Below the pieces are notes generated by a model that had not been told where the DNA came from, did no database searches, and worked only from the letters and a program-made list of their open reading frames with translations. Both the position numbers and the translations under genes were made by a program. From Candidatus Thorarchaeota archaeon (lineage in GTDB: Archaea; Asgardarchaeota; Thorarchaeia; Thorarchaeales; Thorarchaeaceae), in the NCBI GenBank assembly GCA_046482545.1, contig JAWOEX010000039.1, positions 32,001 through 96,000 of the forward strand: a stretch of 64,000 nt of DNA. The letters run 5' to 3'. Numbering within the stretch: position 1 is the stretch's first letter; each line of letters begins with the position of its first letter. Shown here one piece after another: positions 1-64,000 of the stretch.

Positions 1-681
1 GTGGTGGGAATGGTTGGGGGCCCCTGGGGTGTCTTTGAAATCTGCGCCCACTACATGCGAGGCTTTGAGAAGTTCCTAATTGATTTGATGTCACGACCAA
101 AACTCGCAGCAGAGATGATGGACAAGTCAATGAATCTCGCCTTGGACATGAACAGGGTCCTTCTTGATGAGGTGAAAGACTATCTTGACATCGTATTGGT
201 TGGAGATGACCTAGGCCATCAAAACGGATTGATAATGAGTCCGAAGATGTATAGGGAGCACATCAAGCCCCGACACAAGAAGATTTACCAAGATATCCAC
301 AGACGTGCTCCAGATGTAAAGGTCATGTATCATTCGTGTGGCGCCGTTGAACCAATGATAGACGACCTGCTTGAAGTCGGTGTCGATATTCTCAATCCTA
401 TACAGCCCCTTGCAAAAGGAATGGACTCGTTCAATCTAAAGGAAGAATATGGTCACCGTCTGACATTCCACGGTGGAATCGACTTACAGGAAGCGATGTC
501 TGCAGTAGGAACGATAGATGATCTTGAGGAGGAGATAGAGACCCGTCTAAAGGCGCTCGCTCCAAACGGGGGGTACATTCTTGCTCCTGCTCACAACATA
601 CAGCCTGACTCGACGCCTGAGAAAGTTGTGCACATGTATGACTACGCGAAAGAGAAAGGAACCTATCCGATAGATCTCTAG
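1..681 (+). CDS. Uroporphyrinogen decarboxylase family / MtaA-CmuA-like methyltransferase (5' end probably outside the window)
   Basis: GDDLG, YHSCG, LNPIQP, FHGGID and GYILAPAHNIQ motifs typical of the URO-D family; frame is open at position 1. Confidence 0.85.
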   Translation: MVGMVGGPWGVFEICAHYMRGFEKFLIDLMSRPKLAAEMMDKSMNLALDMNRVLLDEVKDYLDIVLVGDDLGHQNGLIMSPKMYREHIKPRHKKIYQDIHRRAPDVKVMYHSCGAVEPMIDDLLEVGVDILNPIQPLAKGMDSFNLKEEYGHRLTFHGGIDLQEAMSAVGTIDDLEEEIETRLKALAPNGGYILAPAHNIQPDSTPEKVVHMYDYAKEKGTYPIDL

Positions 682-693
682 TACCGTTACTGC

Positions 694-1365
694 TTATGGA
701 ATAGGCTTCTCTTCATGAAGGTCGTGAGGATCGTCACCATCCTCGAGTTTGCTAGCCCACCAGGTGTCCGTTCCTACCACTTCCTCTGCAGCTGCAATCA
801 CATCTTCCACTCGATCCTGTGGAATTGCTACGACCCCGTCACCGTCGGCGAAGAGAAGGTCTCCAGGTCGAACCACAATACCGCCGCAGACTATTGGTTG
901 GCCAACTGATTCCATATCAAGGCGCCCCCTCATCGTTGCAGGATGCCTACCACGGGCAAAGACTGGGAAATTCATTCGATTTATGTCGTGAATGTCACGG
1001 GAAGTTCCGTCTACAACAGCCCCTCTCAGCCCTTTTGGTTTCCCTATTCGAGTCAATACCTGTCCCCATACAGAACACTCCCTTGCCCCTGAGCTGGTAA
1101 TGGCTACGATATCTCCTTCTCCAGCTTCTGTCGCAAGACTCATGAAATCATGTAGCTGTTCTTCATCGTATGGCCTTTGCACAGGTGCTCGAACCAGTTT
1201 TCCAGTCCGAGCAAATCCAGCCATTCGAGTATTCGAGGTAACAGGGTGGATTTGTCTATCCATGCATACGGGAGAGAGTTCAAGCTCATCAGCTGCATCT
1301 GATACAGCCGCAACATAGAGATTCAGAACACGGTCTATAAGGTCCGTCTTCTTGTTTGTCAACAC
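694..1365 (-). CDS. RraA family / HMG aldolase-like protein
   Basis: VWGQVL, GAVVDGTSRD and VRPGDLLFADGDGVV motifs. Confidence 0.85.
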   Translation of the reverse strand: MLTNKKTDLIDRVLNLYVAAVSDAADELELSPVCMDRQIHPVTSNTRMAGFARTGKLVRAPVQRPYDEEQLHDFMSLATEAGEGDIVAITSSGARECSVWGQVLTRIGKPKGLRGAVVDGTSRDIHDINRMNFPVFARGRHPATMRGRLDMESVGQPIVCGGIVVRPGDLLFADGDGVVAIPQDRVEDVIAAAEEVVGTDTWWASKLEDGDDPHDLHEEKPIP

Positions 1366-1389
1366 ATCATCTCCTACAAAAAAGTGGTC

Positions 1390-1863
1390 CTATTCTACCT
1401 TCCATTGATAGATGCAATAATCGTCACCGCGCATCATGCACTTCGGTATTGTCATTTCCAACTTGGGATCCACGGCTTGAGCAATGCCTTCATCCATCTT
1501 ACATACCCATTGGCAAATGTCATCTTTTGCCCCCTTAGACTTGAAAGTGGCAACCCATGGACAAGCGTTTACTTTCAGTCTTAAAGAAGCACTATCGACA
1601 TCCAATAATTCGAGTTCGAACCCAAAAAATGGATGTCCGGCCTGAAAGAACTCGTATATCGACCTAAGATCACCTTCTCGTAACGATCCAGCTTCTATGG
1701 CTGCTTTACCTAGTTCGAGTCCATGAAGACGATTTGCTTCACCTATTCTCTCTAGGCCCTCTTCACCCGCGAAATCCCGTACTGCTTCGACATACACAGC
1801 ATGAGCTGCGGCAAGAGTCTCCATATTGGCCTTCCTTACATCGTCAGCTGTGGGTTTTGACAT
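1390..1863 (-). CDS. ATC-hydrolase / V4R-like small-molecule-binding protein
   Basis: CPW...ICQWVCKMD...KCMMRGDDYC cysteine pattern. Confidence 0.7.
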   Translation of the reverse strand: MSKPTADDVRKANMETLAAAHAVYVEAVRDFAGEEGLERIGEANRLHGLELGKAAIEAGSLREGDLRSIYEFFQAGHPFFGFELELLDVDSASLRLKVNACPWVATFKSKGAKDDICQWVCKMDEGIAQAVDPKLEMTIPKCMMRGDDYCIYQWKVE

Positions 1864-1893
1864 ATGCCTCGCCTTCTTTGCTTTAGCTTATTC

Positions 1894-1925
1894 TAACGAG
1901 ATATATGCAACTTTAACGAGATATA
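1894..1925. promoter_or_regulatory. 12-bp direct repeat TAACGAGATATA x2 (20-bp period) in a divergent promoter
   Basis: Exact copies at 1894-1905 and 1914-1925, each ending in a TATA-like element, between divergent genes. Confidence 0.6.
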
Positions 1926-1956
1926 AAAGACTCGGCTAGGGAATAAAGTCACGTCG

Positions 1957-3126
1957 GTGCAAGCAATGCTGGCAAAAAGGAATCAGAATGTTCCCGCGAG
2001 CGAAATCCGCAAGATGTATAATATGGCTCTTGAGCGAAGCGATGTCGTAGATTTAACTGCCGGAGTACCAGATTTTGACACGCCTAATCATATAAAAGAA
2101 GCCGCCAAGGATGCAATAGACCAAGGCTACACGAAGTATACCCACAATGCGGGATTCATGGATGTCAGGGAATCTTTTGCCCAGAAAGCCAAGAAAGACA
2201 ACGGTATCGATGTAGATGCATCAAGCCAAGTGGTTTGCACGGCCGGAGGAATGGGAGGGCTGATGCTTGCAAACATGGTGTTGGTCGAACCTGGCGACGA
2301 GGTCATGTATCCAGACCCGGGATTCGTCAGCCATCATGCACATGTGAAGCTGGCCGAGGGAAAACCAGTTCCAGTTCAATTGAAGCAAGAACACAATTTC
2401 GGGATGTGTGCAGAAGACATTGAGAAGCTCATTACTGAAAGAACAAAGCTTCTTGTAATCAACAGCCCAAATAATCCTACGGGCGGCATCACAACAGAGG
2501 GGGAACTTCGGAAAATTGCGGATCTGGCAATCAAGCATGACTTCTATGTGCTTTCCGATGAAGCTTACGAGAAGTACTACTACACAGACGAGGCACCGGT
2601 TTCCATAGGTTCACTGCCAGGTATGGAAGAACGTACCATATCTATATTCTCGCTATCCAAGAGCTATGCAATGACTGGATGGCGAATCGGATTTGCAACT
2701 GGACCCGAGAATATCATCGACGCTATGACTCATCTCCAAGAGCATGTAATCGCCATGCCTACATCGATATCTCAGAAAGCAGGTCAAGCGGCGGTTGAAG
2801 GCCCGCAAGATTGCATAGATGAGATGCTTAAGACATTCACTAAAAGACGCAAAATCATGATCGAAGGGCTCAGGCAAATCGAAGGAATCAAACTGGCCGC
2901 ACCTGGAGGTGCATTCTATGCATTCCCCGACGTACGAGCTTATGGCGGGAAGTCTTGGGACCTTGCCATCGACATTCTTGAAAATACGAAAGTGGTACTC
3001 GTTCATGGATCTGCTTTCGGCCGCTATGGTGAAGGTTTCTTACGACTCTGTTATGCAACTTCTACGGAACGCATCAACAAGGCTCTAGACCTCTTGGCTG
3101 ATTATCTTCCAACACTACTCAGCTGA
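1957..3126 (+). CDS. PLP-dependent aminotransferase class I/II (AspC-like)
   Basis: INSPNNPTG, SDEAY, SLSKSYAMTGWRIG (PLP lysine). Confidence 0.95.
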   Translation: MQAMLAKRNQNVPASEIRKMYNMALERSDVVDLTAGVPDFDTPNHIKEAAKDAIDQGYTKYTHNAGFMDVRESFAQKAKKDNGIDVDASSQVVCTAGGMGGLMLANMVLVEPGDEVMYPDPGFVSHHAHVKLAEGKPVPVQLKQEHNFGMCAEDIEKLITERTKLLVINSPNNPTGGITTEGELRKIADLAIKHDFYVLSDEAYEKYYYTDEAPVSIGSLPGMEERTISIFSLSKSYAMTGWRIGFATGPENIIDAMTHLQEHVIAMPTSISQKAGQAAVEGPQDCIDEMLKTFTKRRKIMIEGLRQIEGIKLAAPGGAFYAFPDVRAYGGKSWDLAIDILENTKVVLVHGSAFGRYGEGFLRLCYATSTERINKALDLLADYLPTLLS

Positions 3127-3163
3127 AACGCTATAGATTGCTCGACAAAGGTGATTTCCGAAA

Positions 3164-5503
3164 ATGACCGAAAGAACCCAGCGCATGAAGCAGAGAATGC
3201 TTAAGGCTTCACCAACTCTCTCTGCAGAGCGAGCCAAACTTTTCACCGAGTATCTAAGGGAGCACGAGAACCAAACCCAGATGCTCAGACTTGCTAATGC
3301 TTTCGCACATGTCCTAGACAATATGAGGATTAGGATAGAACCTGAAGAGCTGATTGTCGGTAATATGGGTCCTACTCCGCGTTCTTGTCAAGTGTTTCCA
3401 GAATACAGCTGGACCTGGATCCATGAAGAGCTCGATACTCTCAGCCAACGAGAGACCGAACCATTCCAAATCTGTGAAGAGGACAAAGACACCCTGAGAA
3501 ACGTTTTCCAATACTGGGAAGGGAAGAGTACAGCAGAAATCTGCAATGAGAAAATGCCTGAAGAATCAAAAAAAGCTGCAAAAGCGGGTTTGTTCACTAT
3601 TGGTGCCCCGGGGACTGGCATCGGTCATGTTACTGTTGATTACAGGACTGTGTTGAATGAGGGGTTAGAGTCAATCCTTCAGCAAATAAATCGACTAAGA
3701 CGAAGGAACGAAGATTACAGCGATAAGCTTCAGTTCTACGAGGCTGTTGAGATAGAAATCAAAGCTGTCATTCGGTTTGCACATAGATTCGCTCACCGAG
3801 CAGAAGAATTGGCCAACGTAGAGACTGATTCTAATCGAGTAGAAGAACTGAGAAATGTAGCAAGAATTTGCAGAAGAGTGCCCGAGAAACCTGCGCGGAC
3901 ATTCAAAGAAGCCCTACAGTCATTTTGGTTCATACACCTTCTTGTCCAAACCGAATCCAATGGACACTCGATATCAGCAGGTCGTTTCGACCAGTACATG
4001 CTTCCATTCTATCAGCAGGATGTCGAATCAGGCAGGCTTACAGCAGAAGAGGCGACCGAGCTTATCGAAATGCTGTGGATTAAATTAACTTCTCTAATCA
4101 AACTCCGAGATAAATACTACAGCAGGGCATTTGCCGGTCATCCCATGTTTCAAAATCTAACCATCGGTGGCCAGAATCCAGCTGGTGAGGATGCTTGCAA
4201 TGAACTTACCGATTTAGTAATCCAGGCCACTGGAAACATCCACCTAACACAACCCACTGTTTCTTTTCGCTGGCACACTGATACCCCTGAATCCTACAAG
4301 CTCAAAGTTACGCATCTCATCTCAAAAGGGCTGGGTATGCCTGGCCTGTTCAATGATGAAATAATCATACCAATGATGGTGGAAAAGGGTGTTGACAAGA
4401 ACGAGGCTTACGATTACTCCATTTTAGGCTGTGTCGAGCCAATAATTGAGGGAAAATCCGATGTTCGGCCGAATATCGGCTATGTCAATCTGCTGAAAAT
4501 CCTTGAGGTAACGCTCAACAACGGAACTGACCCACTAACTGGCATGAAGGTTGGCGTCGAGACGGGAGACCCCCGTGAATTCGAATCACTTGAGGAATTA
4601 TGGGAAGCCTACGCAGCCCAGTTAGAACATGCAATTGACCTTCTTACTCAAGCCGACAGGATAGCAGCCGGGGTGCTAGCCTCTGAGAAACCAACACCAT
4701 TCATTTCTGCCCTTCTTAAGAATTGCATTGAAGAAGGCATGACCATGCAAGAGGGTGGTGCAAAGTACAATAGTGGAGGCATTATGGGAGTTGGAATCGG
4801 AAATGTGGCTGATTCACTGCAGGTAATTCGTGAATTTGTGTTCGAATCAGATGAGCTTGATATGGATGAATTGCTCAGCGTTCTCGCTAAGAATTTTGAA
4901 GGCAATGAATCATTGAGAGTAAGATTTGAGACTGATGCATCCAATTACGGCAATGACATTGACGAAGTAGATGAATTGGCAAGAAGAACAGGTAGGGCCT
5001 TTTGCACGACAATTCAGAAGAAGATGACCACCAGAGGCGCACCGTATCATGGAGCGCTATTCTCGGTCTCGATGTATATACCGATGGGCGAGCGAGTCGG
5101 TGCTACACCTGATGGCCGTAAAGCTAGAACAATGCTATCAGATGGTGTTTCTCCGACGCAGAATAGGGATGTTAAAGGCCCTACTGCAGCGATGAAGTCT
5201 GTTTCAAAGTTGGACCATGGTTGCTGCTTTGATGGGACACTCTACAATATGAAGTTCACAACAAGGATGTTCAAGAACAGGGAAAACAAGAAGAAGTTTG
5301 TCTCGCTCCTCGATGGCTACTTTGAACTAGGGGGCTTCCATGTTCAGTTCAATGTGGTTGACCGAGAGACGCTAGAGGCGGCGAAAGTGAAACCTGAGCA
5401 ACATAGGAATCTCATAGTTCGAGTAGCGGGATATAGCGCATACTTTGTCGAACTTGATCCTTTCGTGCAAGATGAAATTATTACGCGAACCGAATTTCGA
5501 TAG
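3164..5503 (+). CDS. Glycyl radical enzyme, PFL2 / diol-dehydratase-like
   Basis: GCVEP Cys loop, C-terminal VRVAGYSAYF glycyl loop, GHSIS-GRFDQY. Confidence 0.93.
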   Translation: MTERTQRMKQRMLKASPTLSAERAKLFTEYLREHENQTQMLRLANAFAHVLDNMRIRIEPEELIVGNMGPTPRSCQVFPEYSWTWIHEELDTLSQRETEPFQICEEDKDTLRNVFQYWEGKSTAEICNEKMPEESKKAAKAGLFTIGAPGTGIGHVTVDYRTVLNEGLESILQQINRLRRRNEDYSDKLQFYEAVEIEIKAVIRFAHRFAHRAEELANVETDSNRVEELRNVARICRRVPEKPARTFKEALQSFWFIHLLVQTESNGHSISAGRFDQYMLPFYQQDVESGRLTAEEATELIEMLWIKLTSLIKLRDKYYSRAFAGHPMFQNLTIGGQNPAGEDACNELTDLVIQATGNIHLTQPTVSFRWHTDTPESYKLKVTHLISKGLGMPGLFNDEIIIPMMVEKGVDKNEAYDYSILGCVEPIIEGKSDVRPNIGYVNLLKILEVTLNNGTDPLTGMKVGVETGDPREFESLEELWEAYAAQLEHAIDLLTQADRIAAGVLASEKPTPFISALLKNCIEEGMTMQEGGAKYNSGGIMGVGIGNVADSLQVIREFVFESDELDMDELLSVLAKNFEGNESLRVRFETDASNYGNDIDEVDELARRTGRAFCTTIQKKMTTRGAPYHGALFSVSMYIPMGERVGATPDGRKARTMLSDGVSPTQNRDVKGPTAAMKSVSKLDHGCCFDGTLYNMKFTTRMFKNRENKKKFVSLLDGYFELGGFHVQFNVVDRETLEAAKVKPEQHRNLIVRVAGYSAYFVELDPFVQDEIITRTEFR

Positions 5504-5770
5504 CATTACCGGGGTTCGATTTTGATTAAGGACCTGCGATGTAAGTTACAGCCTGTCTCCCGGTATTAGGACTTATCTGCACGAATAATCGGACAATAGC
5601 ATACATACCTATTTACACAACGAATATTCATATTAATTATATTTAGTAGTTTGAATGATGACAGTGGAGTCATCTCAATCAGTGCTAATCCGGGGTAGAT
5701 GAATGGTGTTTCTCGGGAGGTAATCCGCGGTTCACAATAAGTGTGTCACTCGTATTAATGGGGTGTTGTA

Positions 5771-8700
5771 ATGGGAATTAAACGAACAGGAAAATCAGAA
5801 GAGAGACAAGATACCCCCGCACAGGCATTCGATAAATGGCAATCTTTGATTCATCAAATCTCCGGAGTGCTATACGAGTGTGCATTCGATCAGCATTGGA
5901 CAATGTACTGGATTACCGAAGGGATTGAGGAGCTGACTGGTTATCCCCCATCGGATATCATCAACAATAACGTTCGCTCCTACAATAGCATAATTCATCC
6001 AAATGATCGAGCAATAGTAAGGGAAATAGTTGGAAAAGCTGTAAGACAAAACGAATATTTTTCGACAGAATATCGGATTATTGACTCTACCGGTACAATC
6101 AAATGGGTAGAAGAAAGAGGGATGGCAGAATATGATGATCAGGGAAACCCGGATTACCTACGTGGCATAATAATAGATGCTACAAGAGCGAAAGAGGCCA
6201 AGAGAATAGCTAGAGAGTCACAGCAGAAATACCGTGCATTATTTGAAAGCAGCATGGATGGTATCGCTTTTTCAGATTTAGATGGGCACTTCCAAGAAGT
6301 GAATCCTGCATTTGCTGAAATGACTGGATATACTGAACAAGAACTCAAGAAGTTAACCCATCAAGACATCACCCCCTCGAAGTACCAAGAAATGGAACGT
6401 GAAGTCTATCATCCCCAGCTTGTTAAGAGGGGATATTCTGATTTTTACGAAAAAGAATACATCCGAAAGAATGGAAGTACATTCCCAGCCCGAATACGAA
6501 AATGGTTATTCACAAATCTTGAGGGGAATCCGTTCCACGTAGCAGCAATTGTACAGGATATATCTGAGGAGAAATCCGCTGCTAAGGCTTTGGAGCGTAG
6601 TCAAGAGCAGTTTCGCTTGCTGTTCAATGAATCGCCTATTGGTATTGAAATTCTAGATGAAAACGGGCGAATCATTAGAACAAATCCATCAGCGCTTGAG
6701 ATTTTTGGAGTTAAAGAAGAACAGCAAGTCATTGGGTTTAGTTTACTTACTGATCCTAATACTCCGGATTTCGCTAAGGAGAACATACGAAATCATGAAT
6801 CATGTATATACGAATCCCAATTTGACTACTCACTCATACGGAAGCACAATCTTTACGAAACGAATAGAACCAGAGTTGTACATCTAGAAACAAAGATTAC
6901 ACCACTGGGTGCTGGCGATGACTCCACTTTCAGAGGGTTTATGCTTCAAATTGAGGATGTGAGTGAACAGAAGAAGGCACTGGAATCACTCAGACAGAGC
7001 GAGGAACGGTTCTATGCCTTGTTTCGAGACTCACCAATTGGTATTGAGATACTGGATAAGAAGGGTCAGATAATTAGAGCCAATTCTGCGGCACAAGAGA
7101 TATTTGGTGTATCAACTGAAGAGGAAATAATCGGATTCAATATACTTGAGGATCCTAATACACCAGAACAGGTTAAGAATAAAATACGAAATCGAGAGGC
7201 TTACAGATTTGATTCAAAGTTCGACTACTCACGGGTGAAGGAACAGGGACTTTACACCACATCGAAGAGTGGAATAGCGTATCTTGAAACATTAATTACC
7301 CCCCTGGGCAAGGGTAACGATTCCGATTTCAGAGGTTTCATGATTCAGCTGCAAGATGTGACAGAAAGGAAGAACATGCTCAAGGCGCTTCAAGATAGCG
7401 AGGAGCAGTATAGAACAACATTGGAAGCATTGGATGACCCGATGTATGTTGTAGATAAGGATTTGCGAATCAATCTCACGAATCCAGCACTAACGAAGTG
7501 GGTAAACAAACTGGGTTTGGATGGTAATATTGTAGGCAAGCACATCACGGATGCTTTCCCGTTTATCAGTGAGAAAGTCCTAGAAGAGTATCATCGTGTC
7601 TTCACAGATGGCATTGTGTTTCGAACTCGGGACGAAGTGCACCTGCATAGAACGACCGTTCATGCTGAGACTACGAAAGTACCAATCATGAGCGGAGGAC
7701 GAACGGTTCAGGTTCTAACTAAAATTCGAGATATTACTAGTCAGTATAGAAACCGAATGGAGCTTGAACGCAGCGAAAAAAGATACCGTACACTCATCAA
7801 ATCTATAGACTTGGGATTCCTATTCCACGATTCAGCAGGAAGAATCAGGTCTGTGAACCCCTCTGCTGAGAATATCTTGGGAGTAAGCGAAAAAGACGCT
7901 AAGAATCATAGGTTTGAGCAGCTAAGCATAGAGCTAAGGAATGAAAATGGTACTGAAATATCCCCAGATGAGCTTCCCTTAACCACTTCTCTTAGAACTG
8001 GACAGCAATCTGAATCCTCCATTTTACAAATATTCAACAAAGAAAAAGGTAAACGGAGATGGGTGAAGATGAAGGCTGTTCCTCTGAAGTACGGAGAACA
8101 TGAGAGTCCTGTAGAAGCATACAGCATTATTGATGACATTACAGAGGAATATAGGGCACAGCGGGCTCTTCAGAAAGAACGTGACCGGGCTCAGAATTAT
8201 CTTGACATCGCTGGAGCCATAATTGTTGTCATCGATTCGGACGGTTTTATTCAAGAAATCAATGAGAAGGGCTGCACGGTTCTAGGCTATTCGCACGAAG
8301 AGGTTGTTGGAAAGAATTGGATAAGAGATTTTATTCCACAACGGCTTCAATCGGAAATCAGATCTATCTTGGATGACTTATCACGGGGCGACATGTCTGA
8401 ATTCAGTGAATTTGAAAACCCCATCATTAACAGAGATGGCGAGGAGCGAGTAATAGAATGGCACAACTCACCTCTTACAGATGATGAAGGAAGTATTGTG
8501 GGAGTGCTATCCTCAGGTGTTGATATCACAAAGCGAAAGGAAATGGAGGAGAATCTTCGAACCACAGCTGAAACAGCCAATCTCTATCTTGATCTCATGG
8601 GCCACGATATTAGAAACTACCTTCAGTCCATAATAATGGCTGTTGATATCATCAGCGAACGAAGTGAAGACCACAAAATCACTTCATTCTTGGACATAAT

Positions 8701-9214
8701 CATAGAGGCCACTAAAAATGCTACACACCTAATCCAGAAGGTGGGGAACACCAAAGGATATCTTTCTGCACCATTGCAGAAGTTGTCTCTTACCAATGTG
8801 ATTAGAGTGGCGCTATCTGAGTTCAAGCAAAAGTACCCATACATGGATATTGAACTCGTTGAGAAAACAGACGATCCGCTAGTATATGCGGACAAATACC
8901 TCTTCAACTTGATTGCTAATTTGTTAGAGAACTCGGCTATTCACAACAACAATGACCAACCATTCGTTCAAATCGAAGTCGAGAGATGCGGGGAAAGGTA
9001 CGAGATTTCGATAATGGATAACGGACCGGGGATTCCCCATAGCGAGAAGGAAGCCATTTTCGACCCTAATAGGCGTTATGGAGGAGTTGGAATCCCTCAG
9101 GCATTGAAAATCGCAGACAAATATGGAGCAGAAATATCAGTTCATGATAGGGTCAAAAATTGTCCAGAATTGGGAGCGGACTTCCGCATCTGGTTACCTA
9201 AAGCACCAACTTAG
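5771..9214 (+). CDS. Soluble multi-PAS (about 7 PAS) sensor histidine kinase
   Basis: Repeated PAS/PAC units; H-box HDIRN, N-box NLLENS, G1 DNGPG; no TM or receiver domain. Confidence 0.92.
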   Translation: MGIKRTGKSEERQDTPAQAFDKWQSLIHQISGVLYECAFDQHWTMYWITEGIEELTGYPPSDIINNNVRSYNSIIHPNDRAIVREIVGKAVRQNEYFSTEYRIIDSTGTIKWVEERGMAEYDDQGNPDYLRGIIIDATRAKEAKRIARESQQKYRALFESSMDGIAFSDLDGHFQEVNPAFAEMTGYTEQELKKLTHQDITPSKYQEMEREVYHPQLVKRGYSDFYEKEYIRKNGSTFPARIRKWLFTNLEGNPFHVAAIVQDISEEKSAAKALERSQEQFRLLFNESPIGIEILDENGRIIRTNPSALEIFGVKEEQQVIGFSLLTDPNTPDFAKENIRNHESCIYESQFDYSLIRKHNLYETNRTRVVHLETKITPLGAGDDSTFRGFMLQIEDVSEQKKALESLRQSEERFYALFRDSPIGIEILDKKGQIIRANSAAQEIFGVSTEEEIIGFNILEDPNTPEQVKNKIRNREAYRFDSKFDYSRVKEQGLYTTSKSGIAYLETLITPLGKGNDSDFRGFMIQLQDVTERKNMLKALQDSEEQYRTTLEALDDPMYVVDKDLRINLTNPALTKWVNKLGLDGNIVGKHITDAFPFISEKVLEEYHRVFTDGIVFRTRDEVHLHRTTVHAETTKVPIMSGGRTVQVLTKIRDITSQYRNRMELERSEKRYRTLIKSIDLGFLFHDSAGRIRSVNPSAENILGVSEKDAKNHRFEQLSIELRNENGTEISPDELPLTTSLRTGQQSESSILQIFNKEKGKRRWVKMKAVPLKYGEHESPVEAYSIIDDITEEYRAQRALQKERDRAQNYLDIAGAIIVVIDSDGFIQEINEKGCTVLGYSHEEVVGKNWIRDFIPQRLQSEIRSILDDLSRGDMSEFSEFENPIINRDGEERVIEWHNSPLTDDEGSIVGVLSSGVDITKRKEMEENLRTTAETANLYLDLMGHDIRNYLQSIIMAVDIISERSEDHKITSFLDIIIEATKNATHLIQKVGNTKGYLSAPLQKLSLTNVIRVALSEFKQKYPYMDIELVEKTDDPLVYADKYLFNLIANLLENSAIHNNNDQPFVQIEVERCGERYEISIMDNGPGIPHSEKEAIFDPNRRYGGVGIPQALKIADKYGAEISVHDRVKNCPELGADFRIWLPKAPT

Positions 9215-9327
9215 AACTCAAACAATTTTTCTCTTTAGATTTCCCCACTGTGAGATGGTAACGAAAGCTTAACATATCCATAGTCTCAGTATTTTAATGA
9301 TAATTTAACAACAGATGGTGATGCGAA

Positions 9328-10323
9328 ATGGCGTACGACGTTGTAACATTCGGAGAGGTTATGCTAAGGCTATCGCCACCCGATTTCCAGCGCTTCGAGC
9401 AAACTAATAGCTACGATGCGCATGCGGGAGGTGCAGAGATGAATGTGGCAGTCGCATGTTCGCGACTTGGACTAGATTCAACCTATGTGACCAAGCTCGG
9501 AGACAATTCGATTGGTCACTTCATCAGAAACAAGGCACGTGAACATGGAGTGGATACTTCACATATTCTATGGGATCCTGAGAATCGCTGTGGTGTGTAC
9601 TTCGTTGAGTTTGGTGCAGCCCCCAGAACGAACAGAGTGATTTACGATAGAAAGCATTCTGCCATAAGCAAAATCCAAACTGGTGAGGTTGAATGGGACA
9701 GAGTATTTGATGGAACTAAATTGTTCCACACTAGTGGCATTACTCCAGCCCTAAGTAATAGCTGCGCAGATGTTACCATGGAGGCGTTCAAGGCAGCCCG
9801 GAAACATGATGTCAAGGTGTCATACGACGTTAACTACAGAGGAAAATTGTGGACTCCAGAAGAAGCTAATAGATTCACTGAACCAGCTTCAGAATATATT
9901 GATGTCCTAATTACAACGGAAGAGGATACCAAGGTAGTATACGGAATAGAGGGTGAAAACTATGAGGACGTTGCACAGAAGCTGTCCGACAAGTTCGGTT
10001 TCGAAGTAGTTGTAATAACTCTCAGAGAGACACCGTCAGTTTTGAAGAATAAATGGTCTGTTTTCGCCTATAGCGATGGTGAGGTCGTTAGAAGTCCGAA
10101 GTATGAGATAGAGGTTGTTGACCGCCTTGGCGGTGGCGATTCCTGCAGTGCAGGCTTCATCTATGGTTATCTTGAATTGGATGACCTCCAGCAGGCTGTG
10201 AATTTCGGATCTGCATTTTCAGCCATCAAACAGACACTGCCAGGTGACTTAGCTTTCGTAGACAAATCGGAAGTAGAAGACCTAGTCGAAGGATATGAGA
10301 GAGGCCTTCGGATTAAACGATAG
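9328..10323 (+). CDS. kdgK: 2-keto-3-deoxygluconate kinase (PfkB family)
   Basis: FGEVMLRLSPP, GGAEMNVA, DVNYRGKLW, VDRLGGGDS; adjacent to eda. Confidence 0.88.
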   Translation: MAYDVVTFGEVMLRLSPPDFQRFEQTNSYDAHAGGAEMNVAVACSRLGLDSTYVTKLGDNSIGHFIRNKAREHGVDTSHILWDPENRCGVYFVEFGAAPRTNRVIYDRKHSAISKIQTGEVEWDRVFDGTKLFHTSGITPALSNSCADVTMEAFKAARKHDVKVSYDVNYRGKLWTPEEANRFTEPASEYIDVLITTEEDTKVVYGIEGENYEDVAQKLSDKFGFEVVVITLRETPSVLKNKWSVFAYSDGEVVRSPKYEIEVVDRLGGGDSCSAGFIYGYLELDDLQQAVNFGSAFSAIKQTLPGDLAFVDKSEVEDLVEGYERGLRIKR

Positions 10324-10336
10324 GATGGTGTGAACT

Positions 10337-10984
10337 ATGTGGAACAAACAGGATGCTCTAAATCTGATACATGACACCGCTCTAATCCCCATTATCAGAG
10401 TGGAATCCGCTGATACTGCATTCAAAGTTGCAGACTCATTTCTCGAAGGGGGCGTAAATATCATTGAGGTGACGTTCAGTGTGCCAGGCGCTGCGGAAGT
10501 GGTTGAAGAGCTCACTGAAGAAATGGGCCAAGATGTACTCATCGGGACAGGGACTGTGCTAGACGCTCAAACAGCTAGGAAAGCTATACTTGCCGGTAGC
10601 GAGTTTATCGTCAGTCCGATATATTCGAAAGAACTCATTGAGATTTCTAGGCGATATGCCAAGGTATGCATCCCTGGAGCTTTAACCCCGACCGAAATCC
10701 TGGAGGCTTATACCATGGGAGCCGATGCAGTGAAAGTCTTTCCTAACAAGAATGTTGGAGGACCTTCGTACATACGAGCAGTTCGGGCTCCTCTACCGCA
10801 GGTACCACTTGTGCCAACGGGCGGCGTTAATCTGGAAAATGCCGGACCATTGCTGGAAGCTGGTTCTTTTGCCCTAGGGGTTGGAAGTGCAATCACAGAC
10901 AAAGAAGCAATTAATCAGGGCAACTTTGATGCCGTAACTCAGAATGTGAAGGATTTCCTTGAAATAGTCAAAGAATACAGGTAA
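10337..10984 (+). CDS. eda: KDPG/KHG aldolase, bacterial type
   Basis: IEVT, IGTGTVL, FIVSP, PGALTPTE, VKVFP, VPTGGV. Confidence 0.92.
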   Translation: MWNKQDALNLIHDTALIPIIRVESADTAFKVADSFLEGGVNIIEVTFSVPGAAEVVEELTEEMGQDVLIGTGTVLDAQTARKAILAGSEFIVSPIYSKELIEISRRYAKVCIPGALTPTEILEAYTMGADAVKVFPNKNVGGPSYIRAVRAPLPQVPLVPTGGVNLENAGPLLEAGSFALGVGSAITDKEAINQGNFDAVTQNVKDFLEIVKEYR

Positions 10985-11060
10985 TGGTCTATTGCAGACT
11001 CGGACATACTCCCCGAGTACCTTAGCTCAGAGATAGACCATTTAGTCGGGAATACGTCCG
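10983..11060. ncRNA. Candidate pseudoknotted RNA element
   Basis: Interleaved inverted repeats: AATGGTCTAT 10983-10992 / ATAGACCATT 11033-11042 and 11001-11016 / 11046-11060. Confidence 0.4.
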
Positions 11061-11202
11061 TGTTCGAGCGTGATTTACCTCAATAGCAAATCAGCAGAAG
11101 AACATCGTTGTATGAGATAAGAAAGAGAAACAGAACGGCATTTTCCTACCACCATGATGTTCGTGTGGGAGTTACCGCTTCCTCAGCAATGAACGGATTT
11201 TC

Positions 11203-11502
11203 TCATTCCTCGACGGGAGTATTGAAGGCCACATACACGCTCTGGTCACGGTCGTCAATGACCACGTGGTGAGTTACGTTGTCCTTCATATCTAGCTTCA
11301 TCTTGAGCTCCTGTATCGCGTCATCATCTTGGGGGCGGAGACGTAGATAATCTTTGAGGAAATCCAAACTCACTGCATTCCCAGTATCCTTGATATCATT
11401 TAGCATCTCATCAAGTCGTTGCGCTGTGTCCATATCCAACTTCCTATTACTCTCTCGAATCTTCGAGACTTCCTTGAGGTGTTTCGTCCATTTTGCCATC
11501 AT
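11203..11502 (-). CDS. Hypothetical protein (99 aa)
   Basis: Non-overlapping ORF with AGGTGA SD upstream and protein-like composition. Confidence 0.7.
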   Translation of the reverse strand: MMAKWTKHLKEVSKIRESNRKLDMDTAQRLDEMLNDIKDTGNAVSLDFLKDYLRLRPQDDDAIQELKMKLDMKDNVTHHVVIDDRDQSVYVAFNTPVEE

Positions 11503-11715
11503 TGTCTCACCTTATTCTACAAATTTCGCGTTACTCATCAAGAGTTTTCTTCGGTATTGAATCTTTCCACTGTCATTGATATCGCTATCTGAATCAAATC
11601 GTTGACTTTTCGTATGCACCAGAATGAGGAAACCAGTGACAGAAGAATGCATTTCATCAGAAGTAAGGCTGAAATAGCCCCGTTAAGAGGAGTTGTAATA
11701 GTAGGCTTAGGTTGA

Positions 11716-12795
11716 GTGGATATAGGATTGACAAAATGTACAATTTCGTACACAACGACTGATGGAGTTTCTGAGAGAGCCACTATTGAAAATGGTTCTA
11801 TTGACTTACGAAAAAAATCCATCGAGACCATCAATTTGACAGGATTTGAAGGCTGTGATGCTCTGAAGAGGTTAAAACTCGATGGTAACAAACTCACCAA
11901 GATTAATCTGGAACCCTTGAGTACTTGTCCGAACCTCCGAGTCCTTGACATATCGAAGAACAGCTTCACCGAGTTGGATATTTCTCCTCTTGAGAAATGT
12001 GAAGAACTCGAGAAGTTGAACATTGGAACGAACATCATCGAAGAAATTAATCTCTCGGTTTTGGAAAATTGCGAAAATCTTCGCAGTTTGAGATTGTTCA
12101 ACAATAAACTAAGAGAAATCAACCTAGAAGCTCTTTCCAATTGCTCACATTTGACTCGCCTTGAGCTGGCCAACAATTTGCTCGGTAGCTTGGATTTGTC
12201 GCCGCTTGACAATTGCGAGGAAATCGAGCAACTGAATGTGATGTATAATGAACTGCGTCACCTTGATCTTAGCCCACTCTCCGCTGCAAAAGGACTGCGT
12301 TTTCTGTATTTGCATCACAACTATCTCGAATCGCTTGATTTGAGCCCTCTTCGGAACTGCCCTGAATTACACATTCTCCGACTCGGAGGCAACGAACTAC
12401 AGGAAATCGATCTTGCACCCCTATCTAAATCTAAGAATCTGGTTAGAATAGGTATTGCAATGAATAACCTCCGGGAAATTGATTTGACGCCCCTAGCTGA
12501 GTGTTCGGCTCTTTATAGTTTGGACATTTCACGCAACAAACTAACCGAGATAGACCTTGAGCCTCTTTCCAACTGCAAGAACCTTGAGGAACTCTATATT
12601 TACAGCCATCACGAGCAGGAAGAAAATAGGTTTGAAGAAATTGATCTGACGCCTCTTTTTGAATGCCCAGAGCTCATAGACATGATTCTGCCAGAGAAGG
12701 CCGAACTTGTGGCAGATAAGGAGTATAAGGATCATGAAGATATACCCACAGCAATGGACAGGCTAAAAGAAGACGCCAGGATTACTTGGATCTAA
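11716..12795 (+). CDS. Leucine-rich repeat protein (about 12 x 24-aa repeats)
   Basis: Repeat LxxLxLxxNxLxxIDLxPLxxCxx. Confidence 0.95.
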   Translation: MDIGLTKCTISYTTTDGVSERATIENGSIDLRKKSIETINLTGFEGCDALKRLKLDGNKLTKINLEPLSTCPNLRVLDISKNSFTELDISPLEKCEELEKLNIGTNIIEEINLSVLENCENLRSLRLFNNKLREINLEALSNCSHLTRLELANNLLGSLDLSPLDNCEEIEQLNVMYNELRHLDLSPLSAAKGLRFLYLHHNYLESLDLSPLRNCPELHILRLGGNELQEIDLAPLSKSKNLVRIGIAMNNLREIDLTPLAECSALYSLDISRNKLTEIDLEPLSNCKNLEELYIYSHHEQEENRFEEIDLTPLFECPELIDMILPEKAELVADKEYKDHEDIPTAMDRLKEDARITWI

Positions 12796-13007
12796 GCCAA
12801 CGCTAGATTTAGGTAATCAAATTAAACAACATATTTTCGGACAATGGGATATAAAGTCATTCTATCCAGTTTGTATCTTCATGGTTCTTAGTGTTCAATT
12901 CTTCACAGATGGGTAGTGTATCTCCTATCATAACGAGGAATGGGGAGGTGATGTATTGCATGCATGATGAGATTGTGTGAGCAATGCAGTGAAGGAGGTG
13001 AAAAAGT

Positions 13008-13040
13008 TTGATACCTGACTGGCCCGACGTTCCTTGGTAA
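13008..13040 (+). CDS. Candidate micropeptide MIPDWPDVPW (TTG start)
   Basis: AAGGAGGTGA SD with 7-nt spacing from GGAGGTG, upstream TATA (12849-12856) and structured leader, downstream terminator-like hairpin. Confidence 0.5.
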   Translation: MIPDWPDVPW

Positions 13041-13058
13041 CTGATTTATCAACCAAAT

Positions 13059-13087
13059 GGGGGGTCAGCCTCGTGACCCCCTTCCTT
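13059..13087 (+). terminator. GC-rich hairpin terminator candidate
   Basis: GGGGGTCA-GCCTCG-TGACCCCC followed by a pyrimidine tract. Confidence 0.65.
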
Positions 13088-13231
13088 AACTATTTCTCCA
13101 AACTTCTAGAAAAGCTGACCTCCTCCTGAAGGCTGTGAATGCACCACTAGTTCACTTGAATATCTCATTACCAAGAAAATTGAAAACGAATATAATAGAT
13201 AAACAAGATAAGTTTCAAGAGTTGATCAAGC

Positions 13232-13879
13232 ATGGTCATCGAGATGGATGAAGAAACAAGGAAACAAGTTGAAGAGAGATTCCAAACATTGGATGGGAAG
13301 GTTTCGATGCACCTGTTTGTCGAGAGCCAAGATTGTTTGTACTGTAGTGATGCCAAGGAACTCGCCAGCAAGATAGCTGAACTCTCAGAGAAAATCGAAC
13401 TGACTGAACATGATTTGCCCGAAGCTAATGATGTTGCTTCTGAAATGGGAATTCGTTTCACTCCTGCTATTGTTCTACATGGTAAAGAGGAGTACAACCT
13501 ACGTTTCTATGGTATACCCGCAGGACATGAATTTGGTGCCCTCATTTCTGATATAGTTGACGTGTCAACGGAATCAGTTCAGCTACCCGAAGAAATGATC
13601 GCAGATATCGAAGCAATAAATCAGAAGGTGCACATTCAGGTTTTCACAACACCGCAGTGTCCCTATTGCCCCAACGTGGTTCGTTTAGCGCATCAAGCGG
13701 CCATAATCAACCTGAAGATAGAAAGTGATATGATTGAGGCGCTCGAATTCAAGGATTTGGCTCAGCGATACGAAGTATTCGGTGTTCCCAAAACAATATT
13801 CAATGAGGTTTTGTCTGCGGAGGGGAATATCACACCAGAAGAATTTGTTGACAAGCTGTACGAAGCTACTGAAACATGA
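13232..13879 (+). CDS. Protein disulfide oxidoreductase (PDO, AhpF-N-like double thioredoxin)
   Basis: CLYC and CPYC motifs; RFYGIPAGHEF. Confidence 0.92.
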   Translation: MVIEMDEETRKQVEERFQTLDGKVSMHLFVESQDCLYCSDAKELASKIAELSEKIELTEHDLPEANDVASEMGIRFTPAIVLHGKEEYNLRFYGIPAGHEFGALISDIVDVSTESVQLPEEMIADIEAINQKVHIQVFTTPQCPYCPNVVRLAHQAAIINLKIESDMIEALEFKDLAQRYEVFGVPKTIFNEVLSAEGNITPEEFVDKLYEATET

Positions 13880-13981
13880 TTACGGGAATCTACAGAACTG
13901 AGTCTAAATTGAATAGGATAGAAACACAAAATTGCAAATATTCTCCAAGTCCGCAGCGAGTATCACCACACTCTGCAACGA

Positions 13982-14929
13982 CTATTCCTTGTGCTGACGG
14001 GCATAGATGAATTCATTCTCATTGACATAGAGGTAGGCTTGGTATGCTGCATGTACCCCTTCGGCCACTCCCGTGATGGCCTGCTTGAAATCCGTATCGA
14101 CAACATCACCTGCTGCTAAAACAGCCTCAACATTAGTTTCGCTGTTTCTGTTGATAGCAATCTCGCCCTTGTCGTTAACTTCGACACCTACTTTCTTCGC
14201 AAGTTCGGAATTGGGAATACCTCCGATAGCAACGAAGACACCCTCGACATCGAGTGTGTCAGAACCACCGTAGGGATTATCTAGTTTCACCCCTGATACG
14301 CTCATTTCTCCTAAAATCTCTGTCACATTCGTGTTCGTAACCACTTCTATCTTATCTGACTTGGCAACTCTTTGGGCGTTAATAGGCTCAGGGCGAATCT
14401 TGTCCCCTCTATAAATCATATAGACCTTCCTGCAGTAGTTAGTTAACAGGAGAGCTTCTTTTGCAGCACTATCGCTACCACCAACCACCGCTACGTCCTT
14501 ATCTCGGAAAATCGGACCATCACATAGAGCGCAGTAGCTCACGCCTCTGTTTCGAAACTCGTCGTGCCCCTGAACATCCAGTTCCCTATCTTCCATTCCT
14601 GTAGCAATGAGCACAGTCCGAGACAAATACGTCTTTGATTTGGTCACAAGATAGAAACATCCTTCTTCATACCTAAATAGATCAACTACTCTAGCAGTTT
14701 CTAGATGGACAGGATAGTCGAGCGCATGTTCCTTCAGTTTCTCAGCAAGTTCCGTACCTGTCAATTCTATGAATCCGGGGTAGTTGGAAACCTCATCAGT
14801 GAGAGTAATCGTACCCCCGTCTTCATCTCCGACGACAACTGTACGCATCTCAAGCCGGGCACCGTACATAGCCGCACTATATCCTGTGACTCCAGATCCA
14901 ATGACTGCGAAGTCGTACAAGCAAGTCAC
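13982..14929 (-). CDS. trxB: Thioredoxin reductase
   Basis: GVSYCALCDG, VGGSDSA, AAGDV, KQAITGVAEG. Confidence 0.92.
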   Translation of the reverse strand: MTCLYDFAVIGSGVTGYSAAMYGARLEMRTVVVGDEDGGTITLTDEVSNYPGFIELTGTELAEKLKEHALDYPVHLETARVVDLFRYEEGCFYLVTKSKTYLSRTVLIATGMEDRELDVQGHDEFRNRGVSYCALCDGPIFRDKDVAVVGGSDSAAKEALLLTNYCRKVYMIYRGDKIRPEPINAQRVAKSDKIEVVTNTNVTEILGEMSVSGVKLDNPYGGSDTLDVEGVFVAIGGIPNSELAKKVGVEVNDKGEIAINRNSETNVEAVLAAGDVVDTDFKQAITGVAEGVHAAYQAYLYVNENEFIYARQHKE

Positions 14930-15177
14930 CTGTTGCTTTCTAGGGCTTTGCTTAGTCGTCGCTTGACACGGTTGTCAAAGCCGACGAAAATGTCTCCTTC
15001 AACAATGCAAGCAGGAACTGCACCTTGTCCAGTTCTCCCAACAAGCTCATCAAAGAGTTCTGGCTCGATAACGACATTTTTCTCCGTGTAGCTTACACCC
15101 CGGCTCTCCAGAAAATCTTTCAACTTGTCAGAATTTGGATCTTCAGACGCTGTGTATACTTCGACTTTCATGTTCAA
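14926..15177 (-). CDS. NrdH/glutaredoxin-like protein lacking CxxC
   Basis: KVEVYT, FLESRGVSYTEKNV, TGQGAVP, IFVGFD signatures; 4-nt overlap with trxB. Confidence 0.8.
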   Translation of the reverse strand: MNMKVEVYTASEDPNSDKLKDFLESRGVSYTEKNVVIEPELFDELVGRTGQGAVPACIVEGDIFVGFDNRVKRRLSKALESNR

Positions 15178-15266
15178 TCGTGTTTTTTCTCAGTTTTGAT
15201 AAGAAAAAGTTTTGCTAAATGCCCTTGCTCATTCTGGGACGTAGCGAAGAATATTAAGGATGATAC

Positions 15267-15776
15267 TTGATTATTATGAAAGCGGAAGGTGTGAAACCCG
15301 TGGATGAGAAAGAAACGTTACACTTCATAGATGACCAGATAAAATTGGAAGAGAGGATAATCGAAATAGTTGAAGAAACAACTTCAAAGCTCGGAAATGC
15401 CTTTGTCAAGCAGATGCTGCTCGGAATCGCCCAAGATTCAAAGAAACATGCAGCACTCTTGACTTCACTGAGGAATGCAGTTGAAGGTCCTACCCCATTC
15501 ATCAGTGAAGAAGAACGTGATGACATTGCTGACGGAATAGAAAAACACATCGAACTAGAAGCAAAAGCAATCGAAACATACGACCAACTAACGAAGGAAA
15601 GTGATGATCAGCAGGTGAAGTCCATAGCATCAATGATCCATGAAGATGAAATTCGACATCACAGCTTGCTGAAGGAACTCCACAAAACCATGATAGAGCC
15701 AGAGACACTTACTGAAGATATGATTTGGGACGCGTTCTGGAAGGATAGCCCGTGGCACGGAAGCCCTGGCGGTTGA
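15267..15776 (+). CDS. Ferritin-like (rubrerythrin-type di-iron) protein
   Basis: DSKKH and DEIRHH ligands in a duplicated helix pair. Confidence 0.85.
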   Translation: MIIMKAEGVKPVDEKETLHFIDDQIKLEERIIEIVEETTSKLGNAFVKQMLLGIAQDSKKHAALLTSLRNAVEGPTPFISEEERDDIADGIEKHIELEAKAIETYDQLTKESDDQQVKSIASMIHEDEIRHHSLLKELHKTMIEPETLTEDMIWDAFWKDSPWHGSPGG

Positions 15777-15828
15777 CTGTAGGTCGGGTAATTCCGGGTG
15801 GGTTTGCTGTCTCCAAAATAATAATCAG

Positions 15829-16371
15829 CTAATCGAGAAATTTGTCCGCGATTTTCGTGAATTCATAATCAAGTGACTCGAACCCCACCCCGGTCTTTGC
15901 AGATATCAGTTGTGTCGCCATTTCGTATGGTGCTGCCATCCGATTCATTTCGGAGATGATATCGTCGAACGGTGGTGTAAGCAAGTCAATCTTGTTGCCA
16001 ACAACGATGAAGCGCTCTCCGTCTCCATTTTCTAGATCGAATCTGCTGTTCTCACTAATGGCGGGAACCCAATAATGGAAGAGATTATCCAAGGTGGCTA
16101 GCTTACTAACATCGAAGAAAAGAAGCCCGATTTTGGCCCCTCTAATCATGCTCTTCATGGTTTCGATGAATCGTCGCTGACCGCCAAAATCCCACAGAGA
16201 GAGTGTGGCATCACGACCACTTGGCAGAGTTACTTTCTTGGTATCGAAACTTGCTCCTACTGTGGTCTTAAGCATCTCAGGATCGGGAAATGTGCCGGTG
16301 GTCCACCGGGTAGTGAAAGAAGTCTTACCGCATTCAGTATCTCCTAGCACTACGGCCTTCATTATTGCCAT
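15829..16371 (-). CDS. Ras-superfamily (Rab-like) small GTPase
   Basis: G1 GDTECGKT, G2 TVG, G3 WDFGGQ, G4 NKID, G5 SAK; no C-terminal prenylation cysteine. Confidence 0.95.
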   Translation of the reverse strand: MAIMKAVVLGDTECGKTSFTTRWTTGTFPDPEMLKTTVGASFDTKKVTLPSGRDATLSLWDFGGQRRFIETMKSMIRGAKIGLLFFDVSKLATLDNLFHYWVPAISENSRFDLENGDGERFIVVGNKIDLLTPPFDDIISEMNRMAAPYEMATQLISAKTGVGFESLDYEFTKIADKFLD

Positions 16372-16429
16372 GTTAGCACCTTTGTCTGAATGGTCAGATG
16401 CTCGATATATAATTGATTCTGAGTTGAAT

Positions 16430-17764
16430 TCATTCAGTTAGGAATGAGAACCGTCGGGGGCTGCTTTGGTAAACCATTATTGCTGCAACAAGGAGCAAAA
16501 TCAATGTGACAATTAAGGGGAGATTATCTGAGTATTCTATAACAAAGGCGGTTGCAAGCGTCCCCGTCATGAGACCGGTGAAATTAATCGCAGCACTCGT
16601 GTTACCTGACTTGCGGAGGGTTCGTACCACATTTACGTAACCAACAACGCCTACAGCGATGAAAGCGAGCAAAACGGGAAACAGATTATCGTACACCCAT
16701 CTCCCGTTTTTCACATATTCGTTTCCCAAGATAATCATGATTGACATGAATACAAGTACAGCTCTTCTCGCATATTTCCTGAATTCTGCGGACATTAATG
16801 GCTGAAAGGCTATCAGAACGTATGCGCCTGCCGCAAGCACACCAATTACCCATTCTAGATAAAGGAGATTCCAATCGTTGTAGCCGTAAGTCTGGAATAT
16901 TCCAAAGTAAATAGTGTGGTTTGCAATCAGTAGCGCGAGTCCAATCAGAAGAGCTGAGATATAACCCGGAATCTTGGCTCCCGTTTCCATAAACTCCTCA
17001 ACAAAGAAATCGGTTGCGCCAATAGCGGACAGCGATGCGATGAGAGCGAAAATAGTAAACAACCATATTTCATAATCACCCGCTAGGAATGCCGCACCAA
17101 ATATGGACATGCCGATAGTAATTGCCAAGAAGAAAATGAGCAAAGTAATCATTCTTCTCCAAGGTTTTAGCATGGCACTAAGAATGGCAGCATCTATCAG
17201 TGCAGGAAGATAGATAATCAAAAAGTACTCAGGATTTCGTTGTACAATTCCTGTGATTATGGAGAACCAAGAAAACAAGAAAGCACCAAGCAATACTAAC
17301 GTTCCCGCGGAGAACGGCGAGGGTGAATCCCATAGTAGGTAGCATGATAACACTAATGCGACAGCTGCAGAAACATATAGTGCAAACCCTAAGATAGGGG
17401 ATATCTCTGTAGGGCTCGTGAGAGCAACCAAAATTGCCCCGCCGGAAGCTATGACACCAGTTGCATATGTTGCATAATGAATCTTTTTTTCATCAGTAAT
17501 CACCTGCACCAGAGAGACAATGAAGAATACAAAAAAGAGAATAACCCATGGCCTGGTGGCAATGGTTCCGGTATAGAATGCCGAAGTAATAGCCATTCCG
17601 GCAAGAGAGACTCCGGCACCCCCAAACAATATGAGAGCGTATAACGTGTCGGAGCTAACTTGTTCTCTTATACTTAGAACTGATCGGCCATAGATAATCA
17701 GTGAGGAGCCAAGAAATACAGATGTGGCAAGTGCTGCGATGAAAGTTGCAACTGTGAAATCCAT
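16430..17764 (-). CDS. Polytopic membrane protein (about 15 TM), paralog B
   Basis: About 15 hydrophobic segments; collinear similarity to the upstream gene. Confidence 0.85.
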   Translation of the reverse strand: MDFTVATFIAALATSVFLGSSLIIYGRSVLSIREQVSSDTLYALILFGGAGVSLAGMAITSAFYTGTIATRPWVILFFVFFIVSLVQVITDEKKIHYATYATGVIASGGAILVALTSPTEISPILGFALYVSAAVALVLSCYLLWDSPSPFSAGTLVLLGAFLFSWFSIITGIVQRNPEYFLIIYLPALIDAAILSAMLKPWRRMITLLIFFLAITIGMSIFGAAFLAGDYEIWLFTIFALIASLSAIGATDFFVEEFMETGAKIPGYISALLIGLALLIANHTIYFGIFQTYGYNDWNLLYLEWVIGVLAAGAYVLIAFQPLMSAEFRKYARRAVLVFMSIMIILGNEYVKNGRWVYDNLFPVLLAFIAVGVVGYVNVVRTLRKSGNTSAAINFTGLMTGTLATAFVIEYSDNLPLIVTLILLLVAAIMVYQSSPRRFSFLTE

Positions 17765-17765
17765 T

Positions 17766-19103
17766 CTACACGACCTCCTTAAGACTTAGCCCTTTTGGAC
17801 GATAGGGACTTGCTACCACTAGCATGAGTCCAGGAATGACAAGGAGAATCAGTGTAAGAGGGAACGGAAAACGGTCGGAAAACATTGCGACAATACCAAC
17901 GCTCAGAGATGCAAAACTGAAAAGAATAAACCGTGAAGCCGCACCTCCAGAACCTGCTCGTCTTAATTTGTATGCAACCACAAAGAAACCGATAATACCT
18001 GCGGCTATGAGAAATGACAATGGTATGTAAAGCGGAGAAAGCTGATATCGGCCGTCGGATACAAATGGATGGCCGAGAGCAAGCAACGCAGTCCCACCAA
18101 AAATTAAACCGTCAATAATCAGATTTGTTATTCGTTCACTGTATAGCAGGGAGATAGAAGAAAGAGTAAACGAAATCACCGCAACCACTCCGATAATCCA
18201 GTCAACATATAGGAGATTGAGATCCCATGCCCCTTGTTCAACCGCAATAGACCAGGCATTCGAATGAGTTATCGCCAGCAGTGCAACAGAAATGAGAGTA
18301 AACGAGACATATAGCGGGGTTCTTGTGCCTGTATCGACCGCCTGCTTGATGAAATAGTTCAATGGAAAGACACATGCAAGACCCGCGAATACTGCACAAA
18401 TAACGTAAGGCCATATGAAGATATCACCAGCAATAATCGCAGGTATGATAAGAGCAATCGCTGTCACAATTCCCAACAAAGTGAGAAACACTGTGACAAT
18501 AAGACGCCAGGGCTTTAGAATCGTTCCTAGGACGGCTGCAGTAAGAAGAAGAGGTGCAGACTCCATCATGAAATATTCCGGATAAGCAGGAACATCGCCC
18601 AAGTTTGCAGACAATAAGGTCCCCACAAAGATGATAATCAAGACAACTATAGAGCCGGTGAACGGTGATGGACTTTCCTTCAGAAGATATATGCCAAGTG
18701 CGGCAGCCGAAACTAGCAAAGAGCCAAGACCCGCAATGAGAGCGATAGGAGTCAGTTCTCTTTGTGTGCGAAGCAAAGTCTCTACAATCACTGTGAATGC
18801 AACAAGAAATGCTGCACTCACTCCAATCCTGAGGGTTGTTAAGGATTCAGCGTACAAGTATAGCTCTGAAGTGATCAGCGAACTGAGGAATGCTGTGAGC
18901 CACACGGGAACTAACGCAGGATAGACTATTGCTTGTATAGGGACTAAACCTAAGAAGACTCCACTTATTCCGAAAGCTACTAACGATCTTTTCGTGTTCT
19001 GGGTAAGCGTATGATAAATAGAACGCAGCCGATTTCCAAAAACTATAACTGAAGCAATAAGGACTGCAAAGGAAACAGCCCCACTAAGATACAATGTCAG
19101 CAT
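17766..19103 (-). CDS. Polytopic membrane protein (about 15 TM), paralog A (start refined to ATG 19103)
   Basis: Start at 19103 removes the overlap with the upstream gene, has an AGGCGGTG SD and gives 445 aa versus 444 aa for the paralog. Confidence 0.85.
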   Translation of the reverse strand: MLTLYLSGAVSFAVLIASVIVFGNRLRSIYHTLTQNTKRSLVAFGISGVFLGLVPIQAIVYPALVPVWLTAFLSSLITSELYLYAESLTTLRIGVSAAFLVAFTVIVETLLRTQRELTPIALIAGLGSLLVSAAALGIYLLKESPSPFTGSIVVLIIIFVGTLLSANLGDVPAYPEYFMMESAPLLLTAAVLGTILKPWRLIVTVFLTLLGIVTAIALIIPAIIAGDIFIWPYVICAVFAGLACVFPLNYFIKQAVDTGTRTPLYVSFTLISVALLAITHSNAWSIAVEQGAWDLNLLYVDWIIGVVAVISFTLSSISLLYSERITNLIIDGLIFGGTALLALGHPFVSDGRYQLSPLYIPLSFLIAAGIIGFFVVAYKLRRAGSGGAASRFILFSFASLSVGIVAMFSDRFPFPLTLILLVIPGLMLVVASPYRPKGLSLKEVV

Positions 19104-19128
19104 GAAATCCAAATCAAACACCGCCTTC

Positions 19129-19503
19129 CTAGCGCCACAAATCTCCGATTTCTTTTCCTCTCTTTTGAACAACCCGTTCAATGCTATCTTCAATATCATT
19201 GACTGAAACCGAATCACTTGACATGACGGCTTTTAGTGCATCTTCAGTCTCCCGTTCTGTATCGCCCTCACAGATGATTACATAATCATCAATTTGACAA
19301 TACCCAACTACTCCCCCTTCAGACTTCATGAACATCGGTGCGGACGGATTGGAGGAATTGTTCCTTTCGAGTGCATGAGATACAAGTTGGATTATCCCTG
19401 TCAGCTTCGCTATCCGTTCTTCGTCCGGATCTGTGGCAGGATGAACAACTTCAAAATCCATCTGATCCAAATCTACCCGAGCCATCAATCGTAGGACCAT
19501 CAT
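19129..19503 (-). CDS. Longin-like domain protein
   Basis: 124 aa with beta-beta-alpha-beta-beta-beta-alpha-alpha pattern; GTPase-operon context. Confidence 0.6.
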   Translation of the reverse strand: MMVLRLMARVDLDQMDFEVVHPATDPDEERIAKLTGIIQLVSHALERNNSSNPSAPMFMKSEGGVVGYCQIDDYVIICEGDTERETEDALKAVMSSDSVSVNDIEDSIERVVQKRGKEIGDLWR

Positions 19504-19790
19504 TTAGTTCCCCCAAAAGTTTTCTTAACCCATTCAATTTCAGATGGTTTTTCTTGTCCGGTTGTCTTGGATGTACCGGATCTCACTGGAACCATAACGT
19601 CCCGGACACCTAGTTTGCCACCGTTCATGTAAAGAGTTACAAGAAGCTCATGCCCTTCAGAGCAGTTGACAATCATAGTAGGCGATCTCCCCTCCTCTGT
19701 TATCCGCTTCTTGACATCCTCAGCTTCGGCTTCTTCCATTTCTACTGTAGCAGGTTTTTTACACTCGGGACATTGGAAAACGATATGCAG
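19500..19790 (-). CDS. Zinc-ribbon protein (CPEC...CSEGH), probably with a non-canonical start (CTG 19790)
   Basis: Frame upstream of the tracked ATG 19739 is open and encodes HIVFQCPECKK; GAGGAG SD upstream; ATGA overlap with the longin gene. Confidence 0.6.
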   Translation of the reverse strand: MHIVFQCPECKKPATVEMEEAEAEDVKKRITEEGRSPTMIVNCSEGHELLVTLYMNGGKLGVRDVMVPVRSGTSKTTGQEKPSEIEWVKKTFGGTK

Positions 19791-19890
19791 GTCGGTTACA
19801 CTCCTCTTATCCTGTTGAGAGGAGAGGGAGCAGGCAGGCTTGATTAAGCTTATGTGGCTGGATGCATGTTTACAGAGCTAGGTACTTCAT

Positions 19891-20901
19891 ATGTCCTCAG
19901 GTATTTTCGATACAATAGTAATTGGCGGTGGTCCAGCTGGATGTTCGGCAGGATTGCATCTAGCATATCACGACAGATCAGTGCTCATCCTAGACCGGGG
20001 CACATCACCCATGCATTTCCATACTAACAGCATCATGAATTTTGCTTCTGAGGGGACCTACCATGAAGGAAGGTCCTTGCTCAGAAAGCTACAGGGGGTT
20101 GCTACCTCAGCCGGTGCGGAGTACAAGGCAGGAAATGTAGTTGAAGTCTCCGGAGAGTATCCGAACTTCACAGTTAGGACAAAACCCAGCTACAGAACCC
20201 GTAATGAGAATGAATATCATTCAAAAACCCTGATTTTTGCAACTGGTACTGCCCGCAAGCATCCCAAAGTTGATGGAAGATGGAAAAAGTGGCTGCCTGT
20301 CGCCAACGTAGGAAACGCCGCTTTCTATTGTCCTGATTGTGAAGCTCCTTTGTGCAAAGATAAGGATGTACTTGTAGTAAATACAGGAACCACAGGAAGC
20401 GCGTTACATGTGGCACATGCAATAACGAGGTTTACTGACAAAGTCAGGATACTGATGACAGAGGACGCCTATATGCCATTCGAGGAGCAGGATTTGTCCA
20501 AACTGGATGATAGCCCGTTTGAGTGGACGCATGGAAAAATCAAAGAGATGGACTTCCCCCTTCCCGGCAATGTTCAGCGGATAGTTCTTGAGAGTGGTGA
20601 GACACTCCGCTCAGAGGTCTTCTTCGTAGCTCACGTGGCAGAGCCAAGATCAGAGCTTGCAGTTGAGCTTGGTGTGGAAGTTGGTGAGAACGGAAATATC
20701 CTGACAGATAAACGGGGAAAAACAAACATGGAAGGCGTTTGGGCTGCGGGTGATGTACGGCCGATTACTCAGCAAGTATCCATGGCAACGGGCACAGGAA
20801 ACTATGCAGCTTTGATGATTAACCAATTTCTAGGGAATGAATTCGAGAAAGAAGAGCAATTCGATCATCCAGATTGCAGAGAAATTGTTCATCTCTACTA
20901 G
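19891..20901 (+). CDS. TrxB-like FAD-dependent disulfide oxidoreductase
   Basis: IGGGPAG, FATG, YCPDC, WAAGDV. Confidence 0.85.
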   Translation: MSSGIFDTIVIGGGPAGCSAGLHLAYHDRSVLILDRGTSPMHFHTNSIMNFASEGTYHEGRSLLRKLQGVATSAGAEYKAGNVVEVSGEYPNFTVRTKPSYRTRNENEYHSKTLIFATGTARKHPKVDGRWKKWLPVANVGNAAFYCPDCEAPLCKDKDVLVVNTGTTGSALHVAHAITRFTDKVRILMTEDAYMPFEEQDLSKLDDSPFEWTHGKIKEMDFPLPGNVQRIVLESGETLRSEVFFVAHVAEPRSELAVELGVEVGENGNILTDKRGKTNMEGVWAAGDVRPITQQVSMATGTGNYAALMINQFLGNEFEKEEQFDHPDCREIVHLY

Positions 20902-20918
20902 GCCAAGGAGACTAAGAA

Positions 20919-22229
20919 ATGCCAGATGGTGAAGACAGACCTAATGTCGTAATCTTCACCAGTCATGATTCAGGAACGCAATTCGGTTGCTATGGAGCCC
21001 CTGTAGAAACCCCCGAAGTTGATGAGGTAGCAAAGGAAGGAGTGGTGTTCACAAACAACTTCTGTACAGCTCCACAATGCACCCCGTCACGGGGTAGCAT
21101 CATGACTGGAAAATATCCTCATAGTAATGGTCTGATGGGTCTGGTCAACTACGGCTGGAAGCTCCCACCCAAAAACACGACTTTGCCTGATATCTTCAAG
21201 AAAGCGGGTTATTCAACTCATCTCATAGGGCTGCAGCATGAGACAAATGACCCGTGTAAACTTGGATATGAAGAAGTGAGTAATCGCACAGATTTTCCGT
21301 ATCTGGCCCAAACTGTGGTCCCTAAGGCTGAAGATTTCTTCGAAGAAATGAGAGATGCGAAAAAACCATTCATGGCTTCAGTAGGTGTTTTTGAAACCCA
21401 CAGACCGTTTCCCCACTTCGAGAAGGATGATGGCCTTGCTAATCTCCCATCATTCCTCCTTTCTCACCCAAGAATGAAGAGGGATTTCACCAGATTCAAG
21501 AAATCTTTGAGGGCACTTGATGAAGCAGTTGGTGACGTGTGGAAATCTATTGAAGAGAATGACTTGAAGAATGATACGCTGTTCATATTTACTGTTGATC
21601 ATGGCATTGCATTCCCACGAGCAAAATGCACGTTGTATGACCCAGGCATCAGAACAGCTCTCATCATGGTTTGGCCTGAAAAGCTTCGAGCTGGGCGTAG
21701 AATTGAACAGATGGTATCCAACGTTGACATCCTTCCAACTCTTTGTGAGCTTCTCGATGTGCCAAGGCCTGAAGAAGTCGAGGGGAAGAGCTACACATCG
21801 TTGGTTCTTGACCAGGAATCTGCAGGACGTGAGTTCATCCACGCCGAGCTGACATACCACGACATTGGCTATAATCCAATGCGGGGCATCCGCAGCAAAC
21901 GGTACAAGTACATCAAGAATCTTGAGGAACTTCCGTTTCTATTTGAAATGCCCGATGATATCCGCACCTCAGATTCTGGAGAAGCTTTCCTTGAAGCTTT
22001 TGGGAAAGACAAGTACAACCAACCTCGTCCGGAAGAAGAGCTCTATGATCTTGCCGAAGATCCTCTCGAAAGAAATAATCTTGCAGATAATCCTGAATAC
22101 GCAGAGACCAAACAACGGCTCAAAAAGGAAACTCTCGATTGGATGAAGCGAACTGGTGATCCTGTTCTTGACGGAAAAATAGAAGCAGACGAAAATAAGC
22201 AAGCTTCTCTGTTCTACGAGGTTATCTAG
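20919..22229 (+). CDS. Cys-type (formylglycine) sulfatase
   Basis: CTPSRGSIMTG signature, TVDHG, ELYDLAEDPLE. Confidence 0.95.
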   Translation: MPDGEDRPNVVIFTSHDSGTQFGCYGAPVETPEVDEVAKEGVVFTNNFCTAPQCTPSRGSIMTGKYPHSNGLMGLVNYGWKLPPKNTTLPDIFKKAGYSTHLIGLQHETNDPCKLGYEEVSNRTDFPYLAQTVVPKAEDFFEEMRDAKKPFMASVGVFETHRPFPHFEKDDGLANLPSFLLSHPRMKRDFTRFKKSLRALDEAVGDVWKSIEENDLKNDTLFIFTVDHGIAFPRAKCTLYDPGIRTALIMVWPEKLRAGRRIEQMVSNVDILPTLCELLDVPRPEEVEGKSYTSLVLDQESAGREFIHAELTYHDIGYNPMRGIRSKRYKYIKNLEELPFLFEMPDDIRTSDSGEAFLEAFGKDKYNQPRPEEELYDLAEDPLERNNLADNPEYAETKQRLKKETLDWMKRTGDPVLDGKIEADENKQASLFYEVI

Positions 22230-22241
22230 GGAGTCAGAAAA

Positions 22242-23324
22242 TTGTGGCCTTTTCAATTACTGGTTAAACCAGTGTCTGGAAGCTGCAATCTCAGGTGTGA
22301 TTACTGTTTCTATCTTGATGTCCCTAACCGCTGCTATCCCGATGCAAAGGAAACTGTGATGTCAGATCATATCCTTCGCAAATTGGTACGAAGTTACTTG
22401 AAATTAGGTTTCAGCACTAGCGTATTCTCCTGGCAAGGCGGCGAACCAACGCTTGCTGGACTTGATTTCTTCAAAAAAGCAGTAAGACTTGAGACTGAGT
22501 TTGGAAACAAGGGTCAGAGAATCGGTAATGCGTTACAGACCAATGGCACTAGAATTGATCGGGGGTGGGCGGAGTTCTTGGCGAAGTACAGATTTCTCGT
22601 AGGACTGAGTATTGATGGTCCAAAAGACATTCATGATTCAGCAAGAGGCGAAGGTTCATGGAGTAAAGCAATAGATTGCGCCGATTTGCTCAGGCAATAC
22701 GGAATAAAATTCAATATTCTCACGGTTGTGCATCAGGGCAATGTAACAAAAGCTCGCGAAATCTATCAATTTCATAGGCAACAGGATTTCAAGAATCTTC
22801 AATTCATTCCAGCAGTCGATGTCAATTCCGAGACCGGGAAACTGAAGAAGCATTCGATTAAATCAAAAGATTATGGGAAATTCCTCTGCAACCTATTTGA
22901 CCAGTGGATGGAATCCGGGGACAAGAATAGTGTAAGTATCCGCCTGTTCGATGCGATATTTGAGAATCTAGCCTCTACCAAGGCAAGTTCACTATGTACA
23001 GTATCAGAGCAATGTGGTAGGTATCTTGTTGTTGAGCACAACGGCGATATCTACTCCTGCGATTTTTTCGTCTATCCCGAGCACCTGCTTGGTAATCTAA
23101 ATGACACTACATGGAAAGAATTGTTTGAGCGGAGAAGCAATTTTGAGGAGCAAAAAGTTGCTTCAGAAAAAGCATGTGGGACTTGTCCCTGGTGGGATCT
23201 GTGTCACGGTGGCTGTCCCAAGAATAGACTCAGCAGCAATCGTACGCACCTTTGTCAAGGCTATAGAATGTTCTTTTCACATATCCAAAATTGGTTTGAA
23301 ACTATAGGACATTCCCTCGATTAA
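22242..23324 (+). CDS. Anaerobic sulfatase maturase (radical SAM/SPASM)
   Basis: CNLRCDYC, WQGGEP, SPASM cysteines (YSCDFF, CGTC, CHGGCP); adjacent to the sulfatase. Confidence 0.95.
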   Translation: MWPFQLLVKPVSGSCNLRCDYCFYLDVPNRCYPDAKETVMSDHILRKLVRSYLKLGFSTSVFSWQGGEPTLAGLDFFKKAVRLETEFGNKGQRIGNALQTNGTRIDRGWAEFLAKYRFLVGLSIDGPKDIHDSARGEGSWSKAIDCADLLRQYGIKFNILTVVHQGNVTKAREIYQFHRQQDFKNLQFIPAVDVNSETGKLKKHSIKSKDYGKFLCNLFDQWMESGDKNSVSIRLFDAIFENLASTKASSLCTVSEQCGRYLVVEHNGDIYSCDFFVYPEHLLGNLNDTTWKELFERRSNFEEQKVASEKACGTCPWWDLCHGGCPKNRLSSNRTHLCQGYRMFFSHIQNWFETIGHSLD

Positions 23325-23394
23325 CTTTCAAATCATTGGTACAAAACGATTGATTTATTAAGTTGGATTCACTTAACGATAGTGAATTAACCAT

Positions 23395-23886
23395 ATGAGG
23401 TGGAAAGGTTTGTCGAACCAACAAAAACTAACAACAATACTCGAAAGCCAGATTGAGGTAGAAAAACACGCACTGGAAGAGCTCTCAGAATATGAGGGTG
23501 GGGCCAAACAAGCGGTTGTGCGTTTGGTATTCCTGTTCATGCGCCTCGATACATGGAAACACCAGAAGTTCCTAGAGGGTGTCTTGGAAATGCTCGACGA
23601 AACTCCGTGCGACCAATGGAGCGCAAAGGCTGACCGCTATACTGAGCGCATCCAGCTTGATAGACGCCTCCAGTCTTTATTGGAACAAGAGAAACAAATG
23701 ACAGAATATCTGAAAGGCGCAATTGAAGAAATGGATAATCCGGTAGGCAAGAAGCTGCTGACTCATCTCCGGGAAGATGAGAAGAGGCATCAGAAGGATA
23801 TCAAGGATCTTGTGACCCTTGTAAAGCAGTATCCACTGCAGCCAAAGAAGGCCGAGAAAGGCAGTGATATCACCTGTGAAGAATAG
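23395..23886 (+). CDS. Ferritin-like protein
   Basis: DTWKH and DEKRH ligand motifs. Confidence 0.75.
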   Translation: MRWKGLSNQQKLTTILESQIEVEKHALEELSEYEGGAKQAVVRLVFLFMRLDTWKHQKFLEGVLEMLDETPCDQWSAKADRYTERIQLDRRLQSLLEQEKQMTEYLKGAIEEMDNPVGKKLLTHLREDEKRHQKDIKDLVTLVKQYPLQPKKAEKGSDITCEE

Positions 23887-23901
23887 TACCTCTAATGGAG
23901 T

Positions 23902-24393
23902 GTGACTAATGTGTCAAATCTAGAAGATGTGCAGGAGGGATGCCCCACCTGCACCAACTACATCAAATCAATGAATCCACGATATAGAGGAATGTACAAT
24001 AGAACACGAGAAAGATATCAACTTGATACAGAAGCAGTTGAGAAGCTAAAGGAGTATGCTGACGCCTATACTCTTGTCGTTCTATTCGCGGATTGGTGCG
24101 GCGACGCAAGGAAAGCCGTACCGGTCCTTTCTCTCCTTGAGGACGAAATAGGGCTGGAAATCAAGGCTCTTGGGGGGATGGAGAAACCAAAGAGGCGATC
24201 TGACAAGCACTGGGCAGTTCCTCCAAGTCCGGAAGAAGTTGAAATCCTTGATATTACCAGCAGTCCCACCATAATCATTTTCGATGAAAGGGGCGAAGAA
24301 GTTGATAGAATCAGAACAAGACCTCGAATCACTCCTACGATTGAAGAAGAAATCCTTACCATCATTGAACGTGACCGCGGATTAAACAAGTAA
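23902..24393 (+). CDS. Thioredoxin-fold protein (WCGDA, monothiol)
   Basis: ADWCGDA, PPSPEE, cis-Pro loop SPTII. Confidence 0.8.
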   Translation: MTNVSNLEDVQEGCPTCTNYIKSMNPRYRGMYNRTRERYQLDTEAVEKLKEYADAYTLVVLFADWCGDARKAVPVLSLLEDEIGLEIKALGGMEKPKRRSDKHWAVPPSPEEVEILDITSSPTIIIFDERGEEVDRIRTRPRITPTIEEEILTIIERDRGLNK

Positions 24394-24482
24394 CATCCAT
24401 TGGATATCAAACCTTCTGAGCAGCTGTGCCATTATTGCTTTGGAGATACTAGAGCTTTCACAGAAGACGGTCAACGGATGAT

Positions 24483-25358
24483 TTAGAAATCAGGTTTCAT
24501 CGAATTTAGAATGATTCTGGGCCCCTCCAAACACAGAGCCACAGGCATGTGAAGAGTATCAAAATCTATTCCAATTTCCCCAGTTGAATCAACTATGATA
24601 AGACCGGCCTGACCAGCAGTTTTTTCTCTCAGGATACATACTGACTTATCAGCCGCATCAGCAGGTGACATTCCGTTTTCCACATATGAGACTGCCATTC
24701 TCGCCATGCACAAACGCAGAATCTGTTCCCCCTTCCCGGTACAAGCAACTCCTGCAGCCTCGTTTGCATAAACACCGCTTCCAATTATTGGTGTATCACC
24801 CACTCTGCCGGGTAACATGCCGGGCCAACCGCTCGTCGAAGATCCTACGGCTATTCTCCCATGCTTGTCAACAGCTATACACCCGACGGTGTCGCAGGGC
24901 TCTGCTAGTGGCGGTAGCTTGGATTCTCCGGCTGTCTCTTCCCCTCTATAGCCGTCGGTTATCATCTTGCCATAGAGCTTTTTCGCTCCCTCACCAGCTA
25001 CTTGAGTGACAGGGGTCCGATCCAGAACATATCTCGCCAAGGATATAGGGTGCAGGACATCACTTACAGCCATAACAGCTCCACTCTCAAGACGATGTCC
25101 GTCCATGATTATTGCATCCAACTCAACGACACCTTCACTGTTCTTACAACCACCTTTTCCTGCGGTGAAAAGATCTGTTTCTTCCAAAAGCCATATGGCT
25201 GATTCAATAGCATCAATTGGCGACCCGCCTGAGTCAAGAACACACATGCCCCGTTCTGCTGCTTTGGAAACTGCCTCAAGCACAGCACTGTGTGACTTCT
25301 TCTTGAAAGTGGTAGCTCCGCCATGGACAAGTACAACGGGAAGGCTCAGTTCAGACAC
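24483..25358 (-). CDS. Isoaspartyl peptidase / plant-type L-asparaginase (Ntn hydrolase)
   Basis: VHGGA, ELDAIIMDG, DTVG nucleophile, GRVGDTP, CTGKGE. Confidence 0.93.
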   Translation of the reverse strand: MSELSLPVVLVHGGATTFKKKSHSAVLEAVSKAAERGMCVLDSGGSPIDAIESAIWLLEETDLFTAGKGGCKNSEGVVELDAIIMDGHRLESGAVMAVSDVLHPISLARYVLDRTPVTQVAGEGAKKLYGKMITDGYRGEETAGESKLPPLAEPCDTVGCIAVDKHGRIAVGSSTSGWPGMLPGRVGDTPIIGSGVYANEAAGVACTGKGEQILRLCMARMAVSYVENGMSPADAADKSVCILREKTAGQAGLIIVDSTGEIGIDFDTLHMPVALCLEGPRIILNSMKPDF

Positions 25359-25420
25359 CGAGACTTCTGTGTCTCCGTTAGTTCAAAAATCTATGCGAAA
25401 TTAGCACGTCACCATCTGTA

Positions 25421-25528
25421 ATGATGAAGCCGCGGAGAATCTGAGGGATGTGATCCTTGCGAAGGGGGCCTCATATTTGCCGCAGCGGACTTGTCAGGAT
25501 GATGATTTCCTGAACAGCGATATTCTGA
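25421..25528 (+). ncRNA. Candidate extended box C/D sRNA
   Basis: ATGATGA 25421, CTGA 25441, ATGATGA 25499, CTGA 25525 in C-D'-C'-D order; intergenic. Confidence 0.5.
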
Positions 25529-25546
25529 TGAAGCGAAATGTGGAGT

Positions 25547-26332
25547 TCAGAGTTTTTCCAGTCGTGCGTGGATAACAGAGCCGCAATATCTGCACTCGGC
25601 CTCTAGAGGTCCGGTCCAGCTGATATTATCCTTGTTTAGCGAAGCCCCACAGGAAGGGCATTTCAGAGGCAATCGTACAGTTCGGATATCTGAGGTTTTT
25701 GGTTCTGACCGGTATTTCTCAGGTAAGGCGCGATCTGGTGCTTGTAGTTTGAAGACCTCTTCCAGACTCGGTGTTAACCTTTTCATTTGATAGGCAAAGA
25801 GGCCTATGATTACAAGTGCTATAATTGCAGCAGCGATTGGAATTATTAGGATATTTGAAAAAGGCATATCAATTTCTGTCGGAACCATAGGCCCACCATT
25901 TGTTGTCATTGTTGGGTCTCCGGTGTGTTGCTCGTCGTAAACTCCTATCTCGTAATAGCCCGAATTTCCACCTATTTCTTCCAGCTGGATGTATACTAAC
26001 TCTGCCATATCAAGGGTGAATTCAACAGATACGTTTTCATCGCCAGCACCTTCTCCTTCGGCAATAACATCACTCATAGTGCTATTGAATGAAACCTGAA
26101 TCCGAAACTGCATATCCCAAAATGAATCACATGACGCAATGACAGTCCAATTTCCGGCTTCCAGGTTGGATGAATACAAATTTTTTCCATTCCCAGTGAT
26201 GTACTGATTGCTGGTGGGATCATTTGGTATCAGATTATCCGCTGCCTGTGCATTTGCAGTGGCGATTGAGACTAGAAGTATGAAGCCAATCAACAAGTGA
26301 AGGAAACGTTTGTAACCCATTGTATCCCACAA
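25547..26332 (-). CDS. Single-pass membrane protein with extracellular domain and cytoplasmic zinc ribbon
   Basis: Signal peptide, TM helix, CPSC...WTGP...CRYC. Confidence 0.8.
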   Translation of the reverse strand: MWDTMGYKRFLHLLIGFILLVSIATANAQAADNLIPNDPTSNQYITGNGKNLYSSNLEAGNWTVIASCDSFWDMQFRIQVSFNSTMSDVIAEGEGAGDENVSVEFTLDMAELVYIQLEEIGGNSGYYEIGVYDEQHTGDPTMTTNGGPMVPTEIDMPFSNILIIPIAAAIIALVIIGLFAYQMKRLTPSLEEVFKLQAPDRALPEKYRSEPKTSDIRTVRLPLKCPSCGASLNKDNISWTGPLEAECRYCGSVIHARLEKL

Positions 26333-26555
26333 TCTGCTCTAATTACATTGTCTTCTTTGTAAATAAGGGCTTCTAGTGAAGTCAGACTAAGTTGATTTCT
26401 TTTGGACAGCACTTTTGCATGGTTGCAGGAATAATCAGGAAACTCTCAATGGATTGACGCCTGATATTTCGGCTTTCAGAACCCTTTAATTATCCCAAAG
26501 AAAACTATGAGAGTAGCAAAAGCACGCAGAATTGTTCTAATCACTCTATCATAAG

Positions 26556-26840
26556 GTGATAAGGATGAAAAGGAGAGCTCACGTTTTCATCAGCGGAAGA
26601 GTACAGGGTGTTTTCTTTAGGGCCACTACGAAACGAAAAGCTCGGAGGAGAGGAGTCAATGGTTGGGTTAAGAACCTACGAGATGGCCGTGTAGAGGCGG
26701 TTTTTGAGGGCGAAGAAGAAAAAGTCAAAGAGATGATACAGTTCTGCCATCACGGGCCTCGTTCGGCTAGAGTTGAGAATGTTGAAGTAAGCTGGGAGGA
26801 TTACACCGGCGTCTTTGAAAACTTCTCAATACGATACTGA
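26556..26840 (+). CDS. acyP: Acylphosphatase
   Basis: [21 protein letters not shown]. Confidence 0.95.
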
Positions 26841-27049
26841 TAGAGAATCAAATTGTAAGAATCAGAGATAGGTATATCCCGTTCCTCAAGAAAACCACTC
26901 GCTTGCGATGGAGCCATCTAATTCTTCTTGATACTTTCCGCAACGAGGGGAACACAAAGATGATTGTTATTAGCCAGTATTCTAAGACAGAGTTGGCAAA
27001 GATATCATTGAAGAGGCATTGAACATCTTGCAGGGGGAAGGGATGCAAT

Positions 27050-27739
27050 TCAGGACCAAATACGCCCTTCTACTCTTTCTATATCTTCATCTTCCAGCCC
27101 GTCAACACCATCCAACATATCCTTTGGAATTCCCCAGATTTCATCAGCCTTGCAATCAAAATGATGCCACTTGTACGTAAGGTGATCTTGGAAGTATCCC
27201 GGTTCGCCAAGCCTAAGTCGGCCTTTCTCTATATTTGACCCACATGTTCGACATTTAGATCTGCTGCTCTTCGCAGGCTCGACTTTCCAGACCTCAGATG
27301 GCGTAAATCTAGTCTCTGGTTGTTGTCCCAATGTTTGAAGAAAGCGTTCAACATTTTTTCCTACTTCCTGAGGCGTCAATCGAATGGAGAAGGAATCATA
27401 TTGTGATGGACTATATCTGAGCTTGGCATTGCCATTCTTGTATATCTGTTCGATAGTGGTATTTGGCGGCATCTTACCTCTGTCTTTCATGAACTGCAGG
27501 AGAAGTTTAGCAACATATTCGGTAGCTTGTGTTTTTCCCGGAAGATAGTGAAGACCTGATTCCTTGGCAATAGCATAGTAAGTAGATATCCAGCTCTGGC
27601 CTGTCTCCTCATCTTCTTCTTTTTCTTTCTCCATTATCAAGGCACCGACAGGCACACGCCTCTTAACGCGTTGCATCTCGAGCGTGGTTTTGCTTATGAA
27701 ATATGCCCAATCCAGTTCAGCTTCAGTCCATTTTGGCAT
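27050..27739 (-). CDS. Protein with C-terminal PARP-type zinc finger (probable start ATG 27739)
   Basis: VEPAKSSRSKCRTC...IEKGRLRLG...WHHFDC. Confidence 0.8.
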   Translation of the reverse strand: MPKWTEAELDWAYFISKTTLEMQRVKRRVPVGALIMEKEKEEDEETGQSWISTYYAIAKESGLHYLPGKTQATEYVAKLLLQFMKDRGKMPPNTTIEQIYKNGNAKLRYSPSQYDSFSIRLTPQEVGKNVERFLQTLGQQPETRFTPSEVWKVEPAKSSRSKCRTCGSNIEKGRLRLGEPGYFQDHLTYKWHHFDCKADEIWGIPKDMLDGVDGLEDEDIERVEGRIWS

Positions 27740-27824
27740 ACTTCTATGCACCTCATTATTATCAACGCGCTTGGAATATTTAAAGTACATAGGTGTAAAA
27801 GGTCCTAGTCGTTAGGAATCCGTT

Positions 27825-28709
27825 CTACAAGCCTAGTCGGTGCAATTCCTTTTCAAATAGGTTTAACCTTTGCTCCAAGTCTATTCGTTCCCTAGCGAAT
27901 ACTGCAGGATCGATTTTCCCTTCTCTCATTTGCGTATCCAGAGCACTAAGTTCTTGCTTAATTTCACTGACCCGTTCCTGCACAACATCAATACGAGAAA
28001 CAGCATGGCTCTCCTGATCCGATGTAGGCCTTTGCGCGGAAACAATTTGCCCATCTTGAATTCTTAGGATACGATCACACTGCCTAGCCTGACTGGGGTC
28101 GTGCGTTACCATTAAGACGGTCTTTCCGAGTTCCTTGTTCACGGTATGAAGATGATCAATTACAACTGCACCTGTTCCCGTATCCAAGTCACCCGTGGGC
28201 TCATCTGCAAGGAGAACCTGTGGGTCATTTGCTAGCGCAGCGGCAATTGCAACCCTCTGCCTTTGTCCACCAGAAAGCTCGTCGGGTTTGTGCTTCATTC
28301 GTTCCCCCAGGCCCATGATGGATAACAGATGAGTCGCGCGCTCCTTCCGATGTTTTGAAGACCTATTTGCGGCAAGCATCGGTAGTTCGACATTTTCATA
28401 GGCAGTTAGAGTTGGAATGAGATTGAGTTCTTGGAATATGTGTCCGACAACATCCCTTCTTAGCCTACCCAAATCTCCAGGGCTTGAGTTGGTGACATCA
28501 TGGCCAGCAACTATCGTCTGCCCTGCAGTAGCTCTCGTTATACCGCCAAGTATGTTCAGCAGGGTGGTCTTTCCTGAACCACTCGCACCGACAATGGCCA
28601 CCATCTCTCCTTCGTCAACCTTCATCGACAAACCTCTCAGGGCTTGTACCTCGACCTCTCCAACCCTATAGACTTTCACAAGGTCTTTAGCTTCAATGTA
28701 CGACTTCAT
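27825..28709 (-). CDS. ABC ATPase, LolD/MacB type, with C-terminal helical extension
   Basis: GASGSGKT, LSGGQRQR, LADEPTGDLD, VTHD. Confidence 0.95.
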   Translation of the reverse strand: MKSYIEAKDLVKVYRVGEVEVQALRGLSMKVDEGEMVAIVGASGSGKTTLLNILGGITRATAGQTIVAGHDVTNSSPGDLGRLRRDVVGHIFQELNLIPTLTAYENVELPMLAANRSSKHRKERATHLLSIMGLGERMKHKPDELSGGQRQRVAIAAALANDPQVLLADEPTGDLDTGTGAVVIDHLHTVNKELGKTVLMVTHDPSQARQCDRILRIQDGQIVSAQRPTSDQESHAVSRIDVVQERVSEIKQELSALDTQMREGKIDPAVFARERIDLEQRLNLFEKELHRLGL

Positions 28710-28715
28710 TTTTTG

Positions 28716-31499
28716 TCACCTAAGAACATCTACCTTTGCTTCAGGTTTCCTTGACTCCCAATATACAGGCAGTGCCGCAGCCAATATCACAGCAAGTACT
28801 ATCAATATCATGTACAACCCTGCTAATCCTCCAAGCACGACTCTCGGTTGTATTAATCCACTAATGTTTTGAGACTGAAGATTCGTATTTCCAAATATCT
28901 GAATCACACCTACAGCAGATCCAAGGAGAAGTGAGAATCCAACCATCACCATGACTTCTGCGAATAAAGTCTTGAATAACTGCCATTTGCTGAATCCTCT
29001 CACAGTGAGAAGAGCTATTTCTGATTCCTTCTCTCGGAGCGTAAGTATGATGACCAAACCTGTTCCAACTACTGCAAGTATCACGGCAAAAACAACCGCA
29101 ACCCATTGAATCTTCGTCGTTCCACTTTCGATTGGTTGCTCATAATGATTCTTGATCTCAGATGTGTATGAGTAGCTTCGATAGATACTTTCTGGAAAAT
29201 AAGACATGAACTCCTCCTGCAACTTCGTTCCGTTGGTTGTGGCCGGATTGTCTATCAGGATGTTGGCAGTAGCAGCATCAACTAATCCAGTATCATTGAG
29301 GAACGAATAAGAAACATACGATGGATAAGAGCCCGCCGCTGAGACAGCAAAATCCTCCACGTATCTCTCTAGGAATGACTGGTATCCAATTAAACCGACA
29401 ATCCTTAACCTATGCGAGGAAGAGCTCAAAGGCCCCTTCACGTAGATGTCATCGCCAACCTCCAGACCTAGAACATCTGCCATTCTAACGGAGAGAATGA
29501 TACCGTCACCCCTTTCGAGCTCGGACATTACATCCTTTACATCCCCGATGAACCATTGAGATTCATAGAACGCGGTTTCCAGCCATTCTTGGGGTTTTAT
29601 TCCCCGTGTGGAGATATCTCGCTCTCCAGAAGTCAAACTAAGCCGATACTCGGGTGTCGCTGAAAGAACGCCTTCTTCAGCTGTTATATTTTCGAGTATG
29701 CCCCCAGTATTGACCCCATCTTTAAGCTCCAAGCGAATATCCGCACCCACATCATACTTTGCCTCCCTATCAACCCGATCATATTCGGAGAAAAGACTAC
29801 CTATGGAGAATACACCGTATGAGACAATGAGAGAAACAATGAAAACGAGAGCGGCATTTCTTGCAGGATTTCGCTTCACATTCCGAGTTGCTATCTTTCC
29901 AAATGCTCCAAAGAATCGTTTTCCAGCATTTACAACGGTTTCTTGAAACTTGGTCGATCCACGCATGAATATCTTGGTTGCACCATACAAGAAGAACAGG
30001 GGGCCTAGAGTGTTTAGAACTCCATCAACAGCAAGCCAAGCTATGATGGCAATAGCCAGTATCCAGTTGCCCGGACTCAAGCCTGTAAGAAGAACGTTCA
30101 TATCGATACCGAGTAACCAGACAATTATCTTGTAAGTACCGAGCACAAACGTGATTGTAGGGAGGAGTCGCTTGTATTCGGAGGTTTCTTCAACATACAC
30201 GTAATGCTTGAGAGCATCGAGGAGCTCCAATCTAGACGCCCTGTTAGCAGGTCTCCAGACTGATATCAGAGCGAGAACCATGCCGAGGATAACCGATATT
30301 ACTATGGATATGGGGTTGTTTGTTATCACGGATAGGTAGCTCATTCCAGATGGTGCTATAACGAAGAATGATATCGCTGTTCCAAGGAATGTCGACACAG
30401 CGCCGGCGAGTGCCCCAACTACAACGCCTTCAATCAGAAACATATTCCGAATAGTTCCTCTTTTGTAGCCCTTCGTGAGGAGAAGTCCGATTTCCCGTCT
30501 CCGAAGATTGTAGCCCACATCGCTCACCATAGTTCCGGTGAAATAGGCCATGAAGAAAATGGGCAGAGAAAGGCCCATGAAAGTGATATTCATCATCAAG
30601 GATATCATTAGGTACATCTGTAAAGGCAAAGTCAGACGCGAATCAACAGTTGCACCAAAGCGTTCTATCCGGGATAAGAGTGCTTGGCGCGTATCTTGAA
30701 CCCTGGTAATCGATGCATCGATGTTGTATGGATCAATAAGTGTATCCCTGTCGATTCTGCAATGTATGCTATTGAGAACGCCATATAAGGTCGAATTGTT
30801 GACAGTTGAACATGCATCCAACACTGGGGCCATAGTCAAATCCCAATCTGCAACGAATGCGTTATACACGAAGGGCTGTCCAAGGCCATATGCTTCAAGA
30901 AGCAGGTTCATATTCAATCTCTGAGTAAGCGCGTAAAGATGGTCCTCTGAAACAGAAACATAGCCTGCTACTGTCATATTCCAGTTGATTGTCTTTTCGT
31001 AAGGTGGAGTAGATAGCTGAACCGATATCGGAACGGTAATTTCCTGCCCAATCTCAAAGAGAGATTCGTTTTGTGAGCCTTGAATGACATATGTTTCATT
31101 AGGTCCCAAGGATGTCGCCCCTGAAACTACTTGGATTCCCTGAGCCATGTTGCTATCCCATTCGAGTCCATAGACCTGAAACTGAGTTCCCGAATTATTG
31201 TAATCCCAAGAGATTTCAGTCGTTCTTGTATGTGAAACGATGTGTGAGACTGCTGATATTTCCGCCTCCACCTTCTCAAAGGTGTCAGCAGTCCAGTTGG
31301 AGCCTTGTCGATCGTTAGCGACAAAATCATAGACCACGCCTTCAATAGCACCATCTAACGCATCTCGTGCCAGGAGATCAGCTGATACATTAGTACTAGC
31401 AAAAAAGGTTGTAGCTACGAGGACACCGATTGTTAGAGCAACAAATAATCTATAGCTCCGTACTACTCGTTTGAGAGCATATTTGAACATGATGCCCAC
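28716..31499 (-). CDS. Large FtsX/MacB-like ABC permease (duplicated)
   Basis: RRREIGLLLTKG and RESEI-like (KESEIALLTVRG) FtsX motifs; two large extracellular loops. Confidence 0.9.
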   Translation of the reverse strand: MGIMFKYALKRVVRSYRLFVALTIGVLVATTFFASTNVSADLLARDALDGAIEGVVYDFVANDRQGSNWTADTFEKVEAEISAVSHIVSHTRTTEISWDYNNSGTQFQVYGLEWDSNMAQGIQVVSGATSLGPNETYVIQGSQNESLFEIGQEITVPISVQLSTPPYEKTINWNMTVAGYVSVSEDHLYALTQRLNMNLLLEAYGLGQPFVYNAFVADWDLTMAPVLDACSTVNNSTLYGVLNSIHCRIDRDTLIDPYNIDASITRVQDTRQALLSRIERFGATVDSRLTLPLQMYLMISLMMNITFMGLSLPIFFMAYFTGTMVSDVGYNLRRREIGLLLTKGYKRGTIRNMFLIEGVVVGALAGAVSTFLGTAISFFVIAPSGMSYLSVITNNPISIVISVILGMVLALISVWRPANRASRLELLDALKHYVYVEETSEYKRLLPTITFVLGTYKIIVWLLGIDMNVLLTGLSPGNWILAIAIIAWLAVDGVLNTLGPLFFLYGATKIFMRGSTKFQETVVNAGKRFFGAFGKIATRNVKRNPARNAALVFIVSLIVSYGVFSIGSLFSEYDRVDREAKYDVGADIRLELKDGVNTGGILENITAEEGVLSATPEYRLSLTSGERDISTRGIKPQEWLETAFYESQWFIGDVKDVMSELERGDGIILSVRMADVLGLEVGDDIYVKGPLSSSSHRLRIVGLIGYQSFLERYVEDFAVSAAGSYPSYVSYSFLNDTGLVDAATANILIDNPATTNGTKLQEEFMSYFPESIYRSYSYTSEIKNHYEQPIESGTTKIQWVAVVFAVILAVVGTGLVIILTLREKESEIALLTVRGFSKWQLFKTLFAEVMVMVGFSLLLGSAVGVIQIFGNTNLQSQNISGLIQPRVVLGGLAGLYMILIVLAVILAAALPVYWESRKPEAKVDVLR

Positions 31500-31593
31500 G
31501 CTATTAACTCAGCTGAGGACAGAGAGAAATAAAAAGTCAACGTATAAAGCATCTATCGATTCTAGATTCCCGCCTGAGTTTCTACTGGAATCC

Positions 31594-32145
31594 TTAGGTA
31601 CCCGACATTCTTCGATCATAGAAACATGCCAGTAGAATGACTATGACGGCTACTACAGAACTCGATAGAACAACAGGCAAAAATGTGATGTGGGGGTCGA
31701 CTTGAGTAGTAGTAAGAATCCTCAGATCAATAGAACGCGAATAGCTTGTGGCTGAGTTGTTTGCCTTGTCGAAAGCCTGTATGAACAAGTTGTATGTCCT
31801 GTTCATTTGCAGAGCCGGGATTTCAGAGATGTAAAGTGAACCATTGAAACCCAGCGGATGTTTGATTCTGTCAGCTGATGACGGGTTCACAACCAATGAC
31901 ACATTTCTAACACCAGAATCTCTATCAGACACTTCGGCCCATGCTTCGAAATCCTCACCTCTTTTTGCTTCCAGACTGAAGTTCCAACTGGAAATCTCAG
32001 GTCTTACGGTATCCTGTGTTAGAACAAGAGACTTCTCTCCTTTGCTTGATTTTACTCCATCTAGGATGGGGAAAAAGAGATTCAACAACAATGCTGAAAG
32101 AAGAAAATAGCAAATCATGGTTGCGTCTCTGTTGCTTTTTGACAT
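31594..32145 (-). CDS. Small membrane-anchored protein with an Ig-like domain
   Basis: N- and C-terminal hydrophobic helices; DxxSGVRNV and AFDKANN motifs. Confidence 0.7.
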   Translation of the reverse strand: MSKSNRDATMICYFLLSALLLNLFFPILDGVKSSKGEKSLVLTQDTVRPEISSWNFSLEAKRGEDFEAWAEVSDRDSGVRNVSLVVNPSSADRIKHPLGFNGSLYISEIPALQMNRTYNLFIQAFDKANNSATSYSRSIDLRILTTTQVDPHITFLPVVLSSSVVAVIVILLACFYDRRMSGT

Positions 32146-32232
32146 CTGAATCACAGTTTCGTAGTTAATCATTGCTTTTTAGAAAATGCTTCTACGCATG
32201 AGTTCATCGATTTCTTCAAAGAACTAGAAGGT

Positions 32233-32382
32233 GGGCACAGCGGTGGTAAGCAACCGGCGTTGCCGCGCCACCACCTAATTTGTTTTGCACGCCGCGTTCC
32301 AGGAAACCTATTCTTAGGCTCCTGCAAGACTCTAGCCGCACGCCAGAGCGAGAGTCGGCTCACGTTATAGCCCGCTGTGCCC
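32233..32382 (-). ncRNA. Unclassified structured RNA candidate (150 nt)
   Basis: Perfect 11-bp terminal inverted repeat GGGCACAGCGG/CCGCTGTGCCC, 61% GC (91/150), several internal hairpins with G-U pairs favouring the minus strand. Confidence 0.6.
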
Positions 32383-32588
32383 TTTATACTCGTATAGACG
32401 ATAGCACAATTTGCAGTTAAATTCTTGGGTACACGCGCATAAGTACCCCGTGAATGATTGCAAGCATAGAAGCGTAAAGTATGCGTTATCAGCGACTTCT
32501 TGAACGTCAAATCCGTAAGTATACGACATGACTACCTGAATCCCGGACAACAGAGTTGCAGCATCAGAAATGATGGTAATCCTGATTC

Positions 32589-35243
32589 CTATCTCATGGG
32601 TAAGACAATTTGGAACGTGGCGCCTGTGCTCGGTGGAGTATCAACCAATTCCATTGAACCCCCCAGTCCCTCCACTATCTGTTTAGACAGATAAAGGCCC
32701 ATTCCTCCACCTCTAGTCGAAGTTCCTCTTTCAAAAAGCTTGTCTCGGATTTCTTGTGCAACCCCGGGCCCGTTATCAGAGACCAAAGCCTCTACCATTC
32801 CATTTTTTTCAGAAATCCTTACTCTAATTGTTGGATTCTCTTCGAGGAAAGCCAGACTATTTCTAAAGAGATTCTCAAAGACCATTGGTAGAAGACGGCT
32901 TGCAGGTATTCTTGCTTCTCTAGCATTTGGTCCTACATCAATATCCATGGTGAGTCCTGGCTCTTCTTTTGTAGTTTGGGCAGCAATCGCATCAATGAGA
33001 TTGTATAAGTTTGTTTCTACTGATTCCGCGGGACTACTCAAAGTGGTCAGCAGGCTATTCATTCGCTCGCAAACAGCGTCAGCTGATGAAATAGTCTTCT
33101 TGACCGCTTCATCACTATCCGTCAATAGCATCCTCAGAATATCAAAATTTCCTAGTATTGCACTAAGATCGTTCTTCAGATCATGATGCAAAAGTGAAGC
33201 ATATAACTCAAGATCGCGCTGCTGTTCATCCCTCCTTTGCTGGGTACGTCGATGCTTTATGTGGTCACCAATTTGTAAAGCCATCGCAGATAGGAGATTA
33301 ATCTCTTCAGCTAAGAATGGTCCATGATCTGATTCAGACCTCATCTCCAGATAACAAACCTCGAGAAGCCCTATTCTTTCTCCTTTGCACCAAATATCCT
33401 CGGTCAATGTCCATTCAGTTTTTTCGAAATTGGACGTAGTGTATTCATTTCCTTCAATTATGATTCGGACACATGCTACACTCGGATATTGAAAAGCATC
33501 TCTTACAACTTGAGTAACAGATTGCATTGCTTCGGAAAGGGGAATGTCAATCTTATTTGAAAGATTTGCCATTGCATATAACGCCTTCATCTCCTTCATA
33601 CGTTCACGAAGCTCATGTGTTGTTTCTCTAAGCACACGTTCGGCTTCCCTTCTCTCAGTAACATCAACAAAAACACCTATCGATCCATTAGTATTTCCAG
33701 CAGCATCGAGCCTAGGAGCTGCCGTCAGATGAACATCCCTCTTCTCGCCGCTCGAATGAATAATCTGAATCTCATAAGAGGATTCAACGCCTTTTCCCCT
33801 TCTTCGGGTTCCCGCAGAAATCCGGGCTGTATATTCAGGAGCTACGTAATCCAGTAGCGAGGTTCCAACGAGTTGTTCTGGGTCATATCCAAATATCTCT
33901 CCCAAGGCCTCATTGGCTAGCTCAATTCGTTCATCCAAGCCCGCAATCGCGACACCTTCAGGTAGCACTTCAATCAAACGCCGATATCGTTCCTTGCTGG
34001 CACGCAGTGCCTCCTCTATACTCTTTTGGGCAGAGATATCAACAAAGCTTTCAAGAAGGTATTCGTGTTCCCTTAGAGTAATACGAGTAACTGTCTTCAG
34101 AATTGGTATTCTCCGTCCATCTTTAGTTCGACATACCCGTTCAGAATTGTCCATAGTTTGACCCAAATCAGTAATTGGGCATTCATTCTCTTGAGCCACA
34201 CATAAGCAATTGGTGCATAGTTCGCCCTCGAGTTCGTCCTTACTGTAACCAGTAATATCAGATACAGCAGAGTTGATTTTGATAATCCGTTTGGTTAGAG
34301 GATCGACCAACACCAATCCCGCTGAAATTGATTCAAGTATCTTTCTAAGTTGTTTCTCACTTTCTTTGAGCTTCTTTTCTGCCCTCTTTCTGGCTGTGAT
34401 ATCTATTGATATCCCTACAACTCCAGTAACATTGCCCTGTTCGTCCTGAAATGGAATTTTGCTTGTACTAACCCACCGCTTTTCGCCCTCTACTGTCCAT
34501 GGCTCCACCACGTTTAGCTTCGGTTCCCCGCTTTCAATCACCTCTAAATCATCCTGAAGATACGAATCGGCTTGCTCTTCAGGATATAGGTCAAAGGTGG
34601 ACATACCTTGAAGATTTTCTTTTGACATCCCATGGGCTTCAGCAAGATATTCATTTACACGAATAAACCGCCCCCGTTTATCCTTGTAATAGACAAGAGC
34701 AGGGATGGCATCAAGGATTCTCTCAAATTCATGACTAAGCTCTCTATACTCGTTCTCAGATTGTCGCAGTCTCATTTCGAGTTCTTTCTGCTGAGATATA
34801 TCTAACAACTGTATAAGATATCCTATTTCTTCACCTGTTCGTGGAGATGTCAGGAGAGCCATTCCAGTCTCTACAAAGGCGACATCTGTTCTCGTAGTTG
34901 GGTAAAGTCCAAGAGCTCTAACTTTTTGAAAATCGATTTCAGATTGGTATCGGATGCTTTCTCCATTGCGCAATCGATCCTTCATGTCCTGAGACATGTT
35001 TGGATCTGAAAAGATGTTGAACCCCCGCAAATCTTTGAAAGAAGAAACTCCTGCAAATTCCATCAGGGCGTCGTTAGCAGCGATAATATTCCCATCCAAA
35101 TCAAAAACATTCGTCGGAATCGGAGTTCGTTTGAATACAGAGTGCAGCCATTCAAATTCTACGAGTTTTCCTTCTGAGTTCTCTGTGCTTGAATTCCTTG
35201 GTTTTGTGTCATTTTCATCGGAATTGGAGTTATCTTCACCCAT
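32589..35243 (-). CDS. Multi-PAS (+GAF-like) sensor histidine kinase (probable start ATG 35243)
   Basis: Four PAS domains; HHDLKN, ENLFRNS, DNGPG, GGGMGLYL. Confidence 0.92.
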   Translation of the reverse strand: MGEDNSNSDENDTKPRNSSTENSEGKLVEFEWLHSVFKRTPIPTNVFDLDGNIIAANDALMEFAGVSSFKDLRGFNIFSDPNMSQDMKDRLRNGESIRYQSEIDFQKVRALGLYPTTRTDVAFVETGMALLTSPRTGEEIGYLIQLLDISQQKELEMRLRQSENEYRELSHEFERILDAIPALVYYKDKRGRFIRVNEYLAEAHGMSKENLQGMSTFDLYPEEQADSYLQDDLEVIESGEPKLNVVEPWTVEGEKRWVSTSKIPFQDEQGNVTGVVGISIDITARKRAEKKLKESEKQLRKILESISAGLVLVDPLTKRIIKINSAVSDITGYSKDELEGELCTNCLCVAQENECPITDLGQTMDNSERVCRTKDGRRIPILKTVTRITLREHEYLLESFVDISAQKSIEEALRASKERYRRLIEVLPEGVAIAGLDERIELANEALGEIFGYDPEQLVGTSLLDYVAPEYTARISAGTRRRGKGVESSYEIQIIHSSGEKRDVHLTAAPRLDAAGNTNGSIGVFVDVTERREAERVLRETTHELRERMKEMKALYAMANLSNKIDIPLSEAMQSVTQVVRDAFQYPSVACVRIIIEGNEYTTSNFEKTEWTLTEDIWCKGERIGLLEVCYLEMRSESDHGPFLAEEINLLSAMALQIGDHIKHRRTQQRRDEQQRDLELYASLLHHDLKNDLSAILGNFDILRMLLTDSDEAVKKTISSADAVCERMNSLLTTLSSPAESVETNLYNLIDAIAAQTTKEEPGLTMDIDVGPNAREARIPASRLLPMVFENLFRNSLAFLEENPTIRVRISEKNGMVEALVSDNGPGVAQEIRDKLFERGTSTRGGGMGLYLSKQIVEGLGGSMELVDTPPSTGATFQIVLPMR

Positions 35244-35775
35244 GGTACAAAACCTCTCAATCGCTGCTTCAGCCAAGATTTCTCGGTTATGAAAGGAACT
35301 AATCTGGAACTAGATTATGGGAACATCCCATAAGGTTCTATCTATACAATATTGGCAGGTGGTAGGAACTCTAGGAACATCATTCATACAAGGCATGGCC
35401 CGAAGTGTACAGGCACAAAACCATAGAAAAAACCTTGTGTGGTCAGAGACCCTGTGCAAAAAGTCATACCAAGATAGCGGAGTGATTCATATTATTGTTC
35501 CTGATTGTCAATATCCGTGCGTGTGAATAGCCAATTGACAGCTCATTTGAGCTTCTCACAACAATTCCGCCTACTTTTTCCACAGAGCTTATTTTTTCTT
35601 TTCTTTGGTCTTGAAGACCGATTATGAGCATTCGTTATGGTCTCTCTGCCGCCCTGGCCATTTTGGAAAAGAAACACCGATGTAAGAGATTAATGTCGCG
35701 CTCTTGCGAACCGCTAAAGCACTTATCTCTAAAGATGTCAGTTGTTAGTAGACTATGAGTAGAAATTCAAAACAA

Positions 35776-36246
35776 TCACAGAAATCTTTCTTCCGCTTCC
35801 ACTGTAGCACAACAATAGGGACATTGGGCCTTTAGGGGTCCAACCCATTCAATGTTCTCCTCATTCAGATTAGCCCCACACTCTGGACATTTCAGAGGAA
35901 CTTGATACACAATTCTTTCTCCAGAAGATGTTTTCTTCCGGCCGACAAAATGTTCAGTACTTTCGGTGCTTGCTGAACCAAAAACAGAAGGCGCTTGCAT
36001 TGAATCACCAGTGTCGACCATAAGACTTGCTATACCCAAAAGCAATCCAAGTGTTCCAATGCCAATGGAAACAAACAAGAATATTACCGGTGCACCTATA
36101 TTGAAAGCAGTAATGCCGGCCCCGAGCCCCACAAGGAAGAAGAAAACGGAAAAGCAACCCGTAACAGTCTTCTCAGTTCCCGATCTACTCATCAGGAGCG
36201 CCTCCAACCCGGTTGATTCTTTTGCGGTAATATGAGTTTCGCTCAT
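35776..36246 (-). CDS. 2-TM protein with C-terminal zinc ribbon (same zinc-ribbon family as 25547-26332)
   Basis: CPEC...WVGP...CPYC. Confidence 0.8.
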   Translation of the reverse strand: MSETHITAKESTGLEALLMSRSGTEKTVTGCFSVFFFLVGLGAGITAFNIGAPVIFLFVSIGIGTLGLLLGIASLMVDTGDSMQAPSVFGSASTESTEHFVGRKKTSSGERIVYQVPLKCPECGANLNEENIEWVGPLKAQCPYCCATVEAEERFL

Positions 36247-36502
36247 GTTTCATCTTCAACCGCAAACTTGGTTATCATAGTCTGCCCAAGGTTCTTCTTT
36301 TGTTACCTGTATTTCACATCACTAAAGACTATGAAAAGAATAGCAGGATATTTTCGCACCTGCTGGTGCTCAAGACATCGCAAAATAGTTAATATTACCA
36401 ACTATCACGGATGCCGTATAGCGCCGGTCAACAACAGACAGAGACTACGTCAACGACATTACACAAAAATGCAGCAAAACCAATAATAGCCGAGTATTTG
36501 GT

Positions 36503-36548
36503 CCCCCCAAGACACAAGGAAGGCGACCGGCGCACCTTTTTTGGGAGG
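36503..36548 (-). terminator. Hairpin downstream of the amidohydrolase locus
   Basis: CCCCCCAA...TTGGGAGG imperfect inverted repeat. Confidence 0.4.
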
Positions 36549-36784
36549 TTTACTAGGCATTCACAGAGGAGTTTTCCAAAGCCCCGCTGAATGCAACTCG
36601 ATTTTCAATTGCTCCTTGATTGCTTATGGAAAAGAACAAGTCTTCTAGGGTATCTTCATCAATGGTACCTTCGCCAATTTCATCCGATCTCATTTGGGTC
36701 AAGACTCTGAAGAAGGCCGACAGTAGGTCCGATGGGTAATCAAATTTTATCCTGGTTGAATAGAGCTGCAACCCTGAGCAAGTC

Positions 36785-37984
36785 TCAGGATTCACTCTTC
36801 AAATCCATTTCTTCACCGTTGATGAAAACCCGCTCAACCTCGCTATAGAATTCAAATGGGTGATTGGACCAAACAACAATGTCAGCATCCTTACCGGGTT
36901 CAAGCGAACCCACTTGGTCTTCCAGCCCAAGCATCTCAGCAGGATTGATAGTCACACACCGAAGTGCATCCTCTCTGCTCATGCCTTGCTTTATGACATG
37001 CATCGGCAGAAGTGGGAAGAAATTCATCGGGGTGAGTGAATCAGTCTGGAGGGCAACCTTAACTCCAGCTTCATCGAGTTTCACTGCAGTCTCAAATCCG
37101 CGCTCTCTCGTCTCCGGTTTGCTAACCCAGTACATTGTCGGGCCAACTACTGCTGAAACGTCGTTTTCCGCAAGAAAGCTTGCTATCTTATGACCTTCGG
37201 TGCAGTGAATGATAACCACCCTGAGATTGAATTCCTTCGCCACCCGTACCACTGTAGCAATATCATCCGCTCTATGGGCATGAGCATGAAGCGGAATCTC
37301 ACGCTTCAAGACCTTCACGAGCGTTTCTTTTCCTAAATCACGGTTAGGAGGCTTTGGCAGGGCTTCGCCCTTCTCTTTGGCTTCCTTCCTCTTGGCACCG
37401 TAGGCCTTCCATTCGTCCATATAATTTCGTGCTTCAGTAAACGTTTTTCGAAGTGTCGCCGCAACACCCATCCGTGTTGAAGGCATCCGATCATGCTCTT
37501 TTCCATGTGCACGCTTTGGGTTTTCTCCCATAGCTATCTTTAAGCCTGATGGAGCCAGAGTTACCATATTATCGACTACTGCGTCACCGGTTGGTTTGAA
37601 AACAAAGGCTTCTCCAGAAACTACGTTTGCGGAGCCCGGGCCTGTGTTTATACTGGTAACACCACCTTTCACAACTTCCGAAAGGCTTGGTTCATCAGGA
37701 TTGAATGAATCAATGCCTCTTACTTCTGGTGTTACGGGTTCGGTCGCTTCGTTTCCGTCAGATCCAGCCCATCCGATGCTACCGTCAAACATGCCTTGAT
37801 GAGCATGAGCTTCGACGAAGCCAGGAAGGATGTATTTTCCTTCGACATCCGTAACCTCTGCATCTTCAGGAATATCCACATCAGCACCAACTTCGCATAT
37901 CTTACCTTTCTCAAATAGAACTGTGCCGTTCTCGATGAGCCCATTCACTGGACAAAGAATCGTACCATTAACTAAGGCTTTCAA
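36785..37984 (-). CDS. Metal-dependent amidohydrolase (imidazolonepropionase-like)
   Basis: PGFVEAHAH, KIAMGENPK, HAHRADD, HCTEG, GSLEPGKDAD. Confidence 0.92.
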   Translation of the reverse strand: MKALVNGTILCPVNGLIENGTVLFEKGKICEVGADVDIPEDAEVTDVEGKYILPGFVEAHAHQGMFDGSIGWAGSDGNEATEPVTPEVRGIDSFNPDEPSLSEVVKGGVTSINTGPGSANVVSGEAFVFKPTGDAVVDNMVTLAPSGLKIAMGENPKRAHGKEHDRMPSTRMGVAATLRKTFTEARNYMDEWKAYGAKRKEAKEKGEALPKPPNRDLGKETLVKVLKREIPLHAHAHRADDIATVVRVAKEFNLRVVIIHCTEGHKIASFLAENDVSAVVGPTMYWVSKPETRERGFETAVKLDEAGVKVALQTDSLTPMNFFPLLPMHVIKQGMSREDALRCVTINPAEMLGLEDQVGSLEPGKDADIVVWSNHPFEFYSEVERVFINGEEMDLKSES

Positions 37985-38096
37985 GACTTTACCTCCGATA
38001 CTGATTCAGATAGGTTCACAGGTGACAAAAATCTTCTTGTCGCACATATCATAACGATGCAACATCTTCAAATTTATTCAGTACAATCAAGGATAC

Positions 38097-39068
38097 ATGA
38101 CAGGTGGCCGTACCATAGGAGCGGTTCATGTAGGCCCAAGGTTGCTCCTGTTCAAGAACAAGGACCTGGTAGATGAAGGACATACTGATCATCTTCACTT
38201 CAATGATTCAGTTTTTTCAGTAAGAGGTGTTGCCATTGGTACAGGACAAGAAGCGGGCGTTTCGATTGGAATCAACAGACATGGGTTAACAGGATGTAGT
38301 GCCACGGTTCTTGCCACATATGCCCAGCCATACGACTACATCTTGGAAGAGATTCTTCAAAGCGCCAAGAACGTCGATGATGCATATCAGATAATCGAAG
38401 AGAAGATATCATCTGGGATGCAGTATCGATGGTGTAACATCGTGTTAGGAGATTCGAATGATGTAGCAGTCGTTGAGATTTCGGAAAATGAATGCGAATT
38501 AGAGAAAACCGATGATTATGTTGTGCGAACGAATCACCATGTTCTCCTCGGTACCTCGGATATTCTGGAATCCGCTCCTGTGGAAGAGAGAAAAGCAGGA
38601 AGGTCAATTTGGACAAGCCGACATAGGCGCCAAAGAACCGAAAGACAGTTGGGGGGCGCTCGCACAGTAGCGGGCATTACAGAGATTTTAAGCATGCATA
38701 GCGAAAGTAGAGGCTTTGATTCCATATGCAGACATGCAAATGGAAATGATTTTGGAATGCCATTCCTAGGACTGACTGTCTACAGCTATGTAGTTGATAT
38801 ATTATATCAGGATAATAGATTGCGAGATGCAGCTTTCTATGTGGCTCCGGGTAACCCGTGTGTCAACACATACAAGAAGATGGATGTAGACTTCAACGCC
38901 TCCCAAGAGGTAATCGAGAACCAATTCACCGAACAGAGAGCGAAGAGTAATGGTCTAGGACTGCATCTCGCCAAATGGATTGCTGGGATTTATAACGGAA
39001 GTATTGAGATAGCTCGTTCCGACTTGGGGGGAGCTGGTGTTGACGTTTATCTACGAAAAGCTGAGTGA
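38097..39068 (+). CDS. C45/AAT-type Ntn-hydrolase homolog fused to a histidine-kinase ATPase C-terminal fragment
   Basis: FKNKD, GINRHGL, RTNH, APGNPC; tail GLGLHLAKWIA...GSIEI...GGAGVDVYL. Confidence 0.65.
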   Translation: MTGGRTIGAVHVGPRLLLFKNKDLVDEGHTDHLHFNDSVFSVRGVAIGTGQEAGVSIGINRHGLTGCSATVLATYAQPYDYILEEILQSAKNVDDAYQIIEEKISSGMQYRWCNIVLGDSNDVAVVEISENECELEKTDDYVVRTNHHVLLGTSDILESAPVEERKAGRSIWTSRHRRQRTERQLGGARTVAGITEILSMHSESRGFDSICRHANGNDFGMPFLGLTVYSYVVDILYQDNRLRDAAFYVAPGNPCVNTYKKMDVDFNASQEVIENQFTEQRAKSNGLGLHLAKWIAGIYNGSIEIARSDLGGAGVDVYLRKAE

Positions 39069-39106
39069 AGTAGCAAAATGGTATGCTCCTCGAACTGATG
39101 TAGTGA

Positions 39107-39135
39107 CCATAGGTCCTCATAAAACGGACCTATGG
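39107..39135. terminator. Hairpin between convergent genes
   Basis: Perfect 10-bp inverted repeat CCATAGGTCC-N9-GGACCTATGG. Confidence 0.6.
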
Positions 39136-39166
39136 ACAGGCTCGCAATGATTCTCGGTCTTGATCG

Positions 39167-40171
39167 CTATAGGCTCTCTCCGACTATCTCGGTAAGATCC
39201 ACCATGCGAGTAGCGTAACCTGCTTCATTATCATACCAACCAAGCACTTTGGCCATGTTTCCTATGACTCGTGTCATGAGGGAGTCATAACTGCAGGAAT
39301 GCGGATCACCAATGAAATCAGATGAGACAAGTGGTTCATCAACGTATGCAAGATACTTGGCCAAATCCCCTGACTCTGCGGCTGTTTTGAATGCTGCATT
39401 GACAGACGCTATGTCGGTCTCCTCCTCAAGAGTAACGGTCATATCCACAACAGATGCATCCATGACAGGCACTCTCATTGCCATCGCATCGAGCTTACCT
39501 GCGGCTTTTGGATAGACCAAGTCAATAGCCTTAGCAGCGCCAGTTGTGGTTGGAATGATGTTCCAACCAGCAGCTCGAGCCCTTCTGAGGTCACCATGTG
39601 GCATATCAAGAATCCTCTGAGTCGTTGTAACTGCGTGAGTCGTTGTCATCAACCCACTTTCAATGCCAAATGCTTCATCAAGTACTTTCACAAGAGGGGC
39701 CAAACAGTTGGTGGTACAAGAAGCGTTGGATATCACATCATGCTTGTCGGGATCGTAGTCACTATCATTTACTCCCAACACAACGGTGAGCATCTCTCCA
39801 CCTTTTCCGGGTGCACTCAACAGAACCTTATCAGCACCGGCAGAAAGGTGTTTGTCGCAGTCTTTCCGCGTTCTAAATACGCCTGTCGATTCGATAACAA
39901 TGTCTATATCCATCTCTGACCAAGGCAACTGTGCTGGATTCTTTTCATTCAACATTTTGATCTCTTGGTCTTCTATTACCATCTTCTCAGCATCACTTTC
40001 AACAGAACCATCGAATTTGCCCATGACAGTATCGTACTTGAATAGATGAGCTCGTGTCTCAACATCCATTATGTCGTTGATAGCTACAATATCGAAGTCC
40101 CGTCCGATAGCTGCACGCACATAATTCCTTCCAATTCTGCCGAAACCGTTAATCGCAACTCTCGTCATCAT
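39167..40171 (-). CDS. gap: Glyceraldehyde-3-phosphate dehydrogenase, class I (bacterial/eukaryotic type)
   Basis: VAINGFGRIGR, IESTG, SNASCTTNCLAP, WYDNE. Confidence 0.96.
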   Translation of the reverse strand: MMTRVAINGFGRIGRNYVRAAIGRDFDIVAINDIMDVETRAHLFKYDTVMGKFDGSVESDAEKMVIEDQEIKMLNEKNPAQLPWSEMDIDIVIESTGVFRTRKDCDKHLSAGADKVLLSAPGKGGEMLTVVLGVNDSDYDPDKHDVISNASCTTNCLAPLVKVLDEAFGIESGLMTTTHAVTTTQRILDMPHGDLRRARAAGWNIIPTTTGAAKAIDLVYPKAAGKLDAMAMRVPVMDASVVDMTVTLEEETDIASVNAAFKTAAESGDLAKYLAYVDEPLVSSDFIGDPHSCSYDSLMTRVIGNMAKVLGWYDNEAGYATRMVDLTEIVGESL

Positions 40172-40303
40172 AATCTCTCAAGGTGAAGTTGGAGTACATC
40201 CGCTATATTTCTTGTGCAATCTCATCATGTCGCTAGGAAGCCGTCCCTTTTGCTGATGGGTTTCATTCAATGTCGAAAAACCCTGCAAGTCTAGCCAAAA
40301 CAC

Positions 40304-40840
40304 TCAACCAGAAAGAACATACTCGGCAGCTAGTCCGACAAGGATTACTCCCGACAGAATAAGTAGAGACCACTTCATGATTGTTGCAACACAGGCAGAA
40401 ATAATCACAAACGGAGATAGCACAGGAAAGCTTATGATTTGTGTTCCAATAAGGAAGTTTTCCAGATAATCGAAGAAGGTTTCCAAATAGGGGAGCAATG
40501 CAAGTTGTCGCCACCGAATGTCTTGTTCGTCCCGCAGACTATTCATGCGAGCAATTCCTTGAGAGAGTGTGGTACCAAAAAGGATGGGGAAAATCGCATC
40601 GAGAATTTGATGCTGGGTGTAAAGGGTTCTTCCGTCTTGCCCAAGCAAAGTGAAGAGCTGAACTGCATCTTCAAATGAGTACCATGGCCGCATATCAAGT
40701 ATTTGGAGCCCGCCTGTTATTGCCACAATACGGGACTGATAGAAAAAGCCCATCATAACCAAAACAGCTAGCGCAGCGACAAGAAAGCCGAAGAATGTCC
40801 ATATTGAAGCATATTCGTGAATTTTCTCGATGACATCCAT
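40304..40840 (-). CDS. Hypothetical 4-TM membrane protein (probable start ATG 40840)
   Basis: LDMRPWY, LGQDGR-Y, DAIFP, DYLEN conserved-looking motifs. Confidence 0.75.
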   Translation of the reverse strand: MDVIEKIHEYASIWTFFGFLVAALAVLVMMGFFYQSRIVAITGGLQILDMRPWYSFEDAVQLFTLLGQDGRTLYTQHQILDAIFPILFGTTLSQGIARMNSLRDEQDIRWRQLALLPYLETFFDYLENFLIGTQIISFPVLSPFVIISACVATIMKWSLLILSGVILVGLAAEYVLSG

Positions 40841-40965
40841 TCGCAAATTCCCTCTCTCTGAACTAATGAAGCATCTCTTAAGGGGATTTCCTCTGAACCA
40901 AATAACTAAGTAGCGAGTGTAAGCTACGACAAGATACACCATTAGAATCTGAAGGATGCGTTTGC

Positions 40966-43563
40966 ATGATAAAAGCTATCGCCTCAATTGGTTTCAAGAA
41001 TGCCAAACGGCGAAAGACAACTTCATTCCTCACGATACTTGCTGTGGCCCTTGCTGTCAGCCTAACATACACCGCGATTTCAAGCACCGGCAGACTCATG
41101 GCCAGCGCGAACCAATTCATGCAACAATCGCTGTCCCCAGTTGATATTACGGTTTCTTCGACCAAATGGGGAAGTCCAATTACCAACAGCATGCGGGATT
41201 CAGTACAAGCACTTCCAAATACAGCGCAAGCAATTCCTAGAATAGAGGAAATCGTCAGTTATGAGAACGAAAGCAGTGCCATATCTCTTTTTCTGGCCGG
41301 TATCGACCCTCAGCAGGAAAAACACATAGGTAGCCTGAATGCCACCGAAGGGACGAACTCCCTTGTAGAAGACAACTGCTTTGTGACCACAGAAACAATG
41401 GAATTGCTAAATCTTTCCTTGGGTCAAGAACTACGGCTTGATACTACGGCCGGTCATCAGTTTTTCAACGTTTCAGGATATGGCTTGGCTATTGATAAGG
41501 GTGTCATTGGACCGGCAGTTTTCATTCCACTTGATTCCGCGTGGGAAATCTACACCATTCGGTACCCAGACCATTCAGTCAACAAACTTCTGGTTGAAGT
41601 CCACGATGTTTTTGGAGCCCCCGAGACGGTGTCGGCTGTAGAAGGCATGCTGGGGGAAGATTTCGTGGTAACCAATCTCAAAGCATATCATCTTAGGATT
41701 GCAAACCTGTTTCTTAGTCAGGCCAACACAATTCTCTTGGCTCTCGTTGGCGCTGCCGCATTTGTGGCCGCATTTCGGGTTTTCTCATCCTTTAGTATGC
41801 TTTTCAGTCAACGGAAGCGGGAAAGCGGAGTAGTATTGGCCTTTGGTGGTTCAAGAGGTGACTTGTTGTCGATACTTCTGTCAGAGGTAGGCATTATCGG
41901 ATTAGTGGGATCTCTTCTTGGAGGTGCCTTTGGGGTTATTCTCAGCCGCATCATTTTGGAACTCATAGTCGCTACCTCCAGAATTATCTACCTAGCTCCC
42001 ACCGCTGCATTTTTTGGTAGCGCTTCTAGTATCAGTCTATCTGGTCTTCTAGCATCAGGCGTATTTGGCATTGGCTTGACAGTATTCTCTGGATTCGTGC
42101 CAGCATGGCAATCTTCGAAAGAATCCATCGCCAGTAATTTGGGTAAGGGAACAGTTCAAACCAGCACCGGTAGTAGTGGTGTAGGGGTTGGCATCTCTGA
42201 CAGAGCTCAGAAAATCATGTACTGTATTAGTGTGCCGCTCTGTGTCCTTGTTGCGGTGCAAGTAAGCTCCGATCTGTTGAGTCTCTCTCTCCTATCAAGT
42301 GACATAATTCGAATCGGATCCGTCCCCATTCTGCTGTTTGGAGTCGTTGCGATTTCACCAAAACTAGCTGGATTACAACCTATTCTCAAACCTCTAACCT
42401 ATCAGGCCAGAGAGGTAGTCAGAGTACTGTCTCAGCGGAACTTGAGACGAAACACGATGGTTGCCATGGTAGTCTTCAACTTATTCGCGGCTGCCACCAC
42501 GCTACTCATAGCATCAAGCAATGTTGGATACGCTGTGACAGCCTCTTGGGAAAGAAGCCTAGGTGCAGGCGTCTCTTCAGCCAATATAATTGGATATGCT
42601 GACTCTCCAGTTGACCTTCCCATGGTCGATACAATCCAATCAATGCCTGAAGTAGAGCAAACTGTACCTGTCAACCAACGAGTAACTGAACTTCATTTCA
42701 ACGAGGAAAGTGGGATGGGCGTTCTCCTTGGCACTCATCCCGCGGAGTTTGAAGGGCTGGCCTCTATCGGTCTTTCACAAACGATAAACGAGAGCCAAGG
42801 ACTGAAAATTTTACAAGAATCCGGGTCCTGTGTCATTTCCGAGTACACAGCACGGGAACGAAATCTTGATCTTGGTGATAACATTACCGTCGGGACGCTC
42901 GGTAATACGACCGTGGTTGGAATTGCAGGATCATCTGTCCCCTTTTTCGTCCTGACCATTATGACCCCAAATTTCGTGATTGTAAGCAATGTAACGTGGA
43001 GCTCGTTGGTTGGTGAAGAATTCCAAGCGGGCAGCATCTTGATACGATCAGGTGATCCAGCCCAGACGATGAATGCACTTGCAGAATTTCCCAGTATTCG
43101 GAGTATTTTGATATCCAATATAGAAGCCGACTATGAAGGTGCTCTCAACGCTATTCAAACCACGATTGATGCATCCATTCTCACGCTGGTTGTAACAACT
43201 ATACTTAGCGCACTGATTGGTAGCTGGGCAATCTCCTCTACCAGAATCAGAGAAATCGGATTGCTTGCTTCCATGGGTATGTCTGATTCTGAAATTGCTT
43301 GGTCTATAACCGCAGAAAGCTCGGTTGCTATAATAACGGGAGTTCTAGTCGGTTCAGTGGTAGGCTTGGTTGTGCAGTCCTGCCTTCATGCGATAATGGA
43401 ACGATTTGTCTCTGCACCCATGATGATGCTTGACCCGAAAATCGTAGTTCTACTCATAGTCTCGATTTTCCTGTCGACCGGGCTTACGTACCGGTCGGTG
43501 AAATCAACTGCAAAACAACATCCAGCCAACTTATTGGCAGGAAGGCAGGCAAGAAAACGGTAG
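40966..43563 (+). CDS. FtsX-like ABC permease (duplicated), no adjacent ATPase
   Basis: QRKRESGV and RIREIGLLASMG motifs. Confidence 0.9.
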   Translation: MIKAIASIGFKNAKRRKTTSFLTILAVALAVSLTYTAISSTGRLMASANQFMQQSLSPVDITVSSTKWGSPITNSMRDSVQALPNTAQAIPRIEEIVSYENESSAISLFLAGIDPQQEKHIGSLNATEGTNSLVEDNCFVTTETMELLNLSLGQELRLDTTAGHQFFNVSGYGLAIDKGVIGPAVFIPLDSAWEIYTIRYPDHSVNKLLVEVHDVFGAPETVSAVEGMLGEDFVVTNLKAYHLRIANLFLSQANTILLALVGAAAFVAAFRVFSSFSMLFSQRKRESGVVLAFGGSRGDLLSILLSEVGIIGLVGSLLGGAFGVILSRIILELIVATSRIIYLAPTAAFFGSASSISLSGLLASGVFGIGLTVFSGFVPAWQSSKESIASNLGKGTVQTSTGSSGVGVGISDRAQKIMYCISVPLCVLVAVQVSSDLLSLSLLSSDIIRIGSVPILLFGVVAISPKLAGLQPILKPLTYQAREVVRVLSQRNLRRNTMVAMVVFNLFAAATTLLIASSNVGYAVTASWERSLGAGVSSANIIGYADSPVDLPMVDTIQSMPEVEQTVPVNQRVTELHFNEESGMGVLLGTHPAEFEGLASIGLSQTINESQGLKILQESGSCVISEYTARERNLDLGDNITVGTLGNTTVVGIAGSSVPFFVLTIMTPNFVIVSNVTWSSLVGEEFQAGSILIRSGDPAQTMNALAEFPSIRSILISNIEADYEGALNAIQTTIDASILTLVVTTILSALIGSWAISSTRIREIGLLASMGMSDSEIAWSITAESSVAIITGVLVGSVVGLVVQSCLHAIMERFVSAPMMMLDPKIVVLLIVSIFLSTGLTYRSVKSTAKQHPANLLAGRQARKR

Positions 43564-43681
43564 TAGCAAGGATTTCTGGTGTGGCTATCACAGATTATTC
43601 CAGTAGCGTTGGTGTACTTGGTGACACAACAGGTATTATGAGAGATAGCTTGAGCTTATCTAGGATGAGGATGCGTCTCAA

Positions 43682-45538
43682 GTGCACATGACCAGACTAA
43701 AACGAATATTTCTGCCTGGTTGGATAATCCTCATTATGTTACTTATACAGCCTATGCTCCTTCTTGAGGGTGCTACAAATACTGATCATATTACTAAGCA
43801 GGGACCGTATGTAGATACGATCAGATACGAAATCATCCAAGATCAAGCAGATGCTATTACAGCACTGCAGAATGGAGAAGTCGAAGTCATCGTTGACTCA
43901 ATTGAGCCACAGCACCTTGAAGAACTTGAGCAGTCTGCAAACATAGAGGTAGCAAAGACCAATCGAAATGGCTATGGTTTCTTCCTATTCAACTACGAAC
44001 GGTATCCGCTGAACATGACCGTTCTCAGACGAGCTGCTGCATTTGCTTTCCATAAAGAAAAAGTGGCCAACGAAACCTGGAGTGGTTATGCTGAACCCCT
44101 TGATTCGCCGGTCCCTCCAATGAATCCATTGTCAGCTGAGGAAGAGCTCGATTATCACTACTATGAAACCGAAGTTGACCGTGCGAATTCGTTACTGGAT
44201 GCCGCCGGTTTCGAAATCAATGAAACAACAGGATTTAGAGAAGCACCGAATGGGGAGCCATTTGATATCTGTATTGATGCTTCATGGAACTCTCAAATAC
44301 AATTCTCCGTTGCAAAAGTGCTTGAAGATGCGTTCGAAAATCTTCATGTAGATGCATCAGCAGCCCAAGTTGACCCATATGATATGAAGTGTAGAACCGA
44401 GAGATTTGACATTCGTTTACTAGAGAATCACTTCGAAGATTTCAACGTAGATTGGCTGACTTCTCGGCTATGGGTTGGCGGATGGGATTGCCTCTGTCCC
44501 CAATACCAGCCCTATCAGGAAATCCTCGAATTGAGGAATGCTACCTTTAGAGACTGGAAAGAACAGCTTCTTACTGCTAGCTCATTTGAAAAGATTCGCG
44601 AAGCGGCTGTCGAGATCCAGAAAATCATTGTATACGAGAGCCCAATGATTGTGGCATACAATGACAAGTATCTGTCAGCGTACAGAACGGATGAATTTGA
44701 AGAATTTGTGAAAGGATCTCACCAGGGCGTTGAATCATGGTGGATGCCCTACCATGCACGGCTTATCGAAACTGGCGGGGTGCACATTGGCGGCACTTTG
44801 GAAATCGCTTACCCCTTCCGGGGTATAGACAGTTTCAACTTCATGCACGCCATGTTCCCTGTGTCAGATCCCATTGTTCAGTTCTTTTATGATAGTCTTA
44901 TTCGACAAAAACCAGATGGAGACGCTATCAACTGGTTTGCCAAGGATTATACTATAGAAACACATGCAGATAACACAAGTGTGCCTGAGAATCATACTCG
45001 AATTACTTTCATCATGATTCAGAATGCGACATGGACAGATGGTAAACCAATCACTGCGGAAGATGCTGCATTCTCGCTCAACTACTACCGTGATGCACCC
45101 GGGAATCCCTACAGTACGGACCTAACAAACTTGACCGCCGCTTACGCAAACTCTCCATATACGCTTGAGGTCGAATTCAACACCGAGTCATACTGGCACC
45201 TCCAGAGAGTCGGATACAAGCCTATCATTCCCCGACACATATTCACTCAGATAGGCACTGAAGGTTGGAACACCTGGAACCCCAATCCACCAGAGGAAGA
45301 GATGGTCACTTCTGGTCCATTCAACGTGTCGGAGTATGTTGCGAGCGAGTACTGTGAACTAAGCAAAAATGACAACTATCCGTTCAGACCAGAAGCCGTC
45401 ACAAGTGAAACTACCTATACGAATGATAGTACCCCAACGATTAATCTGGTCGAAGTGGGTATTGTATTTTCGATTGGGTTAATAGCAGTAGTAGCTGTGG
45501 GAGTTGTTGGGCGTAAAATCATGAGTAAAGTAGAATAA
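43682..45538 (+). CDS. Family 5 ABC solute-binding protein (circularly permuted), C-terminal membrane anchor
   Basis: WTDGKPITAEDAAFS, VTSGPF, LRRAAAFA; signal peptide and C-terminal TM. Confidence 0.85.
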   Translation: MHMTRLKRIFLPGWIILIMLLIQPMLLLEGATNTDHITKQGPYVDTIRYEIIQDQADAITALQNGEVEVIVDSIEPQHLEELEQSANIEVAKTNRNGYGFFLFNYERYPLNMTVLRRAAAFAFHKEKVANETWSGYAEPLDSPVPPMNPLSAEEELDYHYYETEVDRANSLLDAAGFEINETTGFREAPNGEPFDICIDASWNSQIQFSVAKVLEDAFENLHVDASAAQVDPYDMKCRTERFDIRLLENHFEDFNVDWLTSRLWVGGWDCLCPQYQPYQEILELRNATFRDWKEQLLTASSFEKIREAAVEIQKIIVYESPMIVAYNDKYLSAYRTDEFEEFVKGSHQGVESWWMPYHARLIETGGVHIGGTLEIAYPFRGIDSFNFMHAMFPVSDPIVQFFYDSLIRQKPDGDAINWFAKDYTIETHADNTSVPENHTRITFIMIQNATWTDGKPITAEDAAFSLNYYRDAPGNPYSTDLTNLTAAYANSPYTLEVEFNTESYWHLQRVGYKPIIPRHIFTQIGTEGWNTWNPNPPEEEMVTSGPFNVSEYVASEYCELSKNDNYPFRPEAVTSETTYTNDSTPTINLVEVGIVFSIGLIAVVAVGVVGRKIMSKVE

Positions 45539-45650
45539 GAGCATAAATCCCGCCTGATGGCTGCAGAAATGGCAACACGAACACGTTGATTTCTGCAAGA
45601 AGAGCCATAGATTAAAGATGGGGGATTATCTCGAACAGTTATAAGCCGCC

Positions 45651-48416
45651 TTGTCTCCAAAAATGAATAATTCTGATATGGAGCTGTTCCTCATAACTAA
45701 TGAAAATCTCGTGCTAGACTTGACGGACGTCAACGTGCACCATAAGCAGCTAATAGGATCAAAAGCAGCCCATCTGGGAGAAATCCTGAATCAGAGACAC
45801 CACGTACCGAGGGGATACATTCTTACAACCGCGGCATATAATTATCTCTTTCAGGCGCAAGGTCTATTCGATAAAATACATGACCTATTTCATCGTACCA
45901 ATTTTGACAATTCTGAATCCATACAGCAAACCTCCAACCAAATCTGTGACGCAATATCTAGAGCAGATTTGCAGGGCAAAATTCTGAAACTCATATCCAA
46001 AAAACATCATGACCTGGACTTAGGGGCAGTTGCCGTGAGGTCGTCAGCAACCGCAGAGGATTTGCCTGAATCCTCCTTTGCAGGTCAATATGAGACATTC
46101 TTGAATGTGAAAGGAATGGAACATATAGCCAACGCTGTGGCGAAGTGCTACCAGTCTATGTGGTCACCCCGGGTAATGGCATATCGGCAGCGTCAAGGCA
46201 TCAATCAGCTGGAGGTCAAGCTTGCGATACTTATCCAGGAAATAGTTGAAGCAAAATCTGCAGGTGTTCTTTTCACAAAAGACCCAACGTCTTTGAAGAA
46301 TGATAGAATTGTAATCGAATCAAATTTTGGTCTCGGAGAATCCGTGGTCTCGGGTCAGGCTGTATCAGACCGCTTTGTACTGGAAGAAGAGCAAACTGAA
46401 AATGGAAATCATTTGAGAATACGTGAAACGCAAGTTGGAATCAAGGGAGTCGTTGTCAAGCCATCATCAGAAAATCAAGAAGGTGGGACTGTCGTTCTCA
46501 ACGCAACCAGCGATGAATCTGAGAGCCCTTCAATAACTGATGAACAGGCACTAAAGCTTGGTAAAATCGGCCAGCAGTTAGAGACCCTATTTGAGGGGCC
46601 ACAGGACATCGAGTGGGCCATTGACAGCAAGGGTACAATCCACGTACTCCAGTCCCGTCCCATTACAACAAACCTTGAAAGCGAAGATGAAGATGAAATC
46701 CTCTGGACTAGGGGATACAGCGACGATTATTGGAATGATAATGTCACGCCGTTGTTCTTTGATTTGTTGGGTGATCAACTCACCTACATAGTAAACAACG
46801 AGCTCAACACAATAATGGGCTACCAAGATATGCCTGATGAACTTCTCAAGCTCCATAAAGCTCATGTTTACTTCAACTTGGATGTACTTCGAGAAAAGGT
46901 GAGAAATGAAATTCCTCCTTTCATCAGATCCGAAGATGTTCTAGACTACTTCCCCAGCGGTGATGGACCCTACGGCAAGCAAACAATGCGAGAAATGCCA
47001 TTCAATCTTTTGGGTCGAATGATGGCGGAAATCAGGGTTATGCTGTTTGACTCTCGTGGATCATTAACCGACACTGCTGATGCCTATGACAAATGGACAG
47101 ATGGTGTGTTCGTACCATACTGTGAAAGATTTGACGCCAAACTCGAAGCGATGGCTGAACAATGTTCATTGAATGAGTTGATGAATCTAGCAGACGAGCT
47201 TGACAAGGAAATGATGACACACTTCCGGATGGTTCGATATGGCATTCCGGTTCATAACATTGGTATGAATTTGCTAACCAAGTACCTGCTTGGTACTTTC
47301 TTGGATAGCAGCAAGGCAGCAAGGTTCTATCCACTCCTTATCTCTGGATTGAATCATAAGACAAATGAAATTAACAAAAGAGTGAATGATCTTGCCGACG
47401 AAGCCCTCACAAGTGTAAAAGTCAGAAGACTAATAGCCGAAGAACCCTCTGAATCTACATACAATCACCTGAAACAAATGGACGATGATGCTTCCCGAGA
47501 ATTCATGGTTGAGTTCGATAGATTTCTGGAAGAATATGGGGAACGTGGATTCACGAGAGAGCCATTCTACCCTAGGTGGGGTGAAGCACCAGAGTATGTA
47601 TTTGATATTCTCAAATCACTAGTTCACGATGAAGAAAGCCCATCCTCAAGTCATGACCCGAAGAAGAAGCGCATTATTGCAGAACGGAGAGTCAAGAAAG
47701 CCATAAAGTCACAGACCCTTGGAACTCTCAAGTGGAAACTATTTTCTACGATTCTAGGTTTTGCCAGACGATATATCAGATTCAGAGAGGACCAGCGATT
47801 CAACCTTGACAGGTGGATAACTCGTAACAGAGCTGTCTTCTTGGAAATCGGAAAAAGGTTGGATGAAAGGAACATAATTCCAGACCCTTCCAAGATTTTT
47901 TTCCTGCATAGGAAGGAGATTAGGAAAATTGTGGCGGGACAAATGGGGCAGTACGAGATGGAACGTCTGGAAGAAACCGTAAACAGGCGCTTTCGAGAAT
48001 TCAAGGAGTACGAAAATACAACACCACCCAAGTTCCTCAAAGGTAGGAGAGAGTACAATGATGCAGTATTCACTCTCAATGAATCTGGCATTCTGAGTGG
48101 AACTCCCGCAAGTCATGGCCTCGTGAGCGGCACCGTAAGAGTACTTGAAACTGTGAATCAAGTTCCCGAGGTGCGCCATGGAGAGATTCTGATAGTTCCA
48201 CGCACGGATCCGGGATGGACTCCAGTGTTCTCCAAGATAGCAGGAGTAGTGACAGAAACAGGGGGGGTGTTATCACACGGGGCTGTAGTTTCACGAGAAT
48301 TTGGGATTCCAGCTGTAACAAATGTCAGCCGGGCCTGCAAGCTTGTGACCACAGGTCAAACGGTAACTATTGATGGCTACAAAGGCAAAGTCATTATCCA
48401 CGAGGAGAATGAATAA
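45651..48416 (+). CDS. PEP-synthase/rifamycin phosphotransferase-like enzyme (ATP-grasp + central domain + His swivel)
   Basis: VRSSATAED-SFAGQ, PQDIEWA, LQSRPIT, TDPGWTP, GGVLSHGAVVSRE. Confidence 0.9.
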   Translation: MSPKMNNSDMELFLITNENLVLDLTDVNVHHKQLIGSKAAHLGEILNQRHHVPRGYILTTAAYNYLFQAQGLFDKIHDLFHRTNFDNSESIQQTSNQICDAISRADLQGKILKLISKKHHDLDLGAVAVRSSATAEDLPESSFAGQYETFLNVKGMEHIANAVAKCYQSMWSPRVMAYRQRQGINQLEVKLAILIQEIVEAKSAGVLFTKDPTSLKNDRIVIESNFGLGESVVSGQAVSDRFVLEEEQTENGNHLRIRETQVGIKGVVVKPSSENQEGGTVVLNATSDESESPSITDEQALKLGKIGQQLETLFEGPQDIEWAIDSKGTIHVLQSRPITTNLESEDEDEILWTRGYSDDYWNDNVTPLFFDLLGDQLTYIVNNELNTIMGYQDMPDELLKLHKAHVYFNLDVLREKVRNEIPPFIRSEDVLDYFPSGDGPYGKQTMREMPFNLLGRMMAEIRVMLFDSRGSLTDTADAYDKWTDGVFVPYCERFDAKLEAMAEQCSLNELMNLADELDKEMMTHFRMVRYGIPVHNIGMNLLTKYLLGTFLDSSKAARFYPLLISGLNHKTNEINKRVNDLADEALTSVKVRRLIAEEPSESTYNHLKQMDDDASREFMVEFDRFLEEYGERGFTREPFYPRWGEAPEYVFDILKSLVHDEESPSSSHDPKKKRIIAERRVKKAIKSQTLGTLKWKLFSTILGFARRYIRFREDQRFNLDRWITRNRAVFLEIGKRLDERNIIPDPSKIFFLHRKEIRKIVAGQMGQYEMERLEETVNRRFREFKEYENTTPPKFLKGRREYNDAVFTLNESGILSGTPASHGLVSGTVRVLETVNQVPEVRHGEILIVPRTDPGWTPVFSKIAGVVTETGGVLSHGAVVSREFGIPAVTNVSRACKLVTTGQTVTIDGYKGKVIIHEENE

Positions 48417-48418
48417 AC

Positions 48419-49384
48419 TTGGAACAGATTACACACGAACCAACATCAAATCACATGAACTGGAATGAAAGCTATTACTTCCTTTTCTATGACAAGAAGA
48501 CAGAACTAGGACTCATGAACAGAGTGGGGTTTAAGCCAAACAAGCCTGAAGGTATGACTTTCCTATTCCTTTTCTTACCTGACGGTTCAGTTGCTGCATT
48601 CCATACTACCGATGAATGTGAGAGCTACCCCAATAGCCTTGATGTAGCTGGAGTGAGTCATCAGCCCAAGCCAGATGGTACTTGGGAATATTCGTTCGAT
48701 GGATCATTGGTTGTGGTAGAAGACTCAGAACAGCTGCCCAAAGCAAGAGAAAGACCCGAATTGATATCTGATCTCCTTGAAAGTCATATTCAGCTGAGCT
48801 TCGACCCACTAAACAAACCATACGAATACAGTGAACACATGACACCCGAATCATTAGAGCTCGGAAGGAAATCGGGTGATAAGCACTGGGAGCAAATAGC
48901 AACAATAAGTGGGTCAATCGAGCTCGGAGAGAATAGATATTCTATTAACAGCGTCATTGGACAGAGAGATCATACTCACGGAATTAGGGATTGGACAGGG
49001 GTGGGAAACTGGTTCTACTTTGTTGTATGGTTTGATGAAAATCTTGCAGTGAATCCTGCAGCCGTGGTTGCAGAAGACGGTAGTCTTGCCACAGGAGGCT
49101 TCATCTTCCGAGAGGGCGAAAATGTTCCGCTCACAAGCATAGAGGTAATCTCGCACGAGTTCAGAGCGGATGGAGTTTTTCCGACAAGAACAGAACTTGA
49201 GCTCAAAGACAACGAGAAGAACATATACCGCCTCATAGGAGAACCAGGGCCAATCGTACCCGTGCCATTTACGGATAGTTCCGGAAGAGAATCGGTACTC
49301 GTACAATCATTCGGAAAATTCGAGCTTGATAACAGGTTGGACGGATACGGGTCGTATGAAACATTGAGAAGGTTCACAATCTAG
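48419..49384 (+). CDS. Hypothetical beta-rich protein (tocopherol cyclase/AttH-like)
   Basis: WNESYYF, HWEQ, GQRDHTHGIRDW motifs. Confidence 0.6.
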   Translation: MEQITHEPTSNHMNWNESYYFLFYDKKTELGLMNRVGFKPNKPEGMTFLFLFLPDGSVAAFHTTDECESYPNSLDVAGVSHQPKPDGTWEYSFDGSLVVVEDSEQLPKARERPELISDLLESHIQLSFDPLNKPYEYSEHMTPESLELGRKSGDKHWEQIATISGSIELGENRYSINSVIGQRDHTHGIRDWTGVGNWFYFVVWFDENLAVNPAAVVAEDGSLATGGFIFREGENVPLTSIEVISHEFRADGVFPTRTELELKDNEKNIYRLIGEPGPIVPVPFTDSSGRESVLVQSFGKFELDNRLDGYGSYETLRRFTI

Positions 49385-49488
49385 ATAGACGAGAACGTAC
49401 ACCAGACGTAGTAATTCCAGCATCTCATACAAGTAAGCCCTGTATGGTTATGGGAAAGCGTTAAACGAAATATGATATCACAGTCCGT

Positions 49489-50637
49489 ATGGAATCGCCA
49501 AATATCAGGCCTGATTACAAGCATAGTATCGTCAACTTGACTAGCGCGCTCGCTGGGAAAATGGGAATCGATTCCATCTGCAAAGGCCTAGAAGAATCAA
49601 GTCTCTACGACATTGAAGAATCTTCGACCATTCTCTTCATAATCATTGATGGTCTGGGCTATAACTACCTTCTTCGCCACGGATCAGGGCTCTGGCTTCG
49701 CGACCACCTCGTATCTTCAATGTCCAGCGTATTTCCTCCAAGCACCGGTTCAGCCATGACTAGCTTCTACACTGCCACTACACCACTTCAGCACGGAATT
49801 ACCGGCTGGTTCGTATACCTGAAAGACCTTGGTGTTGTCTCACGGTTTTTACCATTCAGCACCTTGGTCAACGAGAAGCCCATGCAAACCGATGTTGCTC
49901 CATTTGTTGGTGCTGAACCTTGGCTAGGCAAAATACAGAAGAGAAGCATTTTCTTGGGGCCCCAGCGTATAATCAACTCTTCATATTCAAGATTTGTTTC
50001 AAGTGGCTGTACAAGAATTGGTTATCATAGCTTGCAGGAACTATTCGGCAATGCAAGGGATTTAGCCATTCACGCCCACGAGAATCAGTTCATGTTTGTC
50101 TACTGGCCCGAGTTAGATGCCACTGGACATGACGAGGGCATTGAGAGTGAAGCTGCAATCAATCATCTGACTACGCTAGATAAGAACTTGGAGAAGCTGG
50201 CTAAAGAGGTACCGAATAATGTCAGAATCATCATCACATCGGACCATGGCATTGTTGATGTGGAGCAAGAGAATACCGTCAAGCTAGCTAATCACCCAGA
50301 ACTCAAAAAGACACTTATCGCACCAGTGTGCGGCGATACTCGTACCTGTTATTTCTATGTGCGCCCAAACAAAGTCGATGCATTTCAATCCTATATGAAC
50401 GATCATCTTGCTCACGCGTGTACTATGTATCAGACATCTCAGCTGGTTGACATGGGCTGGTTCGGACCCGGAGAACCAAGTAACAAATTTGATACACGTG
50501 CCGGTGATTTTGTGGCCTTGATGAAGGAAGGCTATGCATTGCTCAATGACTTTCCGGGTGAAGAATACCCAGAGCTAGTAGGTCAACATGGCGGGTTATC
50601 TGAAGACGAGATGTTGGTTCCTCTTGTTATCCATTAG
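49489..50637 (+). CDS. Alkaline-phosphatase superfamily, type I phosphodiesterase/nucleotide pyrophosphatase
   Basis: IDGLG, FPPST, DATGH, TSDHG, GQHGG. Confidence 0.88.
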   Translation: MESPNIRPDYKHSIVNLTSALAGKMGIDSICKGLEESSLYDIEESSTILFIIIDGLGYNYLLRHGSGLWLRDHLVSSMSSVFPPSTGSAMTSFYTATTPLQHGITGWFVYLKDLGVVSRFLPFSTLVNEKPMQTDVAPFVGAEPWLGKIQKRSIFLGPQRIINSSYSRFVSSGCTRIGYHSLQELFGNARDLAIHAHENQFMFVYWPELDATGHDEGIESEAAINHLTTLDKNLEKLAKEVPNNVRIIITSDHGIVDVEQENTVKLANHPELKKTLIAPVCGDTRTCYFYVRPNKVDAFQSYMNDHLAHACTMYQTSQLVDMGWFGPGEPSNKFDTRAGDFVALMKEGYALLNDFPGEEYPELVGQHGGLSEDEMLVPLVIH

Positions 50638-50753
50638 TCAAGGATTACTATAGTACCAAGGATAGACGTTGGCATTTAACGAGATGGAAGGGCGGAATTG
50701 CCAATTGGAATCGCTTTTATGGTGTCACTTTTTCCTCTTTCATGGCGTGAATC

Positions 50754-52520
50754 ATGGAATGGGACCTTTCTCCAATGGTTAAGGGCAAAAACCCTTCAGA
50801 AATCAAGGAAATGCTGCACAAGACTGCGGAAGAAGTGGAAACGGCAACGAGAGAATACGCTGCCAAACTTGATGATTATTCTGCTAACGAGCTGGCTGAT
50901 GCGCTTGAAGAGCTTGAGGACTTGATTGTTCAATCATCAGATCTTCGCAATTACTGCTCGATGCGCTACAGAGCCAATACCAAAGACAAGGATTCGGGGA
51001 TGCTATATAATGTCTCCCAGAATGTGGGCAGCCGCATCAGTGCCGCTAGAACGGTGTTCGAAATAAAACTTGGTAAGCTGCTTGAGAAAGAACCTGACCT
51101 GCTTGGGGACGAGGACCTAATCAACTACGGACACTATCTAGAAAAACTCAAACGCCGTGCACCGTATCGCCTGTCAGAACCGGAGGAAAGACTCGCCTCC
51201 ATGAAAGATGTCAATGGCATCGAGACTCTTGAGCAACTGCAACAATCCTGGGTTTCAGCCAAGACATTCGACATGATGCTGGAGGGGGAAACCAAGACCG
51301 TAACGCTTCCCGAACTCAGCTCGATGCGAATGAGTCCGGACAGAGATATCCGCAAGATGGCAACGGAGAAGCTCTACAAGAGCTATGCTGATAATGAAAT
51401 GATTCACGGTATGGCTCTCAGGGCAATTTGTGCGGACCATATGAAGATGACCAAGCACAGAGGTATGCCTTCATCCATGACTCAAAGCCTGTTGGATCAA
51501 GATGTAGACCAAAACACAGTTGATACCCTCTTGTCGACTATTGAGAGCACAGCTGGAGGATTTCAGAACTTTCTCAGAATGAAAGCGAAAGCCATGGGAG
51601 TTAAGAAACTTCCCGGCTACGATGTTATTGCTCCCTGGGTAACCGAGCCTGTCTGGACCTTTGACTGGCCAAAGGCGAAATCTACGGTAATTGATTCATT
51701 CGAGTCCTTTGATGACGAGCTTGGTTCGGTTGTACGAAGCATGTTCGAAGACAGACGCATTGACTCTGAAAATCGAGTAGGTAAGATGAACACGGCTTTC
51801 TGTTCGTCATGGCCAAGTGTAAGTAAGAGCTTTGTTTTTCTGAACTATAGCAAAACATTGAATGATATCTATACGCTCGCCCACGAAAATGGGCATGCAG
51901 CTCAAGGTCATCTAATCTACGAGAGTCAGACACCCGTCAACTACAGTATGTCGATGTGCATGGCTGAGACGGGGAGTATCTTCGGGGAATTGCTTCTGAC
52001 TGAGAGAATCCTTTCGATGGCCGATACTGAGAAAGAGCGTTACGAGATTCTGTCTCATGTGCTGAACTCCTATTACTATACCGTGTACTATGTCGGTGTT
52101 AGAGCATTCTTCGAGAAGAGCCTCTATAATGCGATAGACAACGGGGAAGTCATCGATGCGGACCTTGCCTGTGAGCTATGGAATGAAGCAAAAGAACGGA
52201 TATTCGGCGATGTTGTTGACTGGACGGACTACATGGAATACGAGTGGGCGCGCATACCGCACTTCTTTTTCAGTAACTATCGCTATTACAACTACCCGTA
52301 TAGCTTCGCTCAAATGCTCGTATTTGCTGTCTATGGGGACTATCGCAAAGGAGAGCCAGATTTCAACAGTCGATTTAAGCGACTTCTATCTGCCGGTGGA
52401 AGCAAGAGTCCAAGGCAACAGATTGCTGACTTCGGATATGACCTGACTAAGCCAAAATTCTGGGAACTTGGTTCATCACAGGCAGATAGGCTTCTGAAAG
52501 AGTTAGAGAAAGTTCTCTGA
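50754..52520 (+). CDS. pepF: Oligoendopeptidase F (M3B)
   Basis: N-terminal WDLS, HENGH zinc motif, AETGS, WARIPHF, YNYPY. Confidence 0.93.
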   Translation: MEWDLSPMVKGKNPSEIKEMLHKTAEEVETATREYAAKLDDYSANELADALEELEDLIVQSSDLRNYCSMRYRANTKDKDSGMLYNVSQNVGSRISAARTVFEIKLGKLLEKEPDLLGDEDLINYGHYLEKLKRRAPYRLSEPEERLASMKDVNGIETLEQLQQSWVSAKTFDMMLEGETKTVTLPELSSMRMSPDRDIRKMATEKLYKSYADNEMIHGMALRAICADHMKMTKHRGMPSSMTQSLLDQDVDQNTVDTLLSTIESTAGGFQNFLRMKAKAMGVKKLPGYDVIAPWVTEPVWTFDWPKAKSTVIDSFESFDDELGSVVRSMFEDRRIDSENRVGKMNTAFCSSWPSVSKSFVFLNYSKTLNDIYTLAHENGHAAQGHLIYESQTPVNYSMSMCMAETGSIFGELLLTERILSMADTEKERYEILSHVLNSYYYTVYYVGVRAFFEKSLYNAIDNGEVIDADLACELWNEAKERIFGDVVDWTDYMEYEWARIPHFFFSNYRYYNYPYSFAQMLVFAVYGDYRKGEPDFNSRFKRLLSAGGSKSPRQQIADFGYDLTKPKFWELGSSQADRLLKELEKVL

Positions 52521-52942
52521 CGTACACTGACCCAAGTATCAGCGATTACTTGTGAATTCGCATATCAAATCCGTTTCCCACTCTGGCATTAGACCTTCAT
52601 ATGGTGACTCAAGTCAATCCATCACTCTGAACCGGTCATTCTTCTGCCCCCTTCAAGACCGAATTCGCAATAGGAGTATATGGTCTCTCTTGCAATGATA
52701 GCTGTTTGGTATACAAGACCATATCGTGCTTGAGCTAGTCCAGCTGCCAAGTGAGGGCAGAAGTTGCGTAATCCATTAACTCAGGAGTTAGCTGTGCGAA
52801 TAATTTCATCTCGATGACGAAGGTTGGATTTGTTCAGAATATGGCCTCTGGCCTCTTTTACTTCGGAAATTGTTACGGAACTGTAAGTTTAAGTCATGAA
52901 TCATGTATTAATAGAACCGAAAGGAAGCGAATCAAAATAACT

Positions 52943-53734
52943 ATGCACGAGAAGTACAGGAAGTACGGAGAAGAATTACTAGCGAGATTGAAGTTGCGAA
53001 CCTACCCTTTGGCATTGAAACTGATGAAAACTGAAAGCGAAATCCCTTCTGGTGCTCACAGACCTTTAAGAGATTCGGGCCACCATTTATCTCTCTGCCA
53101 AGCTTTCCAGAAATCACGGCGTGAGGGGATGGAGGTTGCAATGTTAAAAGAAGACATGTGGTGTTTTGAACCGGTAGTAGGATACGGACTAGGGGAGCCC
53201 CCAGAATACTTCATGGATGGTAATAACCGATATCCGGTTGATGTTGAGACACAAGAGGCGGGCCGCCATTATGCGGAACAGTTTCCGCGTTTCGAAGTCG
53301 GTGAGTACGTGGGTATAGTTTCAGCCCCACTGAAGTCAGCGAGCTTTCAGCCTGACCTCGTCATGATCTATTGTGATTCTGAGCAGCTGAATCTTCTACT
53401 TCTTGCCAGAGAATACAAGGACGGCTACAATCTACCGTGTGCTTTGTCCAGTCACGCTGCCTGTGTTTATGCTGTAGTGCCGGTAATCAAGAATGGAAAA
53501 TCTCAAGTTGCCGTGCCCTGCCGAGGCGACCGATGGATGGCCTCAGCCGAGTCAGAAGAGATGATATTCTCGGTCCCCTTTGAAAAGTTGGATGACCTAA
53601 TGGAAGGTCTCAGGCACGTTAACAAGACCGATTCAACAATTCCACATGGACGCAAAGTTGAGCCGGAATATGAAATGGAAGATAGTTATCGAAAAATAGC
53701 AGAGATGATGGGGTATATAGATGAAGAGGAATAA
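52943..53734 (+). CDS. DUF169 family protein (probable start ATG 52943)
   Basis: LCQA, DMWC, PDLVMIY, AACVYAVV, PCRGDR. Confidence 0.82.
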   Translation: MHEKYRKYGEELLARLKLRTYPLALKLMKTESEIPSGAHRPLRDSGHHLSLCQAFQKSRREGMEVAMLKEDMWCFEPVVGYGLGEPPEYFMDGNNRYPVDVETQEAGRHYAEQFPRFEVGEYVGIVSAPLKSASFQPDLVMIYCDSEQLNLLLLAREYKDGYNLPCALSSHAACVYAVVPVIKNGKSQVAVPCRGDRWMASAESEEMIFSVPFEKLDDLMEGLRHVNKTDSTIPHGRKVEPEYEMEDSYRKIAEMMGYIDEEE

Positions 53735-53778
53735 ATCATTCCAAACTGTATCGCATCTAGCCAGAAGGTAAGTGCTAA

Positions 53779-54372
53779 ATGAAAGAAGAGCGAAAACAAG
53801 AGTTGTTGGAAACAGCGTATGAAAAAGGAAGACAATATGAAGCAACAGCAACAGATTGTTGCCAATCTACGATAGCTGCTATTCAGGACACGCTTGGGTG
53901 CAAGAATGATGCTGTACTGAGAGCGGGTAGTGCCTTCGCGGGGGGAGTAGGATTGTCGGGCTTCGGCAGTTGCGGCGCTTTGACAGGCGCAGTAATGGTC
54001 ATCGGGCAACTATGCGGGAGAACTAGAGAGGAGTTTGTTGACGACGCAGACAGAGAAATCAACGATCCTGACTTTGATTACGTAACCGCCACGAAAGGCT
54101 GGGACTATGCCTACGAAATGGTTGAGAGATTCATTATTCACTACGGAAGCACCATATGCCGAGAGGTAGCGGCTAAAGCCGGTACATGGTCTGAAGGTGA
54201 GGAACACATACGGCTTCGAAGCCCTGCCCGGTCTCTACTGAAGAAGAAGAGAGAAGAGTCAGACCTTCTCTTCCCTCATGAATTAGATGGATGTCCAAAA
54301 GTTGTTGGTACTGCCGCTAAGTGGGCCACGGAAATCATACTGAGAGAACGGCTTTATGAGCCAGACGAGTGA
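53779..54372 (+). CDS. C-GCAxxG-C-C family putative redox protein
   Basis: CCQS, FAGG, SCGALTG, GSTIC, C-terminal CPKVV. Confidence 0.88.
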   Translation: MKEERKQELLETAYEKGRQYEATATDCCQSTIAAIQDTLGCKNDAVLRAGSAFAGGVGLSGFGSCGALTGAVMVIGQLCGRTREEFVDDADREINDPDFDYVTATKGWDYAYEMVERFIIHYGSTICREVAAKAGTWSEGEEHIRLRSPARSLLKKKREESDLLFPHELDGCPKVVGTAAKWATEIILRERLYEPDE

Positions 54373-54465
54373 ATTGCACCAGTACATCTTGTCATCATGC
54401 CGAAAAATGTCCCCCGTAACTTAGCCCTATCTTTTTATTGAGGTATGAAGGATATTTGATGTCAT

Positions 54466-55131
54466 GTGTGCTGGCATGGAGAGGAAACAGCATTGAGGGA
54501 CGAGACGAATAACCCACCTGTATCCCAAAATGCAAGCAAAGAAACCAGCAATATAATCAAGTACTTTCTACACGGTATCCCTCTGGCCTTTGTTTCGCTT
54601 ATTTTTATGTATATACTGAGATTCTCATTAGCTGCAGCATCATACGATGTTATCTTAGAAGTCATTGGGCTTTTGTTGATAATAGGGGGAACATATCTCG
54701 TTATCATCGGTGGAGTGAACAGCATTGCTACCAACATGTTATGGAAAATAAGGATAAAAGCTAGCATTCTCAGCTTCTTGGGACAAGGATGCCTCTTCAC
54801 AATAATACTGTTTTTCGTGAACCCCTTTTTGTACATCATTATCTTCACTTTCGCAGCCACTCTCATCTTGGAGGTAGTATTGCTATCTTTCACCTTTGTA
54901 ATCTTAGCTCTGGTCTTGGGTTACATAGGACGCAATGTTGCGTCTGAATTCGTTGGTGACCGTTATGAATCGGACGAGCTCGCATCAGTTCATGATAGAC
55001 AAGTAGTGTGTCCACACTGCGGGGCTCAACAACTCGTTGGCCCCTCCAAGATTGATGCATCCGGAGGTACTCGATGCCCAAAATGCGGCGATTGGTTTCA
55101 AGTAAGAAACTCGGGTCCTTCCATTAGCTAA
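54466..55131 (+). CDS. Membrane protein with C-terminal zinc ribbon
   Basis: About 4 TM helices; CPHC...CPKC. Confidence 0.75.
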   Translation: MCWHGEETALRDETNNPPVSQNASKETSNIIKYFLHGIPLAFVSLIFMYILRFSLAAASYDVILEVIGLLLIIGGTYLVIIGGVNSIATNMLWKIRIKASILSFLGQGCLFTIILFFVNPFLYIIIFTFAATLILEVVLLSFTFVILALVLGYIGRNVASEFVGDRYESDELASVHDRQVVCPHCGAQQLVGPSKIDASGGTRCPKCGDWFQVRNSGPSIS

Positions 55132-55198
55132 TTTGCTAGAGGATATGAGTAGCACTTATTAAGCTCAAAGAACCTCTTAGTGATTTGGGGAGATTGAT

Positions 55199-55792
55199 TT
55201 GGAAGTCGAACCAAAGGAAGGAAAACGTCATTTCTACAAAGTTGAGCAAAAACTGGTCTCAATGAGGCCAGTCTATGAAATCTATGATGAAGAGACTGGA
55301 GAAAAGGTAGCGGTAGCCAGACAAACTTGGCTTAGCTTCTTACGGTCAACCGTCAATATGAAAGACCCCCAAGACAATGATATTCTCACAGCAAAGGGTG
55401 GTTTCTTTGATAAGACATTTCATCTGTTGGATCCGTCCGGGAACAAGATAGCAAAAATAACTCGACCATGGATAATGTGGAATAAACGGTTCACGATCCA
55501 TTATAGAGACGACGAAATCCACGCAGAAGGTGGAGTCATGGCGTGGGGTTTTGATGCTGCAAGCGAATCAGGTCGCTTTGCCTTCAAGCTTGATAAGAAA
55601 GTCATTTCGGTTCGCGACCAATTTCGTGTTGAAGTTGGCGATTACATGGATTGGAAACACGCAGTTGCGTCGGCCATCGTCGTTGATAGAATATTCTTCA
55701 AAGGGAAAGGTTGCGGTTGTAGGCTACTATTTTGTATAGCAATATTAGCTATAATCTTTGGCTTGATGCTGACCACCTTATTCATGCCTTAA
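55199..55792 (+). CDS. LURP-one / tubby-C / scramblase-like beta-barrel protein with C-terminal TM
   Basis: VEQKLVS, YEIYD, KKVISVRDQFRVEV, AIVVD pattern. Confidence 0.75.
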   Translation: MEVEPKEGKRHFYKVEQKLVSMRPVYEIYDEETGEKVAVARQTWLSFLRSTVNMKDPQDNDILTAKGGFFDKTFHLLDPSGNKIAKITRPWIMWNKRFTIHYRDDEIHAEGGVMAWGFDAASESGRFAFKLDKKVISVRDQFRVEVGDYMDWKHAVASAIVVDRIFFKGKGCGCRLLFCIAILAIIFGLMLTTLFMP

Positions 55793-56135
55793 TCAGAAGT
55801 AAAATCGTTGGTTTTGAATATGATTTAGACGAATCATCATTCTGAGAACTTGGGCCTTCTTGGGCAGATATGCTTCTAAATGGCTACAGAAGGACCTCCA
55901 ATAATCTTTTCTTGAAAGAATCCGATAGCCACAGAGAAAGAGGAAATCATTCTTAGGTAGCGGTTCCACCTACAATGTGCCGTCCGACCAGTACTCCATA
56001 ATCATATGTTGAAGTCTTCTAACAGGCAATTAGAGATTCCTAAACGGAGTAAACTACAGATTCAATTTCGACTGAGAAATAATGAAAAAGAGAGAGTATG
56101 ACTCAGCTGAACTAGATGCTCTACTTCTAGCTAGC

Positions 56136-56300
56136 TTAGTCTGATATTTTCTCAAAGTCTGCCTTTGCTGCACCACACATCGGACAGACCCAGTCATCAG
56201 GAAGATCCTCAAACTTTGTTCCGGGTTCAACGCCGCTACCTGGATCGCCCTTCTCTTCGTCATATATCCAACCGCATATCAAACATTCATACTTGGCCAT
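56136..56300 (-). CDS. Rubredoxin (54 aa, absent from the ORF track)
   Basis: [54 protein letters not shown]. Confidence 0.97.
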
Positions 56301-56386
56301 CTATATCCCACTTAAGGAATTTTCACACCATTCATAGAGTGTACAATAGCAAAAACTGGAATGCCGAATAAAAGTGATTCTCTTTG

Positions 56387-56402
56387 ACAAACTCGAGTTT
56401 GT
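56387..56402. promoter_or_regulatory. Perfect 16-bp palindrome upstream of rubredoxin
   Basis: ACAAACTCGAGTTTGT. Confidence 0.45.
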
Positions 56403-56404
56403 GC

Positions 56405-56453
56405 AAAAAAAGAAGGCTGGAGACCCACACCGTTTTGGTGTAGGTCAATCAGC
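56405..56453 (-). terminator. Intrinsic terminator of the 56469-58931 gene
   Basis: Minus strand GACCUACACC-AAAAC-GGUGUGGGUC, outer GCUG/CAGC, then U tract. Confidence 0.8.
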
Positions 56454-56468
56454 ATCCGACATACTAAA

Positions 56469-58931
56469 CTAAGATCTGCGCCTTACCAGTAAGAGGGCAA
56501 CACCTATGACCGCAACGCCTCCAATGCCAGCAGCAACATAGAGTGTGGGAATACCAAAGATTTCGCCTTCAAGCAAGCCGCCTTCCCACCAACCCCCACC
56601 GCCCTCTGGTTCTTCCACCAAGATTTGATAACCTGTAGCTGACATGGTGTAATATGACGCACCATTCCAGTTTTCGGCGTTATCAGGGTCGAAGGTATCC
56701 AGAGTGGTGTTGAAGTAGAAGCATACGGCGGGCATATCAGCATAAAGACCAAGGTCGGTTGGGCTCACGTTGTAGGTTATCGTCCATGTCTCACCAGGAG
56801 CAAGTTCATCTCTGCCCCAATAGAACTCGCGGTCACCATCAAGGCCCGAACTCATACCATCTAGCACTCTAACTCTATATGCGGTGTCAGAACCGTAGTT
56901 GTGGACTGTTATGTTGAAATCCACAGTCGTATTGACAGTCACGGTTCTTTCTGCAGTACCCTTCGTGACAACCAAGTATGGACCGGAGAATTCGATGTTC
57001 TCCGGATCTGCATCAAAAGCCAGCTCCAAAGTGTTTGTGTCGAACTCCAGCGGCTCAAGATATCCGGTTGCATTCAGATTCGCAGAAAATGAGAATCCAA
57101 AGCCCGTCATCAGAGAATTGCCTAGATCGGCCATGAGATACGGTACAATTTCCTCTTGTAGGTTTTCGGGATCCAAGATGTTGTGTATTGCATCTTTAAT
57201 GGCAGTCACATCATCATTCGCCATTGCGTCCCAGAGACTCTGAAGCACGATATCCCAGTGGTCCTCAACGAACTCTGCTATGGTTTCCTTGCTCCTGAAT
57301 TCTGATGGTGTATCTATTCCACCGAAGTCCTGCAAGAAGCTGTTGATGCCATCTATCGTCGTATTCATATGATTTACAAAGGCGTCCGGCTCACCGTAGA
57401 CATCATTATCCACGATATCCAGCAGATTATAGGAGTCGAAGTACTCCAAGAATGCTTCGAGAATAGCAGCAACTGGATTCTCTTCAACCATATCATCGTC
57501 GATTCTATCCACAAGAGCCTCTGGAGTCATTCCTGCCATTTCCATGATTGAGCCTAACAGGTCCACGTTGATATCTTTGAGTGGAGTCTCTCCAATCTCA
57601 GAGCTGAAATTGGTATTCATGAGGGTCTGCCTGAAATCTGGAAGGGCTGTTGTCGAATCCCACACAGCATCAATAATACCATCCAACATGGTTGGATCTA
57701 TAGAAGCAATGCCATCATTAACCTCCAAGGCTAACTGCCTAGGCAGGTTAGTCAGAACCATCTTCACAGCCTCGCTTACCGTACTGTTAGCGGGTATCGT
57801 TATGTTGCCGATATCAAGCTCGTCAGGAATCTCGAATTGGTCATCGATAGTCAGCCATGAATCGGGCACTCCATTGATTGATAGTGATGCAGGTGCTGCT
57901 CCGCCTACTACTGAAACCGAATATGCACTGGCATCCTGCTTCATCTTATTCTCGATAGTTCCTGTGTAGCCAACATGGTCAGGCAATGAATAAGTCTCGT
58001 CTCCAATAGTTGCATCCACATATCCAGGGTGATTGAAGGAAACCTGATTCATGATGCCGGAGTATACAGTCTCCACAAGATCACTATGTGAAGAGTCAGC
58101 TCGATAATATGGACGTTCATAGAAGTCCATCATGTTCAAAACATTGAAACTGGGATGATATCCACCTGAAAGGAAATGAATTGGTGCGTAGACTTCGGTT
58201 GCCACGCTGGTCATCGTAGGCCAGCCCTCAGCACCAACAAGATCCATTAATCCTCCAAGCTGAGATACCCTTTCAAGCATAGATGCCATTGTTGAGTTGC
58301 CCAAGGTGGCATCCATTATACTGACATAGGTTATCTGGTATTCTGTCGCATTGTCTTCAACATTCCAGTCGTATTCGGCCCTTTCTTTGATTTCAGTACC
58401 TACGAGCATGAATTGCTCAAATTCAATTCCGAATCCAGACTCGTACTCTGATGTAAACTCATCAGCTAGGCCAATGGCTTCGCTTTCATTCAAATCCGTG
58501 AATGAAGCTTCACTCCTATTGACAGGAACCTCGAAAATAGGTTTCACGTCGAGTTGGAGCACTGCAGTAGGGCCACCAATGGCACCATTTGGGAATGGTG
58601 TAAGGCCATTGAGATTCAGTGTCGAAAGGGCTACATATCCATCATCGTTTTCCATTTGGCTTTGCACTACACTCTCAAGTGTCTCTACGTGAGAATAACC
58701 ATAGTGTGTTGCATTTTGGAATGACGCAAGCATATTCTGCACACCGCCCCATTGATCCACTTTCGAGACAATAGCCTCTACAGTGGCTAGACCAGCGCTA
58801 GGTTCCAGAGTCTCGGATTCCTCGTGCGGGTTGACAGGAGTTGGCATGCTATCGCTACCGCCGGCAAGTATAGGCGTGACAAGTGTCATCACTAGAAATG
58901 CAGCAAGTAGCAAGTGTTCTCGTCTTCTCAT
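56469..58931 (-). CDS. Large acidic cell-surface protein with C-terminal Ig-like domain and membrane anchor (probable start ATG 58931)
   Basis: Signal peptide, LVVTK...FNITVHNYG...LAPGE motif, TM + RRRS tail, many NxS/T sequons. Confidence 0.8.
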   Translation of the reverse strand: MRRREHLLLAAFLVMTLVTPILAGGSDSMPTPVNPHEESETLEPSAGLATVEAIVSKVDQWGGVQNMLASFQNATHYGYSHVETLESVVQSQMENDDGYVALSTLNLNGLTPFPNGAIGGPTAVLQLDVKPIFEVPVNRSEASFTDLNESEAIGLADEFTSEYESGFGIEFEQFMLVGTEIKERAEYDWNVEDNATEYQITYVSIMDATLGNSTMASMLERVSQLGGLMDLVGAEGWPTMTSVATEVYAPIHFLSGGYHPSFNVLNMMDFYERPYYRADSSHSDLVETVYSGIMNQVSFNHPGYVDATIGDETYSLPDHVGYTGTIENKMKQDASAYSVSVVGGAAPASLSINGVPDSWLTIDDQFEIPDELDIGNITIPANSTVSEAVKMVLTNLPRQLALEVNDGIASIDPTMLDGIIDAVWDSTTALPDFRQTLMNTNFSSEIGETPLKDINVDLLGSIMEMAGMTPEALVDRIDDDMVEENPVAAILEAFLEYFDSYNLLDIVDNDVYGEPDAFVNHMNTTIDGINSFLQDFGGIDTPSEFRSKETIAEFVEDHWDIVLQSLWDAMANDDVTAIKDAIHNILDPENLQEEIVPYLMADLGNSLMTGFGFSFSANLNATGYLEPLEFDTNTLELAFDADPENIEFSGPYLVVTKGTAERTVTVNTTVDFNITVHNYGSDTAYRVRVLDGMSSGLDGDREFYWGRDELAPGETWTITYNVSPTDLGLYADMPAVCFYFNTTLDTFDPDNAENWNGASYYTMSATGYQILVEEPEGGGGWWEGGLLEGEIFGIPTLYVAAGIGGVAVIGVALLLVRRRS

Positions 58932-59205
58932 TGTATTTCTTTCTCCGTTAAAATAACATTCAGACATACGAAAGCTAAAACTTTCAGTCTACTTGTACAA
59001 TGGTTCGGTTCTTCCCCTTTTCAAGCTTAGTCTGATGTATACTAGAATTTCATAGCTGAATTCTATAATCGGTACAGTACCCTATACGAGGATTAATAGA
59101 GTAAAGCGCGAATAGATGGACCCAAGAATCGACCCAGTCCATGACACAGGTCAACTCGATTGCAGATCAGTCCATTCCAGTTTCCGCTCCGAGGCGTTCA
59201 ATACG

Positions 59206-60507
59206 TCAGACATTTCCAGCTTCTTCTGCCGACCCTTCTGTATTTTCGTCTGCTCTTAATTCCTCATCCATCGTATCTTCTTCAGGAGACTCCTCTTCGA
59301 AACCTGATTCGGTTTCAGTCTCTGGTTTGGATTCTATTTCCTCTTCAGGAGTTACCACCGGAAGGTCCCCAGGTTCTTCAGGTTCTTTCTGTGCCTTGCG
59401 GGCCCTATAGATGAATCGAAGTTCCATTATCAGAGCAACAAGTGGGAATATCAACAGTTTGACAATATCACCTGTAGCTCCTTGAATGCCACCAGCAAGT
59501 TGTGTGAAAGCTGTATCAACAAAGGTATAGCTGCTCGCTAGGAAGAAAGTAAGGGTTGCCGCAGTTTCCTTTGAAACCTTCAATCGGGTATCCAGACCTG
59601 CCCTACTCGCGAGAATTTGGCCTACGGATGACATCGTGTAAAGGGTGAAGAAAACAGTAATTCCTAAGCTCACCCAATCGATGCTAGGATCGAATCCCTT
59701 CAAGACGTTGTAGGTGAAGTAGGTCGAATACAAAGACACGAACATGCTTAGAAGGGCTATATTGACCGCATGAGGCTTATTTCGTTCCCGAGTGATAATC
59801 AGGCCATTCAAGAAATTGAAACCCAGGGCTAATAGCATTCCAAGAATGCCAAAAATCAATGCGCCTGAATAGGGAGGAGCAATGACAGAGGGATTCACGA
59901 AGAGAATGGTGAAAATGAAACCCCCAATTATCACAACATAGTTGAATATGTTAGCTGCTCCGAGTAATACACTACCAAGTTTCGACCTTTCCTCAATGGT
60001 TACTCTCCTGGCGTATTTCAGAGATGTACGACTTGAGAAATACGACTGAAAACCAATCCAACCTATGAAGCCCACACCGATGTAGAGAAGGCTGAATGGC
60101 ATGAATAGTACAGAAGGGAATAGAAACAGCATAACAAACAGCAGGGCTCCGCTTGCAATAATCCAAGGTACGAAGCGTATAACTGAGTCCTTGTATGATT
60201 CGTCACTTACAATGAACCTCTGAAGACCAGCCACCGATACTATCAGCGCAAAAAGGAAGTAGGTCGGGAAAATTCCCCAGGCCAAGGATATAACTAGGCC
60301 AAGTCCACCCAGATATACACCAATTCGCTCCCACAGTGTCATCACTATAATTCCGATGAAGAAGACGATAGTAAACCAGCGAAGTCTAACCGACTCAAGA
60401 AACAATTTGAGCCCGTCTACAAAGCTGGTGATGAGTGGTATCTCTCTTCTCTGTTTCTCTTCCGTTTCGTTCTTTGGTGTCTCCACTATGGATTCCTCCT
60501 CAAGCAC
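59206..60507 (-). CDS. Polytopic membrane protein with acidic C-terminal tail
   Basis: About 10 TM segments; E/D-rich C-terminus. Confidence 0.75.
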   Translation of the reverse strand: MLEEESIVETPKNETEEKQRREIPLITSFVDGLKLFLESVRLRWFTIVFFIGIIVMTLWERIGVYLGGLGLVISLAWGIFPTYFLFALIVSVAGLQRFIVSDESYKDSVIRFVPWIIASGALLFVMLFLFPSVLFMPFSLLYIGVGFIGWIGFQSYFSSRTSLKYARRVTIEERSKLGSVLLGAANIFNYVVIIGGFIFTILFVNPSVIAPPYSGALIFGILGMLLALGFNFLNGLIITRERNKPHAVNIALLSMFVSLYSTYFTYNVLKGFDPSIDWVSLGITVFFTLYTMSSVGQILASRAGLDTRLKVSKETAATLTFFLASSYTFVDTAFTQLAGGIQGATGDIVKLLIFPLVALIMELRFIYRARKAQKEPEEPGDLPVVTPEEEIESKPETETESGFEEESPEEDTMDEELRADENTEGSAEEAGNV

Positions 60508-60528
60508 ATCTTGTGAATGTAAGTCACC

Positions 60529-60996
60529 CTATTTATGTCTGAGCACATGCAGAATCTCAGCTTCAACAGAATCTTTTACTCGAGGCTTTTCTATGATTGC
60601 TCCTCGCTGATTGCCTTTCTTATCGAAAATCCTTACCCATGGAATTGCGGTCACATTCCATTTCTCGATTTCGGGGGGAGATGGTGGAATCCTCCATTGT
60701 CGGTCTTTGTTGAGAGGATCAGTCTTGATACCACCAAACACTCTCACGTCAAGTCCGACTTCTTCCTCCAACTTGGCCAGTGCTGAAACCATCTCTTTGC
60801 AGTCACCACACCATGCTGCGCTCATAACAACGAATACATAATCATCAGAAATCTCTGCAAGCTTTTTTGTTGCTTCAGGATCAAGTGTACATTCGTTATA
60901 CTTCTCAAGGAACATATCGCCTTGCTTACCTTCCATCTTCTCAATGTACTCTTTCGCCGTGACAGTCCGACTTTTAATATCGTCGAGATCAACCAT
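60529..60996 (-). CDS. Thioredoxin-fold protein (WCGDC), paralog of 23902-24393 (probable start ATG 60996)
   Basis: AAWCGDC, WRIPPSPPE, AIPW. Confidence 0.85.
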   Translation of the reverse strand: MVDLDDIKSRTVTAKEYIEKMEGKQGDMFLEKYNECTLDPEATKKLAEISDDYVFVVMSAAWCGDCKEMVSALAKLEEEVGLDVRVFGGIKTDPLNKDRQWRIPPSPPEIEKWNVTAIPWVRIFDKKGNQRGAIIEKPRVKDSVEAEILHVLRHK

Positions 60997-61083
60997 ATCG
61001 AATCGGGTGTACGAAGACAGATTTCCCATAAAAGTTGTTGTCATCTGCAATAAAGGCTATTCAGGCTATTGGAATTAGTTCAT

Positions 61084-61521
61084 TTACTTGAAAGGATTCC
61101 TAATCGTAAGAAATTCATATTTTTCAAAGTCTCGGACATTTTCTGTAAGAAGTATTTTTACATGATTCTCCTTCGCAATCGCAGCCAATACACAATCAAA
61201 TAATTCAGCCCCACTGATTCCGTGTTTCCTCACCAGCTCAAACACCAAGCTGGATGTTGTGATTTGAGGTTCAATGATTTCTATTGCGCCACTAATCCAC
61301 AAATCTTGGCAAATATTGGCGGCTTGATCAGTAGTCAGGGGATGGTGCACCCTTCGAATATTGGTAACAACCGAAAAGAATTCGTACAGTATCTGAGAAG
61401 TTATGCAAACCTCTAACTGACCATCAAGCGCTTCATGAAGTACTCCTGCTGCTTTCTCTTGATGTGGAGATGCGTGATTATGAGCGTGGACAAAGATATT
61501 AGTATCAAGCAACGTCTTCAT
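61084..61521 (-). CDS. vapC: PIN-domain toxin (start ATG 61521)
   Basis: LLDTNIFV, LYEFFSV, FDCVLAA, LTENVRDF. Confidence 0.9.
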   Translation of the reverse strand: MKTLLDTNIFVHAHNHASPHQEKAAGVLHEALDGQLEVCITSQILYEFFSVVTNIRRVHHPLTTDQAANICQDLWISGAIEIIEPQITTSSLVFELVRKHGISGAELFDCVLAAIAKENHVKILLTENVRDFEKYEFLTIRNPFK

Positions 61522-61744
61522 AGATTTCTTCCCTTCTGAGAGTACCTTTGATTTTCCCAAGATTGGGTGGGGCATCAATTCGTTCTAGAATCCGATTAGT
61601 AGCTTGAGTAGATTTTAGAACAATCAACTTTACACCATCACCTGTTAGATGGAACCGAATAACATCACCATCTCTCAACCTGAGTTTTTCACGAATCTCT
61701 CTCGGAACGTAGATTTTGTCCTTGTAGTACCTCGTCTCGTTCAT
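61505..61744 (-). CDS. AbrB/MazE-fold antitoxin (probable start ATG 61744)
   Basis: KIYVPREIREKLRLRDGDVI; overlaps the vapC start. Confidence 0.88.
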   Translation of the reverse strand: MNETRYYKDKIYVPREIREKLRLRDGDVIRFHLTGDGVKLIVLKSTQATNRILERIDAPPNLGKIKGTLRREEIYEDVA

Positions 61745-61756
61745 TTCAACCTCACG

Positions 61757-61778
61757 ATTACCCAATGTATTGGGTAAT
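61757..61778. promoter_or_regulatory. Operator palindrome of the AbrB-VapC operon
   Basis: Perfect inverted repeat ATTACCCAAT-GT-ATTGGGTAAT just upstream of the antitoxin. Confidence 0.75.
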
Positions 61779-61966
61779 AATAACCTTTTGCAAGGGAATA
61801 GATAGATTACTAATTGCCCTAGAAATCAGAATAAGCAGAGTTAACCAGTAGGGCATATGCTAACAGATAGGCAAAGTAAATGCTCGCCAATAGCCTATTT
61901 CATAAGTATGAGAATCAAAGTACAAATGAGTTAGAGTGAGTTCCTTCTAATTCAATGGTGGACTAC

Positions 61967-62374
61967 ATGAAGCCCAGCAGATCTAACAGGTACAAACAGA
62001 GAATTGCCTGTATCCTTAATTGTCCTGATGAAATTGAGAGCGCCATGCCATAACCAGAAGGCATTGTGTTGAAGGGTATATACTATGACCTCAGTTCCGC
62101 AATTGACGCGGTAATGGATATAATTGCCATACTTTGCAAAGATTTAGGAACTATGCCAAGGGGAGATTACGAGAATATCGAGAACTTACAAACGAGAGAC
62201 ATTCTCAGTGCTGATTTGGTAGAAAGGTTAGCAAATTGCAATGGACTAAGGAATGTCCTAGTTCATCAATACAATGGAATAGATGAGAACTTGGTACTTG
62301 AATCAACACAACCCGTTGAAAGAGATTTGAGAGAATTTGTAAAGGTGGTGGAAGAACATATTACCAAACATTGA
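61967..62374 (+). pseudogene. hepT: HepT/DUF86 HEPN toxin with in-frame premature TAA
   Basis: ATG 61967 in frame, TAA at 62051-62053, RNVLVHQY motif. Confidence 0.75.
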
Positions 62375-62726
62375 TGAAATTCGAGATGATTTTAGATTCC
62401 TATCAGACAAAGAAGTTGTGCTTTTCGGCTCCTACGTAAATGGAGAAACAGGACCTCGTTCTGACATTGATGTAGCAATTATTACGCGTTCACATGACCG
62501 AGAAGAAATGATGCAGATAAGAATAGAAGCGGCTGGAAAAGCCCCGGAGTATTATGATATTCAGGTCTTTGAAGCTCTTCCACTAATCTTGAAAAGCGCA
62601 ATAATCGAGAATTTCGAAGTCCTGTTTGGTAATCCGCTCGAAATTGGAATGCATTTCTATCATGTCCGGAAAATCTGGGAGGATTATCGTCACCGAATAG
62701 AGATTCCTACGATAGAAGAGATTTGA
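62358..62726 (+). CDS. mntA: MntA-type minimal nucleotidyltransferase antitoxin, possibly degenerate
   Basis: LFGSY-G-SDIDVA; expected start codon reads ATA at 62358. Confidence 0.75.
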   Translation: MLPNIDEIRDDFRFLSDKEVVLFGSYVNGETGPRSDIDVAIITRSHDREEMMQIRIEAAGKAPEYYDIQVFEALPLILKSAIIENFEVLFGNPLEIGMHFYHVRKIWEDYRHRIEIPTIEEI

Positions 62727-62815
62727 AGAGGAGTAGCCGAGAGTTAAACGCTACGGAAGCAAGACGAAACAGAGATACTTGTTCCTTTTTTCGATAAAGC
62801 GTCAAAGAAAGTAGA

Positions 62816-62835
62816 GGGGGCTAATGGTAACCCCC
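62816..62835 (-). terminator. Terminator hairpin after pmbA
   Basis: Minus strand GGGGGUUA-CCAU-UAGCCCCC followed by pyrimidines. Confidence 0.65.
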
Positions 62836-62860
62836 TATGGACCACTGTTTGAATTCTGCA

Positions 62861-64000
62861 CTATTTGGTTGCGGCGCTTAGTTTACAGTCTTCGATTCTC
62901 ATTGATGGAATGAAGGTCGGAGTATCGACTTCCCACCAGTACACCTGCCTACGATCATTGCCAAGAGCAGATATGTTTGAGAACATCCTCAGAAGATTAT
63001 CGCTGATTCTCAGATTCTTGATAGGCTTCATGGCCCCGTTCTTGATGAGGAACATTGCATCGCGTGGGATACTAGAGAACTCACTGCTCTGGTAGTTCTG
63101 GAAGCGAGTGTACCAATTGCTGGTCACGTATATCGCAGGATCGTTGTCCTCTACCAGCTCTTCAAAAGTGTGATCACCATTGTCGAAGACTATGTTCGTG
63201 GGTGCTGGAAGGAGCATCTTCGTTCCGCGTCCCATCGACACCGCATCGGAATTGCCCGTAGATTCCGTCTCATACATGCGAGCTGTACTTGTATTATGTA
63301 TGAACTTCTTCAGCACACCATCCTCAATAAGCGGGGTTTGCTGTGTGGCAGTACCTTCCATATCGAACGCCTTGCTTGCTACACCCCCTTCAACGTGAGG
63401 AGCATCACGAATACTCACAGTCTCAGGAGCAATCTGTTCGCCCATTTTGTCTCCCAGTGGGGACATCCCAATTAGTACAAAGAAGGGATTAGCTGAAGCA
63501 GGAATGTAACCCATCAAATTTGCTGCTACCGTCGGACTGAGTATGAGATCGTAGGTTCCGGGTTCTCCTTGTTCGGCACCTTCAGCCATTTTTGAAAGAC
63601 GCCCTGCCTTTTCTCCAGCGTTCACAAAGTCTTCCTCCGCCTCAGATGGTAACGTTCCGCATGCTAGACCCTGTCCTGAGTAGTCAAGCTCATCTTGGAA
63701 TGCGCGGATATTGAAATCATACTGAGTCCGCTTGTCGTTCGCCTCGGGTCCAAAGCTAGATCTTAAGAAAATGGATTCCTTAGAAAACTTCAGAGCCCCA
63801 GCCACCCGTTTGGCTCCTTTTGCAAGAGCAGCATCAATTGCTGCATTGACGTACTGCGGAGCTTCTTCGGTGAATTCGTCTATATGGGGGTCATAGCAGC
63901 CAGATAGCTCAGTATATTGTTGAGGGGTATCTTCAACACCAGCGAAAAACTTCGATTCAGGCAGCCTCTTTATGAATGAAATCGCATTATCTATCGCCTC
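62861..64000 (-). CDS. TldD/PmbA family protein (5' end outside the window)
   Basis: FDMEG, LIEDGVL, STGN, WYTRFQN, NLRISDN; frame open to the window edge. Confidence 0.88.
   Translation of the reverse strand, partial: EAIDNAISFIKRLPESKFFAGVEDTPQQYTELSGCYDPHIDEFTEEAPQYVNAAIDAALAKGAKRVAGALKFSKESIFLRSSFGPEANDKRTQYDFNIRAFQDELDYSGQGLACGTLPSEAEEDFVNAGEKAGRLSKMAEGAEQGEPGTYDLILSPTVAANLMGYIPASANPFFVLIGMSPLGDKMGEQIAPETVSIRDAPHVEGGVASKAFDMEGTATQQTPLIEDGVLKKFIHNTSTARMYETESTGNSDAVSMGRGTKMLLPAPTNIVFDNGDHTFEELVEDNDPAIYVTSNWYTRFQNYQSSEFSSIPRDAMFLIKNGAMKPIKNLRISDNLLRMFSNISALGNDRRQVYWWEVDTPTFIPSMRIEDCKLSAATK

Follow-up and report, generated by a model that had tools for sequence, protein, structure and literature searches.

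A 10-amino-acid proline/tryptophan micropeptide gene of an Asgard archaeon and its family, paired with genes for predicted tandem-Lrp regulators

A tiny overlooked gene in a Candidatus Thorarchaeota genome encodes a 10-amino-acid proline/tryptophan peptide, MIPDWPDVPW, from a widespread family, many members of which sit beside one kind of regulator gene, often next to CRISPR genes. These archaea may therefore use short peptides as regulatory signals, a role that is so far inferred from comparative evidence alone. The sequence analyzed, referred to here as the window, is a 64,000-nucleotide stretch (positions 32,001 to 96,000, forward strand, of contig JAWOEX010000039.1, assembly GCA_046482545.1; contig C12 in our numbering) of a 3.05-Mb, 99% complete genome. 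The gene lies in a 436-bp gap (12796-13231) between a leucine-rich-repeat (LRR) gene and a protein disulfide oxidoreductase (PDO) gene. An earlier note, made from the sequence alone, had described in this gap a TATA-like box, two perfect Shine-Dalgarno (SD) sites, a hairpin with G-U pairs, a TTG-initiated open reading frame (ORF), and a terminator hairpin. That observation is confirmed, as every feature was found at the position given (Table 1).

Table 1. Features of the micropeptide unit and its surroundings (positions in the window)
Position	Strand	Feature	Evidence
11716..12795	+	Upstream neighbor, LRR protein; not part of the module	Pfam LRR_8 and LRR_5; syntenic in congeners without the peptide gene
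12830..13136	.	Approximate extent of the lineage-specific insertion carrying the whole unit	Absent from the syntenic LRR-PDO gap (about 125 bp) of congeners G001 and G002
12849..12856	+	Putative archaeal TATA box, ATATAAAG; implies a 5' UTR of about 130 nt (inferred)	TATA-like motif 159 nt before the start here, 161 in the paralogue, 136-161 in most other stand-alone copies where one is seen
12919..12926		TATCTCCT, described in the earlier note as pairable with the first SD	
12944..12952	+	First SD-like site (GGAGGTG, 12944-12950), followed by a 6-codon ORF MHDEIV (12960-12980); probably incidental	Not conserved in the paralogue, which has GGGGATAA
12952..12988	+	5' UTR hairpin with G-U pairs; possible local translational control, not family-wide	-14.7 kcal/mol (z -3.6) on the + strand, -5.9 on the - strand; inner 6 bp possible in the paralogue with one double and two single changes; no such signal in 9 other copies
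12992..13001	+	SD site of the micropeptide gene, AAGGAGGTGA, 6 nt before TTG	9 nt complementary to this genome's 16S 3' end; GAGGTGA kept in the paralogue and many relatives
13008..13040	+	Micropeptide ORF (TTG..TAA), MIPDWPDVPW; member of the acidic Pro/Trp peptide family	Identical peptide in the paralogue on contig C9 of this genome (236321-236289), 6 of 6 internal changes synonymous
13059..13082	+	GC-rich hairpin with pyrimidine-rich tail, putative terminator	-17.7 kcal/mol, z -2.95; a different-sequence hairpin at the same place in the paralogue (z -4.2) and in most stand-alone copies
13108..13133	-	Minus-strand hairpin with a T tail containing an SD-like run, at the right edge of the insertion	No start codon at a suitable distance
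13189..13196	+	TATA-like box of the downstream PDO gene, independent of the unit	Conserved in this genome, G001, and G002
13232..13879	+	Downstream neighbor, PDO (thioredoxin folds); not part of the module	Pfam Thioredoxin_3

Two lines of evidence showed that the ribosome sites and the ORF are beyond chance. First, AAGGAGGTGA occurs only twice in the 3.05-Mb genome, and the first SD-like site, like the second, has 9 nt complementary to the genome's own 16S 3' end. Second, a BLASTN search of the gap in 60 related genomes found one paralogue only, on contig C9 of the same genome (E 8e-9). It encodes the same 10 residues with ATG in place of TTG, and its six internal changes are all at third positions and all synonymous (simulated P of about 5e-6 with transition bias). 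Across 11 pairs of related micro-ORFs, the changes by codon position were 4/2/33, with 30 synonymous versus 5 nonsynonymous codons.

The significance of the remaining features differed. The ORF, the second SD, the TATA spacing, and a downstream hairpin are conserved, whereas the first SD is not, and the G-U hairpin is conserved only in part. The folding scores need some caution because the windows were picked after the hairpins had been seen, and the whole 257-nt unit is not unusually structured (z -1.0). In addition, the tail of the downstream hairpin is pyrimidine rich rather than a U run, and the consensus scan flagged it only on the minus strand. An Rfam search of the gap returned no match. 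Several other readings of the 5' UTR were considered and rejected. A CxxC..CxxC frame, a TGA read-through (selenocysteine) frame, and the upstream ORF MHDEIV are not conserved in the paralogue, and pairing of an SD with CCTCCTCC (13119-13126) was ruled out because that segment is not conserved. The first SD and its upstream ORF are therefore treated as incidental and the hairpin as a local feature. Four salt-lake metatranscriptome assemblies hold the organism in short, patchy contigs, none over 12740-13238, but because contigs cannot show absence, this is uninformative about expression. One RNA contig (run X1) over 11037-11483 has four clustered G>A differences at 11156-11165 at a depth under 5, which may be strain variation or error.

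The copy in the window is an orphan. In the two congeners, genomes G001 and G002, the LRR and PDO genes are syntenic, but the insertion of roughly 310 bp that carries the unit is missing, and the PDO gene keeps its own TATA-like box. PDO therefore does not depend on the unit. Elsewhere in the window are a small GTPase gene (Rab/Roc-like P-loop motifs) and two short genes that look longin/roadblock-like (15829-16371 and 19129-19739, both on the minus strand); these are typical Asgard signature genes, read from sequence only.

Because DNA similarity was too low to find further members, peptide patterns were used. Of 216 intergenic SD-led small ORFs in this genome, five end in Pro-Trp, and a sixth has PW followed by two residues. 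Four further family loci lie on contigs C22 (114533, +), C44 (1050, -), C2 (66782, -, with an upstream copy ending PF), and C9 (325434, -). The C44 copy faces a tandem-Lrp gene that heads a type I-D-like cas operon (HD-domain protein, Csc2). The same survey picked up two repeated elements. One has GAGGTGGGT.ATC before a short ORF like MTTPWQ.LWKTSLSPE on five contigs (C22:154095, C26:152763, C34:61534, C37:2507, and C41:25358) and is probably a mobile element; the other has an SD followed by MVNSRGLS in three places (C10:49144, C26:67508, and C28:237372), which are probably transposon ends.

Pattern searches found many members across the order; in one search, 33 of 87 genomes had hits, against five hits of the reversed-pattern control. 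The exact-peptide pattern found nothing in metagenome or viral collections. A GTDB-wide WPW pattern returned chance matches in bacteria, and the only convincing micro-ORFs among the matches returned were archaeal. One pattern suggested restriction to a single order, but it required PW-stop and so missed the Heimdallarchaeota peptides, which end in W-P; another pattern, with unsuitable spacing, missed them too. The family has at least 72 members. The 72 distinct peptides collected have a median length of 14 residues, with 31% Pro, 10% Trp, and 16% Asp+Glu, and are hydrophilic (median GRAVY -1.18, maximum 0.41) without a signal sequence. The core is P-x-x-P-[D/E]-x-P-W; 59 of the 72 end in Pro-Trp, and some carry C-terminal extensions of up to 11 residues.

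Copies within a genome are often identical whereas species differ (two copies in this genome, two in genome G014, and three in genome G037), and these orphan copies have their own promoter and hairpin. At the C9 locus, for example, the congeners encode MDPEMPDQPW, MDPEMPDQPF, and MAPEMPDQPF: the same place with a changed sequence. Two near-identical contigs of G001 (C11 and C12 of that genome, loci L058 and L267) carry allelic peptides ending PW and PF, a possible strain-level variation. Many class-I peptide genes (loci L144-L167 and L198-L237) have only a weak TGAT/CGAT motif 5-6 nt before ATG instead of a full SD; this motif matches the inner part of the 16S tail.

Many family members sit beside genes for 350- to 640-amino-acid proteins with two winged-helix domains, in which a Pfam scan shows HTH families only. 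A model of one of these (pLDDT 88) is a tandem Lrp protein, with two units of a winged helix-turn-helix (wHTH) followed by a RAM alpha/beta sandwich; its best structural hits were NirDL (E 2e-6) and Lrp/AsnC regulators (FFRPs). To avoid ascertainment bias, we searched from the regulator side with a fixed rule and no SD requirement. Of 57 regulators with enough upstream DNA, 37 (35 of 55 without two duplicated loci) have a PW micro-ORF within 1.4 kb upstream, always divergent, compared to 3 of 470 random genes, one of which is itself such a locus. These genomes are kin, so the count is descriptive and overstates the statistics; the pairing represents perhaps 5-6 independent locus types. Independent support comes from other lineages. 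First, five Heimdallarchaeota-type homologues face SD-led Pro/Trp peptides such as MDPEEWLPDDPDPWP. Second, a peptide found first in a third Asgard family lies 130 bp from a homologous regulator gene (E 3.5e-77) that is divergent from what reads as a type I cas operon. Homologues in another family, f23, showed no such peptide.

The two genes flanking the C9 paralogue are homologous to the regulator family (HH probability 98% and 90%). However, about a third of class-I regulators, and most of the roughly 12 tandem-Lrp genes in this genome, have no adjacent peptide gene, and orthologues of the 528-amino-acid C9 neighbor in other genera have none. One Lrp-like family (L050:5655-7241 and orthologues) nearly always ends in [D/N]PW itself and lacks an adjacent peptide gene outside genus g1; the peptides may mimic this W-x-x-P-W arm of the regulator, which is no more than a lead.

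The genomic context fell into several types. Class-I cassettes often include a Csa3/CARF-like gene between peptide and regulator and lie beside csa1, cas6, cas3, RAMP, or csc2 genes. Class II, found in many genera of the family, has one or two peptide genes facing a regulator pair, followed by a conserved 84-amino-acid ORF (L052:5445-5699, on contig C2 of this genome, and orthologues) and, usually, an MFS-like transporter gene. The 84-amino-acid ORF has no Pfam or atlas match and could be a processing or accessory factor. In genus g10 (genomes G011 and G025), all five prolyl oligopeptidase (POP) paralogues (loci L133-L136 and L197) end 40-90 bp from a convergent peptide gene ending PDGPW, and three such pairs lie on one contig.

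A candidate binding site was found in the class-I regulators. Sequence searches of Pfam and PDB with the N-terminal domain gave no hits, but its 200 residues model at pLDDT 90 and match gluzincin peptidases: LTA4 hydrolase at Z 10.0 (rmsd 5.0, 180 aligned), tricorn factor F3 at 9.3, and thermolysin at 8.7, with zincins filling nearly all of the top 50 rows. Foldseek ranks the same family first, but only at E 0.014. None of 42 sequences keeps the HExxH zinc motif, that helix having ARE(C) or more degenerate sequences. A dead peptidase is a plausible peptide sensor, although this step is inference, a shared fold shows no function, and the fold was seen for class I only; in the C9 neighbor the domain aligns weakly (HH 11%). 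A complex prediction of a class-I regulator with its cognate peptide scored 0.11 (against a mark of 0.32), but the partner was the 33-residue stop-to-stop frame, including 7 in-frame residues before the likely ATG; this is not evidence either way.

The explanation we favor, with moderate confidence, is that the unit is an extra, stand-alone copy of a short-peptide gene whose product acts in trans on a large tandem-Lrp transcription regulator. The comparative data establish that the ORF is under selection as protein, that promoter spacing, SD, and a downstream hairpin travel with it, that the family is tightly linked to the regulator genes, and that these proteins have the modeled folds described above. 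Translation in vivo, binding, the effect on transcription, and the targets are inferred, and export is no more than a possibility. In this view, the leaderless peptide, possibly trimmed, would bind the regulator through its P-x-x-P-[D/E]-x-P-W motif, most plausibly in the dead-peptidase cleft or the doubled RAM pocket, and change its DNA binding; target loci would include adjacent CRISPR-Cas operons. For the window copy, the likely partner is one of the two Lrp-like proteins flanking the identical-peptide gene on C9, and the extra copy would raise peptide dose or put it under a second promoter. Orphan copies that are identical within a genome but different between species fit a diffusible, lineage-specific product. 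Gene linkage, however, cannot tell a ligand from a mere target gene of the regulator.

The interpretation in the earlier note, a regulated micropeptide mRNA acting as a signal or RiPP precursor, a type I toxin-like unit, or a leader controlling PDO, is partly supported. A self-contained micropeptide gene is supported, and the signal-peptide option fits the evidence best; the RiPP, toxin, and leader options are not supported, and the two SDs, which the note considered unusual, are not a conserved device. The family-wide pairing with regulators could not be seen from the sequence on which that note rested.

Of the alternatives, the one that survives best, though it appears unlikely, is that the peptide is an output of the regulator: an effector that binds another protein (for example, a Cas, ESCRT-type, or translation factor) or a stress or dormancy factor switched on with CRISPR-Cas. 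A divergent layout is the usual Lrp regulator-target arrangement, Pro-rich motifs are common linear docking motifs, and many cassettes head cas operons. The C22 paralogue IPEVPELP resembles MIM2 motifs, but a MIM2/ESCRT reading was rejected because it fits only two members, and most members lack the MIM2 hydrophobic positions. Against an output, peptide motif type tracks regulator subfamily (though shared descent also predicts this), the link holds in divergent, convergent, and tandem layouts, and the regulator has an extra predicted peptidase-fold domain that needs a ligand.

A RiPP-like precursor cut or cyclized by a POP, as MSDIN peptides are by fungal POPB, is very unlikely. The link in genus g10 is in its favor, but this genome has only one S9A gene, of the distant oligopeptidase-B-like type, with no peptide gene beside it, and of 13 close POP homologues examined in other genera only one has such a neighbor. 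There is no conserved leader, no modifying enzyme lies near the window or C9 copies, and the POP could equally be the enzyme that matures or destroys a signal. A cis-acting leader or ribosome-arrest peptide (Trp sensing or Pro stalling at the stop codon) is also very unlikely and largely refuted by synteny, despite the strong SD, the frequent C-terminal Pro-Trp, the hairpin just downstream, and a few loci where a gene follows in the same direction. The identical-peptide paralogue, like many family members, faces a convergent gene, PW is followed by more residues in several members, and downstream genes are unrelated across copies. The fixed position upstream of a regulated gene that is expected of TnaC-like leader or arrest peptides and upstream ORFs is not seen. 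Least likely is a type I toxin, which the unit resembles only in layout (stand-alone, multicopy, with an approximately 130-nt 5' UTR, strong SD, and terminator), since the peptide is acidic with 3 Pro and 2 Asp in 10 residues (GRAVY -0.3) and has no hydrophobic helix, the 5' structure is not conserved across the family, and, judged without stranded reads, no antisense unit was seen to overlap the ORF, a minus-strand hairpin at 13133-13118 lying outside it where it would end a transcript before the overlap.

Among known systems, the cassettes would work most like RopB/LCP of Firmicutes (PMC10518010), in which an ultrashort (8-10 amino acids) leaderless peptide gene with a good ribosome site is divergent from a cytoplasmic DNA-binding regulator; there too, sequences are lineage specific, C-terminal extensions are occasional, and about half of the receptors have an adjacent small ORF. 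However, LCP receptors use a TPR domain and LCPs are highly hydrophobic, with secretion and binding demonstrated, whereas here the partner is a predicted tandem-Lrp protein, the peptides are acidic, and the host is archaeal. Rgg/SHP and other RRNPP cassettes share an adjacent regulator and short peptide gene, several paralogous pairs per genome, and orphan members, but the present family has no secretion signal or processing leader and no TPR receptor. Classical archaeal Lrp/AsnC (FFRP) regulators (PMC2995911) have the wHTH-plus-RAM fold but are 15-kDa single units whose RAM pocket binds amino acids, without the added N-terminal domain and linked peptide gene. IrrE/ImmA-type and other zincin-domain regulators also join a zincin fold to a DNA-binding regulator context (IrrE appeared only as a weak Foldseek row), but those are active proteases with HExxH. 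The MSDIN/POPB system of Amanita shares short Pro-containing peptide genes linked to an S9A POP, which holds here in one genus only, and no conserved leader or follower was found.

A more speculative and rather doubtful possibility is that these are cell-to-cell signal peptides of Asgard archaea, read by a receptor built from a dead zinc peptidase and two Lrp units, that tune CRISPR-Cas and other loci to population density or kin, with POP as maturing or quenching enzyme. To our knowledge, no peptide-regulator signaling pair has been characterized in archaea, and literature searches, which reached few subscription papers, found no description of this peptide family. The genes are too short for gene callers, so they are missing from annotations although they occur in many Thorarchaeia genomes and in at least two other Asgard families. 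If the peptide binds the regulator, the question of whether Asgard archaea communicate and control their CRISPR immunity by density becomes open to direct experiment, and Lrp-family proteins would gain a new ligand class through a new sensor architecture.

Follow-up and report, generated by a model that had tools for sequence, protein, structure and literature searches.

The closest known analogue of the locus described here is the conservon of actinobacteria, the likeness being one of organisation and not of membership. As outlined in PMC4316618 (citing Komatsu et al. 2006), the conservon (CvnA-CvnD) is a four-gene operon that encodes a membrane sensor, a protein of the roadblock/longin superfamily, a small protein without an assigned role, and a small GTPase of the Ras superfamily; it is present in multiple copies per genome and was proposed to resemble a G-protein-coupled regulatory system.

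There are other systems that the reader should keep in mind. Eukaryotic G-protein-coupled receptors (GPCRs) are built on a seven-helix bundle and act with a heterotrimeric G protein, and prokaryotes possess the seven-helix sensory bundles HisKA_7TM and 7TMR-DISM_7TM. The longin fold and a Rab-like GTPase come together in the eukaryotic longin-domain Rab GEFs (Mon1-Ccz1/Rab7, DENN/Rab35, BLOC-3, and TRAPP) and among Asgard longin/roadblock proteins, while in the SLC38A9-Ragulator-Rag system a polytopic membrane protein and scaffolds of the roadblock/longin superfamily control small GTPases at a membrane. In Asgard archaea, Rab/Arf/Rag-like GTPases are numerous, and so are roadblock and longin proteins. 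In strain MK-D1, small GTPase genes generally lie outside operons with roadblock or longin genes (PMC10933270).

The window analysed here, a stretch of 64,000 nucleotides from a Candidatus Thorarchaeota archaeon (GCA_046482545.1, contig JAWOEX010000039.1), carries on one strand a set of genes that overlap or lie 1-58 bases apart and that encode, in order, a Zn-ribbon protein, a longin-fold protein, two paralogous proteins with 15 transmembrane (TM) helices, and a Rab-like small GTPase. Scored wherever the flanks of a locus allow, the order Zn-ribbon, longin, one or two 15-TM genes, GTPase is found in 34/34 related loci in addition to the window's own, and it holds across single-TM versions, double-TM versions, and tandem duplications of the entire module (some genomes possess the whole module twice in tandem), while the genes flanking the module vary between loci. 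In the TM tree, the 'second' copies form one clade (SH-aLRT 99), and the 'first' copy of the window, paralog A, groups with its orthologs in the 'first-copy' clade. The longin, GTPase, and Zn-ribbon trees mirror the four TM clades with 3-4 label changes, the minimum being 3, and two of the four clades coexist in tandem in one genome.

The likeness to the conservon thus lies in a multicopy, four-part operon with a membrane protein, a roadblock/longin-superfamily protein, a small protein, and a Ras-superfamily GTPase. The parts themselves differ from the conservon as it is outlined in the source cited above: CvnA is a histidine kinase carrying HAMP and ATPase domains, but the Thorarchaeota membrane protein is a double-7TM protein without a soluble domain, and family scans find no CvnA-type kinase domain in it. 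CvnB belongs to the Roadblock/MglB proteins, while its counterpart here follows the strand and helix order of a longin. CvnD resembles MglA; the present GTPase is instead Rab-like, with the catalytic (G3) Gln in DFGGQ. The place of CvnC is taken by a Zn-ribbon protein. The conservon is also bacterial, whereas the double-7TM module comes from Asgard archaea.

Paralog A (17766..19112, minus strand) lies in an open reading frame that spans 17766-19217(-), and a gap of 1 base lies between it and paralog B (the 'second' copy, P0001; 16430..17764, minus strand). The consensus of the 15-TM family starts with MDF.L.L, and the frame 5' of the ATG at 19103 in paralog A reads L-D-F-M-L-T-L; because this upstream stretch mirrors the consensus, the reading frame points to the TTG at 19112 as the probable start, for a protein of 448 aa. 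By the same comparison of sequences, the public record, with 477 aa, probably places the start too far upstream. An earlier note on this DNA gave lengths of 445 and 444 aa; the 444 aa of paralog B stand, and the 445 aa of paralog A, counted from ATG 19103, should probably become 448.

The two paralogs share 32% identity and 53% positives over 432 collinear columns (BLASTP, E 1e-55), and all the motif pairs on which the collinear alignment had first been based (SPSPF, LKPWR, PEYF, D/E-W, DGRY/NGRW, and FSD..P) fall into register. The basic LRKSG/LRRAG loop is where it was said to be, between helices 13 and 14 (358-385 and 389-410), and the conserved polar residues within the membrane also hold up: D/E-W is aligned, and H283 of the ANHTI/ITHSN motif is kept in 91% of 43 family members. 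T40 is likewise kept in 91%, and G387 is invariant among the 43.

Neither paralog has a Pfam match at E up to 1 or any NCBIfam match, the family profile matches no PDB sequence at E up to 10, and a Pfam scan of the 43 members returned scattered single matches with no family consistent across members. The lone row for the two paralogs from the Pfam, NCBIfam, and PADLOC scans was SLATT_6 (E 0.077), which we take as chance, and a reading as a defence system was dropped with zero PADLOC matches. The family scans of both paralogs and the AF2 model of paralog B show no soluble domain, as the earlier note had claimed for a soluble output domain.

A hydropathy scan finds about 15 hydrophobic segments in each paralog, and the AF2 model of paralog B (pLDDT 93.3, pTM 0.91) has 15 TM helices, with helices 1-7 at residues 3-196, a linker helix 8 at 203-228, and helices 9-15 at 231-434. 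The earlier count of about 15 helices is thereby upheld, and its proposed 7TM+1+7TM architecture is borne out both by this high-confidence model and by the fold searches. Both halves of paralog B match GPCR 7TM domains, the best superpositions being with adhesion and class C receptors at 4-13% identity, and the best 50 VIA rows in the structure search are nearly all 7TM receptors or rhodopsins. When the two halves were searched against the ESM Atlas, HisKA_7TM, 7TMR-DISM, 7tm_3, and HlyIII were returned; the TM-scores to HisKA_7TM and 7TMR-DISM, 0.46-0.60 for both halves, indicate a moderate likeness. A global Foldseek search with the model gave nothing at E 0.001 or better. The folds named earlier as contrary outcomes (MFS, APC, and GT-C) seem not to fit; none is among the best 50 VIA rows, and the best MFS rows of Foldseek have TM-scores of 0.15-0.21, an rmsd of about 19 A, and E 0.01 or worse. 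Its MFS, oxidase, and other transporter rows were set aside as poor superpositions.

A 7+7 repeat is not detectable in the sequence: when TM1-7 was compared with TM9-15 by hhalign, and when the protein was partitioned in other ways, no collinear 7+7 repeat came out, which lends no support to an internal duplication. The sole signal is off-register (residues 15-98 against 366-441, with a probability of 28-41% and E about 3e-4 to 1e-3, where controls with reversed sequence gave E 0.08-0.16), and we do not accept it as a sign of duplication.

By the positive-inside rule, with K+R averages over the 43 members of 13.1 on the inner side and 2.8 on the outer side, both bundles are oriented N-out/C-in, since the eighth helix brings the chain back outside. 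The 'inversion' helix of the earlier note is therefore right in part: one helix does join the two bundles, but both have the same orientation and neither is inverted. Conservation across the same 43 members is 2.27 bits in cytoplasmic loops, 2.0 in TM helices, and 1.78 in outer loops, with peaks at SPS (147-149), LKPW (198-202), G387, and P436. The well-conserved cytoplasmic loops fit a conserved interface for a cytoplasmic partner. The outer loops are short and poorly conserved, which speaks against a classical site for an extracellular ligand, at least as far as the first bundle is concerned.

One should be careful not to read these proteins as members of a known receptor family. The seven-helix bundle, the helix order of GPCRs, and the N-out/C-in topology are all present; the GPCR sequence profiles (Pfam 7tm_1, 7tm_2, 7tm_3, Frizzled, and similar) give no membership. 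Unlike eukaryotic GPCRs, which they do not resemble in sequence, the 15-TM proteins have two bundles per chain and no extracellular domains, and their operon encodes a small Ras/Rab-family GTPase, not a G-alpha, together with a longin. The same holds for the prokaryotic sensory bundles, whose HisKA_7TM and 7TMR-DISM profiles have no Pfam match in 43/43 members; those bundles are single and fused to a kinase, cyclase, or phosphatase, whereas here the chain links one bundle to another and carries no output domain. Microbial (type I) rhodopsins were ruled out, as there is no Lys for a retinal Schiff base in helix 7 (182-196) or helix 15 (417-434) of P0001; K200 sits at the cytoplasmic junction of helices 7 and 8, a position at which the family consensus shows Arg (LRPWR).

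A nearly invariant intramembrane His and the HlyIII (PAQR) fold found for residues 1-193 (TM-score 0.59 by target, ESM Atlas) could instead indicate membrane enzymes, such as 7TM hydrolases of the PAQR/alkaline-ceramidase type or lipid-modifying enzymes, with the GTPase nearby for regulation or incidentally. We consider this very improbable. A PAQR-type zinc site needs several conserved metal-binding residues, and the family conserves a single His with no such set; Pfam HlyIII has no match at E up to 1 in 43/43 members, and the strict four-gene module with its co-divergence favours a protein complex.

The 15-TM proteins could also be transporters or 'transceptors' with a solute path within or between the bundles, in which case the GTPase-longin pair would regulate or report transport, in the manner of SLC38A9 with Ragulator-Rag. 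The transporter rows of Foldseek, with TM-scores of 0.15-0.28 and an rmsd of 17-23 A, speak against this, as does the match to LYCHOS, which falls on its GPCR domain (chain residues 373-716) and not on its transporter domain. Conservation is highest in the cytoplasmic loops and not along a central pathway, no transporter family is matched in sequence, and we therefore regard transport as unlikely. As for the SLC38A9-Ragulator-Rag system, SLC38A9 is an amino-acid transporter with a different membrane fold, and its GTPases are Rag heterodimers, whereas the Thorarchaeota GTPase has only a weak, sub-threshold match to Pfam Gtr1_RagA (E 0.003).

The longin-fold protein P0009 (19129..19503, minus strand; 124 aa) is a candidate GEF/GAP platform for the GTPase. 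It has the order beta-beta-alpha-beta-beta-beta-alpha-alpha, superposes on known longin domains, and has the fold on which eukaryotic Rab GEFs such as Mon1-Ccz1, DENN, and BLOC-3 are built. In contrast to those GEFs, it consists of one domain, and its gene shares an operon with the genes of its GTPase and of a dedicated polytopic membrane protein.

The GTPase, P0010 (15829..16371, minus strand; 180 aa), is the product of the module's last gene. It scores 79.6 bits with Pfam Ras (E 2.5e-22; cut-off 21.6 bits) and also matches Roc (E 1e-19); among solved structures, those closest to it are Ypt7/Rab7, Rab28, and 'Thorarchaeota Rab' 7ezb. The motifs GDTECGKT, DFGGQ, NKID, and SAK are intact and conserved across orthologs. 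The C-terminal Cys, the prenylation motif of eukaryotic Rabs, is absent from 6/6 aligned orthologs, the window's own included, and because it is without a lipid-anchor motif, the GTPase needs a membrane partner.

This need could be served by passive anchors or recruitment platforms, which would bring the longin and the GTPase to a membrane domain, there to serve in membrane remodelling or trafficking, and would themselves sense no signal. Such a role would suit the conserved cytoplasmic face (for docking) and the variable outer loops, and the longin model matches the longin domains of SRX, TRAPP, and coat adaptors, which are used in trafficking. The templates for this explanation are the SR-beta/SRX pair and the Yip/PRA1-type Rab receptors. 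For a simple anchor, however, 15 helices, two conserved 7TM bundles, and intramembrane H283 and T40 (91% each) would be superfluous, and the fact that two old paralogs have been kept as neighbours suggests more than tethering; we find pure anchoring rather improbable.

The first gene of the module encodes the small Zn-ribbon protein (19500..19790, minus strand; about 96 aa), which is Brz-like with a CxxC...CxxGH motif. It scores just 25 bits (E 3e-5) against Pfam Zn_ribbon_Brz, under the cut-off of 27.9, whereas its ortholog in L005 reaches 29.5 bits, above the cut-off. At the position of its start codon, CTG is found in 4/4 loci of the window's genus, and ATG in other genera.

The reading that we prefer, with a probability of roughly 0.55, is that the 15-TM proteins are a membrane sensor or scaffold controlling their cognate small GTPase through the longin platform. 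The proposal that they signal through partner proteins has strong contextual support, as a longin-fold protein and a Rab-like GTPase stand in the same operon at every related locus. The two paralogs would be the membrane component of a four-part Thorarchaeota-specific module made up of the Zn-ribbon, the longin, the double-7TM protein, and the Rab-like GTPase. The double-7TM protein, which probably forms an A/B heteromer wherever both paralogs are encoded, would sense a membrane or extracellular cue, or merely mark a membrane site; its highly conserved cytoplasmic loops would hold the longin and the GTPase, the soluble longin would be the platform on which nucleotide is exchanged or hydrolysed, and the nucleotide state of the GTPase would thereby be set at the membrane. 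A candidate for the effector or output is the Brz-like protein. Physical complex formation, GEF or GAP activity, sensing, and output are steps that we infer. More tentatively, one may picture a self-contained Thorarchaeota system with a GPCR-shaped double-7TM receptor (a heteromer here), a longin exchange factor, a Rab-like GTPase that is switched at the membrane, and a Zn-ribbon output.

The TM family is present in 37/76 genomes of the window's own family and, weakly, in one genome of the sister family, where a distant 457-aa homolog lies beside a Zn-ribbon and Ras pair; it was found in 0/224 other Asgard genomes searched. Because it is restricted to one archaeal family, it is a lineage-specific invention, not demonstrably related to eukaryotic receptors, and for the module as a whole parallel invention is more likely than direct ancestry. 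In the literature searched on Asgard/7TM/GTPase, Thorarchaeota/longin, tandem 7TM, and 7TM/MglA/roadblock, the module is not described; a preprint of 2026 names, without details, '7TM proteins' of Asgard archaea and a structural cluster labelled 'class C GPCR'.

For the question of how regulators and GTPases are paired in Asgard archaea, and by what route they reach membranes, this module offers a ready-made cognate set; the strict co-encoding and co-divergence of the membrane protein, the longin, the GTPase, and the Zn protein make that set directly expressible and testable. The operon association suggests an undescribed signalling module from membrane receptor to small GTPase in relatives of the eukaryotic ancestor. 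If the double-7TM protein does control the GTPase, this would be the first archaeal pathway from a 7TM receptor to a small GTPase, as well as a rare natural case of two 7TM bundles per chain. The more tentative picture given above would amount to a prokaryotic parallel, among the archaea closest to eukaryotes, to the logic of GPCRs and G proteins and equally to that of longin-type Rab GEFs. The module bears on the rise of membrane-localised GTPase switching before eukaryotes.

The five genes at positions 15829-19790, all on the minus strand, are tightly packed: a small Zn-ribbon gene (19500-19790), a gene for a 124-aa protein with a longin fold (19129-19503, its start overlapping the Zn-ribbon gene's stop), membrane paralogs A (17766-19103, or to 19112) and B (16430-17764, one base beyond A), and a gene for a 180-aa GTPase (15829-16371, 58 bases beyond B).

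The start codons of two of these genes deserve caution. The public record gives paralog A a 477-aa start that would overlap the preceding longin gene; the start is probably a TTG at 19112, since the family consensus is MDF.L.L and the frame at this point reads LDFMLTL, and a purine-rich stretch lies a few bases upstream. For the Zn-ribbon gene, the first in-frame ATG comes only after the CxxC half of the zinc site, which is therefore missing from the called 79-aa ORF. A CTG (19788-19790, minus strand) stands exactly where the orthologs of other genera have their ATG, and it occupies this position in all four loci of the window's genus (the window, L002, L009, and L010), which suggests a conserved non-canonical start.

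Paralogs A and B share 32% identity (E 1e-55) over 432 collinear columns, in which every motif pair quoted in the earlier note falls in register. By hydropathy, each protein has about 15 hydrophobic segments, the number that the note had counted, and the AlphaFold2 model of paralog B contains 15 long helices. No Pfam or NCBIfam model matches either protein, and a profile of 43 members of the family finds no match among PDB sequences. The family is small. Searching 1.84 billion representative proteins exhaustively with HMMER yields 45 clusters, almost all 440-480 aa long, and the named hits are Thorarchaeota. Among 301 sampled genomes of the phylum, the family is present in 37 of the 76 belonging to the window's own family, gives a weak match in one sister-family genome, and is not found in the 224 searched from the other 28 families. 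In a sister-family genome (G108), locus L037 (5008-9834) encodes a remote homolog of 457 aa (hhalign probability 81%, E 1.2e-5), convergent to a Zn-ribbon and Ras-like GTPase pair, and the longin profile detects no longin at this locus. On the homolog's own strand are two weak B-box/zinc-finger-like proteins upstream (266 and 419 aa) and an unassigned ORF of 138 aa downstream.

The AlphaFold2 model of paralog B, computed from a 43-sequence alignment, is very confident (pLDDT 93.3, pTM 0.91) and predicts seven helices in residues 3-196, one in 203-228, and seven in 231-434, joined by very short loops; this is the 7TM+1+7TM architecture proposed earlier. Foldseek returns no significant global match. 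One might suspect a transporter or transceptor, and an MFS, APC, or GT-C fold had been named as a finding that would speak against two 7TM bundles, but the Foldseek rows for MFS and other transporters are poor (TM-scores 0.15-0.28, rmsd 17-23 Å), and we regard this reading as unlikely. VIA-align, which does not depend on Foldseek, aligns residues 1-204 helix-for-helix to GPCR 7TM domains. A structure search with the ESM Atlas model of this 15-TM protein, which is independent and weaker, matches one or other half to HisKA_7TM, 7TMR-DISM, 7tm_3, and HlyIII clusters; that the 15-TM proteins are a 7TM hydrolase is very improbable.

The likeness to GPCRs is one of fold and topology, without a sequence signature. 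Profile-profile comparison of the two halves reveals no collinear repeat, so an internal duplication behind the two bundles is only possible. There is a weak off-register similarity between residues 15-98 and 366-441 of paralog B (helices 1-3 and 13-15; hhalign probability 28-41%, E ~3e-4 to 1e-3, with reversed-sequence controls at 0.08-0.16), which may be a compositional effect.

Lysine and arginine are distributed very unevenly between the alternating loop sets (13.1 versus 2.8 across 43 members, the gap being no smaller than 5 in any single member), which places the N-terminus outside and the C-terminus inside. Helix 8 returns the chain to the outside, giving both bundles the N-out/C-in topology of GPCRs. 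The linker had been taken for an inversion helix; by this topology it keeps the bundles parallel, and the second is not inverted. TM4 of SWEET transporters likewise preserves parallel orientation.

Among the 43 members, conservation is highest in the cytoplasmic loops (2.27 bits), followed by the TM helices (2.0) and outer loops (1.78). Peaks occur at P436 and at four helix junctions: 5/6 (SPS), 7/8 (L-K/R-P-W-R), 9/10, and 13/14, where G387 is invariant. Conservation is lowest (1.0 bit) in the first bundle's outer loops, which argues against a classical extracellular pocket there. Conserved polar residues within the membrane, as anticipated, include T40 and H283 (91% each). Helices 7 and 15 of paralog B contain no lysine, so that a rhodopsin-type retinal Schiff base, and with it a rhodopsin identity, is excluded.

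The GTPase belongs to the Ras family (Pfam 79.6 bits, cut-off 21.6); among solved structures, it is closest to Ypt7/Rab7, Rab28, and a Thorarchaeota Rab. All of its motifs from G1 to G5 are intact, the catalytic glutamine included, and it has no C-terminal cysteine. Of the 21 Ras-family matches in the genome, it ranks 13th by score, towards the lower end. The 124-aa protein, present in one copy in the genome, has no Pfam match; its model (pLDDT 80.7) contains a beta-beta-alpha-beta-beta-beta-alpha-alpha domain, for which the best 50 VIA rows are all of longin/roadblock type (one being the related profilin) and nearly all of the Foldseek matches listed belong to that superfamily. Dimers of longin and roadblock proteins serve as binding platforms for small GTPases, with GEF or GAP action (PMC10933270). 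The Zn-ribbon protein falls just under the cut-off of Pfam Zn_ribbon_Brz and an ortholog just over it; as the match is short and borderline, we treat it as a lead only. In Halobacterium, Brz is a small zinc-finger protein that regulates the transcription of bacterio-opsin (PMC2253796).

We scanned 36 loci, two from the window's own genome, with profiles of the four parts, drawing on public assemblies and representative genomes of 14 further genera in the family. As far as locus ends permit, the order Zn-ribbon, longin, one or two TM genes, and GTPase holds in all 36, in three layouts: a single TM gene, two TM genes (as here), or the four-gene module in tandem (e.g., L003 and L021). Two complete modules from two different clades stand in tandem at L003 (4297-9706), L021, L014, L019, and L027, although at L027 the first module appears to be without its own GTPase gene. 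Flanking genes vary among distant loci, with pyruvate:ferredoxin oxidoreductase and ion transporters in some and redox genes in others.

In the window, the module sits within a redox cluster (13232-15776 and 19891-20901) that encodes a ferritin/rubrerythrin-like protein, a thioredoxin-like protein, and two pyridine-nucleotide disulphide oxidoreductases, one of them a thioredoxin reductase (TIGR01292, 308 bits, under the equivalog cut-off). Redox genes of this sort, namely those for the two oxidoreductases and for thioredoxin-like proteins, also flank the modules of L001 and L002, and largely different genes those of L003 and L005. A sulfatase gene followed by a radical-SAM/SPASM gene (20919-23324, plus strand), presumably an anaerobic sulfatase and its maturase, also adjoins the module in L002. 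A 359-aa leucine-rich-repeat protein is encoded at 11716-12795 (plus strand; Pfam LRR_8, E 8.5e-31).

In the maximum-likelihood TM tree, the "second" copies group in a single clade (SH-aLRT 99), those called "first" split into two clades, and single copies into two more. The A/B pair is thus an old duplication that has been maintained across genera, as would fit a heteromer or non-redundant roles. The longin, GTPase, and Zn-ribbon trees reproduce the TM clades with 3-4 label changes (minimum 3), two of these clades coexisting in the same genomes, so the four parts have diverged in concert as modules. This is supportive evidence and no statistical proof, since kinship inflates label-change counts.

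The conserved cytoplasmic face, the longin protein, an intact Rab-like GTPase without a lipid anchor, and the Zn-ribbon protein, together with strict co-encoding and co-divergence, make a membrane complex the most economical inference: the double-7TM protein, which may sense a ligand, a lipid, or a membrane state, would recruit and regulate the longin-GTPase pair, and either the GTPase or, downstream of it, the Zn-ribbon protein would be the output. That the 15-TM proteins are a passive anchor is doubtful, a shade more so than transport. The note's observation is confirmed, and fold and genomic context support its interpretation; signalling through partners, which it had proposed, gains the co-encoded longin and GTPase as candidates, the function itself staying putative.

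[quoted passage not shown] The logic is the same, yet each part comes from another family, and the conservon's defining features, the kinase and the MglA-type GTPase, are missing here. In the literature searched, we found neither a 7+1+7 protein nor this module described; a 2026 preprint names structural clusters of Asgard proteins as "7TM" and "class C GPCR" and gives no detail. The module varies a known kind of arrangement (membrane sensor, roadblock/longin protein, and small GTPase), and its real interest lies in providing a cognate set that can be tested in Asgard archaea.

What the first reader, a model, noticed from the sequence alone, without database searches (positions are those of the whole stretch)
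32233..32382. Unclassified 150-nt GC-rich structured RNA
Seen: a 61% GC island in a ~440-bp intergenic gap, closed by a perfect 11-bp stem. Minus-strand internal elements are AGCCG/CGGCU, GACUCU/AGAGUC (interleaved, so a pseudoknot or alternative fold), CAGGAGCCUA-AGAA-UAGGUUUCCUG, GUCUUGCA/UGCAAAAC, and a 3' arm GGUGGUGG...UUACCACC containing either GCG-GCAA-CGC (GNRA loop) or GCAAC/GUUGC. It lacks tRNA T-loop, 5S loop C/E, SRP helix 8 and RNase P CR-I signatures as far as I can see. Inference: a stand-alone ncRNA, possibly a new Asgard family.
Basis: partly seen in the sequence, partly recalled or inferred. Interest (0 to 1): 0.75.

Follow-up and report, generated by a model that had tools for sequence, protein, structure and literature searches.

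The report
New spliced cloverleaf RNA in Thorarchaeota
This is a previously undescribed 153-base folded RNA that nearly every genome of one family of Asgard archaea keeps as a single copy, and in three species it carries tRNA-type introns, which marks it as a long-lived RNA with a cellular job that nobody has yet identified.

Summary
The feature is real. Window 32230-32382 (minus strand) is a stand-alone structured RNA gene. A covariance model finds it in 67 of 85 other genomes of the family (inferred Thorarchaeaceae), in all 16 genera and as one copy each. It was not found in 124 other Asgard genomes. There is no Rfam match, and 5S, SRP and RNase P genes lie elsewhere in the genome. Covariation (32 of 44 pairs compensatory) gives a four-way cloverleaf on a long closing stem. 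Two loop motifs are essentially invariant (GGCGUGC; AGGUGGUGGCGCGG) and can form a 5-bp kiss. The gene has a BRE/TATA promoter, the same stem+ACC tail as this lineage's SRP RNA, and a U-rich end. One metatranscriptome holds it as a lone contig. In three genomes, 29-30-nt bulge-helix-bulge-type inserts interrupt the invariant loop; removing them restores the motif exactly, and two nested inserts imply an order of splicing. Function is not shown. My best guess is a tRNA-shaped RNA acting in trans on the translation apparatus. The scan had not noted it on other DNA.

The parts
32230..32382 (-). The RNA gene, 153 nt from G1 to the 3' ACC (147-164 nt in intron-free homologues)
   Evidence: Conservation starts at GGG and ends at CCCACC, both 100% in 76 sequences; CM hits
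32414..32428 (-). Archaeal promoter: BRE (CCAAGAA) followed by TATA box (TTTAAC), about 39 nt upstream of G1
   Evidence: BRE+TATA motif 30-45 nt upstream in 44 of 65 homologues against 6.2 in shuffles; function inferred
32372..32382 (-). P1 closing stem, 5' strand (11 bp here, 9 bp consensus)
   Evidence: 5 of 9 pairs compensatory, 98% of cells paired
32233..32243 (-). P1 closing stem, 3' strand
32358..32363 (-). P1b 5' strand (pairs with 32246-32251); closes the four-way junction and is followed by an invariant unpaired C at 32357
   Evidence: 4 of 4 pairs compensatory; C 100% conserved
32328..32356 (-). P2 hairpin: variable stem with 9-nt loop L2 at 32338-32346, containing invariant GGCGUGC (32338-32344)
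   Evidence: 8 of 10 pairs compensatory; loop motif 100% in 76 sequences
32300..32327 (-). Junction UYG plus P3 hairpin with hexaloop NARAAN (32310-32315); invariant C-G pair beside a G.G/G.A apposition at its base
   Evidence: 7 of 8 pairs compensatory; conservation table
32252..32298 (-). P4 helix (32289-32298 with 32252-32260) closing the large loop L4 (32261-32288)
   Evidence: 8 of 10 pairs compensatory
32262..32276 (-). Near-invariant L4 motif AGGUGGUGGCGCGGC. GCGCG (32264-32268) can kiss CGUGC of L2; GGUG stays single-stranded
   Evidence: G32275 to C32262 are 95-100% conserved and A32276 86%; the kiss is possible in all but never varies, so it is unproven
32273..32274 (-). Intron site 1 (AGG|UGG): empty here, holds a 30-nt BHB-type insert in G035 (L195) and G201 (L196)
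32270..32271 (-). Intron site 2 (AGGUGG|UGG): empty here, holds a 29-30-nt BHB-type insert in G013 (L054) and G035 (L195)
32218..32232 (-). Invariant single-stranded ACC tail (32230-32232) followed by a pyrimidine-rich terminator-like tract
   Evidence: ACC 100%; U-rich downstream in 65 homologues; same stem+ACC end in the lineage's SRP RNAs; an adapter-joined RNA end at 32231 in run X3
27825..32172 (-). Usual downstream neighbours, probably not part of the RNA: a small membrane protein of no Pfam family (31594-32172), an FtsX-type permease (28716-31499) and an ABC ATPase (27825-28709)
   Evidence: Pfam; synteny across genera but often broken by inserted genes

Best explanation
A housekeeping-type stable RNA that acts in trans. 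SHOWN: one conserved gene per genome, vertically inherited, with a four-way cloverleaf (P1b, P2, P3, P4) on a long interrupted closing stem. INFERRED, LIKELY (about 0.85): it is transcribed from its own BRE/TATA promoter, ends at stem+ACC like this lineage's SRP RNA, loses a short variable 5' leader, and, where introns are present, is spliced by the tRNA splicing endonuclease in a fixed order (site 1, then site 2). INFERRED, PLAUSIBLE (about 0.6): L2 and L4 form a 5-bp loop-loop helix and P4 stacks on P1b, which gives a tRNA-like or SRP-Alu-like elbow. INFERRED, SPECULATIVE (about 0.35): this shape docks on the translation apparatus and presents the invariant single-stranded GGUG(G) to a CACC-ending partner. 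The partner would be either the 16S 3' tail (AGGUGGU pairs 7 bp with AUCACCU) or the ACCA end of uncharged tRNA, so that the RNA parks ribosomes or senses tRNA charging. The confidence given is for the whole chain.
For: 67 of 85 family genomes, 16 of 16 genera, one copy each; one copy in this genome at E<=10. Pairing in 94.7% of cells, 32 compensatory pairs, covariation score 0.47 against 0.20 in shuffles and 0.07-0.10 in slid controls. The RNA tree groups by genus. Promoter motif 44 of 65 against 6.2. SRP RNAs of six genomes end in stem+ACC. Run X3 holds a lone contig at 32231-32364, depth 30, with nothing else in 3 kb and an adapter joined at 32231. Inserts: removal restores AGGUGGUGGCGCGG exactly; each has an 8-10-bp inner helix in exact BHB register and 3 of 4 central pairs with its own site, 0 of 4 when swapped; the second G035 insert scores 1 of 4 before and 3 of 4 after the first is removed; shuffle P<=0.001 each. 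Two EndA paralogues are present in the complete host genomes. tRNAs and the 16S rRNA of this genome carry inserts of the same size class. The next gene is convergent in G018 and G033 and unrelated in several others, which favours action in trans. The G000 16S ends in GGAUCACCUCC and most tRNA genes end in CACCA or CGCCA.
Against: No partner, binding or activity was shown. The kissing helix and the GGU/ACC pairing never vary, so covariation is silent on them. GGUG is only 4-7 nt, and several CACC-ending RNAs fit it, including the RNA's own tail. Complementarity of the invariant loops to the assembled rRNA is at chance level. RNA evidence is from assembled contigs with no strand, and in three of the four runs the flanking genes are also covered, so DNA carry-over is not excluded. 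The central BHB helices are the relaxed 3-of-4 class, which is common by chance when boundaries are loose (10.64898/2026.10.13.758758). Splicing itself was not observed.
Confidence: 0.4

Rival explanations
1. A trans-acting stable RNA whose invariant loops form a catalytic or ligand/protein-binding core unrelated to translation (a ribozyme, or the scaffold of a lineage-specific RNP).
For: Invariant bases cluster at the junction (C32357, UYG, G.G/G.A) and in L2/L4 while the stems vary freely, the pattern expected of active sites and binding pockets (general knowledge). All evidence for a stand-alone RNA applies equally.
Against: No match to any Rfam ribozyme or aptamer. No Ro60 (0 of 61) and no SmpB (0 of 21). 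No RNA-binding gene is consistently adjacent.
Confidence: 0.3
2. A cis-acting leader (riboswitch-like) that controls the downstream membrane-protein/FtsX/ABC operon, switching GGUGGUG between the loop and the G-U-rich pairing with the P4 3' strand.
For: It lies directly upstream of the operon's first or second gene, on the same strand, in about two thirds of 21 wide loci from many genera. An alternative 7-bp pairing is possible in 57 of 71 sequences. The downstream gene is covered in three RNA runs.
Against: The next gene is convergent in G018 and G033, up to eight genes are inserted before the operon, and the link is broken in G013. The fold is fully closed with a stable-RNA tail and a U-tract. 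Introns that need post-transcriptional splicing in the key loop fit poorly with a co-transcriptional switch (inference). X3 has the RNA without the gene.
Confidence: 0.15
3. A free, S-domain-less derivative of the SRP Alu domain (h1, h2, h3, h4 plus one extra helix) that blocks the ribosome's factor-binding site.
For: Same order of parts as the lineage's Alu domain: terminal helix, short GGGY/RCC helix, 1 nt, hairpin with a UUUG loop, hairpin whose loop holds GGCAA, 5-bp loop-loop helix, and an ACC tail (Alu anatomy from PMC4231752).
Against: The Archaea_SRP model does not hit the locus at E<=10 and the new model does not hit the SRP gene. There is no helix 5 and no UGU turn, the junction is four-way rather than three-way, and the L2 5' bases vary without matching changes in GGCAA.
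Confidence: 0.1
4. A non-autonomous mobile element, or the coding sequence of the 113-aa ORF (32169-32510) that spans it.
For: Terminal inverted repeat and GC island; an open frame exists in this genome.
Against: Single copy, fixed locus, vertical tree. No target-site duplication. Homologue lengths run from 147 to 164 nt without regard to frame, and changes are compensatory in stems.
Confidence: 0.01

Closest known systems
tRNA and tRNA-like RNAs (bacterial YrlA Y RNA, tmRNA tRNA-like domain)
   Same: Cloverleaf four-way junction, loop-loop contact between the two arms that flank the middle arm (inferred), a terminal stem with a single-stranded ACC, and colonisation by BHB introns as in this lineage's tRNAs.
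   Different: Twice tRNA size; no UUCRA T-loop, no U8, no 7-nt anticodon loop (a hexaloop instead); the gene does not encode the final A although nearly all of this genome's tRNA genes encode CCA; no Ro60 and no SmpB found; no reading frame.
Prokaryotic SRP Alu domain (PMC4231752)
   Same: Terminal helix joining the 5' and 3' ends, a short inner helix, two hairpins with a potential 5-bp loop-loop helix, and the same ACC tail as the lineage's SRP RNA.
   Different: An extra helix in place of the UGU turn, no helix 5 or S domain, and no model cross-hit in either direction. A complete SRP RNA is encoded elsewhere in the genome.
T-box antiterminator (UGGN pairs with tRNA NCCA)
   Same: A-rich run followed by AGGUGGU in a single-stranded segment; three UGGNG motifs in the invariant loops (resemblance from memory).
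   Different: No stem I or specifier loop, no Rfam hit, no ACCGCG helix partner, and not upstream of synthetase or amino-acid genes.
BHB-intron hosts in archaea: tRNA, rRNA, a few mRNAs (PMC7714728; 10.64898/2026.10.13.758758)
   Same: 29-30-nt hairpin inserts in exact BHB register, nested and ordered.
   Different: The host is neither tRNA, rRNA nor mRNA. I found no report of such a host in the searchable library.

Membership tests
Any Rfam 15 family | Score at or above the gathering threshold | tested here: not met
   0 hits in the window; best E 5.1 locally; 0 hits at E<=1 for five homologues
tRNA (including Sec, intron-containing and permuted forms) | T-loop UUCRA, U8, 7-nt anticodon loop, 7- or 9-bp acceptor joined directly to the junction | tested here: not met
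   Absent from the 76-sequence profile; ARAGORN finds nothing; tRNA-Sec is encoded elsewhere
tmRNA | G3.U70 acceptor, T-loop, tag reading frame, SmpB partner | tested here: not met
   G3-C pair invariant; no T-loop; SmpB 0 of 21 genomes with working controls
Y RNA / YrlA | Ro60 (TROVE) in the genome | tested here: not met
   0 of 61 genomes, controls positive
Y RNA / YrlA | Bulged-C Ro-binding helix (GNCCGA / UUGAC) | tested here: inconclusive
   GGGYCGA and UUGCCC resemble it, but GA pairs into P2 and the C sits in the junction by covariation
5S rRNA | Three-way fold with loops C and E; sole genomic copy | tested here: not met
   Canonical 5S lies on another contig; four-way fold here
RNase P RNA | CR-I and CR-V forming P4 | tested here: not met
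   Canonical gene elsewhere, 156 bits; motifs absent
SRP RNA / Alu domain | Helix 8 and S domain; helix 5; UGU turn | tested here: not met
   Full SRP gene elsewhere; no cross-hits
SRP RNA / Alu domain | 5-bp loop-loop pseudoknot | tested here: inconclusive
   Possible in all sequences but invariant
Box C/D or H/ACA guide RNA | C/D boxes or K-turn, ACA tail, conserved guide complementary to rRNA | tested here: not met
   No boxes; tail is ACC; the internal loop is the least conserved part; only chance-level rRNA duplexes
MITE | Many dispersed copies with target-site duplications | tested here: not met
   One copy per genome at a syntenic locus
BHB intron (the inserts) | Central 4-bp helix between two 3-nt bulges with flanking helices | tested here: inconclusive
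   Exact register, 8-10-bp inner helix and site-specific central pairing, but 3 of 4 pairs (A.G at one end) in all four, so the relaxed class
BHB intron (the inserts) | Removal restores the conserved host sequence | tested here: met
   All four removals give AGGUGGUGGCGCGG
BHB intron (the inserts) | Splicing endonuclease encoded | tested here: met
   Two PF01974 genes in G000, G013 and G035; one whole and two partial hits in G201
BHB intron (the inserts) | Excision in vivo or by EndA in vitro | not testable with these tools
Riboswitch | Always in the 5' leader of related genes; ligand-dependent switch | tested here: inconclusive
   Usually upstream of one operon but not always; ligand binding not testable

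The most novel reading that the evidence does not exclude
A new class of universal housekeeping RNA of one Asgard lineage: an enlarged, spliced tRNA mimic that binds the ribosome or tRNA 3' ends by base pairing, which would give archaea an RNA-based ribosome-parking or tRNA-sensing system and be the first intron-bearing archaeal RNA that is not a tRNA, rRNA or mRNA.
Probability: 0.3. Interest if true: 0.92.

Novelty: categorically new. Interest (0 to 1): 0.8.

Why it matters
Very few structured RNA classes beyond tRNA, rRNA, SRP, RNase P and guide RNAs are known in archaea, and I found none described for Asgard archaea in the searchable library. An RNA kept as one copy across a whole family, with freely covarying stems around invariant loops, behaves like a core cellular component. 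The inserts add two things. If they are spliced, they extend the known hosts of archaeal BHB introns to a new kind of RNA, which bears on the open question of how such introns arrive (10.64898/2026.10.13.758758). They also pinpoint the functional bases, because the loop apparently tolerates inserts only in a form that can be cut out precisely. The RNA is short and easy to make in vitro, so its structure, splicing and partners are directly testable without a culture.

Tried and rejected
Rfam scans and ARAGORN: nothing. Y RNA idea from the GGGYCGA motif: no Ro60. tmRNA idea: no SmpB, no T-loop. A leucine-anticodon reading of the P3 loop: rejected because the closing pair covaries and the loop has six bases. 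A multi-intron or permuted tRNA: no T-loop in any of 76 sequences. Loops complementary to specific tRNA acceptor ends beyond NCCA, or to rRNA: not found or at chance level. A suspected tandem copy upstream of L012: only a short GCCCACC look-alike. Integrase attachment-site duplication of the 3' end beside inserted genes: none convincing. Relatives of the inserts elsewhere in the family: only chance hits in coding DNA. Homologues outside the family: none by CM in 124 genomes, in 24 genomes with laxer filters or in the sister-family genome, and only chance-level pattern hits in 314 genomes; strongly diverged forms are not excluded. The metagenome scan added only family-type copies. The bacterial promoter/terminator scan does not apply. 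Literature searches for a prior description found none. Genomes without a hit: G027 has an assembly gap and G172 a contig end at the locus, G186 a contig-end fragment, and G011 and G012 lack a clear match to the neighbouring gene, so true loss is not shown. Regions without RNA-contig cover are not evidence of silence.

Full report
OBSERVATION. The stretch is as described in its basics: 60.7% GC in a 45% window, an exact 11-bp terminal inverted repeat, and an intergenic position between a PAS histidine kinase gene (32589-35276) and a small membrane-protein gene, both on the minus strand. The minus strand folds better than all 200 shuffles (z = -3.8). Rfam and ARAGORN find nothing. The genome has ordinary 5S, SRP and RNase P genes on other contigs, so this is not a diverged stand-in for one of them.

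HOST AND DISTRIBUTION. The genome is an Asgard archaeon: a near-identical protein is labelled Promethearchaeia. I infer Thorarchaeaceae, because one homologue lies on a contig of the SMTZ1 metagenome, which from my own knowledge is the source of the first Thorarchaeota genomes; the tools give no family name. BLAST found homologues in 23 of 36 family genomes. A covariance model raised this to 67 of 85, in all 16 genera, one full copy each. Several missing cases coincide with assembly gaps or contig ends at the locus. Nothing was found in 124 genomes of other families, with laxer filters in 24, or by a loop-motif pattern in 314. The RNA tree groups by genus, as expected for vertical descent.

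STRUCTURE. Alignment of 24 and then 76 distinct sequences gives a fold different from the single-sequence prediction. P1 (9-11 bp) closes the molecule. After a variable internal loop, P1b closes a four-way junction with P2, P3 and P4. 32 of 44 pairs show compensatory change. 94.7% of cells pair and the covariation score is 0.47, against 0.20 for shuffles and at most 0.10 for slid registers. Stems are free in sequence, whereas these are essentially invariant: the terminal GGG/CCC, the 3' ACC, a junction C, the G and C-G at the base of P3, the L2 motif GGCGUGC, and the L4 motif GGUGGUGGCGCGGC. The proposed 3' arm, GNRA loop and AGCCG/CGGCU pairing are not the conserved fold. CGUGC in L2 can pair with GCGCG in L4 in every sequence, but the pairs never vary, so this kiss is inferred, not shown. 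With P4 running directly into P1b on the 3' strand, the topology is that of an enlarged tRNA cloverleaf.

GENE SIGNALS AND EXPRESSION. A BRE+TATA motif lies 30-45 nt upstream of G1 in 44 of 65 homologues (6.2 expected), and a U-rich tract follows the ACC. The variable promoter distance implies a leader of about 0-15 nt (inference). SRP RNAs from six genomes of the family also end in a stem followed by ACC, so the tail is best read as a shared stable-RNA end rather than as proof of a tRNA role; unlike nearly all of this genome's tRNA genes, it does not encode the last A. Six salt-lake metatranscriptome runs from three studies hold part of the stretch. In run X3 the only contig in 3 kb is 32231-32364 at depth 30, joined to adapter at 32231, one base short of the predicted end. 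This is suggestive only: contigs give no strand, and the other three runs also cover flanking genes.

INSERTS. Three genomes carry longer copies. G201 has a 30-nt insert at AGG|UGG, G013 a 29-nt insert at AGGUGG|UGG, and G035 has both. Removing them restores the invariant motif base for base. Each insert has the geometry of a bulge-helix-bulge intron: one base, an 8-10-bp hairpin, four bases that pair with positions -6 to -3 of the upstream exon, and two bases. The central pairing is 3 of 4 (always with an A.G), falls to 0 of 4 if the inserts are swapped between sites, and for the second G035 insert rises from 1 of 4 to 3 of 4 only after the first is removed. Shuffled inserts reach this geometry in at most 0.1% of trials, though most of that signal is the hairpin; the central pairing alone has a chance of 12-22% per insert. 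A recent preprint warns that the relaxed class is common by chance when boundaries may slide (10.64898/2026.10.13.758758); here the boundaries are fixed by the conserved exon. The hosts encode two EndA paralogues, and this genome's tRNAs and 16S rRNA carry inserts of the same size, the 16S one with a 4-of-4 helix. The two site-1 inserts are 20 of 30 identical (read) yet sit in two separate branches of the RNA tree, so either one gain with many losses or a transfer is needed. I put splicing at about 0.8. Reported EndA substrates are tRNA, rRNA and a few mRNAs (PMC7714728; the mRNA cbf5 from my own knowledge).

NEIGHBOURHOOD. The RNA usually precedes an operon of a membrane protein, an FtsX permease, an ABC ATPase and often an asparaginase-like gene. 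Up to eight unrelated genes, some convergent, are inserted between RNA and operon in several genera, and the link is broken in G013. Upstream genes vary. This looks like conserved gene order beside an independent RNA gene rather than a leader, but a cis role is not excluded.

HOW IT MOST LIKELY WORKS. Shown: gene, fold, invariants, single copy. Inferred with good support: independent transcription, stable-RNA ends and EndA splicing. Inferred with weak support: function. After the kiss, the only invariant bases left single-stranded are GGUG, present even in the shortest variant (L005). They are complementary to CACC, which ends the 16S rRNA tail (AGGUGGU pairs 7 bp with AUCACCU), most tRNAs, and the RNA itself. 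In a tRNA-like shape the RNA's own tail would be far from the elbow, so a partner in trans is more likely (inference). I therefore commit to a tRNA-shaped RNA that engages the ribosome or uncharged tRNA by pairing through GGUG, at about 0.35-0.4. A ribozyme or RNP scaffold is nearly as likely (0.3), a riboswitch-like leader 0.15, and a free Alu derivative 0.1.

COMPARISON AND NOVELTY. It fails the defining tests for tRNA, tmRNA, Y RNA, 5S, RNase P, SRP, guide RNAs and MITEs. It resembles tRNA mimics and the SRP Alu domain in topology only, with no model cross-hit. Library searches found no description; subscription papers are not covered. The scan's own notes hold only a re-reading of this same stretch. 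I rate it a new RNA class. The rating rests on family membership and on the unusual intron host; if its mechanism turns out to be tRNA mimicry of a known sort, 'new variant of a known kind' would be the fairer label.

VERDICT. Real, conserved, undescribed in the sources I could search, probably expressed and probably spliced; function open. Interest 0.8.

Noticed in passing
G000 contig C2, about 1415-1445 (outside the window): The 16S rRNA gene carries a 30-nt insert with a 4-of-4 BHB central helix inside the conserved GAAGUCGUAACAAGG segment, the site of the common 1492R primer, which could hide this lineage from amplicon surveys.
   Followed up: partly
window 31672-31972: Three of four metatranscriptome runs have a contig with similar bounds inside the small membrane-protein gene, at higher depth than the RNA itself; either a well-expressed mRNA or a stable fragment.
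   Followed up: no
window 31594-32172: Membrane protein with a conserved DTxRPEI motif and no Pfam family, found across the family beside the FtsX/ABC pair.
   Followed up: partly
L546 and L547 (G031 contig C7): Two RNase P RNA-like genes 2.6 kb apart; the second scores lower and has a degenerate 3' conserved region.
   Followed up: no
L539 and L540 (G035): Two different SRP RNA genes in one assembly; may be contamination (7%).
   Followed up: no
L568-L571 (four genomes of genus g3): A conserved non-coding stretch of about 200-300 nt upstream of a gene that starts with a signal-peptide-like sequence; it contains a GCCAC motif faintly like a cobalamin riboswitch box, but has no Rfam hit at E<=1.
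   Followed up: partly
L197:301-400 (G197): The 3' third of the RNA is missing between two copies of a 6-nt repeat; either a real deletion or an assembly error.
   Followed up: no
window 32188-32207 and 32454-32473: An imperfect 20-nt inverted repeat (75%) flanks the RNA gene and its promoter; not seen as conserved, possibly chance.
   Followed up: no
window 32271-32376, run X5: One RNA contig from a variant strain appears to end at adapter right after GGUGG, the position of intron site 2; a single observation.
   Followed up: no
G000 tRNA set: ARAGORN finds no Asp, His, Lys or Trp tRNA in a 99%-complete genome, and several calls are mis-assigned, which suggests more tRNAs hidden by non-canonical introns.
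   Followed up: no
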